Assembly: GCA_965116475.1 (NCBI GenBank)
Contig: OZ220691.1
Coordinates: 3,328,001-3,392,000, forward strand
DNA length: 64,000 nt
Source of the DNA: Gemmatimonadota bacterium
Lineage (GTDB): Bacteria > Gemmatimonadota > Gemmatimonadetes > Palauibacterales > Palauibacteraceae
Reading direction: 5' to 3'
Below, piece by piece: positions 1-64,000 of the stretch. The notes under the pieces are model-generated. The model saw only the letters and a list, made by a program, of their open reading frames with translations. It ran no database searches and was not told the origin of the DNA. The position numbers and the translations under genes were made by a program. Numbering within the stretch: the first letter of the stretch is position 1; each line of letters opens with the position of its first letter.

Positions 1-547
1 CCGGCCACGCGGTCTCGATCTCGCGCGCCGCGCGGTCCAGGATCGACTTCACCCTTGCGAGCGTCTCCGGATCGCCCTGTCCGCCCGTCGCCCGCTCGAA
101 ACTCACCTGGGCGAGGTGGATGAACGAGCGCGTCACGTCGCGCATCGCGGACCCGGCGAAGCGCTCGCCCATGTTGACGAAGCGGCCGAAGATGTCGCGG
201 GTGCGGGACCGGTGCTCCTCGAGGAAGTCGCGGCCCGATGACGTCAGCCGGTAGACGCGCTTCCCGTCCTCCTGCGTCGACGACACGTACCCCTGGTCCT
301 CGAGCAGCTGCAGGGTGGGGTAGACGGAGCCCGGGCTGGGCGTGTAGAGGCCGCCGGACTCCTCCTCCAGCCGCCGCATCAGTTCGTAGCCGTGCATGGG
401 TTCGTCCGAGAGGAGGCGGAGGAGGACGAACTTCAGCTCCCCCTTCCGGACCACGCGCCGGTTCCCGCCGACCCCCCCGCCGAAACGAAACACGCCGGGG
501 CCGCAACAGTTTGCCCAGGCGCCGAATCCATCCTTGCTGGTGAACAT
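1..547 (-). CDS. PadR-family transcriptional regulator (3' end runs off the window)
   Basis: Not in the ORF track. Manual translation from ATG 547: MFTSKDGFGAWANCCG...GELKFVLLRLLSDEPMHGYELMRRLEEESGGLYTPSPGSVYPTLQLLEDQGYV, a classic PadR winged helix. AGGGG RBS upstream. Confidence 0.9.
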   Translation of the reverse strand, partial: MFTSKDGFGAWANCCGPGVFRFGGGVGGNRRVVRKGELKFVLLRLLSDEPMHGYELMRRLEEESGGLYTPSPGSVYPTLQLLEDQGYVSSTQEDGKRVYRLTSSGRDFLEEHRSRTRDIFGRFVNMGERFAGSAMRDVTRSFIHLAQVSFERATGGQGDPETLARVKSILDRAAREIETAWP

Positions 548-573
548 GTATCCCCTCTCGCTTCCGACCGGTC

Positions 574-606
574 TCGATATATCGAAATACTATCCGATAT
601 ATCGGA
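574..606. promoter_or_regulatory. Tandem palindromic operator upstream of PadR gene
   Basis: TCGATATATCGA (574-585) and TCCGATATATCGGA (593-606), centres 20 bp apart, AT-rich in a GC-rich background. Confidence 0.75.
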
Positions 607-663
607 ACGATGCAAGGGGAAGACGCGCGAGGACGGGCGTACGACGGGGTCAGCTTGTGGCGG

Positions 664-1401
664 TCAGCTTGTGGCGGAAGGGGGCTCCCAAAGCTCGACC
701 CAGGCTCCGAGCGGGTCGAGGATCCAGGCGAACTTCCCGTACTCGTACGCTTCCCGCTTCGGGTCGACCCAGACGCCCCGCGCCTCCAGCGACTCGACGA
801 GTGCGTCGAGGCTCCTGACCCGCAGGTTGAGCATGAAGGGGTGGGGACTGCTCTCGCCCCGCGAATCGAAGTAGGTCGAATCCGCCGGAAAGACCTCCCA
901 CACCGTGAGGGTCTCCGAATCGTCCACCGTGCGGGCCGGAAAGGTCACGTAACCGTCGGCGCCCGGCCGGATCCCGACCTTCTCGTACCACGCCTTGCTG
1001 GCGCCCGGGTCGGGGGAACGGAAGAAGACGCCCCCGATGCCCTCGACGGCACGGTGATCGGCCGCTGGCTCGGCGGAGGGCGTCAACTCCGCGAATTCCG
1101 CCTTCCATCCGTCGGGGTCCAGGATCCAGTCGCGCCCCTCGAGCGGATCGGCCCCCGGGTCGCGGTCGCGCACGAGGTAACGGATCACGAACGGCTGCGA
1201 GCCGGGCTCGAAGCGGGCCGAGGCCTCATCGAGAAAATCGAGTTCGCTGGCGGCGACGGTTCCGCTGTCGGGGTGCGTCCACGCGAACCGGGCGCCGCCC
1301 TCATCGGGGAAGCGGAGGTCGAGGTGGCGGCGGTACCAGTCGCGGACCCGGCCGGGCTCGGAGCAGGCGACGTAGAGCCCGCCGATGCCGGCGACGTTCA
1401 T
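664..1401 (-). CDS. VOC/glyoxalase family protein, two VOC domains
   Basis: Repeated (V/A)xGIGGxxx motifs, NLRVRSLDAL, YEYGKFAWILDPLGAWVELWEP; 4-bp overlap with upstream SDR. Confidence 0.8.
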   Translation of the reverse strand: MNVAGIGGLYVACSEPGRVRDWYRRHLDLRFPDEGGARFAWTHPDSGTVAASELDFLDEASARFEPGSQPFVIRYLVRDRDPGADPLEGRDWILDPDGWKAEFAELTPSAEPAADHRAVEGIGGVFFRSPDPGASKAWYEKVGIRPGADGYVTFPARTVDDSETLTVWEVFPADSTYFDSRGESSPHPFMLNLRVRSLDALVESLEARGVWVDPKREAYEYGKFAWILDPLGAWVELWEPPSATS

Positions 1402-2177
1402 CCGCCGTCGCGGTGGAAGTGGTGTACGCTCCCCTGGGATTTCCCGAACACGACGACGTCGGCCAGGTTGACGTGGGGCGGGGCGTTCACGACGTAGGAC
1501 ACGACCTCGGCGACATCCGCCGGAGTGAGCGGCTCGACCCCCTCGTACACGGCGCGCGCCCGGTCCTCGTCGCCCTTGAAACGCACGAGCGAGAACTCCG
1601 TCTCGACGAGCCCGGGGTGGACGCCCGACACGCGGACGCCGGTGCCGAGGACATCGAGGTTCGTCCCCTCGGTGATCGCCTGCACGGCGTACTTCGTGGC
1701 GGCGTAGACGCTCCCGCCGGGATAGACCTGTCGCCCCGTGATGCTGCCGATGTTGACGACCTGTCCCGAGTCGCGTTCGACCATGGCGGGGAGGAAGGCG
1801 CGCGTCACGTAGAGGAGCCCCTTCACGTTCGTGTCGATCATCCGGTCCCAGTCGTCGACCTCGGCGTCGTGCACGAGCGCCATGCCCGCGGCGAGGCCGG
1901 CGTTGTTGACGAGGATGTCGGGGGCTCCGAGCCGGGCGGCGAGCCCTTCCGCCGCGCCCCGGACCGCGTCACGGTCGCGGATGTCGACGACGCCGGTGTC
2001 CACCGCGACCCCGCTCCCCGCCGCGATCTCTTCCGCGAGGCGGGTGAGCCGCTCCTCCCGGCGCGCCCAGAGCACGAGGTTCGCGCCGTCGGCGGCCAGG
2101 CGGCGGGCGATGGCCTCGCCGATCCCCGAACTCGCCCCCGTGACGAGCGCACGCTGTCCCGCGATGCGGGCGGTCAC
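1398..2177 (-). CDS. SDR oxidoreductase, YdfG-like 3-hydroxy acid dehydrogenase
   Basis: TGASSGIG, NNAG, YAATK catalytic motif; GTG 2177 overlaps the upstream stop (GTGA). Confidence 0.9.
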   Translation of the reverse strand: MTARIAGQRALVTGASSGIGEAIARRLAADGANLVLWARREERLTRLAEEIAAGSGVAVDTGVVDIRDRDAVRGAAEGLAARLGAPDILVNNAGLAAGMALVHDAEVDDWDRMIDTNVKGLLYVTRAFLPAMVERDSGQVVNIGSITGRQVYPGGSVYAATKYAVQAITEGTNLDVLGTGVRVSGVHPGLVETEFSLVRFKGDEDRARAVYEGVEPLTPADVAEVVSYVVNAPPHVNLADVVVFGKSQGSVHHFHRDGG

Positions 2178-4300
2178 GGCTTCGCGCCGCCCGCGGCCGG
2201 AGCCCGTCGCAGGTGTGCGTCCATGAACTCGGCGGACCGCTCGAAGGCGGTGACCCAGTTCCGGTGCAGGAGGAAGCCGTGGACCTCGTCCGGGAAGACG
2301 AGCTGCTCGACCTCGACGCCCCGCTTCCGAAGCGACTCGATCAGGTCCACGGACTCCGAGAACGGCACGTTGCGGTCGTCGTCGCCATGGATCAGCAGCA
2401 CCGGGGAACGCCAGCCGTCGATCCACGCCATCGGCGAGGACTCGAACGCGAGCCGGGCGAAGGCCTCGCGCGTCTCCGGCTGGTAGGACGGGACGAAATT
2501 CCGGATGACCATGTTCCAGTCGTGGACGCCGTGGATATCCACGCCCGCGGCGAAGAGATCCGAATTCCGCGCGAGGCCGAGCGCCGTGAGGAAGCCGCCG
2601 TATGAGCCGCCCCACAGCCCGACCCGGGAGGCGTCCACGTCGTCCCGCTCCGCGAGGAAGCGGGCCGCGGCGACGACGTCACGGTACTCGCTCGCGCCCC
2701 GGGCGCCGTAGTTCAGCGCCTCCCTGAACTCCAGCCCGTAGCCGGTGCCGCTGCGATAGTTCACGGAGAGCACGACGTAGCCGCGGCTCGCCAGGTACTG
2801 GTTGAGGGCGTACGCGTTGTGGTAGTAGCGCATGTAGTGCCAGCCGAGGAGCATCTGCCGCCGCGACCCGCCGTGGAAGAAGACCGCCGCCGGGTGGCGT
2901 CCGCCCTCCACCGACAGGGGCGGAAGGAAGAGTTGCCCATGGATCAGGATCCCATCCTCGGACTCGAACGTCACCTGCCGCGGCTCCACGAGGCTTTCGA
3001 ACGGGAAGGCGTCGGGCATGAACCCGTCGACCAGCGGACGCCGCTCTCCCCCTGCGTCCAACTCGGCGTGGGCCGGCGTGCGACCGTCGGTGGCGAGGTA
3101 GGCGAGCGCCCCGTCGGGAGTGACCGCGGGGTTCCACTCGATGCCGTTCCCCGATGTCAGCGCCTCGGGCTCGCCATCGGCCGTGACCCGCCAGACGTGC
3201 CGGCGATCGATGTCGTCCGCATTCGAGACGTAGTAGACGGACGCCCCATCCGGCGCCGGGAGCACGGACTCGACTTCGAACTCTCCCGGCGTGAGGTGCG
3301 TGGCGGCGCCTCCCGCGACGGGAACGGAATAGAGCTGGTGCCAGCCTTCGCGTTCCCACGGAAATACGAGCCGGTCCGACGCGAGCCAGATCAGCGAGGG
3401 TCCGGTCATGGCCTGGAAGGCGCTCCCGCGGCCGGGCGCAGCCCGCCACACCTCCCGCGCCTCCCCGGTGGCGGCATCCGCGAGCCGGATCGACCACGGC
3501 AGGGCGCTGCGGAGCGGCGTGAAGGGCAGCTGCGCCCCCTCGTTGGGGACGCGGATGAACGCGAGGGCCGTCCCGTCCGGCGACCATGTGGGGCTGCCGT
3601 CGCGATCCAGGCTCGGATCGAGGTAGCGGACCTCCCCCTCGTCCAGCGAGAAGACGCCCACGAAGGTGTGATCTCCGCGGTTGCTGACGAAGGCGAGCCG
3701 GCCCCCGTCCGGGGACCACGCCAGCGACCCCGCGCTCCCGCGGATGCGGAGCAGCGGACCGGGGGGCGCCGAGCCATCGAGCGTGAGCGTGAAGATCTGA
3801 CCGCGGTTCAGAAAGGCGATCGTGCGTCCGTCCGGAGAGATGGCCGGGGAACCCCCCTCGGCGAGAGGCCGCGAGGCGCCGTCGAGCCCCGCGACCCACA
3901 CCATCTGCGTCGCCGGCTCGGGGTCGGAGCGCGGGTTCGGAATCTCGCCCGCCCGGTTCGGCCCGCCTCCGCGCACGAAGAGAACCTGACGGCCGTCGGG
4001 CGTGAACCGCAGCTGGGACAGGTCCTGGCCGTCGTCCTCGGTCCAGTTGGTGAGCTGGCGGCCCACGTACTCCGGGCCCTCGGCGATCCAGATGTTGCGG
4101 ACGCCCCGATCGTACCGAACCCAGGCGAACGCGGCGCCGGTCGGGGCGGCGATCAGGTCCGTGGCGAAAGGCGCGGAGAGGATGTCTTCGACCGAATACG
4201 GGCTCTGCGCCGAGGCCGCGGCCGGAGCGAGGGGGGCGAGGAGCCCCAGGAGGCCGGCCGCCCACATCCGTCCGCGCCCCGCCACGGCCGGCGGGCTCAC
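2174..4300 (-). CDS. S9 family peptidase (dipeptidyl/acylaminoacyl peptidase) with signal peptide
   Basis: WSPDG propeller repeats, GGSYGG nucleophile, HGDDDRNV Asp, DEVH His; signal ...LAPAAASAQ. Start GTG 4300 or ATG 4267. Confidence 0.9.
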   Translation of the reverse strand: MSPPAVAGRGRMWAAGLLGLLAPLAPAAASAQSPYSVEDILSAPFATDLIAAPTGAAFAWVRYDRGVRNIWIAEGPEYVGRQLTNWTEDDGQDLSQLRFTPDGRQVLFVRGGGPNRAGEIPNPRSDPEPATQMVWVAGLDGASRPLAEGGSPAISPDGRTIAFLNRGQIFTLTLDGSAPPGPLLRIRGSAGSLAWSPDGGRLAFVSNRGDHTFVGVFSLDEGEVRYLDPSLDRDGSPTWSPDGTALAFIRVPNEGAQLPFTPLRSALPWSIRLADAATGEAREVWRAAPGRGSAFQAMTGPSLIWLASDRLVFPWEREGWHQLYSVPVAGGAATHLTPGEFEVESVLPAPDGASVYYVSNADDIDRRHVWRVTADGEPEALTSGNGIEWNPAVTPDGALAYLATDGRTPAHAELDAGGERRPLVDGFMPDAFPFESLVEPRQVTFESEDGILIHGQLFLPPLSVEGGRHPAAVFFHGGSRRQMLLGWHYMRYYHNAYALNQYLASRGYVVLSVNYRSGTGYGLEFREALNYGARGASEYRDVVAAARFLAERDDVDASRVGLWGGSYGGFLTALGLARNSDLFAAGVDIHGVHDWNMVIRNFVPSYQPETREAFARLAFESSPMAWIDGWRSPVLLIHGDDDRNVPFSESVDLIESLRKRGVEVEQLVFPDEVHGFLLHRNWVTAFERSAEFMDAHLRRAPAAGGAKP

Positions 4301-4301
4301 G

Positions 4302-5117
4302 TCACCGGTTCCGGCGCAGTACATAGAAGCACCGGTTCGCCGAGGGATTTCTGACAAGGCTCTCCACCGCATATCCCCTCCTGAGATAGGCCAGGAACGC
4401 GTCCCGCACCGTTTCGCGCCACCGTACGAGCGACCCGTCGGGCGGCAGCGATTCGACATCCGCCGGAACTTCGACGAAGACCTCGTCGCCCCCGGGCAGT
4501 CCGCCGTCCGCCGCGCCGTGTCCTCCCGGCCGGGGCACGACACGCGCCGGCTCCGGAAGCGGCGCGTGGAGCCGGCGGGCCGAGCGCCGGGGCCCCGCGT
4601 CGAGGGCCCGGCGGGTCTCCGGGCCGTCGAGATCCCAGCGCACGATGAAGCGGTCGGTTTCGCCGCCGCCATGCAAGGGGCTCCCCGTATCGGCGCCGTA
4701 CATGTTCGGTGCGTAGCGAAGCACCGTCGCGCCGAGCCGGTTCAGGTTCAAGTGCGCGTTGCGCGCCACCATCGGGTCGAACGTCCAGAAGATGGTGCGG
4801 ATGCCGCCGGACCGGACAGACTCCCGCTGGAAGAGTTTCAGGTCGCGGCCCAGGCCCCGTCCGCGCGCGGAGGGTTCGACCGCCAGCATGTGGGACCAGT
4901 GAGACGGGATGCCCTCGAACCGCCCGAGAAGGGAATAGACGAAGCCGATCATGCGCCCATCCTCGAAGGCCCCCCCGGTGAAGCCGCCGATCTTCCGCGA
5001 GACCTGGAGGACGGAAGCGGGAACGATGTCGGAGAACCCTTTCCCCCACGTCATCTCCTGGAGCCGTACGCACGTGCGCCACTCGTCGAGCGTCTCGAGG
5101 GCGCGAAACGCCATCAC
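4302..5117 (-). CDS. GNAT acyltransferase (putative D-amino acid N-succinyltransferase)
   Basis: HWSHMLAV, RGRGLGRDLK acyl-CoA motif, WTFDPMVARNAHLN, TDRF..W; coupled to the NSAR gene. Confidence 0.8.
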   Translation of the reverse strand: MMAFRALETLDEWRTCVRLQEMTWGKGFSDIVPASVLQVSRKIGGFTGGAFEDGRMIGFVYSLLGRFEGIPSHWSHMLAVEPSARGRGLGRDLKLFQRESVRSGGIRTIFWTFDPMVARNAHLNLNRLGATVLRYAPNMYGADTGSPLHGGGETDRFIVRWDLDGPETRRALDAGPRRSARRLHAPLPEPARVVPRPGGHGAADGGLPGGDEVFVEVPADVESLPPDGSLVRWRETVRDAFLAYLRRGYAVESLVRNPSANRCFYVLRRNR

Positions 5118-6271
5118 GCCGGGACGCGGGCGTCACCGGCGGCGACCGTCTCGCTCCGCCGCGTGAGCGCCTCCACGCGCTCGATGTCCACCTCCACGCC
5201 CAGCCCCGGCCGGTCGCGCGGTACCGTCACCAGGCCGTCCGCGCTCATCGTCCACTCGGGAGTGACGATGTCGCGTTCCCAGTAGCGGGCGCTCGGCGAC
5301 AGGTCGCCGGGAAGCCGGAAGTTCGGCATCGAAGCCAGCGCGACGTTGTAGGCCCGCCCGATCCCGCTCTCGAGCATCCCCCCGCACCACACCGGCACCC
5401 CGGCCCGCGCCGAGATGTCGTGGATCTCGCGGGAGTTCCGGAACCCGCCGACCCGGCCCGGCTTGATGTTCACGATCCGCCCGCTGCCGAGCGCCAGCAT
5501 GTCCTCGCACGACGCCGGGTCCACGATCGACTCGTCAAGGCAGACGGGGGTGGCGAGCCGCTCCTGGAGCCGGGCGTGGCGCACGAGGTCGCCCGCCGCC
5601 AGCGGCTGCTCGATCATGATGAGACCGAACGCGTCGAGTTCCGCGAGGCGGTCCGCGTCTTCCAGCGTGTAGGCCGCGTTCGCGTCGACCGCGAGCGCCC
5701 GGTCGGGCCCGAGCGCCTCGCGCACCGCCGCGACGTACTCGACGTCCTTTGCGGGGCTGATCTTGAGCTTGATCTTGCCGTAACCCTGCTCGACCGCCTG
5801 CCGCGCCTTCTCGACGAGCGCGGCGGGCGAGGGCTGGAGGCCGAGGGAGATGCCTGTCGCCACGCGGTCGCGCGTCCCTCCGACGAGTTCGGACAGGGAG
5901 ATGCCGCCGACCTCGGCGCTCAGGCCCCAGATCCCCATCTCGATCGCGGCCTTGGCCATGGGGTGACCCTGAACGCCCTCATCCAGCAGCGGCCTCACGG
6001 CCCCCGGGCTCTCGATCGTGCGCCCCAGCACCCGCGGCAGGAGCCAGCGCCGCAGCGCCAGCCGCGCCGTGTCCACGGTCTCGGGAGAATAGTTCGGCTG
6101 CTCCCCGCACACGCACTCCGACCAGGCCGTGGCGCCGCTCTCGTCGCGGAGTTCGAGGAGGAGGATCCGGCGATTCTCGACCCATCCGGATGAGATGATG
6201 AACCGCTCCCGGAGCGGAAGTTCGATCTCCCGAAGCGTCACTTCGACCAGGTTCAGGGGGCTTGTCGGCAA
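5114..6271 (-). CDS. menC: o-succinylbenzoate synthase / N-succinylamino acid racemase (enolase superfamily)
   Basis: KLK, DAN, EQP, DES, NIKPGRVGG, CGGMLESG, PGDLS motifs. TTG start 6271 after GGAG is inferred. Confidence 0.85.
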   Translation of the reverse strand: MPTSPLNLVEVTLREIELPLRERFIISSGWVENRRILLLELRDESGATAWSECVCGEQPNYSPETVDTARLALRRWLLPRVLGRTIESPGAVRPLLDEGVQGHPMAKAAIEMGIWGLSAEVGGISLSELVGGTRDRVATGISLGLQPSPAALVEKARQAVEQGYGKIKLKISPAKDVEYVAAVREALGPDRALAVDANAAYTLEDADRLAELDAFGLIMIEQPLAAGDLVRHARLQERLATPVCLDESIVDPASCEDMLALGSGRIVNIKPGRVGGFRNSREIHDISARAGVPVWCGGMLESGIGRAYNVALASMPNFRLPGDLSPSARYWERDIVTPEWTMSADGLVTVPRDRPGLGVEVDIERVEALTRRSETVAAGDARVPA

Positions 6272-6320
6272 GGCGTTCGTCTCCGCGCGGCAGGGGAGGC
6301 GGGACGTTAGCCGTTGCGAC

Positions 6321-6357
6321 ACCGGTCGCGCCAGAATCCGGGCCGGGCGCGACCGGT
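6321..6357. terminator. 12-bp inverted repeat hairpin after the DUF5916 gene
   Basis: ACCGGTCGCGCC-13nt-GGCGCGACCGGT; no U-tract. Confidence 0.4.
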
Positions 6358-6376
6358 CGAACCGGGAGGCGCCCGG

Positions 6377-9175
6377 TCAGATGGAGAGGTAGTGGCTCAC
6401 CTTGACGATGAAGACGTTCTCCGCCGGCGCCATCCACAGCCCCTCGAGATCCCGGTTGAGATCGAAGTTGCCGAGCAGCACGCTCTCCCGGCGCGCGTGC
6501 TGCCACACGAGGAAGAGTTCGGAACCCGGGCGATATTCCCAGCGGAACACCGCGTTGCCTCGCAGCGAGCGGATGTTGAAATCGCGATCCCGGGTCGAGT
6601 AGTCCAGTTCGCCGTCGCCGTTGAAGTCGAAGTAGCGTACGCCGTCGAAGGCGCACGTCGCTCCGTCCGTGCATCCGGTGACGACGCCGTCGAAGCGGTA
6701 GGCCCGCCCTTCGGCATAGTCCACGAAATCGAACGTCCCGGCGGCCGCGAGTTGCCGGTAGCCCCGGTAGTCGCCCGACGTGAGCAGCGGCTGCGCGTAG
6801 AGCTGCAGGCTGAGATCGGGCGTGAACGACACGTTGAGGCGCGTTTCCATCGAGAACCCGGTCCGCTGGAGATCGCCGAACAGGTACCGGTCGCCGTACG
6901 TCGGCGCGTACGCCAGCGCGGTCGACCGGGTCACGTACTGGGCTCCGTCCCGCCTGTCGTTGTAGTTGGGACTCAGCGACACCCGCCAGTTCGGAAGCGG
7001 ACGGTAGGAGATGTTCACGCCCGTGCTCATGTCGTGACCGCGCCCCTGCGCCGCGACCCGGTACGAGAAACGCGGCGACACGTGGAACGACCGGCTCCGG
7101 TCCGTGTTCGCGTCCACCCGGACATTGAACTCCGCGGGCTCGGTCATGAGCGGGCCGCCGCGGGTCTGCGTATCGGACTGGGATTCCGGCGAGTACGAGA
7201 AGTTGAGGTTGAAGGCCCAGTTGTTGAGGAAGGTGAACCGGCCGCTCATCCACGCGGCGCCCGTGTCGTAGGAGCGGCGCAGGTGGTCCGGCCCCCACTC
7301 CTTCTCGAGCAGCGAATGACGGAAGTTGTGGTAGGTGAAGAGGCTGATGTTGTAGTTGCGGAAAAGGCTGCCCGGTCTGATCTCCCGGTACCCAATGCGA
7401 CCTCCCACGTCGAGCCGTTCACCGGTGGTCAGGAAGCCGAAGTCGTTGACCTCGAAGCCGGGGGTCTGCTGGCCCGCCCAGGTGCCCCACGTCCAGTGTT
7501 CGCCCTCCTTCTCGAGCTGCACCCGCCAGTCGCTCCCGAACATGGAGGTGGCCGTGGAGTCGACGGCCAGGTACGTGGCGTCGGGGCGCTGGAAATAGTG
7601 GGTCGGATTGCGTTGCAGCCGCATGAGCGCATCGCTCGAACCCTGGACCAGGCTGCCCGAGTAGAACCCCCACAGGCGGTAGTCGCGGCCGCGGCGTCCG
7701 CCCCACTGGTGCTCGAAATCGAGGCCGAAACTGAACGCCTCCGAGGGGAGGAAGTCGAACGATCCGTCGCCCGGCAGTTCCCGCTTCAGCCCGGTGCCGA
7801 TGACGCCGACCTTGCTCGCGCCGCCGCGGAAGTCCTGCTGGAGCCTCACGACCGCATGCTCCGCCTGGGGCTCGGCGACGAACCGTCCGAGGGAATCCGC
7901 CTGCGAAAAATACGCCTGCCCCATCTCCTGTCCGGTGACGGCCGCCAGCGCCCCGACGGAGAGACCGCTCTGCGTCCGGCCGGTGAGCTTCGCCGCCCCC
8001 AGGATCGACGTCAGGTGGGGTTCGGCGTGAAAGTCCGCGTCGTAGGGTCCGGATCCCCGCGGTTCCCGCCCGATCCGGCGACTGAAGAAGAGCGCCTTCC
8101 CACCGCCGAAGCGGCCGCCGCGCGAGCCGGCGAAGGTGAAGATCTGCGCGTCGCGCACGAAGAAGGGGCGCTTCTCCGGGAAGAAGGTCTCGAACGCCGT
8201 CAGGTTGATGACCTCCGGGTCTACCTCGACCTGGCCGAAGTCGGGGTAGATCGTCGCATCGAGGCTGAACGCGGAGCCGATCCCCATGCTCATGTCGAGG
8301 CCGCCGCGGGGCTCCATCTCGGTGCCGTCGAACAGCGGGTTCCCCGGCGTCGCGGGCGCCGTGTGATACTGGGACACGGCGAAGGGCCGGACCTCGAACC
8401 TCCGGCTCGACCGCGGGAGCTGCAGCCCGTCGATCGTGCCGAACTGGCTGACCCGCCCCCGGGCCGTGCGCGACTGCAGCGCGAAGTAGTCCGTCTCGTT
8501 CGTCTCGAGCCGCCGGCGCTCGAAGTTGATGCCCCAGGTCTGCATGCCGGGGCGCGCTTCGTAGCGGATCTGGGAGAGCGGGATCCGCATCTCCACCGTC
8601 CACCCCCGGTCGTCGACCTGCACGGCGGAGTCCCAGATCGCGTCCCAGTTCGTGTCTTCCTGGGTATCGCCGAACAGGTACCGGTCCGTCTCCGCCCCCG
8701 CGGCGCTGACCTCGAACTCGTAGCCGGTCAGCCCGTCCCGGTTGGGATCGAGCGAGAGCTTGAAGGAATCGAAGGAACCGCGTTCATCCCGGCGGGTGAG
8801 GCGCGCCCGGATCACACCCGGGTCGCTCTCGTACATGCGGGCGGCGACATATATCGCGCCGTCGTCGAACACGACCCGCACCTCGGTCGGTTCGGAGGGC
8901 TCGGCGCCCTCCAGCGGCACGCCCTGGACGAAGTCGGTGATGATGGGGGCCGGCTGCCACGCCGGGTCGTCGAGCCGGCCGTCGATCGAGAGCGCGCCCT
9001 CTCGGCGCACCGCGTCCACGGCCGCCGGCGCCACGCCGCCCCGGAAGACGGTCGCCGCGGGTCCTTCGGGCGGCGAGAGCCCCTCCTGTTGCCCGTGAAG
9101 CCCCCACCCCGTCCCGCTTATCGCAAGAGCCGCGAGGGCGATCGCCGCGCGGCCCGCTCCATGTCTGAATCTCAT
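6377..9175 (-). CDS. CBM9-like sugar-binding domain + DUF5916 secreted/outer-membrane protein
   Basis: IDGRLDDPAW, WTVEMRIPLSQIRY, PDFGQVEVDP..INL..FE.FFPEKRPFF, FFSRRIG, AAKLTG; signal peptide. Confidence 0.85.
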   Translation of the reverse strand: MRFRHGAGRAAIALAALAISGTGWGLHGQQEGLSPPEGPAATVFRGGVAPAAVDAVRREGALSIDGRLDDPAWQPAPIITDFVQGVPLEGAEPSEPTEVRVVFDDGAIYVAARMYESDPGVIRARLTRRDERGSFDSFKLSLDPNRDGLTGYEFEVSAAGAETDRYLFGDTQEDTNWDAIWDSAVQVDDRGWTVEMRIPLSQIRYEARPGMQTWGINFERRRLETNETDYFALQSRTARGRVSQFGTIDGLQLPRSSRRFEVRPFAVSQYHTAPATPGNPLFDGTEMEPRGGLDMSMGIGSAFSLDATIYPDFGQVEVDPEVINLTAFETFFPEKRPFFVRDAQIFTFAGSRGGRFGGGKALFFSRRIGREPRGSGPYDADFHAEPHLTSILGAAKLTGRTQSGLSVGALAAVTGQEMGQAYFSQADSLGRFVAEPQAEHAVVRLQQDFRGGASKVGVIGTGLKRELPGDGSFDFLPSEAFSFGLDFEHQWGGRRGRDYRLWGFYSGSLVQGSSDALMRLQRNPTHYFQRPDATYLAVDSTATSMFGSDWRVQLEKEGEHWTWGTWAGQQTPGFEVNDFGFLTTGERLDVGGRIGYREIRPGSLFRNYNISLFTYHNFRHSLLEKEWGPDHLRRSYDTGAAWMSGRFTFLNNWAFNLNFSYSPESQSDTQTRGGPLMTEPAEFNVRVDANTDRSRSFHVSPRFSYRVAAQGRGHDMSTGVNISYRPLPNWRVSLSPNYNDRRDGAQYVTRSTALAYAPTYGDRYLFGDLQRTGFSMETRLNVSFTPDLSLQLYAQPLLTSGDYRGYRQLAAAGTFDFVDYAEGRAYRFDGVVTGCTDGATCAFDGVRYFDFNGDGELDYSTRDRDFNIRSLRGNAVFRWEYRPGSELFLVWQHARRESVLLGNFDLNRDLEGLWMAPAENVFIVKVSHYLSI

Positions 9176-9300
9176 ACCAGCCGAAACACGTCCCGCCGTC
9201 CTGTTGTTTAAGCCCGCGCGTCAGCCCGCGCGAAGCTTGCGCGCGCAAAGTTTCCCATCCGCGGCGCGCGCGCTAGTTTTGCTCCGCCGGCGTGGGCCGG

Positions 9301-9350
9301 ACGTGGTGATTTGAGGCGGATTGCAACCACGTAAAACAATCGCTAAAGAG
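9301..9350 (+). ncRNA. SAM-II (SAM_alpha-type) riboswitch aptamer
   Basis: ACGUGGU/ACCACGU P1, GUGAUUUG loop, UUGCA, 3' AAUCGCUAAAG pseudoknot partner; lies upstream of metH. Confidence 0.9.
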
Positions 9351-9354
9351 CCAC

Positions 9355-9393
9355 GCCCCGGGCGCGACTCTTTGGCGACCGGGGTCTTTTTTT
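9355..9393 (+). terminator. Intrinsic terminator (riboswitch expression platform)
   Basis: GCCCCGG(G)CGC...GCG(A)CCGGGGU stem followed by CUUUUUUU. Confidence 0.8.
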
Positions 9394-9397
9394 CGGG

Positions 9398-12300
9398 GTG
9401 AACGCCGTGTCCGAAGGCCGAAGCAAGCGCGTCGCACAGATTCGGGAGGCGCTCGAACGGCGCATCCTCCTGATGGACGGCGGCTCGGGAACGATGATCC
9501 AGCGGCTGGGCCTCGATGAGGCGGCCTATCGCGCGGGTCCGCTCGCGGATCATCCGCAGCCCCTGTCCGGGAACCACGATGTGCTGTGCCTCACCCGCCC
9601 GCGCGAGATCGCGTCCCTCTACCGCTCCTACCTGGAGGCGGGGGCCGACTTCATCACGACGAACACGTTCAACGCCCAGGCCATCTCCCAGGCGGACTAC
9701 GGCATCTCCGCCGAGGCGGGTAACGCCCACCTCATCCACGACATCAACGCCGCGGCGGCACGGCTCGCCCGGCACGAGGCCGACGAGGTGACGCGGGCGG
9801 ATCCCTCGCGGCCGCGCTTCGTGCTCGGGAGCATGGGGCCGACCAACCGGACGGCCTCTCTGTCGCCGGACGTCGAGAACCCCGCGTTTCGCGCCGTTTC
9901 CTTCGATGAACTCGCGCGCGCGTATCGGCAGCAGGCGGAGGGACTCGTCGAGGGCGGCGCCGACGTGCTGCTCATCGAGACCGTGTTCGACACGCTCAAC
10001 GCGAAGGCGGCGATCTTCGCCATCCTCGAACTCGAGGAGGATCTCGGCGAGCCGCTGCCGGTCGCGGTCTCCGGCACGATCACCGACCTCTCCGGGCGCA
10101 CGCTGTCGGGTCAGACCGTGGAGGCGTTCTGGCTCTCGGTTCAGCATGCGGACCCCCTCTTCGTCGGTCTCAACTGCGCGCTCGGCGCCGAGGAACTCGA
10201 GCCCTACGTGGCGGAACTCTCCGCCGTGGCCGATGTCCCCGTGAGCTGCCACCCCAACGCGGGCCTCCCGAACGAGTTCGGGGGTTACGACGACACGCCC
10301 GCCCACATGTCCGACCTGCTGGGGGACTTCGCGGACCGTAGGCTCCTGAATCTCGTCGGCGGCTGCTGCGGAACGGAGCCCGACCACATCCGGGCCATCG
10401 CGGAGCGCATGGAAGGCGTGCCGCCGCGACAGGTTTCCGCGATCGAGCCGCTGCCCCGGTTCGCGGGCATCGAGCCGCTCGCGATCCGGCCGGACACGCT
10501 GTTCGTGAACATCGGCGAGCGCACGAACGTCACGGGCTCGGCCCGCTTCGCGCGTCTGATCCGGGAGGATGATTTCGACACGGCGGTCGAGGTCGCGCGC
10601 GACCAGGTCGCGAACGGGGCGCAGCTTCTCGACGTGAACATGGACGAAGGCCTCCTCGACTCCGAGGCCGCCATGACCCGTTTCCTGAACCTGATCGCGG
10701 CGGAACCCGACATCGCCCGCGTCCCGACCGTCATCGACTCGTCACGCTGGGAAGTCATCGAGGCGGGGCTGAAGTGTACGCAGGGGAGGGCCGTCGTGAA
10801 CTCGATCTCCCTCAAGGAGGGGGAGGAGGCGTTTCTCGCGCAGGCGGCCCTCATCCGCCGCTACGGCGCCGGCGTCATCGTCATGGCCTTCGACGAGCGG
10901 GGGCAGGCGGACACGGTGGACCGCAAGCTCGAGATCTGCGCCCGCGCCTACCGCCTCCTGCTCGGCGCCGGCTTCCGGCCCGGAGAGATCATCTTCGATC
11001 CCAACGTCTTCGCCGTGGGGACGGGAATCGCGGAACACGACGGGTACGGGGTCGCCTTCATCGAGGCCGTGCGCCGGATCAAGCGCGAACTCCCCGGCGC
11101 GATGACGAGCGGCGGGATCAGCAACATCTCCTTCTCCTATCGGGGTAATGACGCCGTGCGGGAGGCGATGCACACGGCCTTCCTGTACCACGCGATCGCG
11201 GCCGGACTCGACATGGGGATCGTGAACGCGGGGCGGCTGCCGCTCTACGACGACATCGACCCGGAACTGCTGGAAGCGGTGGAGGATGTCCTGCTCGCCC
11301 GCCGGCCCGACGCGACGGAGCGGCTGACGGACCTGGCGGGCCGGATCCGGGACGAGGGGATCGAGACGCGGGTGGACGATGCGTGGCGCTCGGAGGGCGT
11401 CGAGGCGCGGCTCGAGCACGCGCTCGTGGAAGGGATCGTCGAGCACATCGAGGAAGACGCCGAGGAGGCCCGGCTCCTGTACGGCAGGGCGCTCGAGGTC
11501 ATCGAGGGCCCGCTCATGGCCGGCATGAACCGGGTCGGCGATCTGTTCGGGAGCGGGCGCATGTTCCTGCCGCAGGTCGTGAAGTCGGCGCGCGTGATGA
11601 AGCGGGCCGTCGCCTTCCTCGTCCCCCACCTGGAGGCCGAGAAGGCGGAGAAGGCAGAGGGAAACGCGGCGGGAAAGGCCGCGGGGAAGGGGACGATTCT
11701 CCTCGCGACCGTGAAGGGGGATGTCCACGACATCGGGAAGAACATCGTCGGCGTCGTGCTGCAGTGTAACGGCTACGACACCGTGGACCTCGGCGTCATG
11801 GTGCCCCCGGACCGCATCCTCGCGGAGGCCCGGGCCCACGGCGCCGACGCGATCGGGCTCAGCGGCCTGATCACGCCGTCGCTGGACGAGATGGTGCGCG
11901 TGGCGAGCGAGATGGAACGGCAGGCGTTCGAGGTGCCGCTGCTCATCGGGGGCGCGACGACATCGCGCAAGCACACGGCGGTCAAGATCGAGGAACGGTA
12001 CTCGGGGGCGACCGTGCACGTGCTCGATGCCTCGCGCGCGGTCGGGGTCGTGGGGAAGCTCCTCGGCGACGACGGCGGGGCGGACTTCGTGGAGCGGACG
12101 CGCGCCGAGTACCGGCGCGTGCGCGAGGAGTACCGGGGCGGGAGGCGCCCGCTCGCGACGCTGGAGAAGGCGCGGGCGAACCGGCTCGGGATCGACGCGA
12201 CCTTGCCGGTGCCGGCCCCGCGTCGACCCGGCGTGCACGTGTACGATCCGTTCCCGCTGGAAGACCTGGTCGATTACATTGACTGGACGCCCTTCTTCCG

Positions 12301-13195
12301 GACCTGGGAGATGAAGGGACGCTTCCCCCAGTTGCTCGATCATCCGGAGCGGGGGAAAGCGGCCCGGTCCCTGTACGACGATGCCCGCGGGCTGCTCGAA
12401 GAGATCATCCGCGACGGATCTCTGACGGCCCGCGCGATCGCGGGACTGTATCCGGCGAACGCGCGCGGGGACGACATCGTCCTCTTCGCGCCGGGGGCTG
12501 GGGCGCCGGAGGCTGGGGCGCCGGAGGCTGGGGCGTCGGAGGCTGAGCGTCGCGAGTTGCTGCGCGTGCCCCACCTCCGCCAGCAGATGGACCGTTCCTC
12601 GGGCGCGAACGTCAGTCTGGCCGACTTCGTCCTGCCCGAGGCGGCGGGCGCCACCGACTGGAGCGGCGCCTTCGCCGTGACGGCCGGGATCGGCCTGGAA
12701 GCGCTCTGCGCCCGCTTCGAGGCCGCCGTCGACGACTACCGGAGCCTGCTCGCGAAGTCGCTCGCCGACCGGCTGGCGGAGGCCCTGGCCGAGCGCCTGC
12801 ACGAGATCGTCCGCACCGACCTGTGGGGCTATGCGCCCGACGAGGCGCTCGACAACGACGCGCGGATCGCCGAGCGCTACGCCGGGATCCGTCCGGCGCC
12901 CGGCTATCCGGCGTGTCCCGACCACTCGCAGAAGGCGCTCCTCTTCGACCTGCTCGACGTCGAGCGTCGTCTCGGCATCCGCCTCACGGAGAACTACGCC
13001 ATGCATCCCGCCGCGTCGGTGTCCGGCTGGTACTTCGCGCGGCCGGAAGCCCGCTACTTCGGTCTGGGGCGGATCGGACTCGACCAGGTGGAGGACTACG
13101 CCGCGCGCAGCGGAATCTCCCTCGCCGCGGCGGAGCGCCGCCTCTCGCCCAACCTGGGATACGACCCGGATCCGGTGCTGGAGGCGACGGCGTGA
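9398..13195 (+). CDS. metH: Cobalamin-dependent methionine synthase
   Basis: GLNC and GGCCG Hcy domain, GERTNVTGS pterin domain, [10 protein letters not shown]12 motif, [12 protein letters not shown] reactivation domain. Confidence 0.97.
12488..12547 (+). repeat. In-frame 15-bp tandem repeat x4 within metH
   Basis: GCGCCGGAGGCTGGG units encoding [20 protein letters not shown]. Confidence 0.9.
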
Positions 13196-15036
13196 GCGCG
13201 CGGCTGCGGGAGTGGATCGAGGGGGACGGCATCCACCTCATCGATGGCGCCATGGGGACGGTGCTGTACGAGAGCGGCGTGTTCGTGAACCAGTGCTACG
13301 ACGAACTGAACCTCACGGAGCCCGACCGGGTGCTGGGCGTCCACGCCGACTATGTGCGGGCGGGGGCGCAACTCATCGAGACCAACACCTTCGGCGCGAA
13401 CCCCGTCAAGCTCGAGCCGTTCGGCCTCGAACCCTCCGTTCACGAGATCAACGTGGCGGCCGCGCGCCTGGCCCGGCAGGCCGCCGGCGGGCGCGCCGAG
13501 GTGCTCGGGGCCATGGGCCCGCTCGGCATCCGCATCGAACCCTGGGGCCCCACGTCGGTGGACGAGGCCGCGGACCTCTTCGGGCGACAGGTCGCCGGGC
13601 TCGCCGAAGGCGGCGTCGACGGCTTCATGCTCGAGACCTTCTCCGATCTCGACGAGCTGCTGCAGGCGGTGCGGGCGGTGCGGAGGGTCGCGGGGGAGGC
13701 GCCGGTCTTCGCGCAGATGACGTTCGGAGACGCGGGCCACACGGAGTACGGGGCCACGATCGAGGCCGCGGCGGCGGCGCTGGAGCGGGCGGGGGCGGAC
13801 GTCATCGGCCTCAACTGCTCGGTCGGCCCGTCCTCCATGCTGTTCGGTGTCGAGCGCATGGTGGCGGCCACGTCGCGGCCGGTGTCCGCGCTGCCCAACG
13901 CGGGGTTGCCGCGCGACATCGGCGACCGGAAGATCTATCTCGCGAGTCCGGAGTACATGGCCCGGTACGCCCGGCGCATGGCGGCGGCGGGCGCCCGCTT
14001 CCTGGGCGGGTGCTGCGGCACGTCGCCCGACCACACGCGCCTGACGGCGAACCTGCTCGGAACCGACGGCCCCGGGCCCGCCCGCGTGTCTGTCTCTGTC
14101 CCGGGCGAGACCGACGGCCGCGCGGCGACCGAGCCGCCGCCGCTGGCGGGCCGCTCGGAGCTCGGGCGGCGCCTCGCGCGCGGCGAGTTCGTCGGCGCGG
14201 TGGAGTTGACGCCGCCGCACGGGTGGGACCCCGGCGAACTGCTGGCGGGGGCCGGCCGCCTCCACGACGCCGGCGTGCACACGGTCCACATCGTCGACGG
14301 CCCCGCGCACCGGAGCCGCATCGCCTCGCTCCCGGCCGCGATCGTCATCGAACGCGAACTCGGCATGGAAGCGGTCCCGCACTACAGCTGTCGCGACCGC
14401 AACATGCTCGGCATGCTGAGCGACCTCCTCGGCGCCGCCGCGGCCGGCCTGCGCAACGTCTTCCTCATCACCGGAGATCCGCCGCGCGGCGGCCCCTACG
14501 ACACCGGCGGCGTGTACGACATCGACAGCATCGGACTCACCAACGTCGTCCAGCAGCTCAACCTCGGTCTCGACCCGGGGGGAAGCTCGATCGGCGCGCC
14601 GACCTCGTTCGTGAAGGGCGTCGCCGCGAATCCCGGCGCCGTCGATCCGGAGGAGGAGATCCGGCGCTTCGCCTGGAAGGCCGAGGCGGGCGCGGATTTC
14701 GCCGTCACGCAGCCCATCTTCGACCCGGAGAAGTTCCTCGCCTTCGCACGCGAGGTCGAGGACTTCGGCGTGCCGCTCCTCGTGGGCCTGTGGCCCCCGC
14801 TGTCACTGGAGAACGCGGAGTTCCTGGCGCACGAGGTGCCCGGCGTCGACGTGCCGCTCGAGGTGCTGGAGCGAATGGCGCGCGCCCGGCCGCGTGGCGC
14901 CGCAGCGGCCGCGCGGGAGGGGGTCGCCGTGGCTCGCGAGGTACTGGAAGCCGTGCGGCCCCGCATCGCGGGTGCCCTGGTCAGCACGCCCGGAAACGAT
15001 GTCGACCGCGCCGCCGCGGTGCTACGCGATCCCTGA
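13192..15036 (+). CDS. Bifunctional homocysteine S-methyltransferase / methylenetetrahydrofolate reductase (YitJ-like)
   Basis: DGAMGT, GLNC, GGCCG, then MTHFR domain ([21 protein letters not shown]); GTG overlaps the metH stop. Confidence 0.92.
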
Positions 15037-15039
15037 TTA

Positions 15040-17334
15040 TCAGCCGCTGAGGTTGGCCAGCTTCGCGCGCGCGTCGCGGACGGGTTCGAACGCTTCGTCG
15101 GCGGGTTCCCAGGCAGAGAGGGCGCTCCTCACGTGGTCCACCGCCCCCGACATGTCGCCGCGCGCCTCAAGGACGCGCGCCATCTCCAAGTGGGCGCGCG
15201 GATCCGCGGGACGCAGGCGAAGTGCTTCCCTCAGCTCCGCTTCGGCTTCCTCGAGCCGCCCCGCCTTTCGGAGCGCGGATCCGGCCTGGCGGTGCATGTT
15301 CCGGTCGCCATCCAGGGCCATCGATTCCCGGTAGTTGAGGACGGCCGATTCGTAGTCGCCGGCGAGTTCGTCGATCCGGCCCAGATCGCCGATCAGCCTG
15401 GCGCGCTGCACCCCGATGTCCAGGGTCTCCATCGCCTCGAGAGCGGCGTCGTAGGCGACCCGGGCCCGGTTCACGTCTTCCGCGCCGAGCGCGACGTGAA
15501 TCCTGGAGTGGGGGATCGAGAAGTCGGCGAGGGGCGGCTGAAGCGTGGCTGCCAGTTCCTCGAACAGAGCCTCGGCGTCGTCCTGCCGCCCGGCTTCCAC
15601 GTAGAGGTCGACGAGTTCCAACCGATCCTCCGCCATCAGCGCGGGCGTCGTCACGGCACCGAGCGCCTCGAACCCGGCGACCGCCGTCCGGATCGCGTCT
15701 TCCATCTGCCCGCGGAAGCGGTAGTACGCGACCATCCCCTCCAGCGCCTCGGCCCGTTGCAGCGCGCTGCGCGCCAGGTCGAGCGCCCGCTCGTGTCCCG
15801 CCAGGGCCTCATCAAACCGCCCCACAACGAGATCGAGCGACGCGAGTTGACTCGCCAGTTCCGGTCGGACCGGTTCGATGATGATCGCCCGCTCCAGGTA
15901 TTCCCGAGCGGCATCGTGCGCCCCCCGACGCCGCTCGAGCCCGGCCAGGGCCACGTAGCCCGTGTGATCCTCCGGGAACCGTTCCAAGTATCGCGCGAGC
16001 GTCTCCCGCGCCTCGTCCTGCCTACCGAGTTCGAGTTGAGCGTCGGCGATCTGTCTGAGAAGCGAGTGCTCGGCGGGGCTCACTCGGTACAGCCTTTCCA
16101 GCGTCCGGATCAGCCCCTCGAGGTCGCCGCGCAGCAGTTGAACAAAGCTGTAGTTGCGGAGTGCGCTTGGATCTTCCGGATGAAGTTCGACCCACATCTC
16201 GACGACAGCCCACGCCTTCTCCGGCTGCTGCGTGAGGAAGTAGTAGTCAGATTTCACGGGGAAGTGGAAGCGTTCCGGAAGTCGGTACAGGTGGTCGACG
16301 GCCGCCTGGATCGCGGGAGCAGCCTCTGCGGGACGGTTGCTGGCCAGCAGCATGGCGGCGAGCTGGTGCTGAGCCAGCGTGAACGTCGGATCGAGTTCGG
16401 TCGCGGCGCGCACTTCCTCGATCGCGGCTCCCAGGTCCGGCGGCTCCACGAGTACCGCCGCCGTGCCTCGCCCATAGGCTTCCCATGCGGCGTCGGTCGC
16501 GGTCAGCCGCTCACGCACGGGGAGGTCTTCGACGCCGTCCCGATCCGGAATACCGAGACCCTCGGCGAGCGCGACGGACATCTCGTCGACGAGCGCCAGG
16601 ATATCCGGCCCCTGGTGCACCGTCTCGCTGATCTGCGCGCCGCTCCCCGTCTCGTGCAGGGTCAGCGTGATGCGGTAGCCTCCTTCGCCGCGCTCGATCC
16701 CGCCGCCGGCGATGAAGGCCGCGTACACCTCCTCCGAGACCTCGCGCTTGAGCGCCAGCGGTACGTCGAGCAGGCTGGGGAAGCCGCGTTCCCACAGGCG
16801 CGTGGCGAAAAGGGCGGCGGGAATCGGTTCGAAGAACTCGTCCGCGCTCAGGTCTACCTGCATGGCCATGGGGGCCATATAGGCGAGCCATGTTTCGGCC
16901 TCGTCCAGCCCGGGGCCGGTATCGAAGGGGAAGATGGCCGTCCGCTTCCGAAACTCGGCCTTCGGCATGACGCGCTCGAGGGTCTCTCCCTCCTCCGTCT
17001 CGACGGTCACGGACGTGGTCGCCGCCCCGAGGTCCCGTCCCCCGAAGACGAGCACGAGGACGACGAGCGCGACTGCCAGATTGGCGGGGATCCCGATCTT
17101 CTCGAGCAGCGGAACCTCGTTCCGCCCCTGCCGGCCGTGGAACCAGGCGAGCAGGAGCACGCTCGGGAAGAGGAGCAGCACCAGGAGCAGCGCCACGCGC
17201 GTCCAGTGCGGCGAGAGGAGGAATTCGTCGACCAGGAAGTTGACGACCTCCACGAATCCCCACGAGGCACCGGCGTAGATGGCGAGCACATGGGGAACGC
17301 GACGTTCGAAGAGGTCCTTCGCCAGACCCACCAT
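15040..17334 (-). CDS. Membrane-anchored TPR-repeat protein
   Basis: Three N-terminal hydrophobic segments (RRVPHVLAIY...LAWFHG), an alpha/beta middle region, many TPR-like repeats. Confidence 0.75.
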   Translation of the reverse strand: MVGLAKDLFERRVPHVLAIYAGASWGFVEVVNFLVDEFLLSPHWTRVALLLVLLLFPSVLLLAWFHGRQGRNEVPLLEKIGIPANLAVALVVLVLVFGGRDLGAATTSVTVETEEGETLERVMPKAEFRKRTAIFPFDTGPGLDEAETWLAYMAPMAMQVDLSADEFFEPIPAALFATRLWERGFPSLLDVPLALKREVSEEVYAAFIAGGGIERGEGGYRITLTLHETGSGAQISETVHQGPDILALVDEMSVALAEGLGIPDRDGVEDLPVRERLTATDAAWEAYGRGTAAVLVEPPDLGAAIEEVRAATELDPTFTLAQHQLAAMLLASNRPAEAAPAIQAAVDHLYRLPERFHFPVKSDYYFLTQQPEKAWAVVEMWVELHPEDPSALRNYSFVQLLRGDLEGLIRTLERLYRVSPAEHSLLRQIADAQLELGRQDEARETLARYLERFPEDHTGYVALAGLERRRGAHDAAREYLERAIIIEPVRPELASQLASLDLVVGRFDEALAGHERALDLARSALQRAEALEGMVAYYRFRGQMEDAIRTAVAGFEALGAVTTPALMAEDRLELVDLYVEAGRQDDAEALFEELAATLQPPLADFSIPHSRIHVALGAEDVNRARVAYDAALEAMETLDIGVQRARLIGDLGRIDELAGDYESAVLNYRESMALDGDRNMHRQAGSALRKAGRLEEAEAELREALRLRPADPRAHLEMARVLEARGDMSGAVDHVRSALSAWEPADEAFEPVRDARAKLANLSG

Positions 17335-17541
17335 GGACAGTCTCCTCGCGGAGGATACTCGGCCGGGAGCTGCCGTCCGAGGTTCTGCAGTTTGTGTACT
17401 CGATCGGTGGCACGCAAACTTGCGGCGCCCCCGACCTTCGGAGGCCTCGGTATGCCCTGCGGTTGGACAGGGGAACGGAATGGATATGCTGCCTGAAGTA
17501 CGTCCGCTGGCGGCGCGCCGCGTGCCCGGGCTGGCGGCGTC

Positions 17542-18933
17542 GTGAACCGGCCGTCGCTTCAAGAGATCGCGGCGCAGGTGCGGCGCGGCGAAGGGTGCGC
17601 GGGCCGCGAGGCGGACGACGCGATCCGTCGCCACGAGGCCAGCGATCTGGGCGCGTACGTCGCGTTCGACGCCGACGGGCTGATGCGGCAAGCGGACGCC
17701 ATCGACAGCGCCGCCGGCCGCGGCGAGGATCCGGGCCCTCTCGCCGGCGTCACGGTCTCCGTCAAGGACCTCTACGCGCTCGACGGAACCCCGCTGTACG
17801 CCGGCACGAAGCGGGCGCTCCCCGCTTGGCCCGAAGGGTTCCTCGTGAGGTCGCTGCGCCGGCTGGGGGCGGTATTCACCGGCAAGACCCACACGGTGGA
17901 GTTCGCCTTCGGCGCCGTGGGTCTCAACCCCAACACGGGGACGCCCGTCAATCCGTGGGACCCGGCCGAGCACCGGGCCCCCGGAGGCTCATCCGCCGGT
18001 GCCGGCGTGAGCCTATGGGAGGGTTCGGCGCGCATCGCCCTCGGCTCCGACACGGGTGGCTCCATCCGCATCCCAGCCTCGGCCACCGGCGTGGTCGGCA
18101 TGCGGCCGACGACCGGCCGGTGGCCGACCACGGGCGTCGTCCCCCTCAGCACGACGCTCGACACGGTCGGGTTGCTCACCCATACCGTGGAGGACCTTCG
18201 GCATGCCTTCCTCGCCCTCGACCCTCCGGCGAAATCCGACCGCGAGCCCGTGAGATCCCTGCCCGAGGGGATATCCGGACTACGGATCGGAGTCCCGGCA
18301 TCCCGGCTGTGGACCGACGCGGAGCCCGACATCGCGTCCGTCGTTCAGGGCGCGCTCGCCGAGCTCGAGGCCGCCGGTGCGACGCTCCTCGACGTCGACG
18401 TGCCCGAACTCGACGAAGCAGGGGAGCGCTACTTCGACGGCCGGATCGTGCAGCCGGAGTTCCTGGGGTTTCTGGAACGTGAACTGCCGGAGTGGATTCC
18501 GTTGCTGCACTCGATCATCGGCAAGCGGCTGGAGGCGGCGCGCGACGTGCGGGCGGTCGACTATCTGGCCGCCCTTGCCGCGCGCCGCCGCCTGTCGGCA
18601 CGGGCCCACGCCCGACTGACCGCGGGACGCGTGGACCTCCTGGCGACGCCCACCCTGCCGGTCGCCCCGCCGCCGCTGGCCGCCCTCGCCCGGCTCCATG
18701 CCTACCGGAAGGCCAACCGCGCCATGCTCTCCGGCACGTGCCCGGCCAGCATGCTCGACATGTGCGCGATCTCGCTCCCCGCCGGGCTGGACGGAGAAGG
18801 CATGCCCGTCGGCCTGCAGTTGATGGGACCCTCCGGCGCGGATCTCGAACTCCTGGCCCGAGCGGCCGCCGTGGAAACAGTCCTCGGGACGAACCGAACG
18901 CGGCTGGGAACGCCGCCGAGGCTCGCCCGATAA
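17542..18933 (+). CDS. Amidase signature family protein
   Basis: VKD, GGSSAG, GSDTGGSIRIPAS (Ser-cisSer-Lys triad). Confidence 0.9.
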   Translation: MNRPSLQEIAAQVRRGEGCAGREADDAIRRHEASDLGAYVAFDADGLMRQADAIDSAAGRGEDPGPLAGVTVSVKDLYALDGTPLYAGTKRALPAWPEGFLVRSLRRLGAVFTGKTHTVEFAFGAVGLNPNTGTPVNPWDPAEHRAPGGSSAGAGVSLWEGSARIALGSDTGGSIRIPASATGVVGMRPTTGRWPTTGVVPLSTTLDTVGLLTHTVEDLRHAFLALDPPAKSDREPVRSLPEGISGLRIGVPASRLWTDAEPDIASVVQGALAELEAAGATLLDVDVPELDEAGERYFDGRIVQPEFLGFLERELPEWIPLLHSIIGKRLEAARDVRAVDYLAALAARRRLSARAHARLTAGRVDLLATPTLPVAPPPLAALARLHAYRKANRAMLSGTCPASMLDMCAISLPAGLDGEGMPVGLQLMGPSGADLELLARAAAVETVLGTNRTRLGTPPRLAR

Positions 18934-18943
18934 CGAGCCGGGC

Positions 18944-19843
18944 CTATTGGGCGTGGAGTGGCGGCGCCTTGGGGTAGGACCCCAGGATCTTGAAGGACAA
19001 CGCGCGCTCCCTGATTCGGTCCAGAGCTTCCGCTACGAAGGGGTCGGTGCGGTGCCCCTCGAAATCGATGAGGAAGATGTACCGTCCGAGGCTGCTCTTC
19101 TCGGGGCGCGATTCGATCTTCAGCATGTTGATCCGCCGGTTCGCCAGCTCGCCGAGCGCCTGGTAGAGCGTGCCCGGACCGTCCGTCGCGAAGTCGAAGC
19201 AGATCGAGGTCTTGTCCCTCCCCGTCGGCGCGTGGTCCCTGGGCGCGAGCACGACGAAACGGGTGCTGTTCCCCGGGACGTCCTCGATGTGATCTTCGCG
19301 CACGAAGGCGTAGCGAACCCTGGCCGCCCACGCGCTCGATATGGCCGCCGTCCCCGGGCCGAAGACCCGCATGTCCTCCAGGGCCCTCACCGTGCTCAGC
19401 GAGGCCACGGTTTCCGCCTTCGGGAGTCTGCGCGCCAGATAGTCCCGGCACTGGGCGAGCGCCTGCGGGTGGGAGTAGACGACCCGTATTTCGTCGAAAT
19501 CGACGCCGCCCTCCGTCACCAGACTGTGGTGTATCGGAAGGATGACTTCATGCCGGATCCGGAGGTCCGTCCGGTGGACGAGGATGTCGGTCGTCAGCGT
19601 GACGGGGCCCTCCGTGCTGTTCTCCAGCGGGACGAGCGCCTCGTCGACCTTCTCCTCCTCCGCCGCGCGCACGACGCTCTCGATGTCCCCGAACGGCACG
19701 AGTTTCGCCCTCGGATCGTAACTCCGCACCGCCTGCTCGCTGAACGTCCCGGGAGGGCCGAGGTAGCCGACCCTGGTCCGTCCGCTCCCCATCCCCCACG
19801 TCCACTCCGCAAACTTCCGCGCACTACTCCGCATCGCGTTCAT
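18944..19843 (-). CDS. pheA: Prephenate dehydratase
   Basis: YLGPPGTFSE, PLENSTEG, SHPQALAQC, NSTRF, ACT domain KIESRP; start may be ATG 19792. Confidence 0.92.
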   Translation of the reverse strand: MNAMRSSARKFAEWTWGMGSGRTRVGYLGPPGTFSEQAVRSYDPRAKLVPFGDIESVVRAAEEEKVDEALVPLENSTEGPVTLTTDILVHRTDLRIRHEVILPIHHSLVTEGGVDFDEIRVVYSHPQALAQCRDYLARRLPKAETVASLSTVRALEDMRVFGPGTAAISSAWAARVRYAFVREDHIEDVPGNSTRFVVLAPRDHAPTGRDKTSICFDFATDGPGTLYQALGELANRRINMLKIESRPEKSSLGRYIFLIDFEGHRTDPFVAEALDRIRERALSFKILGSYPKAPPLHAQ

Positions 19844-19966
19844 TCGGCAAAGTACTCCGTCTGCACGCGTCGCGCGCCGCGAGGGTCGCGGAACTTCCGG
19901 TCCTCGCGGGACGTACGTCAAGACAACGGCTTTGACCCTGACCGCTCAGCTATTGGGATCCATGAC

Positions 19967-21193
19967 ATGATCTTGCGACCTGAACGGCTGCTGCTGACGC
20001 TCGGCGTGCTGGCGGCGGCTTGCGGTAAGGAGAACGCCGGCTCCAGCGCCACGTTGGTCGTCGATAGCGCCGGGGTCGCCATCGTGACGAACGATGCGCT
20101 GTATTCGAACCGGAGCTGCACGGTCAGCGACGAGCCGAGCTTCGCCGTGGGGGAGGTCTCCGGCGATGACCGGTATGAATTCTATGGTATTCGCGGTCTG
20201 GTACGACTCTCTGACGGCTCCGTGGCGGTGGCCGACCGAACGACATCGAGCGTCCGCGTTTTCAGCGCGACGGGAGAGTATGTCCGCTCAATGGGACGAC
20301 AGGGCGAGGGTCCCGGCGAGTTCCGCGACCCGTTTCTCATGTGGGCCCTCCCGGGGGACACGATCTGGGTGGGCAACCTGCGGCCGTGGTACTTCAACGT
20401 ATTCACGGCCGGAGGCGAGTTCGTTCGGACCGTCCGAATAAGCCCGGCATACGCGAATCCAAGCCGGGGCGGCGGGGTGCTGTCCAACGGCTCCTCGATC
20501 AACGTGCGCGTCGAAGGGGGAGGGGAAGATTATCGCACGCCCCAGGATGTCTTCGTTGACGCCCACACGCGGGATGGGGGGCTCGTCAGTACTCTGATGA
20601 TTCTCGAAGGACGCCGCTACGGTCCTCCGAGCGGTCCGATCAATCTGGTTCTCGACCCCCTCTTCGAAGCCGCGCCGTCCGTCGATGCAGGCGGTACGAC
20701 GATCGCCGTGGCCAGCGGCCGCGAGCCGGAGGTGCGGCTGCTGAACGAGGAGTTTCGGTTGCGGCGGATCGTTCGCTGGCTTGACGACGACCGGGACGTA
20801 ACCGCCGCGCACGCGAGCGCTTGGCGAGAGGATTTTCTGGAACGGCGGCGGCGGGAAGGGAGGGAACCAAGCCCCATCGCCGATCTCATGGCGAGCGAGG
20901 ATCGTCCCGTCGCCAACCGCTTCCCCGCATCGAGCGGAGTAACCGTCGGGCGGGACGGCCGCGTCTGGGTCGGCCGCTACCCGAAGCCACGGGAGTCGGC
21001 CGGCTGGATCGTATTCGAGGGAGATGGCGAGTTTCTCTGCCATTTGGAGTCGGTTCCCGGCCTGGAGGTCTGGGAGTTCGGCGCCGATTACCTCCTCGGA
21101 ACCCGCGAAGACGCGCTCGGGGTGGAGTCCGTCGCGATCTTCCCGTTTCAGTCTCCGGACGATTCCGACGCGGGGATCCCCAACGAGGACTGA
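19967..21193 (+). CDS. 6-bladed beta-propeller (NHL-like) lipoprotein
   Basis: Lipobox LAAAC, GRQGEGPGEF repeat, GRDGRVWV. Confidence 0.75.
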   Translation: MILRPERLLLTLGVLAAACGKENAGSSATLVVDSAGVAIVTNDALYSNRSCTVSDEPSFAVGEVSGDDRYEFYGIRGLVRLSDGSVAVADRTTSSVRVFSATGEYVRSMGRQGEGPGEFRDPFLMWALPGDTIWVGNLRPWYFNVFTAGGEFVRTVRISPAYANPSRGGGVLSNGSSINVRVEGGGEDYRTPQDVFVDAHTRDGGLVSTLMILEGRRYGPPSGPINLVLDPLFEAAPSVDAGGTTIAVASGREPEVRLLNEEFRLRRIVRWLDDDRDVTAAHASAWREDFLERRRREGREPSPIADLMASEDRPVANRFPASSGVTVGRDGRVWVGRYPKPRESAGWIVFEGDGEFLCHLESVPGLEVWEFGADYLLGTREDALGVESVAIFPFQSPDDSDAGIPNED

Positions 21194-21359
21194 CCATTCT
21201 TCCCGTCTCTGCGGAAGCTGTGGAGGGTGCCGAACCGGTCGGCGGCACGACTTGGGTGGGCAACCTGCGGCTGTGGTTGATCGTCTATGGGGCGATTGGG
21301 AGGGGAGTGGGTTCCCGTGAGGGGAGCGTGACTCGAACCGCAGGAAAGGTACCGTCACC

Positions 21360-21776
21360 ATGAACCGACTCAGCGCGGCGCTCGTCGCCGTCTCGTTGTC
21401 CTCGGGCTGCGCCAGTTACCATACGGTCGTGAAGACCGGCGTCGAACCCGGGCCTCGACAGGTCGAAGACAAGTGGGCGGACAGCTGGGTCGGCGGCCTC
21501 GTGCCGCCGGACTCCGTAGACGCCGAGCCCGGGTGCGGCGATGGCGGCGTGGCCGTCGTCGAGACCAAAATCTCCTTTCTGAACGCGCTGGTTTCGACGC
21601 TCACGCTCGGCATCTACTCACCCATGGAGATCATTGTGACGTGCGGGAGCGCCGAAGAGACGGGCGAGACGCAGCCGGACCATGACGAAGCCTCCCCGTC
21701 ACCTTCGTCGAATCCCCACGGACCGTCGACGCCCGACGGACCGAAGCAGGGCTCCAACCGCTCCGGTGGAGGCTGA
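21360..21776 (+). CDS. Bor-family lipoprotein
   Basis: LSSGC lipobox, W.GGLV, C...VETKISF.N...TLGIYSP....TC. Confidence 0.7.
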   Translation: MNRLSAALVAVSLSSGCASYHTVVKTGVEPGPRQVEDKWADSWVGGLVPPDSVDAEPGCGDGGVAVVETKISFLNALVSTLTLGIYSPMEIIVTCGSAEETGETQPDHDEASPSPSSNPHGPSTPDGPKQGSNRSGGG

Positions 21777-21861
21777 CGAGCCGCCTTCCCCCGCCCCGGA
21801 AGCGGCGTCTATCTTCGGCGGACAATCATCCGTCGTCCTCGACTACGCCCGGAGCCAGGCC

Positions 21862-24800
21862 ATGAATCGCATCCCGCGTCTGTTCGTTTCGCTGCTGGCG
21901 CTCTCCCTCTTCGCGCCATTCGCCGGTCCCGACCGCTCACGCCCCCTGGAGGCGCAGGAAGTCGCCCCGGGAGCGGTGACGCTCGACTCCGCGTTCCTGG
22001 CGGGTTACCGCTGGCGGAACCTGGGACCCGACCGGGGCGGACGTTCGATCGCCACGAGCGGCGTCGTGGGGCGTCCGCTGGAGGGCTACTTCGGGGCCAC
22101 CGGCGGGGGGCTGTGGAAGACGACGGACGGGGGCGAGAACTGGTTCCCCGTCACCGACTTCAAGATCACGTCCGCCTCGGTCGGGGCCGTCGCCGTCTCC
22201 GAGACCGAGCCGGACCTCGTCTTCATCGGCATGGGCGAAACCTGCATCCGCGGCAACATCATGCCGGGGGACGGCGTATACCGGAGCCGGGACGCGGGCG
22301 AGACGTGGGAGCATGTCGGGTTCTCCGAATCCGACGCCATCGCCACGATCCGCATCCATCCCACGGATCCGAACATCGTCTATGTCGCGTCGTTCGGGAA
22401 ATACAGCGTGCCGAGCGAGGAGCGGGGCCTCTTCCGGAGCACGGACGGGGGGGATACGTGGGAGCGCATCCTCTTCCGCGATGAGCGCACGGGCGCCGTG
22501 GACATCGCGCTCGACCGCAACAACCCCGATGTGATCTACGTGGCGCTGTGGGAGGCCTTCCGCAAGGAATACACCATGTCCTCCGGCGGCCCCGGAAGCG
22601 GGATGTTCAAGAGCACCGACGGGGGCGACACGTGGACGGAGATCACGCGGAACCCCGGCATGCCGGAGTCGGGGGTCGTGGGGAAGATCGGACTGGCCGT
22701 CTCGAGCGCGGATTCGGAGCGCGTGTACGCCCTGTTCGAGCACGCGGACGGAGGCCTCTTCCGCAGCGATGACGGCGGCGACACGTGGGAACTGGTGAAC
22801 GACGAGCGCCGCATCCGGCAGCGCGCCTTCTACTACACGCACGTCTATGCCGACCACCACGATCCCGACGTCGTGTACGTGCAGAACACTTCGCTCTTCC
22901 ACTCGACGGACGGTGGTGAGACGTACGAGGTGATCAACAACGGGACGCACGGGGACTTCCACGACTTCTGGATCAGCCCTGAGGATCCCGCGCACCTCAT
23001 CGTGGCGAACGACGGCGGCGGGGCGGTCAGCTTCGACACGGGGCAGCACTGGACGGACCAGGAGTTCTCGACCGCGCAGTTCTACCACGGCGTGACGACG
23101 GCCCACGTGCCCTTCCACGTCTGCGGTTCGCAGCAGGACAACTCGACGCTCTGCCTGCCGTCTGCCTGGAACGCGAGCCGGTTCGGCTTCGGCGAGGCGC
23201 CCCGGTTCGGCGGGGGCCAGCCCGCGAGCATCACCGAGGGTTCGATGGAGGTCGCGTACCGCGCCGGGGGCGGGGAACCGGGCTACATCGCGCCGGACCC
23301 GAAGGATATCGACGTCTTCTTCTCGGGGACGAACAACGGACGCTACCTCGACCGCTACAACCGCCGCCTCGGCACGTCGCGCGAGGTGAACCCCTATCCC
23401 TGGTTCTACTCCGGCGAGCCGGCGAGCGAGATGGTGGAGCGCTGGCAGTGGACGTTCCCCATCATCTTCTCCCCCATCGACCCGAACGTCCTCTACACCT
23501 CCTCGAACCGGCTCTGGAAGACGACGAACGGGGGCGACGACTGGGAGGCGATCAGCGGCGACCTGACGCGCGCGGACCCGATGACGCTGGGCCATTCCGG
23601 CGGGCCGATCACCGGGGACATGAACGGGCCGGAGGTCTACGCGACGATCTTCTCGGTCGGGCCGGGCAAGGTGGACATCGACGTGATCTGGGCGGGGTCG
23701 GACGACGGCCTCGTGCACGTGACGCGCGACGGCGGCGCGACGTGGACGAACGTGACGCCGCCGGACATGCCCGACTTCGGGCGCGTGAGCCAGATCGACG
23801 CGTCGGCGTTCGAGGCGGGCCGCGCCTACATCTCCGTGCGGAAGCCGCTCCTCAACGATCGCTCGCCCTACATCTGGAAGACGGACGACTACGGGGCGAC
23901 GTGGACGAAGATCGTGGACGGAATCCGGGACGTGGCCTACGTGCACGCGGTGCGCGAGGACCCGAACCGGGAGGGGCTGCTCTACGCCGGGACGCAGCAC
24001 GGCATGTACGTGTCGTACGACGACGGGGCGAACTGGCAGGAGTTGAACCCGGGGTTCCCGGACCTGCCGGTCTCGGACGTCATCGTGGAGCACAACGAAC
24101 TGGCGATCGCGAGCCACGGCCGCGGGTTCTGGGTGCTCGACAACCTGGCGCCGCTGCGACAGGCGCGCCCCGGGCTGACGGAGGAGGCGGTGGCGCTGTT
24201 CGATCCGGCCACCGCGTACCGCTCCGCCAACGGCGCGACGCTCTCGTGGTGGTTCCGGGAGGCGCCGGAGGAGGCGCGGCTCGAGATTCTCGACGCGTCG
24301 GGCGCCGTGCTGCGCACCTACGAGCCGGCCGCGCGCCCGGACCCGACGGCCGAAGGAGACTCGACGGCGGCGGAGGGCGAGGCGGCGCCGACCCCCGCCC
24401 GCGACCGCTGGGCCGGCCCCGCGATGCCGGCCGAGGCGGGGCTCAACATGCTGCAGTGGGACCTTCGCACCGCGCCCGCCGCGACCTTCCCCGGCATGAT
24501 CCTGTGGGGCGTGCGCACGATGTCGCCGGCCGTGCCGCCGGGGACGTACACGGTGCGGCTGACGGCGGATGGCGAGGTGCAAACGACGGAGATCGAGGTC
24601 GCCCGGCATCCGTGGATCGAGGATGTGACGGACGAGGACCTGCAGGAGCAGTTCGAGTTCGGGATGCGGATCCGGGCGCGGGTGAACGAGGCCAACTCGG
24701 CCGTGATCGCCATCCGGCGCGTGAAGTCGCAACTCGACGACCGGCTCGAAGCCTCGGACGACGCCGCGCTTGCGGAGGCCGCGGACGCCCTGCGGACGGC

Positions 24801-25104
24801 GGCTTCCGCGGTCGAGGGCGACATCTACCAGGTGCGGAACCGCAGCAACCAGGACCCGCTGAACTTCCCGATCCGCGTGAACAACCGGCTCGCGAACCTG
24901 CTCTCGATGTCGGAGCGGGGCGACGGCCGGCCCGGGAGCGGGATGTACGACGTGTTCGAGATCATGGTGGCCGAACTGGAGGGCTACACGACCCGCCTCG
25001 ACGAGGTGTGGCGCGTGGAGCTGGCCGCCGTGAACCGCGAGTTGGAGCGGCTGGGACTCGCCCCGGTGGATCCGGCCGACGAATCGGTCGAACTCGTCTC
25101 CTGA
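21862..25104 (+). CDS. Secreted BNR/VPS10-like (sortilin-like) beta-propeller glycosyl hydrolase-like protein
   Basis: WRNLGP.RGGR, many S.DGG.TW Asp-box repeats, signal peptide, helical C-terminus. Confidence 0.85.
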   Translation: MNRIPRLFVSLLALSLFAPFAGPDRSRPLEAQEVAPGAVTLDSAFLAGYRWRNLGPDRGGRSIATSGVVGRPLEGYFGATGGGLWKTTDGGENWFPVTDFKITSASVGAVAVSETEPDLVFIGMGETCIRGNIMPGDGVYRSRDAGETWEHVGFSESDAIATIRIHPTDPNIVYVASFGKYSVPSEERGLFRSTDGGDTWERILFRDERTGAVDIALDRNNPDVIYVALWEAFRKEYTMSSGGPGSGMFKSTDGGDTWTEITRNPGMPESGVVGKIGLAVSSADSERVYALFEHADGGLFRSDDGGDTWELVNDERRIRQRAFYYTHVYADHHDPDVVYVQNTSLFHSTDGGETYEVINNGTHGDFHDFWISPEDPAHLIVANDGGGAVSFDTGQHWTDQEFSTAQFYHGVTTAHVPFHVCGSQQDNSTLCLPSAWNASRFGFGEAPRFGGGQPASITEGSMEVAYRAGGGEPGYIAPDPKDIDVFFSGTNNGRYLDRYNRRLGTSREVNPYPWFYSGEPASEMVERWQWTFPIIFSPIDPNVLYTSSNRLWKTTNGGDDWEAISGDLTRADPMTLGHSGGPITGDMNGPEVYATIFSVGPGKVDIDVIWAGSDDGLVHVTRDGGATWTNVTPPDMPDFGRVSQIDASAFEAGRAYISVRKPLLNDRSPYIWKTDDYGATWTKIVDGIRDVAYVHAVREDPNREGLLYAGTQHGMYVSYDDGANWQELNPGFPDLPVSDVIVEHNELAIASHGRGFWVLDNLAPLRQARPGLTEEAVALFDPATAYRSANGATLSWWFREAPEEARLEILDASGAVLRTYEPAARPDPTAEGDSTAAEGEAAPTPARDRWAGPAMPAEAGLNMLQWDLRTAPAATFPGMILWGVRTMSPAVPPGTYTVRLTADGEVQTTEIEVARHPWIEDVTDEDLQEQFEFGMRIRARVNEANSAVIAIRRVKSQLDDRLEASDDAALAEAADALRTAASAVEGDIYQVRNRSNQDPLNFPIRVNNRLANLLSMSERGDGRPGSGMYDVFEIMVAELEGYTTRLDEVWRVELAAVNRELERLGLAPVDPADESVELVS

Positions 25105-25112
25105 ACGGCTGA

Positions 25113-25180
25113 AGGCCCGGGCCGACGTTCCTGCGGGAACGTCCTCCCGGGCCTCCGCTCAAGCTCCGGCTAGCCGGAGC
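25113..25180. terminator. Two hairpins between convergent genes
   Basis: AGGCCCGGG..GACGTTCC-TGCG-GGAACGTC..CCCGGGCCT (25113-25154) and palindrome GCTCCGGCTAGCCGGAGC (25163-25180). Confidence 0.6.
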
Positions 25181-25187
25181 GGGCTGC

Positions 25188-26147
25188 TCAGCCGGCTTCG
25201 GGGAGCTGGCTCACGAACTCGATCATGCGCTGCTGCTGGTCGTCGTCCGGGAGTCGGCCCATCCCGCCGCCCAGGTTGTCCACCATGTGTTCCGCGCGGC
25301 TCGTGGCCGGCGTTACGACGGTCACGGCGGGGTGCGCGGCCGCGAACTTGATGAAGAACTGGGCCCAGGAATGGGCGTCGAACTCGCTTGCCCACTCCGG
25401 CACCTCGCGGTCGCCCACGCGGGACCACAGGCGGGTGCGGCCGAACGGGACGTAGACGAGCACGCCGATGTTCAGCTCGGCCGCGAGCGGCAGGATCTCG
25501 TCGGCCGCGCTCACATTGTCGACCGCGTAGTCGATCCCGATGAAGTCGAGCGGGTAGTCCCGCATGGCCTGGATGAGCGCCGGGTACTGCCGCTTGCTCG
25601 TGCTCGTGATCCCGATGTAGCGCACGCGCTCCGCGGCCTTCAGCTCCTCGAGGATCCCCACCTGCACGGGAGGATCGCCCAGGTTGTGGACCTGAATGCA
25701 GTCGATGACGGGGACGCCGAAGTAGTCGAACGAGCGCTCGATCTGGGCCCGGGCCGCGTCCGGATCCGCGGACCCGCCGCCCCGCCCGGCCACGTTCACC
25801 TTGGTCGCCCAGAAGATGCGGTCGGAGATGCCGAGCCGCCGGCAGATGTCTCCCGCCGCCCTCTCGGACGCCCCACGCCCGTAGCTGGGTGCGGTGTCGA
25901 ACACCGAGCCGCCGCCGTCCACCAGTGCCTGCATGACGCCTTCGATCCGCGTGTGGTCGTCGCTGAGCGCCACGCGCTGGAAGGTTGCCGAACTCCCGAG
26001 GCCGACGATCGGCAGTTCCTCCCCGGTGGAGGGGATCGGCCGCGTGATCATCTCCTGTCCCGCGAACGCGCGCAGGATGCGGGGGTTGAGGGAGAGGGCC
26101 GCGCCCGCGGCGGCGGTGGAACGGAGCCAGTCGCGTCGAGTGAACAT
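25188..26147 (-). CDS. Aldo/keto reductase with Tat signal
   Basis: TRRDWL Tat motif, GLG, DTAPSYG, ATK, QVHN, YIGIT. Confidence 0.88.
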   Translation of the reverse strand: MFTRRDWLRSTAAAGAALSLNPRILRAFAGQEMITRPIPSTGEELPIVGLGSSATFQRVALSDDHTRIEGVMQALVDGGGSVFDTAPSYGRGASERAAGDICRRLGISDRIFWATKVNVAGRGGGSADPDAARAQIERSFDYFGVPVIDCIQVHNLGDPPVQVGILEELKAAERVRYIGITSTSKRQYPALIQAMRDYPLDFIGIDYAVDNVSAADEILPLAAELNIGVLVYVPFGRTRLWSRVGDREVPEWASEFDAHSWAQFFIKFAAAHPAVTVVTPATSRAEHMVDNLGGGMGRLPDDDQQQRMIEFVSQLPEAG

Positions 26148-26331
26148 CTTCGGATCGTCCTCGTGCTGGGGTTGTGACCGGGGCACCAGGCGTGCCTGTG
26201 CCGCGCCGCCGGTCGGGTAACACTGAGTAACACTTCACGCGGCCCAACCGCTGTACCGCCTTCGCTTCCCGCTCGCGTGCGGCCCCGGCGCGCGGGCCCG
26301 TGCCGGCCGGGACGCGCGGCCGGAGGTCTGT

Positions 26332-26355
26332 TGACCATGGTCATGACCATGGTTC
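26332..26355. promoter_or_regulatory. Toxin-antitoxin operator, nested palindrome
   Basis: ACCATGGTCATGACCATGGT perfect 20-bp palindrome (26334-26353), overlapping a TTGACC -35-like hexamer at 26331. Confidence 0.75.
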
Positions 26356-26411
26356 TATTGATGGTGCGTTGAGAGCAGGTGACAGACTTCGGAGCGGACG
26401 GTTGGCAACGG

Positions 26412-26696
26412 ATGGAATCGGATCACAAGCGGCCGGCGGGCGCCCCGCGGACCATCAAGGCCTCGGAGTTCAAGGCGAAATGTCTCAAGCTCATGGATGA
26501 AGTCGCCGAGACCGGCGAGGAAATCACCATCACGAAGCACGGTCGCCCCGTGTCGAAGCTCGTCCCCTGCCGCAAGAAGCCGGAGAGCTGGTTCGGACGG
26601 GACCGCGACATCATCCGTATCCACGGAGACATCGTGGCTCCGATCGATGTCGAGTGGGAGGCCACGACCGACAGGGGTCTGGATCTCGATCCGTGA
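26412..26696 (+). CDS. Phd/YefM antitoxin
   Basis: IKASEFKAKCLKLMDEV...ITKHGRPVSKLVP. Confidence 0.9.
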   Translation: MESDHKRPAGAPRTIKASEFKAKCLKLMDEVAETGEEITITKHGRPVSKLVPCRKKPESWFGRDRDIIRIHGDIVAPIDVEWEATTDRGLDLDP

Positions 26697-27091
26697 TCCT
26701 GCTCGATACACAGATCGTCGTTTGGATCCGTACGGGCGACGGACGGCTTGGCAAGCGAGCCCGCCGTCGTATCGACAGGGCGCTCCAAGAGGGCGATCTG
26801 GCCGTATCCGCGATCTCGTTCTGGGAGATCGCCATGTTGCAGGAGAAAGCACGGCTCGAAATACGGCTGGACGTTGCCGCGTGGAGGCGCAGTCTCCTCC
26901 GGGACGGTCTGGTCGAAATCCCGGTGGACGGTGCGACTGGCATTCGGGCTACGCGCTTGCCCGACTTCCATTCCGATCCGGCGGACAGGCTCATCGTCGC
27001 CACGGCGATCGAGGGACACCAGTTGCTCACCGCCGACCGGCGCATCCTCGACTGGTCCGGCAGGCTGAGCCGGATCGATGCCTCGGAATAG
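26693..27091 (+). CDS. PIN-domain (VapC) toxin
   Basis: ILLDT, SAISFWEI, DPADRLIVATA, LLTAD; GTGA overlap with the antitoxin. Confidence 0.9.
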   Translation: MILLDTQIVVWIRTGDGRLGKRARRRIDRALQEGDLAVSAISFWEIAMLQEKARLEIRLDVAAWRRSLLRDGLVEIPVDGATGIRATRLPDFHSDPADRLIVATAIEGHQLLTADRRILDWSGRLSRIDASE

Positions 27092-27111
27092 GGCCGGGCG
27101 CAGCGCGAGGA

Positions 27112-28023
27112 TCAGCCCGCGCCAGCCTCCAGGGCGGCGACCTCGGTCATGATGCGGTCGAACTGGGTGGCGGCCCGGTTCGGGGCGAGGTTGCACAGGT
27201 AGGCGTGCGGGGCCCCGAGACGCCGGAGGGCGACGATCGTCTCCGCGCAGTGCCGCTCCGGCGTGACTCCGGCTTCGAAGGCCGACGCCACCGCTTCGAC
27301 CGGCACGGGGAAGAAGCGGGACAGCCGTTCCAGTACCGGCCGGCGGCCGTTCCGGTAGTAGAAGACGCCGAATGAGCCCGGTATCTCCAGCCGCGCGCGT
27401 CCGGCGTCTTCCAGCCAGCGCTCCGCCCGCGCCAGGTCGTGGTGGGACACGACTTGCGTGAGGTAGTAGTCCGCCTCGAACTCGGGGTCCGTGGCGAAGT
27501 CGATCTGCTCGGCGATGGGGCGGTGGAGGTTGACCCACCCGCCGAGTGACAGGCTCCGTGTCCGCTCACGGAACTTCCGCCGGAGCTGATATCCGTGGGG
27601 CACGCACCGTTCGGCCCCTCGCACCCTGTCTCCGCCCGTAACCGTGACGCTCTCGACGCCGCGCGCTCGTGCGCGGTCGACGTAGCGCAGGCAGTAGTCG
27701 AGGGGGTGGAGGCAGGTCAGGAAGGGGACGACCCGCCACGGTTCGACTTCGTTCGCGAGGTTGGCCGTCAGGTGCTGGAGGTTCTCCTCCTCCTCCTCGC
27801 CCACGGCGCTGTCCGTGAGCATGAGGAAGGCCTCGCGCGCCGCGAGACCGCGGATGGCATGAGAGAGGTCGATCCACATGTCCATCGCGCCGCCGCGCGT
27901 GAGTCCGCTCCGCGGCGGCCGGAGCTCGACCGTCATCGTCGGCGTCGCTCCACGCAGCCGCTCCACGAACCGGCTGGAGCCCGGTTCCCGGGAGGTGTGC
28001 CGGGGAGGTGTCGTGTCGTTCAC
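27112..28023 (-). CDS. Divergent methylenetetrahydrofolate reductase-fold protein
   Basis: TVELRPP, LTD, PFLTC, TGGD, YYLTQV follow the order of MTHFR barrel motifs; GTG start inferred. Confidence 0.6.
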   Translation of the reverse strand: MNDTTPPRHTSREPGSSRFVERLRGATPTMTVELRPPRSGLTRGGAMDMWIDLSHAIRGLAAREAFLMLTDSAVGEEEEENLQHLTANLANEVEPWRVVPFLTCLHPLDYCLRYVDRARARGVESVTVTGGDRVRGAERCVPHGYQLRRKFRERTRSLSLGGWVNLHRPIAEQIDFATDPEFEADYYLTQVVSHHDLARAERWLEDAGRARLEIPGSFGVFYYRNGRRPVLERLSRFFPVPVEAVASAFEAGVTPERHCAETIVALRRLGAPHAYLCNLAPNRAATQFDRIMTEVAALEAGAG

Positions 28024-28189
28024 GCCGGAGGATCTCGCCTGGTTCGTCGCCTGACAGCCCGTGGCAAGGGCCCCGCGGGGCGGGGCTTCGGATCGAAGGA
28101 GGATGCGGTCCCGGAGTTCCGTTGCAAAGCCGGCGGTCGACGGTTCCGTTCCGAGGGGTCTCATGCACCGCGACCGGAGGAGAGTGCGG

Positions 28190-28756
28190 GTGAGGGAGGA
28201 AACGGCGAACGAAACGATCATCGAGGACGAGGCGCTGGCGGAGGACATCCTCACGCTCCTCGCCCGCACGCCCGGGACCGTGCGCGTGCTGCTCGAGGAC
28301 CTGCCGCCCGACCTCCTGCACGCCGACGAGGGCGAAGGGACGTTCAGCCCCTTCAGCGTGCTCGGACATCTTGTCCAGGGCGAGATCGACGACTGGATAC
28401 CGCGGGCGCGCTGGATCCTGGAACACGGGCGCGAACAAGCGTTTCCGCCGTTCGACCGGTTCGCGCATATCGAACGCACACGGGACCGCTCGCTGGATGA
28501 ACTGCTTACGGAGTTCGAGACCCTGCGCGAGACCGGACTCGCGGCGCTGAGGGAAGTGTTCGAAGGCGAGGCCGATCTGGACGCGGGCGGACTGCACCCG
28601 GAACTGGGCGAGGTCACGCTGCGGCAACTGCTCACCACCTGGGCCGTCCACGACCTGAACCACATCGCGCAGATCGCGCGCGTCGTCGCCCACCAGTTCG
28701 AGGACGAGGTCGGGCCGTGGAAGGCGTACCTCCCGATTCTCCACCACGACCGGTAA
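28190..28756 (+). CDS. DinB superfamily protein
   Basis: VLGHL..GE.DDWIPR, GLHPELGEVTLRQLL.TW..HDLNH..QI; GGAGG RBS. Confidence 0.85.
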   Translation: MREETANETIIEDEALAEDILTLLARTPGTVRVLLEDLPPDLLHADEGEGTFSPFSVLGHLVQGEIDDWIPRARWILEHGREQAFPPFDRFAHIERTRDRSLDELLTEFETLRETGLAALREVFEGEADLDAGGLHPELGEVTLRQLLTTWAVHDLNHIAQIARVVAHQFEDEVGPWKAYLPILHHDR

Positions 28757-28767
28757 CGGCACGTTCG

Positions 28768-29862
28768 CTACGGTTTGCGGCGTCGCTCCGCTTCGGCCGC
28801 GCGGACGGCGGCGGCGAGGGAATCGGTGTACGGCGGGCGGTGGATGCCGCGCTCGGTGACGATGCCCGTCACGAGTTCGTGTGGCGTGATGTCGAAGGCG
28901 GGGCTGTAGACGCCGGCCTCCTCGGGGGCGAGTAGGGGGCCGAAGCCGCGGCGGACCTCGTCCGGGTCGCGGTGTTCGATCGGGATGTCGGCGCCGGTGG
29001 GCGTCCCGAGGTCCACCGTCGAGGTCGGCGCGAGCACGTAAAACGGCACGCCGTGGCGATGCGCCAGCACGGCCAGCGGGTAGGTGCCGATCTTGTTCGC
29101 CACGTCACCGTTGGCGGCGATGCGGTCGGAGCCCACGAAGGCGATGTCCGGCGGGTTCGAGGCGAAGAGCGACCCCGCCATGTTGTCGGCCAGCACGGTG
29201 ACCTCGATGCCGGCGCGGGCAAGCTCCCAGGCGGTGAGGCGGCTCCCCTGCAGGAGCGGGCGGGTCTCGTCGGCGAACACGCGCACCCGGCGGCCGGCCT
29301 CCGCCGCGACGTAGACCGGGGCGAGGGCCGTCCCGATGCCGCCTGTCGCGAGCGACCCCGCGTTGCAATGCGTGATCACGGACTCGCCGCCCGCAAGCAG
29401 CGCTGCCGCGTGCCCGCCGATCGCGCGGCACATGCGGCGGTCCTCCGCGTGGATGGCGTCGGCCTCGGCCGCCAGCGCCGCGGCCAGCTCTCCCGCGTCG
29501 CCGGGGGCTGCCTCCAGCCGGGCCCGCTGGCGGCGGACCGCCCACGCGAGGTTGACCGCCGTCGGCCGGGCGTTCGCGAGCCCCTCGGCCCAGCCGGCGA
29601 AGCGCTCCCGCAGCCCGTCCGCCGAGATGCCTTCGGCGGCGGACTGCCGCGCCAGGGCCGCGAGCCCGATGGCGGCCGTGATCCCGATGAGCGGCGCCCC
29701 CCGCACGCGCAGGCTGACGATCGCCTCGATGAAGTCCTCGAGGGTCGAGAGTTCCTTCTCCTCATGGACCGCGGGAAGGAGCGTCTGGTCGAGAATCAGC
29801 GCGCTCCGGCCCCCGGGAGCCCAGCGGATCGTCTCCGGCACCGAAAACTCACGATCGTTCAT
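28768..29862 (-). CDS. mtnA: S-methyl-5-thioribose-1-phosphate isomerase
   Basis: DQTLLP, VRGAPLIG, RPTAVNL, THCNAG, ETRPLLQG.RLTAWEL, ANKIGTY. Confidence 0.95.
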   Translation of the reverse strand: MNDREFSVPETIRWAPGGRSALILDQTLLPAVHEEKELSTLEDFIEAIVSLRVRGAPLIGITAAIGLAALARQSAAEGISADGLRERFAGWAEGLANARPTAVNLAWAVRRQRARLEAAPGDAGELAAALAAEADAIHAEDRRMCRAIGGHAAALLAGGESVITHCNAGSLATGGIGTALAPVYVAAEAGRRVRVFADETRPLLQGSRLTAWELARAGIEVTVLADNMAGSLFASNPPDIAFVGSDRIAANGDVANKIGTYPLAVLAHRHGVPFYVLAPTSTVDLGTPTGADIPIEHRDPDEVRRGFGPLLAPEEAGVYSPAFDITPHELVTGIVTERGIHRPPYTDSLAAAVRAAEAERRRKP

Positions 29863-29950
29863 GCCGGGCAACCTATCCGGCGGCGGGAAAGGCGCTACCT
29901 TGACTGCCACGGGACGTCCCGCAGGGATCGAATGCAGTCCAGGAGGAATC

Positions 29951-32053
29951 ATGACGTCGTCACGAGAACACAGGGTCGTCAGCTCCGCGATCGCCTTCCG
30001 GGTGGCCGCCGGCGCGCTCGCGCTCGCCATCCTCGCCCCCGCCGGTCCGCTCGCCGGACAGGAGCGGGACCCGGACCACTTCGGCCCGGCGGACGTGTTC
30101 GAACTCGAGATCGCCGGCGATCCGCGGATCTCGCCCGATGGTTCCCGGGTCGTCTACGTGCGGTCCTCGATGGACATCATGACCGACCGTCAGCGCAGCA
30201 ACCTGTGGATCGTCGACTACGACGGTTCGAACCACCGTCCGCTCCTCACCGGACAGAAGAACTTCTCGTCCCCGCGCTGGTCGCCGGACGGCACGAAACT
30301 CCTTTACGTCGCGAGCGACGAGCACGGGAAGGCGCAGCTCTATCTGCGCTGGATGGACACCGGACAGACGGCCCTCCTCACGCAGCTGGAGCGCGGCCCT
30401 GGCGGTCTCGCCTGGTCCCCCGACGGGAGCATGATCGCCTTCAGCATGTTCGTCCCGGACACGCCGCCGCCCTTCGCGCAGATGCCGGCCAAGCCCGAAG
30501 GCGCGACGTGGGCGCCGCCCGCCACGACGTACGAGCGGCTCTACTACCGCTCCGACAGCCAGGGCTTCCTGCCGGTCGGCTACTCCCACGTCTTCGTCCT
30601 CCCCGCGGAGGGAGGGACGCCGCGCCAGGTCACGCACGGCCCCTACAACCACGGCGGGACGCCCGAGTGGACGCCCGATTCGCAGCACCTGCTGATCTCG
30701 GCCACCCGGCGCGACGACTGGGAGTACGTACGGGACTCCGAGGTCTTCGAGTTCTCCGTGGCGGATGGGGCGGTCCGGCAGCTCACGGACCGGCGCGGAC
30801 CGGACTCCGGCCCCGTCGTGTCGCCGGACGGCGGCATGATCGCCTACACCGGCTACGATGACCGTTTCCTCGGACACCAGGTGTCGAAGCTGTACGTGAT
30901 GAACCGCGACGGGTCCGGCTCGCGCCTCATCGCCGACGACCTCGACCGCTCGATCGGAAACGTGCACTGGGCGAGCGATGGGGCGGGGCTCTTCTTCCAG
31001 TACGACACCGAGGGGAACACGCGGCTGGCCCACGTCGACCTCGACGGGAACGTGACGGACATCGTCTCCAGCGTGCAGGGTCTGTCGATCGGCCGTCCCT
31101 ATGGGGGCGGTACCTTCTCCACCTCCGGCAACGACCGTTTCGCCTACACCTACGGGACGCCCGACCACCCGGCGGATCTCGCGGTGACGAATCGCGGCGG
31201 CGACTGGCAGCGGCTCACGCACCTGAACGAGGACCTCTTCGCGCAGAAGGCGATCGGGGAGACGGAGGAGGTCTGGTACAAGTCCTCGCACGACGGACTC
31301 GACATCCAGGGCTGGATCGTGAAGCCGCCGGACTTCGACCCGGGCCGCAAGTATCCGCTCCTGCTCGAGATCCACGGCGGGCCGTTCGCCAACTACGGTG
31401 ACCGCTTCAGCGCCGAGGTCCAGTTGTTCGCCTCGGCAGGGTACGTCGTCCTCTACACGAACCCGCGCGGGAGTACGAGCTATGGCGAGGATTTCGGGAA
31501 CGAGATCCACCACGCGTATCCGAGTTACGACTTCGACGACCTCATGTCCGGCGTCGATGAAGTGATCTCGCGCGGATACATCGACGAGGACCAGCTGTTC
31601 GTCACCGGCGGCTCGGGCGGCGGCGTGCTGACGGCCTGGATCGTGACGCACACGGACCGTTTCGCGGCGGCCGCGTCGCAGAAGCCCGTCATCAACTGGT
31701 ATTCGTGGGTCCTGACCGCGGACATGGGAGGCAGCGGCGGGATCAACTACTGGTTCCCGGGCGCGCCGTGGGACAACCTCGAGCACTACATGGAGCGGTC
31801 GCCGGTGCACCACATCGCGAACGTGACCACGCCGACCATGCTCATCACCGGAGAGGTCGACTGGCGCACGCCGATGTCGGAGTCGGAGCAGTTCTACCAG
31901 GCGCTGAGGATCCGGAAGGTGCCGTCGGTGCTCGTGCGGATTCCCGAGGCGAACCACAGCATCGGCGCGCGTCCGAGCGGCCTCATCAGCAAGGTGCAGC
32001 ACATCCTCGCCTGGTTCGAGCGCTACCGGACGAGCGGAACGACGACCCAGTGA
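29951..32053 (+). CDS. S9 family acylaminoacyl-peptidase-like, secreted
   Basis: AGGAGG RBS, signal peptide, IHGGP, GGSGGG, GEVDWRTP, EANH. Confidence 0.9.
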   Translation: MTSSREHRVVSSAIAFRVAAGALALAILAPAGPLAGQERDPDHFGPADVFELEIAGDPRISPDGSRVVYVRSSMDIMTDRQRSNLWIVDYDGSNHRPLLTGQKNFSSPRWSPDGTKLLYVASDEHGKAQLYLRWMDTGQTALLTQLERGPGGLAWSPDGSMIAFSMFVPDTPPPFAQMPAKPEGATWAPPATTYERLYYRSDSQGFLPVGYSHVFVLPAEGGTPRQVTHGPYNHGGTPEWTPDSQHLLISATRRDDWEYVRDSEVFEFSVADGAVRQLTDRRGPDSGPVVSPDGGMIAYTGYDDRFLGHQVSKLYVMNRDGSGSRLIADDLDRSIGNVHWASDGAGLFFQYDTEGNTRLAHVDLDGNVTDIVSSVQGLSIGRPYGGGTFSTSGNDRFAYTYGTPDHPADLAVTNRGGDWQRLTHLNEDLFAQKAIGETEEVWYKSSHDGLDIQGWIVKPPDFDPGRKYPLLLEIHGGPFANYGDRFSAEVQLFASAGYVVLYTNPRGSTSYGEDFGNEIHHAYPSYDFDDLMSGVDEVISRGYIDEDQLFVTGGSGGGVLTAWIVTHTDRFAAAASQKPVINWYSWVLTADMGGSGGINYWFPGAPWDNLEHYMERSPVHHIANVTTPTMLITGEVDWRTPMSESEQFYQALRIRKVPSVLVRIPEANHSIGARPSGLISKVQHILAWFERYRTSGTTTQ

Positions 32054-32074
32054 AGACAACCCAGTGACGACGCG

Positions 32075-34042
32075 ATGAGCCGCGACGGGACCGGCAGGTC
32101 GGACAGGGAACTCGGGCTCGACCGGGAGATTACGCGGCGCGACTTCGTCCAGTTGGCGGGGGCCGGGATCGCGGGCTCCGCGCTCCTCGGGTGCGGGACC
32201 GAAGCTCCTGGAGGCGGCAGCGGCATCGCGGTTCCGGGGATGGCTTCGGAGCCATGGTCCGACGCGCTGGGGCCGGACTGGTACGGGCCCGGCGGGGTGG
32301 GGGACTACGCGTCCTCGCACGGGAACACGCCGGAGGTCGTCCGCTCGGCGCACTGGGTCCGCGATGGGCGGGCTCCAGGCGGAGGGGTGACGGACACAGG
32401 GGAGCGTTTCGACGTCGTGATCGTCGGCGGCGGGCTCGCGGGACTCTCCGCCGCGCACCACTTCAAGCGGCACCGGCCCTCGGGCCGCTGTCTCGTCCTC
32501 GACAACCACCCCGTGTTCGGCGGCGAGGCGAAACGCAACGACATCATGGTCGACGGCGTGCGCCTGGCCGGGCCGCAGGGGTCGAACGACTTCGGCGTGC
32601 GCCCGCCCACGGGAGAGCCGGATGACTACTTCACGACGCTGGGGATCCCGCGCGAGTTCGAGTACGCGCCCGACGCCGGCCAGGTGAAGGCGCCGCTCGA
32701 GAACTACGGCTTCATGCACTGGGTGCAGGACCAGTTCTCCATCGGGCACTACTTCGGCGGGACGCGGCGCGGCGGCCGGCCGGGCTGGTCGGGAGGGTCG
32801 GGAGGCTGGGTCAACGGCCTCTTCGGCGACACCTCGCGCGCACCCTGGACGCCGGAGGTGCGGGAGGGCTTCGAACGCTGGCGGAACGCCCGGGTCACGG
32901 ACCACGTGCCGCCGGACGCCCCCGGGGGACCGGACAACCCCGGGCCGTGGCTCGACGGCATGACGCTCAAGGCCTACTACGAGGATGTGCTCGGCCTGCC
33001 GCCGGAGGTGACCGCGTATGTGGATCCGATCCTCGCCAGCATCATCGGGCTCGGCTGCGACGCGATCTCCGCGTGGTGGGGGATGCACTTCGACCTGCCC
33101 GGCTTCGGGCTCCCGTCCCGCTACGACGGCATGACCTTCCACTCCTTCCCCGGCGGGAACGCGGGGATCGCCCGCTACTTCGTGAAGGACGTCGTGCCTG
33201 ACGGGATCGCGGGCGAGCGCACCCTGGGGGACGTGCTGAACGGGGCGATCGACTTCGGCGCGATCGACCGGCCGGATCAGCCCGCGCGCCTGCGGCTCGG
33301 ATGTACCGCGATCGACGTGCGCCACACCGGGAACGGCGACGGCCGCGTGCGCGTCACCTACGTGCACGGGGATCGCGCCTGGTCGGTCGAAGCGGAAGGT
33401 GTCGTGCTCGCGAGCGGGGGATGGATGAACCGCTACATCGCCGCCGACCTGCCGGACGGGCACCGCGCGGCCTACGAGCACTTCCGCCACGGGCCGATCC
33501 TCGTCGCGAACGTAGCGCTCCGGAACTGGCGCTTCCTCGACCGCCTCGGGATCGCCGGCTGCTTCTACGAGGGCGACCTCGGCTTCTCGTGCAACATCCG
33601 GCGGCCCATGTACGCGGGAGATTACCGGCCCGTCCACGCGCCCGATCACCCGACGATGCTGACCTTCTACATCACGTACGAGTCGCCCGGCCCATCGCCG
33701 GCGGACCAGGGGATGGCGGGCCGCACGGAGATGCTGAGCACGTCCTTCACGGAGTACGAGAGACGGCTGCGCGCGCAGATGGTCGAGCTTTTCGCGGAGG
33801 GCGGCTTCGATCCGGCCGAGGACATCGCCGGCCTCGTGCTCAATCGGTGGGGGCACGCCTATGTGGCGCCCGGACCCGGCTTCTTCTTCGGACGCGACGG
33901 AGCCCCGGCCCCGCCGGATGTGATTCGCGAACCGTTCGGCCGCGTCGCGATCGGGCATTCCGAACTGCGCGGGCACCAGAACTGGACCGGCGCGTCCGCC
34001 GAGGGGCGCCGCGCCGTCGAGACCGTCCTCGATCTCATCTGA
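32075..34042 (+). CDS. Tat-exported FAD oxidoreductase, spermidine dehydrogenase (SpdH)-like
   Basis: ITRRDF Tat motif, GGGLAG, LDNH..FGGEAKRN, FPGGNAGIAR, NRWGHAY, PFGRVAI. Confidence 0.75.
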   Translation: MSRDGTGRSDRELGLDREITRRDFVQLAGAGIAGSALLGCGTEAPGGGSGIAVPGMASEPWSDALGPDWYGPGGVGDYASSHGNTPEVVRSAHWVRDGRAPGGGVTDTGERFDVVIVGGGLAGLSAAHHFKRHRPSGRCLVLDNHPVFGGEAKRNDIMVDGVRLAGPQGSNDFGVRPPTGEPDDYFTTLGIPREFEYAPDAGQVKAPLENYGFMHWVQDQFSIGHYFGGTRRGGRPGWSGGSGGWVNGLFGDTSRAPWTPEVREGFERWRNARVTDHVPPDAPGGPDNPGPWLDGMTLKAYYEDVLGLPPEVTAYVDPILASIIGLGCDAISAWWGMHFDLPGFGLPSRYDGMTFHSFPGGNAGIARYFVKDVVPDGIAGERTLGDVLNGAIDFGAIDRPDQPARLRLGCTAIDVRHTGNGDGRVRVTYVHGDRAWSVEAEGVVLASGGWMNRYIAADLPDGHRAAYEHFRHGPILVANVALRNWRFLDRLGIAGCFYEGDLGFSCNIRRPMYAGDYRPVHAPDHPTMLTFYITYESPGPSPADQGMAGRTEMLSTSFTEYERRLRAQMVELFAEGGFDPAEDIAGLVLNRWGHAYVAPGPGFFFGRDGAPAPPDVIREPFGRVAIGHSELRGHQNWTGASAEGRRAVETVLDLI

Positions 34043-34064
34043 GGCCACCGCTGATGCCACCGCG

Positions 34065-34844
34065 ATGCGACGGGTGACGCCGCGGGCGGGCTCCCGCGGC
34101 CTGTGGACGCTTGTCCTCTGCGCGCTGGCGGGCTGCGCAGCCCCCTCGGTTCCGTCCATCCCGTACGAGATCCTGGGGACGTTTCCGCACGATCCCGCCG
34201 CGTACACGCAGGGACTCCTCTTCCACGACGGACAACTCCTCGAGAGCACCGGCCGCTACGGCGAATCGAGCGTGCGGCGGGTGGACGTGCCGACCGGCGA
34301 AGTCCTGGCGAGCGTCGCGGTGGACTCGGCCCTTTTCGGCGAAGGACTCGCCCGGGTGGACTCGGAACTCGTGCAACTCACATGGAAGTCCGGCCGGGCC
34401 TTCATCTACGATCTCGAGACCTTCGAGGTGCTCCGGGAGTTCGCCTACGAGGGTGAGGGCTGGGGCCTCTGCTACGACGGCGACTCGCTCTGGATGTCCG
34501 ATGGATCGAGCGCGCTCGAGCGCCGGAGCCCGCAGGACTTTACGGTTCTCGCGACGGTCGAGGTCACGCGGGCCGGGTCGCGGCAGGGTCGGCTGAACGA
34601 ACTCGAATGCGTGGACGACTGGATCTACGCCAACGTCTACCAGACCGACCTCATCGTCCGCATCGACAAGGCCACCGGAGAGGTGCTCGGCGAAATCGAC
34701 CTCTCGAGCGTCCCCCTCAGCGCCCGCAAGCCCGGAGACATCGAAGCCGTACTCAACGGCATCGCCTACGTCCCCGACACCGGCGTCTTCCTCGTCACCG
34801 GCAAACTCTGGCCCAACCTCCTCGCCCTCCGCCTCGAAGACTAG
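34065..34844 (+). CDS. Glutaminyl-peptide cyclotransferase (lipoprotein)
   Basis: PHD..AYTQGL, ESTG.YG.S, FGEG, EGWGL, LNELE, LNGIA, TGKLWP. Confidence 0.92.
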   Translation: MRRVTPRAGSRGLWTLVLCALAGCAAPSVPSIPYEILGTFPHDPAAYTQGLLFHDGQLLESTGRYGESSVRRVDVPTGEVLASVAVDSALFGEGLARVDSELVQLTWKSGRAFIYDLETFEVLREFAYEGEGWGLCYDGDSLWMSDGSSALERRSPQDFTVLATVEVTRAGSRQGRLNELECVDDWIYANVYQTDLIVRIDKATGEVLGEIDLSSVPLSARKPGDIEAVLNGIAYVPDTGVFLVTGKLWPNLLALRLED

Positions 34845-34858
34845 GAGCGGCGGTGGCC

Positions 34859-35875
34859 TCAGCCGCGATTTGCCCTCTGCTCGATGTCGGCGCAGCGATC
34901 GATGATCTCCTCGAACGCTTCCTCATCATCGAACAGCATGCCATCGCGCAGCATCTTTTCATAGTCGTCGGCGAGAGCTTCCCTGAAGGGACCGTCGGGG
35001 CACAGTTGAAGCCCGCCGGAAACGGCCGCTTCGTAGTCGATCCAGTCTCCTGACCTGTCCCTCTCCCGGAAGAAAAGCGACTTGTGGCGAGCCACGGAAC
35101 GAGCAAGTTCACGGTCCGGTAGCGCTCTCTCCACGTAGCCGGTGTCGTCCAACCGAACCAGGTCGTGCCAATGTCTGGAGAGACGCGTCCCGCGCTGTGT
35201 GCGTCGACGGCAGAAGACATGTATCGCCGTAGCCTTCTCCCAGAAGGTACGCTCGGCCAACATCACCAAAGGTGTCGCCGACGGGAGATGGACATCGCTT
35301 ATCGACGAAGCGGCGTCGCATTCGATGCGCCGCTCCTCTCGGGGCTCACCCGTCGACCGCGCGCCAAACTCCACGAACACTTCCGGCAGGACGAAGCCAT
35401 AATCGTCGAACAGAGGTTCGTAACCGACGTAGATGCGGTCGGCGTCGGCTCGCACCCGGGCCGGAAATCCGCTTCGGGCCAGCCCCTCGCGGATGACCGG
35501 AACCGCTTCGTCTCTGGCCCATTCCGCTAGCCTCGAACGGATCATCCGTGTCCAGCGACGTTCCTGGCTTCGCGTCGGGGGAAGCGCCTCCTCCCCAGCT
35601 CCGGAGACCAGTTCCGGAGCGAAGCGGCGGATGTCATATGTGATGTCGACATCCTCGGAGAAACGGTGGATCGCGCGGTAGGCCTTGGCCAGCGATGTCC
35701 CGCCCTTGAACACCAGGTCCTGGCCGTATGGCGCCTCGAAGAGTACGGAAAGGGTCTGGACGACCCAGATGTCCTTTTCGAGCAGGTGCGCGGGACGGCC
35801 GCCAAGGCTCGTGGCGGTTTCGAGTGCCTCACGCCGTTCCGGTGCGGACAGAGTCTGGAATCGAACCTTACCCAC
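34859..35875 (-). CDS. AbiEii-type nucleotidyltransferase toxin
   Basis: LLEKDIWV, FKGGTSL.K, RFSEDVD, ERTFWEK, SRHWHD. Confidence 0.9.
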   Translation of the reverse strand: MGKVRFQTLSAPERREALETATSLGGRPAHLLEKDIWVVQTLSVLFEAPYGQDLVFKGGTSLAKAYRAIHRFSEDVDITYDIRRFAPELVSGAGEEALPPTRSQERRWTRMIRSRLAEWARDEAVPVIREGLARSGFPARVRADADRIYVGYEPLFDDYGFVLPEVFVEFGARSTGEPREERRIECDAASSISDVHLPSATPLVMLAERTFWEKATAIHVFCRRRTQRGTRLSRHWHDLVRLDDTGYVERALPDRELARSVARHKSLFFRERDRSGDWIDYEAAVSGGLQLCPDGPFREALADDYEKMLRDGMLFDDEEAFEEIIDRCADIEQRANRG

Positions 35876-36464
35876 GAGCGACCAGGGCGCTGAGAGGCGT
35901 CGCGATCCATAGGGGCAGGATCGGGCGTGTAGCTGCGAGTTCCGCGAGATCTGCCGGGCCGAGCTTGCGCTCGATCTGCTCGATGTTCCGTTCCACTTCC
36001 GCAGGGCCCAGCCAGGCCAGGGCACGAATGGCCAGTCCGGCGGGTCGTCCCGGAGCAACGAGCTGCCAGCGTGGCGCATGACGCAGGCGGATGATCAAGG
36101 CATACAACCGCAACACTCGATTCGGGCCCGACGTGAGGTACACCAATCGGACCGGCACTTGAGTCGTCAGGCCGAGGACGTTCGCGGCCGCCCCGCCGCT
36201 CGGGACGATGGTTTCTCCCCACAAGGCCGAAAGTGCTTCAATGACGGTCGCGGCACCGGGCGCGCGAACGCCGAACCGGGTTTCTATCGGACGCACGTAG
36301 ACGCCCCGGCAGACTCGCAACAGCAGCCCTTGCCGGGCGAGGCGGGAGAGCGCCTGGTCGACGGCCGCCCGGTTTCCCAGATGGAGCAGGCCGTTGGCAC
36401 GAATTGGTGTGCCTTCCGGCAGCGTGGCTGCGTGTTCCGCGATCTGGCTTGGGAGTCCCGGCAT
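35868..36464 (-). CDS. AbiEi-type (DUF6088-like) antitoxin
   Basis: AVDQALSRL...RVCRGVY, AAN.LGLTTQVP, YLTSG; overlaps the toxin start. Confidence 0.85.
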   Translation of the reverse strand: MPGLPSQIAEHAATLPEGTPIRANGLLHLGNRAAVDQALSRLARQGLLLRVCRGVYVRPIETRFGVRAPGAATVIEALSALWGETIVPSGGAAANVLGLTTQVPVRLVYLTSGPNRVLRLYALIIRLRHAPRWQLVAPGRPAGLAIRALAWLGPAEVERNIEQIERKLGPADLAELAATRPILPLWIATPLSALVARG

Positions 36465-36493
36465 GGTTCCCTTCCGTTTTTTTCGTTTCAACA

Positions 36494-36519
36494 GTCAGAA
36501 ATATAAATTAGTTTCTGAC
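36494..36519. promoter_or_regulatory. Inverted-repeat operator of the AbiE pair
   Basis: GTCAGAAA-N10-TTTCTGAC in an AT-rich segment 30 bp upstream of the antitoxin start. Confidence 0.7.
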
Positions 36520-36554
36520 ACACTGCACGCAACGAACCTAACCCCAACAGCAAG

Positions 36555-37763
36555 CTACGCGATTCGGGCGAAGCGGTCGCCGAGGGTTTGGAGGCGGGCG
36601 GCGGGTTCGTTGCTGAATACGAGGCGGAGTTGGTGTTCGGCGTCGGGGCCGCCCCAGGCGTCCATGGGTGTGGCGGCGACGCCCGCGCGGGCGAGGAGCC
36701 GTCCGGAGAGCTCGCGGGCGGTGAGGCCGAGGGGCCGGGTGTCGACGAGGAGCGACCAGCCTCCGGCGGCGGGGCGGACCGGGTAGTCCCGGAGCGCCTC
36801 CAGCACTGCGTCCCGGCGCCGCTCCCAGCGCCGCACGCTCGCGGCCACATCCTCCGCTTCGTCCGCGGCGGTCAGCGCGGCCAGCGCGCCGGGCTGCCCG
36901 ATCCCGACGCCCGTTACGACGTTGTAGATCCCGACCTTGGCCACATCCGCCATGACGACGGCGGGCCCGACGATCCAGCCCGTGCGCCAACCGATCATGC
37001 GGTGCTCCTTGGAGACCGAGCCCACCGTGAGCGTGCGGTCGCGCATGCCCGGGAGGCCGGCCGGGTGCAGGTAGGGACGGCCGTCGTAGAGGATGCGCTC
37101 CATCGCGGCGTTGTAGATGAGCCACAGGTCGTGACGCTCACACAGCGCCGCGAGGAACGCCCAGTCGTCGGCGTCGAGCACGCCCCCGGACGGCATGGAC
37201 GGGTTCATGATGAAGAGCGCCCGGGTTCGGCTGCCGACGCACCCGGAGAGGGCGTCGAGGTCGAGGCGCCAGCCCCCTGCGGAGTCGAAGACCCAGGGTG
37301 CGAGCCGGGGGAGCGCACCCGCCAGCCGCACGCGCTGGAGCATGCCGGCGTACGTGGGGTCGGTGAGGATCACCTCGTCGCCCGGATCCACCGTGGCGAG
37401 CAGGGCGTTGAACAGGCCTTCGGTGCCGCCCGCGGTGATCACGCACTCCCGGTCCGGGTCGTATTCCCGCCCGGCGAGCCGGCCGACGTGCCGGGCGGCC
37501 GCCGCGCGGAGGTCGGCCCGTCCCGTGAAGGGCAGGTAGCTGTTGGCGGCCGGCGAGTCGAGCGCGGCGCGGGTGGTGGCCACGGCCGCCGCGGGCGGGC
37601 GCAGGTCGGTGTCGAGGTTCTCGAGCCGGAGGATGCCGGAGTCGCCCGCCGCCGCCCGCGCCACCCCGTCGATGTCGAACCCCGGAATGCCCTTCAGCCG
37701 CCTGGGCGGAGTACGCGCGCTGCCCTCCGCGGCGCTCCCCTGCCTGCCCTCCGCGGCGCTCAC
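36555..37763 (-). CDS. PLP-dependent aminotransferase class I/II
   Basis: ITAGGTEG, NPSMPSG, GSVSKE.RM.GWR.G. Confidence 0.88.
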   Translation of the reverse strand: MSAAEGRQGSAAEGSARTPPRRLKGIPGFDIDGVARAAAGDSGILRLENLDTDLRPPAAAVATTRAALDSPAANSYLPFTGRADLRAAAARHVGRLAGREYDPDRECVITAGGTEGLFNALLATVDPGDEVILTDPTYAGMLQRVRLAGALPRLAPWVFDSAGGWRLDLDALSGCVGSRTRALFIMNPSMPSGGVLDADDWAFLAALCERHDLWLIYNAAMERILYDGRPYLHPAGLPGMRDRTLTVGSVSKEHRMIGWRTGWIVGPAVVMADVAKVGIYNVVTGVGIGQPGALAALTAADEAEDVAASVRRWERRRDAVLEALRDYPVRPAAGGWSLLVDTRPLGLTARELSGRLLARAGVAATPMDAWGGPDAEHQLRLVFSNEPAARLQTLGDRFARIA

Positions 37764-40341
37764 CCGCCCATCCTTCGCTGCAGCGCGTCGAGCGCCGCCA
37801 TGAGGTCCGGCTCGTCCGACAGCACGCCCAGAAGCGGATCCGCGTCCAGTTCCCGGGCCCTCTCCGGCATCGTGTGAATCGTGAAGTCCTCCATCGAGAG
37901 CCCCTCTCCCACCTCGGCCCAGGCCAGCGGCGCCGATACCGTCGCCCCGGCGCGCGGACGGACGGAATAGGGCGCCACCACGAGCCGTCCGCGGCCGTTC
38001 TGGACGTAGTCGAGGTAGATCTTGCCGTCTCGTCCCGCCGGGTTCCGCACGATCGTGGCCCGGCCGGGGATCTCCGCCGCCACCGCCTTCGCGAGGAGGA
38101 GCGCGAGCGTGCGCGACTGCTCATAATCGAGTTGCCCCCCGAGCGGGATCATCACGTGGATGCCAGAGGACCCGCTCGTCTTCGGATAGCTGGGCAGCCC
38201 AATCTCCTCGCACATGTCGCCGATCGTGCGCGCGACCTCTACGACGTCCTCGAAGGGAGCGTACACCTCCTCGCCGTCGCGCTTGTGCTTCGGATCGAGG
38301 TCGAGCAGGCACCAGTCGGGGCGGTCCAGGCTCCCGATGCGGCTCGCCCACACGTGCAGCGGGATGGCCCCGAGGTTCGCGACGAACACCAGCGTCGCCG
38401 GGTCATCGGCGATGAAGTAATGGATGTCGCGCTCGGAGCCCTCGCTCCAGATTGCCTCCGTGCGCACCCATTCGGGCTGGAATCCCGGCGCGTTCTTCTG
38501 GAAGAAGGATTTTCCGTCGATCCCATCCGGATAGCGCGTCAGCACGAGGGGCCGGTCCTCCAGGAACTTCAGCAGCCACGGCGCGATGTCGCGGTAGTAC
38601 GCGATCAGATCGCCCTTCGTATATCCCTCCTCCGGCCAGAACACCTTGTCCAGATTCGAGAGCGGCAGCTCCTCGACGGGCGGGGGCGAAGTGTCGACGC
38701 GCACCGGGTCCGCGAGCGCCGCGCGCGGGTCGCGCGGAAGCCGGCAGTCCGTTGGGAGTACATCCGTGAGGCCCAGGAAGACGGCGTGCCGAAGCAGGCC
38801 GCCCTCGGTGACTTCCTTGTAGCGGATGTCCGCGACGAGGCGGGGCTCGACCCAGGTGTGTTCGTCTCCGGCGGGGCCGGGGTCACGAACGCGGGGGCAT
38901 CCGACGTCAGCTCGTCGAGCCGGGTCCGGAGGGCTGTCAGCGTCTCGTCGTCGAAGCCCGTCCCGACGCGGCCGACGTAGTGCAGGGCGAGGTCGTCGTC
39001 GCCTGCCGACGCTCCCGCTGGCGAGTCGGCGGCACCGTAGGCGCCGAGGTGGAGCGCCCCGAAGCCCGTCCGCGAGCCGGCCGGGCTCGTGAAGCCGACG
39101 ATGACGAACCGGTCCCGGCGGGCCGCGTGGATCTTCCGCCAGTCGGGGGAGCGGCCGCCGGCGTACCGGGAGCTGGCACGCTTGGCCATGATCCCCTCCA
39201 GGCCCATCTCCTGCACCTGCCGAAGCAGCGCCTCCCCACAGCCCTCGAAGTGTTCGCTGAAGCGGATCGGACCCGCCTCCGGCACCGCGTCGCGCAGGAA
39301 ACGGCGCCGGTCGGAGAGCGGAAGGTCGCGCAGGTCGTGCCCGTCGAAGGCGAGGAGGTCGAAGGCGTAGAAACTCGCCGGCGCCGCGAACGAGGCCCGC
39401 CGGATATCGAGCGGGCGCGAGAGCCTCGCGCGCTTCTGCAGGCGCCGGAAGCTCGGGTACCCCGCCGCGTCGTGGACGACGACTTCGCCGTCCATGACGA
39501 CCCGCCGGAAAGGGAGTTTGCGCAGAGCCCGCGCGATATCCGGGAAAGTCGGAAGCGCGTCGTGTCCGTTGCGCGTCAGGAGGCTTGCCTCGCCGTCGAT
39601 CGCCGAGGCCAGCATGCGGTAGCCGTCGAGTTTGAGTTCGAAGTGCCACGCCGGGTCGTCGAACGCATCTTCGCGCGGCTGGGCGAGCATGAACTCCACA
39701 TCCGAAGGGTCGACCGGCCGCTCCGGCGCGCCCGCCGCCTCGAGGGCCGCGGCCACATCGTCCCCCGGATACCAGCCCTCCTCCCGCCGCGCCATCTGCT
39801 CGACGGTAAGCCCGGACAGGATGGAACTCTCGGGGAGCGACCCGTCCCCGAGGATTGGGTGCCCGCCGCGCCGCTCCCGGATCAGCAGCCACTCCTTCCC
39901 CGTCTCCCCCTTCTCGATCCGCACGAGCGTCCACACACCCTTGAGCTTGTGGCCTCGAAGCTCGAACAGGAGCTTGCCCTTCTCCAGCCCCTCCTCCGGA
40001 TCCTCGAGCATGATGCAGCGGCCGATGTCCCACACGATCATCTCGCCGCCGCCGTACTCGCCGGCCGGAATCACGCCCTCGAACTCGATGTACTCGACCG
40101 GATGATCCTCGACGTGAACGGCGAGTTTCCTGTCGGCGGGGTCGGCCGAGATCCCCTTCGGCACCGCCCACGAGACGAGGACGCCTCCGATCTCCAGGCG
40201 CAGGTCGTAGTGCCGCCGGGTGGCCGCGTGCAACTGGACGACGAAGACGCCGACACCCGTCGCGGGCGCCCCGCCGAAGGGCTCCGGCGTGCGCTCGGAA
40301 GCTCGCTTGTCCCGGTATTCCTCGAGTTTTTCGCGGGGCAT
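37760..40341 (-). pseudogene. ligD: NHEJ DNA ligase D (PE-LIG-POL), frameshifted near 38873-38882
   Basis: PE (QLHAATRRHYDLRLE) and ligase (ELKLDGYR) domains are in one frame; HTWVEPRLV...LRHAVF and the polymerase (LSNLDKV, RYPDG, DLDP, KTSG..G.H) are in another. One extra C restores the frame, so it may be an assembly error. Confidence 0.85.
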
Positions 40342-40507
40342 GCTCGCCGCACCCCTCCCGATGCTGGTTCCGGTCCGCCGGCTTCGGATTGCCCGCGCTC
40401 TGTGCGACAATCCGGGCCGCAACCTATTATTCCGCCCCCCGGTTCGGCATCAGAGCCGGGGCCTGGCATCGCGCCGGCGGTTCGGCGCGCACACGGAGAG
40501 GCGCAGC

Positions 40508-41350
40508 ATGTCACCCCGACCCATCGCGACGGCGACGATCTCGTTCGGGCTCGTTTCGATCCCGTGCCAGCTCTATTCGTCCGCCGAGAACTCCCACAAG
40601 GTCCGCTTCAACTTCCTCTCGCCCGAGGGCACCCGCGTGAAGCAGCAGTACGTGGACGCCAAGACCGGAGAACCGGTCGAGCGCCGCGATCTCGTGAAGG
40701 GTTACCAGTTCGCGAAGGGCCAGTACGTGACGTTCAAGCCGGAGGAACTGAAGGCGTTGGAGGCGGAGGCGACGCAGGCGATCGAGATCGTCGAATTCGT
40801 CCCGGTGGACCAGGTCGAGCGGGCGTATATCGGTAAGACGTACTACCTCGGACCTGCGCGGGGAGGAGACAAGGCCTACCGTCTCCTCGGAGCCGCGATG
40901 AAGCAGACGGGCTGGGCCGCGCTCGCAAAGTACGCGGCGCGCGGCAAGCAGTATCTCGTTCTCGTGCGGCCGGTCGGAGATCACCTCGTGCTGGAACAAC
41001 TGCACTACGCGCACGAGGTGCGGGACATCGCCGACGTGCCGTCGGGAGAGGGCGAGGTCGCCGAAGCGGAACTCGGCCTCGCCGTGCAGCTGATCGAGCA
41101 GATCGCCTCGGAGAACTTCGATCCGTCGAGGTACGAGGATGAGGTCGGACAGCGCATGCTCGAGGCGGTCGAGCGGAAGGTCGCGGACGGCACGGAGATC
41201 ACCGCGCCCGTCGAGGAAGAGACGACGGCGCAGGTCATCGACCTCATGGCCGCGCTCCGGGCGAGCGTCGGCGGCGCCGGCGAGACGGAGGCCGGGAGCG
41301 GAGACCAGGCGGAGAGCGAGTCGGAGCAGAAAAAAGCCACAGGGTCATAG
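40508..41350 (+). CDS. ku: NHEJ Ku protein
   Basis: ISFGLVSIP, DLVKGY, YYLGP, VIDLMAALRASV. Confidence 0.95.
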   Translation: MSPRPIATATISFGLVSIPCQLYSSAENSHKVRFNFLSPEGTRVKQQYVDAKTGEPVERRDLVKGYQFAKGQYVTFKPEELKALEAEATQAIEIVEFVPVDQVERAYIGKTYYLGPARGGDKAYRLLGAAMKQTGWAALAKYAARGKQYLVLVRPVGDHLVLEQLHYAHEVRDIADVPSGEGEVAEAELGLAVQLIEQIASENFDPSRYEDEVGQRMLEAVERKVADGTEITAPVEEETTAQVIDLMAALRASVGGAGETEAGSGDQAESESEQKKATGS

Positions 41351-41359
41351 GAGAGTCCG

Positions 41360-43879
41360 ATGCGGGTTCGATCCGTCGCGCTGTTCGCGTCCATCCTGCT
41401 GTTGCCGGTGTGGCAGGGTTCCGGAAAGCCTCTGCCCCCCGCCCCGACCGTCGACGACCTCCGGACCGGCCTGCCGGACCGGGTCGCCGCCTTCGAAACG
41501 GTCGATGCGGAGACGCTGCGGGTGCCCGGGCTCGAGGCCGGCGTCGAGATCCTCAAGGACCTGTGGGGCGTGAGCCACATCTACGCGGAGACGGAGCACG
41601 ACCTCTTCTTCGCGCAGGGGTACAGCGCCGCGCGCGACCGGCTCTTCCAGTTCGAACTGTGGCGCCGCCAGGCCACCGGCACGGTCTCCGAGATCCTCGG
41701 TTCCCGTGAGCTGGAGCGCGACCGCGGCGCGCGGCTGTTCCGCTTCCGCGGCGACCTGGAAGCGGAACTGAACCACTATCACCCGCGCGGCGCCGACATC
41801 ATCCGGGCCTTCACGGACGGGATCAACGCGTACATCGCCGAGACCGGGCGCGATCCGGACCTGCTGCCCGTCGAGTTCGAGATGCTGGGGATCCGTCCGC
41901 AGCCATGGACGCCCGATGTCGTGATCTCCCGCCACCAGGGCCTGCTCATGAACATCGGGCAGGAACTCGATCTCGGGATCGCCGTCGCGGCGGTGGGCGC
42001 GGAAAAGGTGAAGGAGGTCTCCTACTTCCATCCGGGGGAGCCGGACATCGATCTCGACCCTGCGGTCGACGGGTCGCTTCTGCGGCGCGAGATCCTCGAC
42101 GTGTACCGGGCGTTCCGCGGACCCGTCCGGTTCCAGCCCGGGGACATCGATCCCCGCTTCCGCGCCACCGCGTCCGACGCGGAGGCCTTCGCCCTGCGGA
42201 CGCTCCGGGAGGAAGCCGAGGCCGAAGCGTACGAAGCGGAACGCCTCGAGGCGGAGCGGATGGGGACGGGCAGCAACAACTGGGTGGTGGCGGGGAGCCG
42301 CACGCTGAGCGGCCACGCGATCATGGCGAACGACCCGCACCGGGTGCAGGCGGCCCCCTCGCTGCGCTACCTGGTCCACCTCGTCGGACCGGGCTGGAAC
42401 GTGATCGGCGGGGGCGAGCCCGTCCTCCCCGGCATCTCGATCGGGCACAACGGGTACGGGGCGTGGGGACTCACCGTCTTCCAGACCGACGCGGAGGACC
42501 TCTACGTGTACCGCACCCACCCGGACGACCCGGACCGCTACTGGTATCAGGGCGACTGGGAGGCGATGCGGGTCATCGACGATGAGATTCCGGTCGAGGG
42601 GCGGGACCCGGAGCGGGTGCGGCACCGATACACGCGGCACGGACCCGTCGTGTACGAGGACCGCGCCAACGACCTGGCCTACGCGGTGCGCGCGGGGTGG
42701 ATGGAGATCGGCGGCGCCCCCTACCTCGCCAGCCTGCGCATGAACCAGGCGAAGACGTGGGAGGAATTCCGGGACGCCTGCAACTACTCGAACATCCCCG
42801 GCGAAAACATGGTGTGGGCCGACGTGGACGGGAACATCGGCTGGCAGTCCGTGGGGATCGCGCCCATCCGCCGCAACTGGTCGGGCCTCGTCCCCGTGCC
42901 GGGGGACGGCCGCTACGAGTGGGACGGCTACCTCGAGATCGTACACAAGCCGCACGTGTTCAACCCCGACAAGGGGTTCTGGTCGACGGCGAACCAGAAC
43001 CTCGTCCCGCCCGGCTACGAGCACCGCGACGCGGTGGGCTGGAGCTGGAGCGACCCCTTCCGGAGCGCGCGCATCGACGAAGTCCTCGCGACGGGAAAGC
43101 GGTTCACGATGGCGGAGATGATGCAGCTGGCGACGGACTACGTGTCGCTCCCCGCGCGCTCGCTGGTGCCGATGCTGCGCGGCGTCGATCTGCCCGCCGC
43201 GTCGGCGTCGGCGCGGGGCGAGCTGCTCGACTGGGATTTCGCGCTCGCCCCGGAGTCCCGCGAGGCCGCGATCTACGTGTCCTGGGAGCGCGAGCTGCAG
43301 CGGCAGATGGTGCCGCTCGCCGTGCCCGCCGAAGTCCGCGCGTCGCTGGGGCGCCTGTCGATGAAGAAGATCATCGACTGGCTCGGTTCCCCGCCCATGT
43401 GGTTCGCACCGCTCGGAGACGGGGATCCCGTGGCCGGCCGGGACGTCTTCCTCGCCCGCACCCTGGGCGACGCACTGGAGGGACTGGAGGATCGCTTCGG
43501 CGGCGACCCCTGGCGCTACGGCGACGTGCGCTTCAAGCACGCCCGGTTCCGGCACCCGCTGTCCGGGATCGTGAACGCCGAGATGCGGGCCCGCCTTGAG
43601 GTGGGGCCGCTCCCGCGCGGAGGCAACGGCTTCACCGTGAACCAGACGGGGGGCGGGGACAACCAGACGTCGGGCCCGTCCTTCCGGATCATCGCGGAGG
43701 CGGGGGACTGGGACACGGCCGTGTTCACGAACACGCCGGGGCAGGGCGGAGACCCGGACGATCCCATGTACCGCAACCTGTTCGAGGGCTGGGCGAAAGA
43801 CCGCTTCTTCCCGCTCTACTACTCCCGCGAGCGCGTGGAAGCCGCCGTCGCCGACCGCCTGATGCTGACGCCGAACTAG
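41360..43879 (+). CDS. Penicillin acylase family (Ntn hydrolase)
   Basis: D.WGVSHIYA, DRLFQ, GSNNW beta-chain start, ANDPH, PGQ.G.P. Confidence 0.92.
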   Translation: MRVRSVALFASILLLPVWQGSGKPLPPAPTVDDLRTGLPDRVAAFETVDAETLRVPGLEAGVEILKDLWGVSHIYAETEHDLFFAQGYSAARDRLFQFELWRRQATGTVSEILGSRELERDRGARLFRFRGDLEAELNHYHPRGADIIRAFTDGINAYIAETGRDPDLLPVEFEMLGIRPQPWTPDVVISRHQGLLMNIGQELDLGIAVAAVGAEKVKEVSYFHPGEPDIDLDPAVDGSLLRREILDVYRAFRGPVRFQPGDIDPRFRATASDAEAFALRTLREEAEAEAYEAERLEAERMGTGSNNWVVAGSRTLSGHAIMANDPHRVQAAPSLRYLVHLVGPGWNVIGGGEPVLPGISIGHNGYGAWGLTVFQTDAEDLYVYRTHPDDPDRYWYQGDWEAMRVIDDEIPVEGRDPERVRHRYTRHGPVVYEDRANDLAYAVRAGWMEIGGAPYLASLRMNQAKTWEEFRDACNYSNIPGENMVWADVDGNIGWQSVGIAPIRRNWSGLVPVPGDGRYEWDGYLEIVHKPHVFNPDKGFWSTANQNLVPPGYEHRDAVGWSWSDPFRSARIDEVLATGKRFTMAEMMQLATDYVSLPARSLVPMLRGVDLPAASASARGELLDWDFALAPESREAAIYVSWERELQRQMVPLAVPAEVRASLGRLSMKKIIDWLGSPPMWFAPLGDGDPVAGRDVFLARTLGDALEGLEDRFGGDPWRYGDVRFKHARFRHPLSGIVNAEMRARLEVGPLPRGGNGFTVNQTGGGDNQTSGPSFRIIAEAGDWDTAVFTNTPGQGGDPDDPMYRNLFEGWAKDRFFPLYYSRERVEAAVADRLMLTPN

Positions 43880-44373
43880 GTCTGCTCGAGATAGAAGCCG
43901 ATGAGGCCCTGGTTCCGGGGTGGATCGGCGCCGAGCTGGCGGAGCATCGTCGTCACCTGACCTCGGTGGTAGGTCGCGTGGTTGACGACGTGCTGCAGCA
44001 TGTGCCAGAAGACGGCGCGCATCGGTTTGCCATCGAAGAACCGGTAGTCCATCACGCGGTGGATCTCCTCGGGACCGAGTTCCGCGACGAAGCGGCGGAC
44101 ACGCGCCTCCTCCTCCAGCCAGCGCGCGCGAATGTCGCCCGCCGTCTCGAAGCCGGCGGCGGGCAGATGCTCTGTCGGGAAGTGTCCCCGCCAGCGTGAA
44201 CACCAGACCCATTCGGCCGATACGACGTGGGCGAGCGTGTCGCGGATGGAGCCGAAGCTGCTCCCGAGGTCCCGGCGGAAGTCCTCGGGCGAGATGCGCT
44301 CGACGGCGTCCAGCGTGCCGTCGCGCGCCCAGTAGTGGAAGTCGAGCAGGACGATCAACGCATCGTAGGTCAT
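43876..44373 (-). CDS. DinB family protein
   Basis: [21 protein letters not shown]. Confidence 0.88.
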
Positions 44374-44533
44374 GGTTGAGAGTCTACCTTCCGCCAGCGC
44401 CGGGCGCACGATCCCGGAAGTGCAGCCGGGAGTCCATCGCGCGTTTGCAGCGGCGGCGCCGCTCCGGCTAGGTTACAGGGCTGTTCCGCAGACGCCTCCG
44501 CCGGGAGGCAGACAACCAGCGTGTGGGGAAGAC

Positions 44534-44824
44534 ATGAAGGCAGGCATACATCCGGAGTACGCGCCCGCGAAGATCACCTGTGCGTGCGGCCGGGAAACGG
44601 AGACCGCCTCGACGGTGGGCGAGATCCACGTCGAAATCTGTTCGCACTGCCACCCCTTCTTCACGGGGCGGCAGAAGCTCGTCGACACGGCGGGTCGCGT
44701 GGAGCGGTTCATCGCCAAGTATGGCGACCGGAGGGCCGGCCGCGACAACGAGCAAACGGAGCAAAAAGCGGCGGAGGAGCAGGAAGCGGCGGCGGAGCAG
44801 GAAACGGTAGCGGCAGAGGCCTGA
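44534..44824 (+). CDS. rpmE: 50S ribosomal protein L31 (zinc-binding type) with acidic tail
   Basis: [32 protein letters not shown]. Confidence 0.96.
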
Positions 44825-44851
44825 GCCGGAGGCGTCCGGCGCTCGACACGA

Positions 44852-45936
<1,085 letters not shown>

Positions 45937-45940
<4 letters not shown>

Positions 45941-46854
45941 TCGATCCGCCGCCGGGCGGGGCGGGGCGCCGCCCGGCGGGCCCGACGCGGCGGGAGATCG
46001 TGCAGGGCGTGCGGCGTGAACTCGAACTGGCCGGATTGGAGTCGCCGCGGGTCGAGGCCGAGCGCCTGGTGGCCGCGGCGCTCGCGCTGCCCGTGAGCGA
46101 ACTCGGCCTCGCCGGCGGGGAGCGGGTCGATCCGCCGGGCGCGGCCGCGGTAGCGCGCGCGGTGTCCCGCCGCCTCGAGGGGCAGCCGCTTCAGCACATT
46201 GAAGGCACGGTCGACTTCCGGCGCGTCCGCCTCGTGTCGGATGGCCGCGCTCTCATCCCGCGGCCCGAGACCGAGCAGCTGCTCGACCTCGTCGCCGCCT
46301 GGCACCGCGGCCGGGGCACGCCCGTCGACGCACTCGACATCGGCGTCGGATCGGGCGCCATCGCGATCGCGCTCCTCGACGAGGGCATCGCGGGCCGCGT
46401 CGTCGGGCTCGACGTATCGGAGGCCGCGCTCGACCAGGCCCGCGAGAACGCCGGGCGGGCGGGCGCCGAGGGGGTCGAACTCCGGCGCTGTCCGCCCGAC
46501 GTATGGTCCGCGCTCGAGACCGGCGAAGTTTTCGATCTCATCATCTCCAACCCGCCCTACGTCGCGACCCCGGAATGGACCGCCCTCGACCCCGTCGTCC
46601 GGGACCACGAGCCCCGCGCCGCGCTGGACGGAGGAGAAGACGGACTGGACGTGATTCGCACCGTCGTCTCCGGCGCCGCGGCCCGTCTCCGGAAAGGCGG
46701 CGCCCTCTTCCTCGAAATCGGCATGTCCCAGGGCCCGGCCGTCCTGGCGCTGCTTGAGGCCGAGCCGATCCTCACGGACTGCCGCGTGCGCGTCGACCTT
46801 GCCGGCCGGCCGCGATTCGCCTCGGCGCGGAGGGGGCGCTCCGACGAGCAGTAG
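45937..46854 (+). CDS. prmC: Release factor glutamine methyltransferase
   Basis: [19 protein letters not shown]; follows prfA with ATGA overlap. Confidence 0.95.
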
Positions 46855-47027
46855 CCCCCGGCCGTTCAAGTCGCGTGGGGGTCGAAGCCGGGTTATACTC
46901 GGGCGTCGAATCGTCGGCCCGGGCCCGCGGATGGCGAGCGGGAAGGGCACGGGATTCGAGCCTCCGCCCGCCGCCGGCCCGACGTGCCGGCCCGGGGTGC
47001 TTCCCGATTCCGTTTCGAGCCGGAGAC

Positions 47028-47396
47028 ATGGACGAGCGAGACCGCATGCTGGAGAGGGCGCAGGACCTGGGGCGCCTCATCTCCCAGTTGCCCGAATACG
47101 CCTACCTGCGGGCGGCCCGCCGCGAGATCGACGAGGACCGCGACGCGACGGAGTTGCTCAACCGGATGCGCGACTTGCAGAGCGCGCTCATGGAAGCGGT
47201 CGGCCGCGGCGAGCAGCCGAGCGAGGAGCAGGAACGGGAGTTCGCGGAACTGCAGGAGCAGGTCCAGACGAACACCCGCTACCAGGCCCTCATCTCTTCT
47301 CAGGCAAACTTCGAGAAGCTCATGGAACGGGTGGATCGAGCGATCGGGGAGGGAGTCCGGAAGGGCGAGGAAAGCAGGATCATCCTTCCGACATGA
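47028..47396 (+). CDS. YlbF/YmcA-like helical protein
   Basis: A.DLG..I...PEY, D..A..L, helical composition, 122 aa; GGAG RBS. Confidence 0.7.
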   Translation: MDERDRMLERAQDLGRLISQLPEYAYLRAARREIDEDRDATELLNRMRDLQSALMEAVGRGEQPSEEQEREFAELQEQVQTNTRYQALISSQANFEKLMERVDRAIGEGVRKGEESRIILPT

Positions 47397-48049
47397 GAGC
47401 GGCCCGCGACCTGGGGGAACGCGCGCTGCGCGCGATCTTCGAGCCGGCCATGGCGTGGCTCACGAGACGCCGCGTCCACCCCAACGTCATCAGCACGCTC
47501 GGTTTCGTCATCACCTGCAGTTCCGGCTACTTCTTTCATCAGCATCATGTGAGCACGGCCGGCTTCCTCGTCCTCCTCGGCGGCGTGTTCGACCTGTTCG
47601 ACGGCACGGTCGCGCGCCGCACGGGCCTGGCGTCGTCCTTCGGGGCCTTCTACGACTCGACGCTCGACCGGCTGTCCGAGATCGTCGTGTACCTGGGACT
47701 TCTTTCCCTGTACAACGACTACCGTCTCGAACTGGGCGACGTGGGGATGATCTACTGGATCGTGCTCGCGCTCGCCGGCTCGCTGATGATCAGCTATACC
47801 CGCGCCCGCGCCGAGGCGCTCGGCATCGCCTGCTACGTCGGACTCATGCAGCGTCCGGAACGGGTCATCCTGATCGGCTTCGCCGCGCTCATCTTCGGCG
47901 AGACAACCATGTTCGGACACCAGGGCCTCGTGCTCAGGGTCGTGATCATCGTCCTCGCGATTCTCACCAACCTGACCGCCTTCCAGCGGATCTGGTGGGT
48001 GTACCGGAATACGCGGCCCGACGGCGAGCCGCCCCCCCAGTCGAACTGA
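47393..48049 (+). CDS. CDP-alcohol phosphatidyltransferase (PIP-synthase-like)
   Basis: HPN, DLFDGTVAR...GAFYDSTLDR, ISYTRARAE, GLMQRPER; adjacent to ino1. Confidence 0.88.
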   Translation: MRAARDLGERALRAIFEPAMAWLTRRRVHPNVISTLGFVITCSSGYFFHQHHVSTAGFLVLLGGVFDLFDGTVARRTGLASSFGAFYDSTLDRLSEIVVYLGLLSLYNDYRLELGDVGMIYWIVLALAGSLMISYTRARAEALGIACYVGLMQRPERVILIGFAALIFGETTMFGHQGLVLRVVIIVLAILTNLTAFQRIWWVYRNTRPDGEPPPQSN

Positions 48050-48074
48050 ACCAGACACGGAGTGAACCGGCATC

Positions 48075-49388
<1,314 letters not shown>

Positions 49389-49397
<9 letters not shown>

Positions 49398-49424
49398 ATG
49401 TACGACTGAATGTACGACTGAATG
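49389..49424 (+). repeat. Perfect 12-bp tandem repeat x3 spanning the ino1 stop and tmk start
   Basis: TACGACTGAATG at 49389, 49401 and 49413. Confidence 0.97.
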
Positions 49425-50102
49425 AACGGGTGCTTTCTCGTATTCGAGGGACCGGAGGGGTCGGGGAAGTCGCTCCAGGTCGAGCGGCTGGCCGAACGGC
49501 TGTCCGCGGCCGGCGTGCCGCACACGGTGACGCGGGAGCCCGGCGGCACGGCGGCCGCGGAGGCGGTTCGGAGCGTGCTCCTCGACAGGCCCGAGTTGCG
49601 GCTCGATGGGATCGCCGAACTGCTGCTCTTTTCGGCGGCCCGCCGCGCCCACGTCGAGCAGGTAATCCGGCCTGCCCTGGAGCGCGGAGAGGTCGTCGTC
49701 TGCGACCGCTTCGAGCTTTCCACGCGGGTCTACCAGGGGTGCGCGCGCGGCGTCGCGGCGGAGACGATCGAACAGGTCACCCGCGCCGCGACGGGCGGTC
49801 TCCTTCCGGATCTGTATCTCGTACTCGATGTGCCGGTGGAAGTGGGTCTGGATCGCCAGGGGCAGGATCGGGAAGACCCCGGCCAGCTGGGCTTCTTCGG
49901 GCCCGCTCCCGATCGAATCGAGCTTGAGAAGCGATCGTTCCGCGAGCGCGTGCGGGAAGGGTATCGGGAACTGGCGGCCGCGGATGAAAGGATCGCGATC
50001 CTCGATGGCTCGGGGATTCCGGATCGGGTCGAAGCCCGGATTCTGGCGCTCCTGCGGGAGAGGCTTCCGGACCGTTTTCGGGCGGCGAGCTTTCCTCGTT
50101 GA
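49422..50102 (+). CDS. tmk: Thymidylate kinase
   Basis: EGPEGSGKS, TREPGG, CDRF..ST..YQG, DRIE. Confidence 0.95.
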   Translation: MNGCFLVFEGPEGSGKSLQVERLAERLSAAGVPHTVTREPGGTAAAEAVRSVLLDRPELRLDGIAELLLFSAARRAHVEQVIRPALERGEVVVCDRFELSTRVYQGCARGVAAETIEQVTRAATGGLLPDLYLVLDVPVEVGLDRQGQDREDPGQLGFFGPAPDRIELEKRSFRERVREGYRELAAADERIAILDGSGIPDRVEARILALLRERLPDRFRAASFPR

Positions 50103-50170
50103 CGGCGCGGTGTGACATTGACGGTAGCGGCGGAGCGCCGCTCGAACGCGGCCCCGGATGACCCCGCGAT

Positions 50171-50200
50171 GACACGGGGAGGACACGGGGAGGACACGGG
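50171..50200 (+). repeat. 11-bp tandem repeat, about 2.7 copies, upstream of ctpA
   Basis: GACACGGGGAG GACACGGGGAG GACACGGG. Confidence 0.9.
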
Positions 50201-50219
50201 CCGCTACCACGGAGGATGC

Positions 50220-51890
50220 ATGAGAGTCGAGCGATCCTGGAGGACAGGAGTGCTGGTCGGCGCCATCGCCCTTGCGACGGGAGGCTGGCTGATAAACCAG
50301 AGCGGGGCCGCGAGCGGTGGGGAAAGCCGCCGACTCCTGGATGAGATCCACCGTCTGATCTCCGCCCGCTTCGTCGATGAGATCCCGCCGGAGGAGTTGT
50401 ACCGGATGGCGATCGACGGATTGCTCGAGAATCTGGGCGACCCGTACACCACGTTTCTCGAGCCCCGGGATTCCGAGGATCTTCGTCTCACGACGACGGG
50501 CAACTACGGAGGGCTCGGCGTCCGGATCGACGTGAAGGACGACTGGATCACGGTCGTCCAGGTGCTGCCGAACTCGCCGGCGCTCCGCGAGGGACTCGAG
50601 GTCGGCGACCGCATCATCGAGGTCGAGGGCGAGTCCGCCGAGGGCTGGTCGGTGGACAAGGCCGTCGACACCCTGCGCGGAGAGAAGGGGGCGCCGGTCA
50701 ACATCACGATCGCGAGGGTGGGCGTGGACCGGCCGCTCGCGATTCGGATCGTGCGCGACGTCATCCAGGTGGCGCAGGCGCAGGGCTTCGTCCTCGACGG
50801 CGACATCGGCTACGTGACGCTGCGCGGCTTCAGCCGCGAGGCGAAGGAGGAACTGGTCGCGACGCTGGACCGCCTCGTCGATGAGGGGGCCGGCGGATTG
50901 ATCCTCGACCTGCGGCGGAACCCCGGCGGCCTGCTGCCCGCGGGCATCGACGTCACGGACCTTTTCCTGGAGCGCGGCAAGTCCGTGGTCGAAACGCGCT
51001 CTCGCCTGGAAGAACAGAACTACCTGTTCCGCGCCTCCTCCGAGGACCGCTACGCAGATATTCCGATCGTCGTCGTCGTGGACGGCCTCAGCGCGAGCGC
51101 ATCCGAGATCGTGGCCGGCGCGCTGCAGGACCACGACCGCGCGGTCGTCGTGGGCACCACGACGTTCGGCAAGGGTTCCGTGCAGACGCTGTACGGCCTC
51201 TCCGGGAACAACAGCATGAAGGTCACGACGGCCCGCTGGTACACGCCGGCCGGCCGCTCCATCACGAAGGACTTCGACCGCGAGAGCGCGCTCCGCGACC
51301 TGGCGGCGAGCGCCGTGGCGATTTCGGGTGAACCGATCGCGACGCGGTCGGAGACGGAAGACCGGGAGGAGTTCACGACGGCGGGAGGCCGGACGGTGTA
51401 CGGCGGCGGCGGGATTACGCCGGACCTGATCGTCTACCGCGACACGCTCTCGACCGAGGAACAGGAGCTGCGGCGCCTCGCGACGCGCTCGGGGGCGATC
51501 CCGCGGAACGTCGTCTTCCGGTGGGCCGTCGAGTATTCGAACGAACACGATTTCAACGAGGGCTTCTCTGTCACGCGGGGGATGCGGGAAGGAGTCTGGA
51601 CCGCGCTCGTGGAGGCGGGAGCCGAGGTCGAGCGGGAACTCTTCGACCAGTCGCAGACCTATGTCGACTGGCTCATCGCGGATGAGCTGGCCGGCGCGGA
51701 GTTCGGGGAGGTGCCTCAGCTCCGCAGCCGGGCCGTGCGTGACGCCCAGATCCAGGTCGCCGTGGATCTTCTGAGGGAGGCGGACTCGCCGGAGGCGCTG
51801 CTTACGGTCGCGGCGCGCGCCGCCGAGGAGCGGAGTGCGGAGGGTACGCGGAGCGGGGAGCCCAGCGGGCCCAGCGGGGATCGCCAGTGA
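50220..51890 (+). CDS. ctpA: S41 carboxyl-terminal processing protease
   Basis: DPYT, GLGV PDZ domain, DLRRNPGG, SASASE, FGKGSVQ; GGAGG RBS. Confidence 0.92.
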   Translation: MRVERSWRTGVLVGAIALATGGWLINQSGAASGGESRRLLDEIHRLISARFVDEIPPEELYRMAIDGLLENLGDPYTTFLEPRDSEDLRLTTTGNYGGLGVRIDVKDDWITVVQVLPNSPALREGLEVGDRIIEVEGESAEGWSVDKAVDTLRGEKGAPVNITIARVGVDRPLAIRIVRDVIQVAQAQGFVLDGDIGYVTLRGFSREAKEELVATLDRLVDEGAGGLILDLRRNPGGLLPAGIDVTDLFLERGKSVVETRSRLEEQNYLFRASSEDRYADIPIVVVVDGLSASASEIVAGALQDHDRAVVVGTTTFGKGSVQTLYGLSGNNSMKVTTARWYTPAGRSITKDFDRESALRDLAASAVAISGEPIATRSETEDREEFTTAGGRTVYGGGGITPDLIVYRDTLSTEEQELRRLATRSGAIPRNVVFRWAVEYSNEHDFNEGFSVTRGMREGVWTALVEAGAEVERELFDQSQTYVDWLIADELAGAEFGEVPQLRSRAVRDAQIQVAVDLLREADSPEALLTVAARAAEERSAEGTRSGEPSGPSGDRQ

Positions 51891-51915
51891 TCCGACGATG
51901 CGAAGGAGACGAGCG

Positions 51916-52350
51916 ATGAGAGAGCACACGCGACGGTTGGCCGCGATTGCGACCACGATGGCTCTGATGGCGGCCATGGCGTGCGCCAGCAGCCCGCGCC
52001 CCGGAACGTACACCCGGCTCCTCATCACCGGCGGCGAGATTCGCGACGCCGGGTACCGGTCGGCCTACGAGGCGCTCACCCATCACCGGGAACTGATCAT
52101 CTTCGAAGACCGGATCGGCTTCAGGGGCGGCAACGACAGCTCCCGCCTGTTCGGGCGCCAGACGCAGGACTACTACGTGCCGCTGCTGGTTGTGGATGGC
52201 GACTTCAACCAGAATGACGCGGTCACCACGCTCCGCCGGATACCCGCGGAGGACATCGTGTCGATCCGGCTGTATCACCAGAGCATGGTCCCGCCCCGCT
52301 ATCGCCGGCCGGGCGCGGAGGGCGGGGTGATCGAGGTCAACACCCGCTAG
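51916..52350 (+). CDS. Small lipoprotein with TonB-receptor plug-like domain
   Basis: MAC lipobox; VVDG...LRRIPAEDIVSI...RY....GGVIEVNTR. Confidence 0.6.
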   Translation: MREHTRRLAAIATTMALMAAMACASSPRPGTYTRLLITGGEIRDAGYRSAYEALTHHRELIIFEDRIGFRGGNDSSRLFGRQTQDYYVPLLVVDGDFNQNDAVTTLRRIPAEDIVSIRLYHQSMVPPRYRRPGAEGGVIEVNTR

Positions 52351-52371
52351 GGTCGTGGCGACCCCTCTGCC

Positions 52372-53061
52372 TTGAGCGTGGATGGTAAGCGTCCGAGACT
52401 CCTCGTCTTCGGCCGCCTGCCCGAGCCGGGATACGTCAAGACGCGCCTCCATCCCGAGCTGACCGGGGAGGGGAGCGCCGTTCTGTACGAGGCGTTCCTC
52501 GACGACGCCATGAAGCTCGCGCCCGACGGAGTCGCCGTGGAGTTGTGGGTCCCCGATCGTCCCGGAGCGAAGGCGCGGCTGGCCCCGCGATACCCGGCGG
52601 CTCGCGTCCGCCTTCAACCCGAAGGTTCGCTCGGCGACCGGCTCGACACGGCGTTCGCCCGCGCCTTCGGCGAGGGCGTCGGTTGCGCGGTTGCGCTCGG
52701 AAGCGACCACCCGACACTCCCGGCCGATTTCGTCGTGCGGGCCTTCGACGCGCTGGAGGGCAGTCCGGTGGCCCTTGGCCCGAGCCTGGACGGTGGCTAC
52801 TACGCGGTCGGACTGCGCGGGACGGCCTGGCCGCGGGCCCGCGATCTCTTCGCCGGAGCCCCCTGGTCGACGCCGACGCTGTTCGCGTGGACGCGCGCGC
52901 GCGCGGCGTCGCTGGGGCTCGATTGCGCGGAGCTGCCGCCCTGGTATGATGTGGACCGTCCGGCCGATCTGGTCCGCATGGCCGGCGATCTGACCGAAGG
53001 CAGCGCCACGGCCGGAGCGTGGGCCCGGCTCGCGCCGCCGGCCGCGGAGCCGAAGGCGTGA
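52372..53061 (+). CDS. DUF2064/TIGR04282 family glycosyltransferase-like protein
   Basis: P.PGYVKTRL, Q..GSLGDRL, GSDHP, LGPSLDGGYY, WST, DVD.PAD. Confidence 0.85.
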   Translation: MSVDGKRPRLLVFGRLPEPGYVKTRLHPELTGEGSAVLYEAFLDDAMKLAPDGVAVELWVPDRPGAKARLAPRYPAARVRLQPEGSLGDRLDTAFARAFGEGVGCAVALGSDHPTLPADFVVRAFDALEGSPVALGPSLDGGYYAVGLRGTAWPRARDLFAGAPWSTPTLFAWTRARAASLGLDCAELPPWYDVDRPADLVRMAGDLTEGSATAGAWARLAPPAAEPKA

Positions 53062-54056
53062 TGGAACCGATCCGCGTCACCGTGGATCGGGCCGGCACGC
53101 GGGAATCGTCGCATCTCGTGTACGGCATGGTCTGTGAAGCCGGTTGCTCCGGTCGCAGCCACGCCTTCGGCGACCCTAAACTGACGGCCTTCTGGCGTTC
53201 CTCGATGAAGCCGCTCCAGATCCTTCCGGCGGTCAGAGGCGGCGTGTTCGAACGCCTCGGACTCGGGGCGGAGGCGCTGGCGCTGGCGTGCGCATCGCAT
53301 CACGGCACGCCGCGGCATCTGGAGGTCGTACAGTCGGTCATCGACGCGGCGGAGCTGGCGCCGGAGATGTTCGTGTGCGGGCCGCACCGGCCGTTCGACG
53401 ACGGCGCGGCCCGGGGGATGGACCGGGCGGGGCGCCTGCCGGGGCGGATCCACAACAACTGTTCGGGCCAGCACGCGGCGCTCCTGGCGTTCTGCCTCGC
53501 CCGCGGCTGGTCGGTGGCGGGCTACCATGAGCCGGAGCACGCTCTGCAGCGGACGATCCGCCGCGAAATCTCGGCGTGGCTCGGAGAAGACTGCGAACGT
53601 CTGCCGTGGGGGACGGATGGCTGCGGCCTGCCGACGCCGGCTCTTTCCCTGCGGGACATGGCGCGGGCGTTCGCGGATTTCGGCGCCTCGTCGGAGGCGG
53701 CCGCGCGGTCCGTTGTGACGGCGATGACGGCGCATCCGACATTGGTATCGGGTGCCGCGGCCCTCTCCGCGAACCTGATGCGAGCGACCTCCGGTCGGAT
53801 TCTCGCCAAGGAGGGGGCGGAGGGCGTGTTCTGCCTGGCGAGCCCGGAGGGGGCGTGGGGGGCGGCCTTCAAGGTGCTGGATGGGGCCACGCGGCCGCTG
53901 GGGCCCGCGGTTGTGCACGCGCTTTCAACGCTGTCGCTGCTGGCGCCGGAGGAGATCGGTCGCCTGGAGCGCTTCGCGCACCCCGTGGTGCGCAACACGT
54001 GCGGGAACGAGGTCGGGGTGCTGTCGGTGGAGGGGGAATCGTGTTCGTCGACGTAG
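53061..54056 (+). CDS. Class 3 (Rhizobium-type) L-asparaginase-like protein
   Basis: ESSH, RSSMKPLQ, CASH, HNNCSGQH, DGCG.P, AKEGAEG. Confidence 0.82.
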   Translation: MEPIRVTVDRAGTRESSHLVYGMVCEAGCSGRSHAFGDPKLTAFWRSSMKPLQILPAVRGGVFERLGLGAEALALACASHHGTPRHLEVVQSVIDAAELAPEMFVCGPHRPFDDGAARGMDRAGRLPGRIHNNCSGQHAALLAFCLARGWSVAGYHEPEHALQRTIRREISAWLGEDCERLPWGTDGCGLPTPALSLRDMARAFADFGASSEAAARSVVTAMTAHPTLVSGAAALSANLMRATSGRILAKEGAEGVFCLASPEGAWGAAFKVLDGATRPLGPAVVHALSTLSLLAPEEIGRLERFAHPVVRNTCGNEVGVLSVEGESCSST

Positions 54057-55087
54057 CGAGAATACACGTGACCGGAGGGGCGGGCGGCGCGGGCGCCGTC
54101 GCCTTCCGGCGCGAGAGGGGGGTGCCCCGCGGCGGGCCCGCCGGCGGCCGGGGCGGAAACGGCGGCGGCGTGATCCTCGTCGCGGATCGCCGGCTCGACA
54201 CGCTGCTGGACTACTCGTACCGCGAGCACTACAAGGCCGGGCGCGCCGGTCACGGAGAGGGAAAGAAACGGGACGGGGCCTCGGGAGAAGATCTGCGGCT
54301 GCCCGTACCTCTCGGGACGCTCGTGCGCGACGTAGAGACGGGAGAGCGGATCGGGGAACTGCTCGAGGAGGGGGATGAACTCATTGTGGCCCGCGGCGGC
54401 CGCGGAGGAAGGGGCAACGCGAGCTTCGCTTCGCCCACCCGACAGACGCCGCGCGAATGGGAACCGGGGGAGTGGGGGGAGGAGCGGCACATCGAACTCG
54501 AACTCAAGCTCATCGCCGACGTGGGTCTGGTGGGGGAGCCCAACGCCGGAAAATCGACGCTGCTCGCCCGCGTGACGGCAGCGAAGCCCCGGATCGCCGA
54601 CTATCCCTTCTCCACGCTGACACCGAACCTCGGAGTCGTGGGTCTGAGCGGGAGTCGGTCGTTCGTGATGGCGGACATCCCGGGCATCATCGAAGGGGCG
54701 CACGAGGGGCGCGGCCTGGGCACGCAGTTCCTTCGGCACATCGAACGCACGCGCACGCTCGCGCTCCTGGTGCCGGTGGACGACGAGGATCCGCAGGCGA
54801 CGTACGACCTGCTGCGCGAGGAACTGCGGGCGCACGACGCGGCGCTCGCCGGCATATCCCACTGCGTGCTCCTGACGAAGGCCGACTTGAGTCCCGCGGC
54901 GCCGGAACCGCCGGTATCGGTCGATGCCCCCCGGAGCTGGGGCCAGTTCACGATCTCGGCCGTGACCGGGGCCGGCCTCGACGTTGCGCTCGAAGGTCTG
55001 TGGGCGCGCGTGCAGAGGGAGAAGGAGGCCGCGGCGGGGGACGGCGAAGCGGATCCGTTCGCGGGCGGCGAAGCGTGGCGTCCGTGA
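54041..55087 (+). CDS. obgE: GTPase ObgE
   Basis: FVD, Gly-rich Obg domain, ADVGLVG.PNAGKST, YPFST, DIPG, FLRHIER. Confidence 0.96.
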   Translation: MFVDVARIHVTGGAGGAGAVAFRRERGVPRGGPAGGRGGNGGGVILVADRRLDTLLDYSYREHYKAGRAGHGEGKKRDGASGEDLRLPVPLGTLVRDVETGERIGELLEEGDELIVARGGRGGRGNASFASPTRQTPREWEPGEWGEERHIELELKLIADVGLVGEPNAGKSTLLARVTAAKPRIADYPFSTLTPNLGVVGLSGSRSFVMADIPGIIEGAHEGRGLGTQFLRHIERTRTLALLVPVDDEDPQATYDLLREELRAHDAALAGISHCVLLTKADLSPAAPEPPVSVDAPRSWGQFTISAVTGAGLDVALEGLWARVQREKEAAAGDGEADPFAGGEAWRP

Positions 55088-56259
55088 CGGAGCGTTCTGT
55101 GGAGGCACGGGCGCGGGACGGGGAGTTGGTGGCGCTCCTCGTGCTGGCGCGCACCCCCGGTCTGGGGCTGCGCCGGGTGCGGCGTCTGGTCGACCGCCAT
55201 GGTGGGGCGTCCGGGGCGCTCAAAGCGCTGCGCGATACTGCGCCGGAAGGCCTGCCGGCGCGCCGCCGGGGCGAGCGGGTTCCGACATCGAGGACGGTCC
55301 GGGCCCTCGGCCGTGCCAGCGAGGGGGCGGCGCGGTCGCTCCTGCGCGAAGCGAGAGCGAAGGGGATCCGCATCGCGGGGTACACCGACTGTGGGAAGGC
55401 CGCTTACCCCGCGGGGCTAGGCGATCTCCCCGATCCGCCCCCCGTGCTCTTCAGGCGTGGCGCGGGGACGCCGGATTCCGAGCGGACGATCGCCGTCGTG
55501 GGCACGCGGGCCGCGTCGTCCTACGGGTTGCGCACGGCGTATTCTCTGGGAAGGGAACTCGGGCGCTGGGGCTGGACGGTGGTCAGCGGCATGGCGCGCG
55601 GCATCGATGCGGCGGCGCATTCCGGGGCCCTCGACGCCGGCGGGCGCACCATTGGAGTCCTTGGGACCGGAGTCGACCGCGAGTATCCGGCGGAGAACCG
55701 GGATCTGTACCGGCGGATGCGGACGGACGGGGTCCTGCTGAGCGAGTTCGAGCCGGGGGCGCCGCCGACGCGTTCCGCGTTTCCGCGCCGCAACCGGGTG
55801 ATCGCCGCCCTCGCCCGCGGCGTCATCGTCGTGGAGGCGGGCGGGAGGAGCGGGGCACTGAACACCGCGGACCATGCGCTGGACCTGGGGCGCGAAGTCC
55901 TCGCGGTGCCCGGGCGGATCGATGATCGGAGCGCAGCCGGGTGCCTTCGCCTGCTGCGCCAGGGCGCCGGGCTTGTGGCCGGCGTACAGGACGTGTTCGA
56001 CGCTCTGGGCTGGCTGTGCCTCGAACCGCAGGCGCCGGAACCGGATGGAGGGTCCGCTCCGGCGGCGGACGGATCCGAGGGCGACCGGCGCCTGCTCGGA
56101 GCGCTGTCACGGGGACCCCGCTCGCCGGATGAGCTCGCCGTCGGTCTCGAGATGCCCGTCACGAAGGTGCTCGGCGGACTGGGACGGCTGGAACTCGAGG
56201 GGTGGGTCGAGCGCCGCCCGGGAGGGAGCTTTGCCGCCGTCCGGCGGGGCGGCCGCTGA
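55084..56259 (+). CDS. dprA: DNA processing protein DprA
   Basis: AVVGTR, VSGMARGID, FPRRNR, VVEA..RSG, AVPG. Confidence 0.93.
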   Translation: MTERSVEARARDGELVALLVLARTPGLGLRRVRRLVDRHGGASGALKALRDTAPEGLPARRRGERVPTSRTVRALGRASEGAARSLLREARAKGIRIAGYTDCGKAAYPAGLGDLPDPPPVLFRRGAGTPDSERTIAVVGTRAASSYGLRTAYSLGRELGRWGWTVVSGMARGIDAAAHSGALDAGGRTIGVLGTGVDREYPAENRDLYRRMRTDGVLLSEFEPGAPPTRSAFPRRNRVIAALARGVIVVEAGGRSGALNTADHALDLGREVLAVPGRIDDRSAAGCLRLLRQGAGLVAGVQDVFDALGWLCLEPQAPEPDGGSAPAADGSEGDRRLLGALSRGPRSPDELAVGLEMPVTKVLGGLGRLELEGWVERRPGGSFAAVRRGGR

Positions 56260-57413
56260 TGTCGGGCCGGCGTCCGCCACGCTCCCTGTACGTGCACTTT
56301 CCGTTCTGCGCGCATCGCTGCCACTACTGCGATTTCTCCGTCCAGCGCGCGTCGGCGCCGCCGGTGTCCCGCTGGCTCGCGGCGATCGAGGCCGAACTCG
56401 CCTGGTGGTTCGAGCGCAACGGATGGGATCCAGGCGACACGCTCGATACGATCTTCGTGGGGGGCGGGACGCCCTCGCTCATGGGGGCCGCGGGGATGGA
56501 AGGGCTCGCCTCGCGAATCTCCGCCTGGTTCCGGATCGACCCCGCGCGCACGGAATGGACGGCCGAGGCGAACCCCGCCTCCTTCGACGCGCGGCTCGGT
56601 TCGAACTGGCGCGCGACGGGCGTGAACCGGCTGAGTCTCGGCGTGCAGGCCCTGGACGATGCGGTTCTGAAATGGCTGGGCCGGCTGCATGACCGGCGCC
56701 GGGCCATGGAGGCGGTCGCGGAGGCGAGGGATGCCGGGTTCGAACGCGTGAGCGTGGACCTCATCTTCGGTCTCTCCCCGGAAGTGACGCGAAACCTCGC
56801 GGCGGAGGTGGAAGCGGCCGCCGCGCTCGACGTGTCCCACCTGAGTCTCTACGGCCTGACCGTCGAACCCCGCACGCCGCTGGCCGAGTGGATTCGCCTG
56901 GGCCGGGTCGGGATGCCGGACGAAGAGCGCTACGCGGAGGAGTACCGGCTCCTGTCGCGCGAACTGCGCGCGGCCGGGTATGAGCAGTACGAGGTGTCGA
57001 ACTTCGCCCGGCCGGGGGCGCAGTGCCGCCACAACTGGTCGTACTGGAACCGAACGTCGTATCTTGCCCTCGGCCCGTCCGCACATGGTTTTCTCCCGCC
57101 GATCCGCAGTTGGAACGTCTTCCGCTGGGACCGGTATGAACGCGCGCTGCGGGAGGGCCGCGGCCCTCTCGAAGGCTGGGAACGCGTGGGGCCGGAAGAG
57201 GAGGAACTGGAACGGATCTGGCTGGGTCTTCGTACGAATCGCGGACTGACGCCCGATGTCGTGCAGAGGATCTCGTCGGACGGCCCCCGCTTCGACGATT
57301 GGGCCGGGGCCGGGTGGATGGAGGAGCGGAACGGACGCTGGCGGGCGACGATCGAAGGCTGGCTCCGCCTGGACACGATCGCCGCCGAACTCGCCGGGGC
57401 TGAGGGAACATGA
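56259..57413 (+). CDS. hemW: Radical SAM heme chaperone HemW
   Basis: YVHFPFC...C.YCDF, GGGTPS, EANP, YEVSNFA, HN..YW. Confidence 0.92.
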   Translation: MSGRRPPRSLYVHFPFCAHRCHYCDFSVQRASAPPVSRWLAAIEAELAWWFERNGWDPGDTLDTIFVGGGTPSLMGAAGMEGLASRISAWFRIDPARTEWTAEANPASFDARLGSNWRATGVNRLSLGVQALDDAVLKWLGRLHDRRRAMEAVAEARDAGFERVSVDLIFGLSPEVTRNLAAEVEAAAALDVSHLSLYGLTVEPRTPLAEWIRLGRVGMPDEERYAEEYRLLSRELRAAGYEQYEVSNFARPGAQCRHNWSYWNRTSYLALGPSAHGFLPPIRSWNVFRWDRYERALREGRGPLEGWERVGPEEEELERIWLGLRTNRGLTPDVVQRISSDGPRFDDWAGAGWMEERNGRWRATIEGWLRLDTIAAELAGAEGT

Positions 57414-58453
57414 CCCTGCCAACACTGACAGAGCGCGAACGGGCCGTCCTCGCGGCGGTCATCGACTCCTTCGTCCGCACGGCCGCCCCGGCCGGCTCGC
57501 GAAGGATCGGGAAGGACTACGCGCTCGGCGTCTCCCCCGCGACGATCCGAAACACGATGGCGGACCTCGAGGCCAAGGGTCTGCTCACCCACCCCTACAC
57601 GTCCGCCGGACGGCTCCCCACCGACCTCGCCTACCGGTACTACGTCGATGCGCTCATGCGCTGGGGCGGCATCCGGAAGCGCGACCAGGCGAAGATCGAA
57701 CGCGAGCTGGGGGATGCGGACGCCGGCGGCGTCGAGGACCTCATGAGCAAGGCGGCGCGCGTCCTCAGCCTTCTGACGGGAGAACTCGGCCTAGCGGTGG
57801 GACCGACGCTCGCCACGGCCACGCTCGAGCGTCTCGAACTCGTGCCGCTCTCGAGCGAGAAGGTGCTCCTGGTGTTCACGATCGAGTCCGGCGTGGTGCG
57901 CACCGTGTACGTGGACGTGGCGACGCGGGTGCCGCGGGCGACGCTCCAGGCGGTGTCGCAGGCCCTGAACGAGCGGTTGGCGGGCAGCGCCATCTCCGAG
58001 ATCCAGGCGACGCTTCACGAGCGGCTGGGCGACCTGAGTTTCAACAACCGCGGCGCCGAGGAACTGATGAACATCTTCGTGCACAGCGGTCCGGACATCT
58101 TCGAGTGGGCCCGCCGCGAGCGCGAGATCCACCTCGGGAGCGCCGCGGCGCTGACCGAGCAGCCGGAGTTCACGACGAGCGAGCGCCTGCGCGAGCTCCT
58201 GCTCCTCACGGAGCGCCGGGAGCTGCTCGCCTCCGTGCTGGGGGACCGCGGCGGCTCGGACGGTCCGCACGTGACGATCGGCGCCGAGCACGGCCAGCCC
58301 GAGCTGGAGGATCTGACTATCGTCACGGCCAACTATGCCGTCGGCAGTCTGCAGGGCACGGTCGGCGTGATCGGCCCGACGCGCATGCCGTACGACAAGG
58401 TCGTCTCCATCGTCGACTGCACGTCCGACCTTCTCACCCGGCTGACGCCGTGA
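57410..58453 (+). CDS. hrcA: Heat-inducible repressor HrcA
   Basis: SPATIRNTMADLE, TSAGRLPT...YRYYVD, GPTRM.Y. Confidence 0.95.
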   Translation: MTLPTLTERERAVLAAVIDSFVRTAAPAGSRRIGKDYALGVSPATIRNTMADLEAKGLLTHPYTSAGRLPTDLAYRYYVDALMRWGGIRKRDQAKIERELGDADAGGVEDLMSKAARVLSLLTGELGLAVGPTLATATLERLELVPLSSEKVLLVFTIESGVVRTVYVDVATRVPRATLQAVSQALNERLAGSAISEIQATLHERLGDLSFNNRGAEELMNIFVHSGPDIFEWARREREIHLGSAAALTEQPEFTTSERLRELLLLTERRELLASVLGDRGGSDGPHVTIGAEHGQPELEDLTIVTANYAVGSLQGTVGVIGPTRMPYDKVVSIVDCTSDLLTRLTP

Positions 58454-59619
58454 GCGGACACCGCGACTACTACGAACTGCTCGGCGTCTCTCGCGACGCG
58501 GGCGCGGACGAACTGAAGCGGGCGTACCGGCGCCTCGCCATGGAGTACCATCCGGACCGCAATTCGGCGGCCGACGCGGAGGCGCGGTTCAAGGAGGTGA
58601 CGGAGGCGTGGGAAGTGCTCCGCGACCCGGGGAAGCGGCAGTTGTACGACCAGTACGGTGAGGCCGGGGTGCGGCGCGGCGGTGGAGGCGAGGCGCCGTT
58701 CTCCGGATTCAACAACTTCTCCGACGCGTTCGACGTGTTCATGCGGGAGTTCGGCGGAGCCGGTTTCGGAGGCGGCGGCTTCGGCGACCTCTTCGCGGAC
58801 GTGCGGTCCCCGAACCAGCCGCGTCGCGGTTCGACCCTCAAGGTCTCCGTCGCGATCACGCTGGAAGAGGCGGCCGAGGGGGTCCGGCGCTCGCTCCGCG
58901 TCTCCGCTCTGGATCCGTGCGGGCGCTGCGACTCGACGGGCGCCGAACCGGGTAGCAAGGCGTCCCCGTGCGGGACGTGCGAGGGGACCGGCGAGATTCG
59001 CATGGTCCAGCGCTCGATGCTGGGACAGTTCGTTTCCGTGCGTCCCTGCTCCGCCTGCGGCGGAGAGGGCACCCTGGTCGCCGATGAGTGCCGCGACTGC
59101 CAGCGAACCGGGCGCGTGCGGGTCGACCGAACCGTAGACATCGAGATTCCCGCGGGGATTTCGTCCGACGACTACCTGAAGCTGCGCGCGCGAGGCAACG
59201 CGGGTCCGCGCGGCGGGCCGGCCGGGGATCTCATCGTCCAGGTGGAAGTCGAGCCGCACGACCGCTTCGAGCGCAGGGGTGATGACCTCGTCCTCGACCT
59301 GCCCGTCACGTTCTCCCAGGCGGCGCTGGGCGACGAACTCGACGTGCCGACGATCCTCGGACAGGCTCGGCTCAAGGTGCCCGCGGGGATCCAGGCGGGT
59401 CAGATCCTGAGGCTTCGCGGCCAGGGGATGCCGCGTCTCCGGGCCGGGGGACACGGGGACCAGCTGGTGCGGGTGCACACATGGACGCCGAGCGAACTGT
59501 CCCGGCGACAGCGCGACATCCTGGAGTCGCTGCGGGAGGTCGAGGATGCGCCGCCCGAACCGCGCCGGGGCGAGGATCCGAGCTTCTGGGAGCGCGTAAA
59601 GGCGGCGTTTACGGCGTAG
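58450..59619 (+). CDS. dnaJ: Chaperone DnaJ
   Basis: DYYELLGV, HPD, G/F-rich linker, four CxxCxxxG motifs. Confidence 0.96.
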   Translation: MSGHRDYYELLGVSRDAGADELKRAYRRLAMEYHPDRNSAADAEARFKEVTEAWEVLRDPGKRQLYDQYGEAGVRRGGGGEAPFSGFNNFSDAFDVFMREFGGAGFGGGGFGDLFADVRSPNQPRRGSTLKVSVAITLEEAAEGVRRSLRVSALDPCGRCDSTGAEPGSKASPCGTCEGTGEIRMVQRSMLGQFVSVRPCSACGGEGTLVADECRDCQRTGRVRVDRTVDIEIPAGISSDDYLKLRARGNAGPRGGPAGDLIVQVEVEPHDRFERRGDDLVLDLPVTFSQAALGDELDVPTILGQARLKVPAGIQAGQILRLRGQGMPRLRAGGHGDQLVRVHTWTPSELSRRQRDILESLREVEDAPPEPRRGEDPSFWERVKAAFTA

Positions 59620-60760
59620 CGGACCCCGACGCGACGGCGGTGGCGGGCTGCGACGCCATCCGCTCCGCGAGACTCGCGAGGAGCTGGTCGAAGGGGACGG
59701 CGAACTTCTCGACGCCCTCCGCCAGAAGCTGATCCGTGATCTCGTCCAGCTCGATTCCGACGGCGGCCAACTCCGCCATCGTGTGACGGGCCTCGTCGAC
59801 ACCGTTGGTCAGCGTGCCGGCGACGCGTCCGTGATCCCTGAAGGCGTCGATCGTCTTCTCCGGCAGGGTGTTGACCGTCAGGTCGCCGATGAGCGGCTCG
59901 ACGTACATCACGTCGGAATACGCGGGATTCTTCGTGCTCGTGCTCGCCCACAGCATGCGTTGCGGACGGGCGCCGAGTCCTGCGAGACGGGCCCAGCGGT
60001 CCGTGGCCAGCCGCCGCTGAAACCCGACGTAGGCGAGTTTGGCGTTGGCGATCGCTGCTTTGCCGAGCAGGGCCTCACAGCGCGCGGCGTCGCCCTCCGC
60101 GGCGTCGGCCAGCGCCCCGAGCTTCCGGTCGGTCAGCGCGTCGATCCGGCTCACGAAAAAGCTGGCCACGGAGGCGACGCCATCGACCGGCCGTCCCGCT
60201 TCGATCCGCTGCTCGAGCGCCTCCGTGTGCGCGTCCGCCACCGCCTCGTATGCGGCGATGGAGAAGAGGAGCGTCACGTTCACGTTCACGCCCTCGAACA
60301 GCGCCTGCCGGATGGCCGGGACGCCGGCCGGCGTGCCGGGAATCTTGATGAGGACGTTGGGGCGGGCCACCTCGTCGTGGAGGCGGCGGGCCTCCCGCAC
60401 CGTGCCCTCCGTGTCGTTCGCCAGATGGGGGGAAACCTCGAGGGAAACGTATCCGTCGACCCCGCCCGAACTCTCCCACACGCCCCGCAGGACGTCGCAG
60501 GCGCCCTGAACGTCGGCGATCGTGAGGCGGTCGTAGACGCCTTCGACGCCGAGACCCGCGGCGGTGAAGCGGGCGATGTCCTCATCGTACTGCGCGCTGC
60601 CCGTGATGGCGTTGTGGAAGATCGCGGGGTTCGAGGTGACCCCTCTCAACCCTTCGGCCTCGACCCGGCGAGCCAGCTCTCCGTCGACCAGCATCCCGCG
60701 CGTCAGGTTGTCGAGCCAATAGCTCTGGCCGTGCTCCTGAAGCTGAAGCAGCGCGCTCAT
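59609..60760 (-). CDS. tal: Transaldolase
   Basis: GQSYWLD, GVTSNP, SLEVSP, IKIP, NVTLLFS, ASFFVSR, WASTSTK; 11-bp convergent overlap with dnaJ. Confidence 0.95.
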   Translation of the reverse strand: MSALLQLQEHGQSYWLDNLTRGMLVDGELARRVEAEGLRGVTSNPAIFHNAITGSAQYDEDIARFTAAGLGVEGVYDRLTIADVQGACDVLRGVWESSGGVDGYVSLEVSPHLANDTEGTVREARRLHDEVARPNVLIKIPGTPAGVPAIRQALFEGVNVNVTLLFSIAAYEAVADAHTEALEQRIEAGRPVDGVASVASFFVSRIDALTDRKLGALADAAEGDAARCEALLGKAAIANAKLAYVGFQRRLATDRWARLAGLGARPQRMLWASTSTKNPAYSDVMYVEPLIGDLTVNTLPEKTIDAFRDHGRVAGTLTNGVDEARHTMAELAAVGIELDEITDQLLAEGVEKFAVPFDQLLASLAERMASQPATAVASGSATP

Positions 60761-60785
60761 CTCTCTCCCCTCCCCATCGTGGGTC

Positions 60786-61247
60786 TCAGGTGTCTGATTT
60801 CAGGTGTCTGGCTTCGATGTCCAGAACTTTGTCGAGCCGTCTCCGATGCCTCGGCTCGGCCGAAAAATCCGCGGCCAGGAAGGCCTCGGTGATCGCGCGG
60901 GCGAGGGCGATCCCGATGACGCGCTCCCCCATGCAGAGGACGTTCATGTCGTCGTGATCGACCCCCTGCGCCGCCGAGTACGTGTCGTGGCATACGCCCG
61001 CCCGCACGCCCGGCACCTTGTTGGCGGCGATACAGACGCCAACGGCCGACCCGCAGATGACGATGCCGCGTTCCGCGTCGCCATGCGCCACCCGTTCGGC
61101 GACGGCGAAGGCGAAGTCGGGGTAGTCGACCGAGTCGGTGCCGTGCGTGCCGACATCGACGATGTCGTGGCCCGCATCGCGAAGCTCGGCGGCGAGCACA
61201 TCCTTGTAGCCTACGCCCGCGTGATCCGCCCCGATGGCGAGCTTCAC
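60786..61247 (-). CDS. rpiB: Ribose-5-phosphate isomerase B
   Basis: GADHAG, DYPD, CGSAVG, ANK, RH.RR. Confidence 0.95.
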
Positions 61248-63304
61248 CGCGACCCTTGCGCCGAGAGCGCTTCCAGGGCCCGCGCGACGACGGCCTCCGC
61301 GGTGAAGCCGAAATGGGCGAAGTTGTCCGCCGCCGATGCGGACTGGCCGAAGCGGTCGATCCCGATGACGGCGCCGTCCCGCCCCACCCATTCCGTCCAC
61401 CCGAGGGTGGCGCCGGCTTCGATCGCGACCCGCGGCACGCCGGGGGGAAGGACGTCGTCCCGGTAGGCCGCGGGCTGTGCGCGGAACAGCTCCCAGCTCG
61501 GGAAGGAGACCACGCGCGCCGACATTCCCCCGGCTTCGAGGACGCTCGCCGCCTCGACCGCCACCTGCAGCTCGGAACCGGTCCCGAGGAGCACGACCTG
61601 AAGGGGGCCGGGCTCCGGCCTGAGCACGTAGGCGCCGCGTCCCACCCCATCGCGGGCGGTGCCGGCCGCGCGCTCGAGATGGGAGACCTTCTGGCGCGTG
61701 AGCACGAGAATCGTCGGCCCCGAGCCGCGCTCGATCGCGACGCGCCACGCCTGAACGGTCTCCTCCGGGTCGGCGGGGCGCAGCACGACGACGCCGGGCA
61801 TTGCCCGGAAGGAGGCGAGGTGTTCGATCGGCTGGTGCGTTGGCCCGTCGGCCCCGAGGCCGATCGAGTCGTGCGTCATCACGTAGATGTTGGGCAGTCC
61901 CATCAGCGCGGCGAGCCGCATCGACGGCCGGGCGTAGTCCGTGAAGGTGAAGAACGTGGCGATGTATGGCCGGATGCCGCCGTGGAGGACGAGTCCGTTC
62001 GCGATGGAGGCCATCGCGTGCTCGCGGATGCCCCACCGCAGGTTGCGGCCCTCGGGTGCGTCCCGCGAGAAGTTCGGCGAGTCGATCAACGTGTTGTTCG
62101 AGCCCGACAGGTCGGCGCTCCCGCCAATGAGTTCGGGGAGGCGGGGGGCGAGCGCGGTCAGGATCCGGCCGGAAGCGGCCCGCGTGGCGATCGGGTCGTC
62201 GTCCGGGCCGAAGCTCGGCAACTTCTCTTCCCACGCGTCCGGCAGATCCGACCGGATGCGGCGTTCGAATTCCGCGGCCAGCTTCGGGTGCTCGGCGCGG
62301 TAGCGCTCGAAGCGCGCTCCCCACTCCGCGGCGGATGCTTCACCGCGTGCGACCTGCTGCCCCATGTGGCTCCGGACGGCGTCCGGCACGAGGAACGGAG
62401 GTTCCGCCGGCCAGCCGTACACTTCCTTGGTGAGCCGAACCTCTTCCTCGCCGAGCGGCGCGCCGTGCGCGGCGGCCGTGTCCTGCTTGTTCGGGGCGCC
62501 GTAGCCGATGTGCGAGCGGACGATGATCAGTGACGGGCGGTCCTCCACGCTCCGCGCGCCTTCGATCGCCGCGTCGAGCGCCGCCAGGTCGTTCGCGTCC
62601 CCGACGGACTGCACGTGCCATCCCATTGACTTGAATCGCCCGCGCACATCCTCCGAAAACGCGAGATCGATGTCGCCATCGATCGTGATCCTGTTGTCGT
62701 CGTAGAGCCAGAGAAGCTTGCCGAGGCCCAGGTGTCCGGCCAGCGAGGCCGCCTCGTACGAGACGCCCTCCATGAGGTCGCCGTCGCTGCAGATGACGTA
62801 CGTCCGGTGATCGACGATCGCATGGCCCGGCCGGTTGAACACCGCCGCGAGATGCGCTTCGGCGATCGCCATCCCCACGGAGTTCGCGACGCCCTGGCCC
62901 AGCGGGCCGGTGGTCGTCTCGACGCCGTTGACGTGGCCGTACTCGGGGTGGCCCGCGGTGCAACTCCCCGCCCGCCGGAAATTGCGGATTTCGTCAAGGG
63001 GGAGGTCGAACCCGGTGAGGTGGAGAACGGCATACTGGAGGATCGCGGCGTGGCCGGCGGAGAGCACGAACCGGTCCCGGCCGAACCAGGCGGGGTCCCC
63101 CGGGCTGTAGCGCATGTGGCGCATCCACAGGGTGTACGCCACGGGGGCGAGCGCCATCGCCGTGCCGGGGTGCCCGGAGCCAGCTCGCTGGACGGCGTCC
63201 ATGGCGAGCGTGCGGATCGTGTCGATGGACCGGGATTCTACGGAAGGGTCCGCGCCCGGAGCGGCGGACCCGGAAATGGCTTCGACGGTCCCTGTTTCGT
63301 TCAA
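61244..63304 (-). CDS. tkt: Transketolase
   Basis: [45 protein letters not shown]. Confidence 0.97.
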
Positions 63305-63513
63305 AAGCCCTCGCGCGAGTTGAGTCGCCCTTGGCTGGCCCGCAATGCCGGGAAGAATGTCGGGAAGCCGGAGGCCGCGCGAGACTACTCGTGCTGGGCG
63401 GGCCGCTTCGGCGGAGCGAACATAAGGTGTCGAGGCGCTGCCGGAAAAGGCTCCGTGGTGAAGCGCGCGACGTCGGTGGCGATGGCCCGCCGACGACGGA
63501 TACGTTGCCCCTC

Positions 63514-64000
63514 GTGAGCGATCAGATGTTCTTCGCCGATGGTCTTGCGGGTCTGGAGGCCGGGGCGCGGGCCGACCTCGCGATCGACGAGGTGAGCCAT
63601 GTCCGCGCCGCCCGGATCCGCCCCGGCCGTCGTCTCGCGGTCATCGACGGCGCGGGAGCCCGCTGGGAGGCGGAACTCGTTGCCCTGGACCGGCGCCGCG
63701 CCAGCTGTCGGCTGCTCGCTCCCGTTCCGCCGGAACCCCTGCTCCCGCTGCACCTCTGGGCCCCCGTGGCGAATCGCGAGCGGTCCCTGTGGCTCGTCGA
63801 GAAGGTCGTGGAGCTGGGCGCCGCCACGATCACCTGGATCGAGTGGGAGCGGTCGCGCTCCGTGGCGGATGCCGGTCGCTCCGACGGCTTTCTGCGCCGG
63901 GCGGAGGGCCGCGTGAGGGCGGCGCTGAAGCAGTCGGGCCGCAGTTGGCTCCCCCGGCTGAAGGGATCCCGGGCGCCGGAGGAGGCGCTCGTCCGCCACG
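63514..64000 (+). CDS. rsmE: 16S rRNA m3U1498 methyltransferase RsmE (partial)
   Basis: Not in the ORF track. Manual translation: [11 protein letters not shown]...DGAG...[10 protein letters not shown].....ERS...[12 protein letters not shown]. Confidence 0.85.

Follow-up and report, generated by a model that had tools for sequence, protein, structure and literature searches.

The leader of metH at positions 9301 to 9393 of the window, the 64-kb stretch of Gemmatimonadota DNA analyzed here, very probably comprises a SAM-II riboswitch with a terminator/antiterminator platform that, judged from the sequence and its relatives, would act as a SAM-triggered transcriptional OFF switch. The riboswitch lies directly 5' of metH on the same strand, i.e., in the leader of a methionine metabolism gene.

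A SAM-II aptamer in the metH leader

A cmscan search returned a match to RF00521 (SAM_alpha, SAM-II) at 9293-9366 on the forward strand, which had a score of 44.3 bits (gathering threshold of 36; E value of 1e-6) and covered the entire model (positions 1-79). No second Rfam match at gathering level was present within the window, and a whole-genome search recovered the same match as the sole SAM-II of the 3.62-Mb single-contig genome. The initial annotation, which had been made from the letters alone, placed a complete SAM-II aptamer at 9301-9350 and suggested an Infernal search with this model as a check; the match lies above the cut-off, and the proposed boundaries were right to within 2 nt.

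Based on the RF00521 match and an alignment of 45 distinct Gemmatimonadota aptamers, the aptamer extends over 9301-9352 (forward strand). Reading of the sequence against the model alignment places P1 at 9301-9307/9326-9332, followed by an A-rich linker (9333-9339). The enclosed loop GAUUUGAGGCGGAUUGCA (9308-9325) is a few nucleotides shorter than that of the Rfam consensus and agrees with the conserved consensus letters GAUUUG...UUGCA. The conserved 3' tail UCGCUAAAGAGCC (9340-9352) contains the P2 3' strand, and the family tail consensus CGCUAAA(G/A)AG is found at 9341-9350. Seven Watson-Crick pairs are possible in the P2 pseudoknot, namely, 9315-9317 with 9350-9352 and 9321-9324 with 9342, 9343, 9345, and 9346. 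This placement of the pairs at 9315-9317 and 9321-9324 combines complementarity with the H-type topology that we take SAM-II to have.

Across the 45 aptamers, P1 and the proposed P2 were paired in 89.2% of cells, compared to 22 to 47% when the partners were slid. The two sets of P2 columns were paired in 92.6% and 99.4% of cells and the P1 columns in 81.9%; the unpaired P1 cells came mostly from five rows of a second family, which, in our reading of the alignment and not by a count, are merely misaligned at P1. The aptamer is near-invariant in the phylum. Exchanges occur at one P2 pair only (G-C in 32 aptamers, A-U in 2, C-G in 2, G-U in 1, and other combinations in 8), and co-variation inside the pseudoknot is thin within Gemmatimonadota.

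Promoter, 5' leader, and coding region

The gene downstream of the aptamer, at 9407-13195 on the forward strand, encodes a cobalamin-dependent methionine synthase of 1262 amino acids, as identified by tblastn and by five Pfam domains (S-methyl_trans, Pterin_bind, B12-binding_2, B12-binding, and Met_synt_B12), all of which scored far over their cut-offs. The initial assignment of this open reading frame to metH is thus borne out, and the protein is full-length. Its start is the conserved GTG at 9407, from which tblastn alignments to relatives open at residue 1. The first in-frame GTG, at 9398, was considered as a start and rejected, as the start conserved across relatives is that at 9407. A Shine-Dalgarno-like sequence, GGGGUG (9395-9400, forward strand), precedes the start codon by 6 nt, and relatives carry GGGGTG or GAGGGG at equal spacing.

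A putative promoter was located at 9251-9279 on the forward strand, with a -35-like GTTTCC (9251-9256) and a -10-like TAGTTT (9274-9279), and we infer that transcription starts near 9286. A scan with the standard sigma-70 consensus found no promoter at this leader. The block AAAGTTTCC...GCGCTAGTTT is, however, kept in the closest relatives, and a TAnnTT box begins 12 to 36 nt 5' of P1 in 49 of 59 SAM-II leaders, against a background of 1.3% of 30-nt windows. TAnnTT may be a usable promoter consensus for Gemmatimonadota. The Bacteroidetes-type box TAnnTTTG was also considered and was rejected, as it fits only 9 of the 59 leaders compared to 49 for the shorter form. TTGAC-N17-TAnnnT was seen in several leaders. 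The presumed 5' end of the leader folds, on a reading of its sequence, into a small GC hairpin of five pairs (CCGGC-GUGG-GCCGG, 9287-9300, forward strand), and the closest relatives have CCGG-N6-CCGG in the corresponding position. In free folds, part of the 3' half of this hairpin (9297-9300) can alternatively pair with 9379-9382, in the 3' arm of the terminator described below.

The upstream neighbor (6377-9175) is divergent from metH on the reverse strand and encodes a 932-amino-acid protein with a DUF5916 domain and a CBM9-like carbohydrate-binding domain. Because this gene lies on the opposite strand, the hairpin at 9355-9385 cannot be its terminator.

Mutually exclusive terminator and antiterminator

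A predicted intrinsic terminator occupies 9355-9393 on the forward strand. Its 10-bp GC-rich stem (9355-9361/9379-9385 plus 9363-9365/9375-9377) closes a loop at 9366-9374 and has a folding energy of -19.5 kcal/mol when the hairpin (9355-9385) is folded alone; directly 3' of it lies the U-tract CUUUUUUU (9386-9393), which includes a T7 run at 9387-9393. The window has a GC content of 69.7% and holds only two T7 runs, each of them 3' of a hairpin. A consensus terminator scan caught the structure partly (9370-9384 plus the T-run). In 60 kb of the window, sites combining a hairpin with a U-tract were not enriched (3, 6, and 3 sites versus approximately 6.3, 6.3, and 6.5 from shuffles, or 12 versus approximately 19). 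The other T7 run (36477) follows a hairpin at 36451-36471 and stands beside an AT-rich intergenic stretch; within that stretch, the inverted repeat GTCAGAAA (36494-36501)/TTTCTGAC (36512-36519) is operator-like in appearance.

The aptamer tail can pair with the terminator. The antiterminator hairpin (9340-9378, forward strand) joins 9340-9350, from the aptamer tail, to 9368-9378, from the terminator loop and the inner 3' strand, in a helix of 11 bp with one U-G pair (9344-9374), and it has an energy of -22.8 kcal/mol when folded alone. The tail/terminator duplex reached -16.2 kcal/mol, and none of 300 shuffles of the partner region was as strong (mean of -5.3 kcal/mol, standard deviation of 1.5). 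As positions 9375-9378 are common to both structures and the antiterminator encloses the 5' arm of the terminator, the two helices are mutually exclusive. In its unconstrained minimum-free-energy (MFE) fold, the leader adopted P1 and the antiterminator (-39.3 kcal/mol). When the aptamer loop and tail were blocked in imitation of the SAM-bound pseudoknot, the terminator folded instead, at -30.2 kcal/mol, a value that excludes the energies of the pseudoknot and the ligand. Both structures had been proposed in the initial annotation, the terminator at 9355-9393 and the antiterminator with its single G-U pair at exactly the positions that the MFE fold and the shuffle test support.

The following sequence of events would be consistent with this architecture. 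Transcription would begin near 9286, and the aptamer (P1 and its loop) would emerge first. At low SAM, the tail (9340-9350) would not be held in the pseudoknot and would pair with 9368-9378 once that strand emerges; the antiterminator would then take up 9375-9378 and enclose the terminator 5' arm, the terminator would be blocked, and RNA polymerase would read into metH. At high SAM, the tail, as the P2 3' strand (9342-9352), would be fixed against the loop in an H-type pseudoknot, which would leave 9368-9378 free, and the hairpin at 9355-9385 would fold ahead of the U-tract. Termination would presumably occur near 9388-9394, 13 nt 5' of the start codon. The outcome would be feedback repression by SAM of the last step of methionine synthesis. 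This is also the reading offered at the outset, in which SAM locks the pseudoknot and frees the terminator to give a transcriptional OFF switch, and both the sequence and its relatives speak for it.

Sequencing runs (two metatranscriptomes plus a third run of unspecified type) were examined as contigs. In X1, contigs with 90 to 99% likeness covered all 30 bins. Two of these contigs (185 and 187 nt) span 9354-9540, across the terminator and into metH, and one of 88 nt spans 9296-9383. Such contigs show neither ends, strand, nor level, and the library may include DNA; they are compatible with read-through and uninformative on regulation.

Distribution and gene context in Gemmatimonadota

The initial annotation had suspected a non-proteobacterial lineage, and the relatives place the leader in Gemmatimonadota. 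The closest matches to the MetH N terminus in named genomes were metagenome-assembled genomes of this phylum (85%, 69%, and 67% identity). A pattern combining the 3' half of the aptamer with the antiterminator strand was found at 54 places in the species collection; going by record titles, 47 of these are Gemmatimonadota (Gemmatimonadales, Gemmatimonadaceae, Longimicrobiales, and "Candidatus Palauibacter sp."). Seven of the remaining places were inspected. Five lack the aptamer 5' half and are regarded here as chance matches that most probably fall within coding sequence. One, in a record titled "uncultured bacterium" (L150), holds a complete aptamer of the Gemmatimonadota kind, and the last, in Roseiarcus, is a genuine alphaproteobacterial SAM-II located 5' of metA. 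The lineage of the window is probably the genus "Candidatus Palauibacter."

At an E value of ≤0.001, RF00521 was detected in 34 genomes of a 41-genome sample of relatives (the window's own genome being part of the sample), among them 22 of the 24 genomes of the genus. Phylum-wide, 108 of 151 genomes and 57 of 81 genera had the family at this threshold, often in 2 to 5 copies, and 102 genomes had it above the cut-off. Two of the genomes counted phylum-wide (G095 and G133) are unpublished; excluding both, the numbers are 106/149 (E value of ≤0.001) and 100/149 (above the cut-off).

Fifty-nine leaders were oriented for comparison, excluding one locus from an unpublished genome. Downstream genes were called by tblastn with the window MetH and by Pfam; this replaced the picking of the longest open reading frame, which took wrong frames in high-GC DNA. 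Forty of the leaders precede metH orthologues, 23 in the genus (the window counted) and 17 elsewhere. Another 13 precede a homocysteine methyltransferase paralogue of approximately 30% identity, which was fused to an MTHFR domain in both cases scanned with Pfam, while one precedes metF and then metH, and five precede other genes. Terminators were sought with a local hairpin-plus-U-tract finder in place of global MFE folds of the 130 nt downstream, in which, for many leaders, long-range pairing with the coding region obscured the local hairpin. The finder called a hairpin with a U-tract no more than 20 nt from the tail in 42 leaders out of 59 and in 35 of the 40 metH leaders (22/23 in the genus and 13/17 in other genera). 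The five metH leaders missed by the finder (L103, L122, L127, L134, and L135) have hairpins with poor U-tracts, which accounts for 4 of the 17 metH leaders of other genera. Two further calls were distant from the tail, at 68 and 71 nt, and the one that fell inside an open reading frame was dropped.

Of the 42 leaders with an adjacent terminator, 31 had a tail/terminator duplex that was stronger than 99% or more of 300 shuffles, comprising 30 of the 35 metH leaders and 1 of the 7 others; by this shuffle test, tail complementarity was absent from six of the seven non-metH leaders. SAM-II was also observed before unusual genes (L112, L113, L117, L119, and L137), which encode PanB (ketopantoate hydroxymethyltransferase), a PALP-family enzyme, a response regulator, a class I/II aminotransferase, and a GHMP kinase (homoserine-kinase-like). 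Four of these loci (L112, L113, L117, and L137) have an adjacent terminator without complementarity to the aptamer tail, and their wiring, if any, must differ; the sole call at L119 lies 71 nt past the tail, outside that test. In a second family of the same order (L104 to L110), SAM-II is mostly below the cut-off and the gene is a homocysteine S-methyltransferase, not metH, which in L106 is fused to an MTHFR domain (Pfam). Six of these leaders carry two extra hairpins after the aptamer and then a distal terminator.

Co-variation of the two helices

Thirty-seven distinct metH leaders, with three duplicates left out, were aligned with MAFFT. The antiterminator was paired in 83.1% of cells, compared to 33 to 59% when the partners were slid by 1 to 3 columns, and none of 500 shuffles gave a covariation score as high. 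At column pair 15-46, equivalent to 9348-9370, G-C (13 leaders), A-U (11), and G-U (7) were found, and the pair equivalent to 9340-9378 was U-A in 22 leaders, U-G in 11, and C-G in 1. The terminator was paired in 84.8% of cells, compared to 35 to 48% for slid partners, with double-sided changes at five pairs. Both helices hold their pairing through base changes across the phylum. The aligned leaders are kin, with 22 nearly identical rows from the same genus, and the exchanges represent few events; the main exchange between G-C and A-U may be a single event between clades.

The predicted energetics of the relatives are mixed. The antiterminator hairpin was more stable than the terminator in 14 of 22 leaders of the window's genus, the two energies being close, as a switch requires. 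Among the 34 leaders in which the terminator formed in the global blocked fold, the unconstrained MFE fold swapped in the antiterminator in only three (L001, L086, and L099). Antitermination would therefore often have to be kinetic, i.e., co-transcriptional.

The module in Marinimicrobia and other phyla

A regular expression found a SAM-II-like core upstream of 21 of the 80 metH loci obtained from a MetH search. Eighteen of these cores were scanned (two beta-proteobacterial records, L076 and L080, and L002 were excluded), and 11 scored over the RF00521 cut-off, six from Gemmatimonadota and five from Marinimicrobia records. The Marinimicrobia loci (L005, L007, L019, L020, and L070) carry the SAM-II/terminator/metH module. 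In their leaders, the tail GUGCU stands opposite AGCAC before the terminator 3' arm, so that the same wiring is spelled in other letters. Weaker or unscanned look-alikes were seen in a Thermoanaerobaculia record and the two beta-proteobacterial records (L022, L076, and L080).

Alternative explanations

The aptamer could be real but act chiefly at the level of translation or mRNA stability, with the hairpin and U-tract serving as a constitutive attenuator or as a source of leader RNA. A role of this kind has been proposed for the terminator that lies 3' of the metA SAM-II riboswitch in S. meliloti, where, according to the available portion of Scheuer et al. (2022), a terminator follows a translational SAM-II and no riboswitch-driven antiterminator could be predicted. 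Some Gemmatimonadota leaders (L111 and L124) lack a terminator and have a Shine-Dalgarno-like sequence straight after the aptamer, the ligand-free MFE fold retains the terminator in most relatives, and the Shine-Dalgarno sequence of the window begins merely 2 nt past the U-tract. That sequence (9395-9400) is, however, 43 nt beyond the aptamer tail, and it is complementary to none of the aptamer strands. Moreover, the strand that the ligand would control forms an 11-bp antiterminator stronger than all 300 shuffles and kept with base exchanges across genera. We therefore consider an action mainly on translation or stability unlikely.

It is also conceivable that the structures are conserved and yet the hairpin with its U-tract does not terminate transcription in this phylum, serving instead as a pause, a Rho-entry site, or an RNase target exposed by SAM. 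In line with this, the window shows no enrichment of canonical terminator-like sites, the hairpins of six leaders (L084, L085, L122, L127, L134, and L135) have poor U-tracts, and a literature search found no experimental work on termination signals in Gemmatimonadota. On the other hand, a tract of seven U residues directly after a 10-bp GC-rich stem is the classical signal, T-runs of such length are very rare in this genome, with both of those in the window 3' of hairpins, and the same layout recurs in the Marinimicrobia leaders with 6 to 8 U residues. A non-terminating hairpin thus seems quite improbable. That the whole is a chance resemblance with no functional riboswitch is scarcely credible given a score of 44.3 bits against the curated cut-off of 36, the occurrence of the motif at one and the same position ahead of metH in 22 of the genus's 24 genomes, its detection in 108 of 151 in the phylum, and the conservation of the helices. 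A SAM-responsive transcriptional switch is the reading that we prefer.

Comparison with known SAM-II systems

The crystal structure by Gilbert et al. in 2008 was reportedly determined on a translational SAM-II (metX) RNA. The aptamer class and the ligand-locked 3' strand are the same in that RNA and in the metH leader. In metX, however, the P2 3' strand contains or adjoins the ribosome-binding site, whereas here that site is 43 nt further along, with a terminator between. Compared to the SAM-I riboswitch (S-box) of Firmicutes, the ligand, the pathway, and the terminator/antiterminator principle, in which an aptamer strand is common to the antiterminator, are shared; the folds are unrelated, SAM-I being a four-way junction and SAM-II an H-type pseudoknot.

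Further counterparts are the SAM-II riboswitches of Agrobacterium metA and Sinorhizobium metZ. They belong to the same aptamer family, with P1, the conserved loop, and a GCUAAA tail, and they follow the same logic, in which a terminator between P2 and the open reading frame gives an OFF switch. They differ in host, which here is a member of the Gemmatimonadota, not of the Proteobacteria or Bacteroidetes, and in target, which here is metH. Corbino et al. (2005; PMC1273637), who defined SAM-II as the metA motif, already noted, in the portion of the paper available, terminators in many members and occurrences beyond the alpha-proteobacteria, including Bacteroides. The accessible text of the survey by Barrick and Breaker (2007) gives termination as the commonest SAM-II mode in alpha- and beta-proteobacteria, and that of Scheuer et al. 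(2022) describes termination at the S. meliloti metZ SAM-II riboswitch. The view of SAM-II as best characterized as a translational switch, from which the initial annotation set out, is therefore not mainly true of genomes, and the novelty implied there falls away, since SAM-II riboswitches with terminators have been described before.

In marine alphaproteobacteria, SAM-II likewise precedes an intrinsic terminator stem in tandems with SAM-V (Poiata et al. 2009, as cited in the available part of Sherlock et al. 2022; PMC9481103). According to the same part of the latter paper, SAM-II always stands before a terminator in SAM-II/SAM-V tandems, and tandems of SAM-II with SAM-I/IV exist as well. 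The metH leader differs from these in being a single riboswitch, with neither SAM-V nor another second aptamer before the start codon. The proteobacterial SAM_alpha regulon comprises metY, hom, metA, metX, metC, and metW, and metH is absent from it in the part of Leyn et al. (2014) that was available.

Our literature search, confined to main articles, found no paper on SAM-II in Gemmatimonadota, and the accessible part of one paper on Palauibacterales held nothing on methionine or this riboswitch. The arrangement is not new in kind, as SAM-II with a terminator is known; the family is common in Gemmatimonadota and apparently unremarked in print. As the copies score over the cut-off of the curated model, any annotation that uses Rfam would identify them.

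Co-occurrence with SAM-I and implications

Two divergent SAM-I (RF00162) aptamers, with scores of 77.8 and 73.2 bits, are present in the same genome (G000:C1:1940786-1941127, corresponding to L197 4287-4628). One faces an operon for an amino-acid kinase, aspartate-semialdehyde dehydrogenase, and a Cys-Met PLP enzyme, and the second is oriented toward a MetX-like alpha/beta hydrolase gene. Downstream of the two aptamers, no terminator-like site was found. The genome also carries two divergent cobalamin riboswitches (67.2 and 53.5 bits) at G000:C1:1629762-1631095 (L195 and L196). In the phylum, SAM-I occurs in 20 of 151 genomes, mostly in one family (12/16) in which SAM-II is rare (1/16). At least 5 of the 151 genomes were above both the SAM-I and the SAM-II cut-offs, including all four of the window's genus in that draw. 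This co-occurrence runs against the statement, in the available text of Barrick and Breaker (2007), that no species has both classes, and it amounts to a small correction of an old generalization. A search of the literature on co-occurrence of SAM-I and SAM-II found nothing relevant.

It is possible, although we hold the idea only tentatively and would sooner doubt it, that SAM-II and not SAM-I is the main, ancient SAM sensor of Gemmatimonadota and of neighboring phyla such as Marinimicrobia, with metH as its home target and a co-evolving pair of tail and antiterminator. In the window's genus, the pathway appears to be split, with SAM-I before the genes leading from aspartate to homocysteine and without a terminator and SAM-II before the methylation step and with one. 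If this is true, one metabolite would be read with two set-points or kinetics in one organism, and any functional meaning of the split is speculation.

The significance of these findings is modest, and no new mechanism is revealed. They give metH a regulatory annotation in a phylum whose members are known chiefly through metagenomes, and they show that a family named for alpha-proteobacteria is routine in Gemmatimonadota (108/151 genomes, or 106/149 without the unpublished ones). The metH leaders also form a clean natural series of co-varying tail/antiterminator pairs, which could be used to study how a pseudoknot as small as that of SAM-II governs a decision in transcription.
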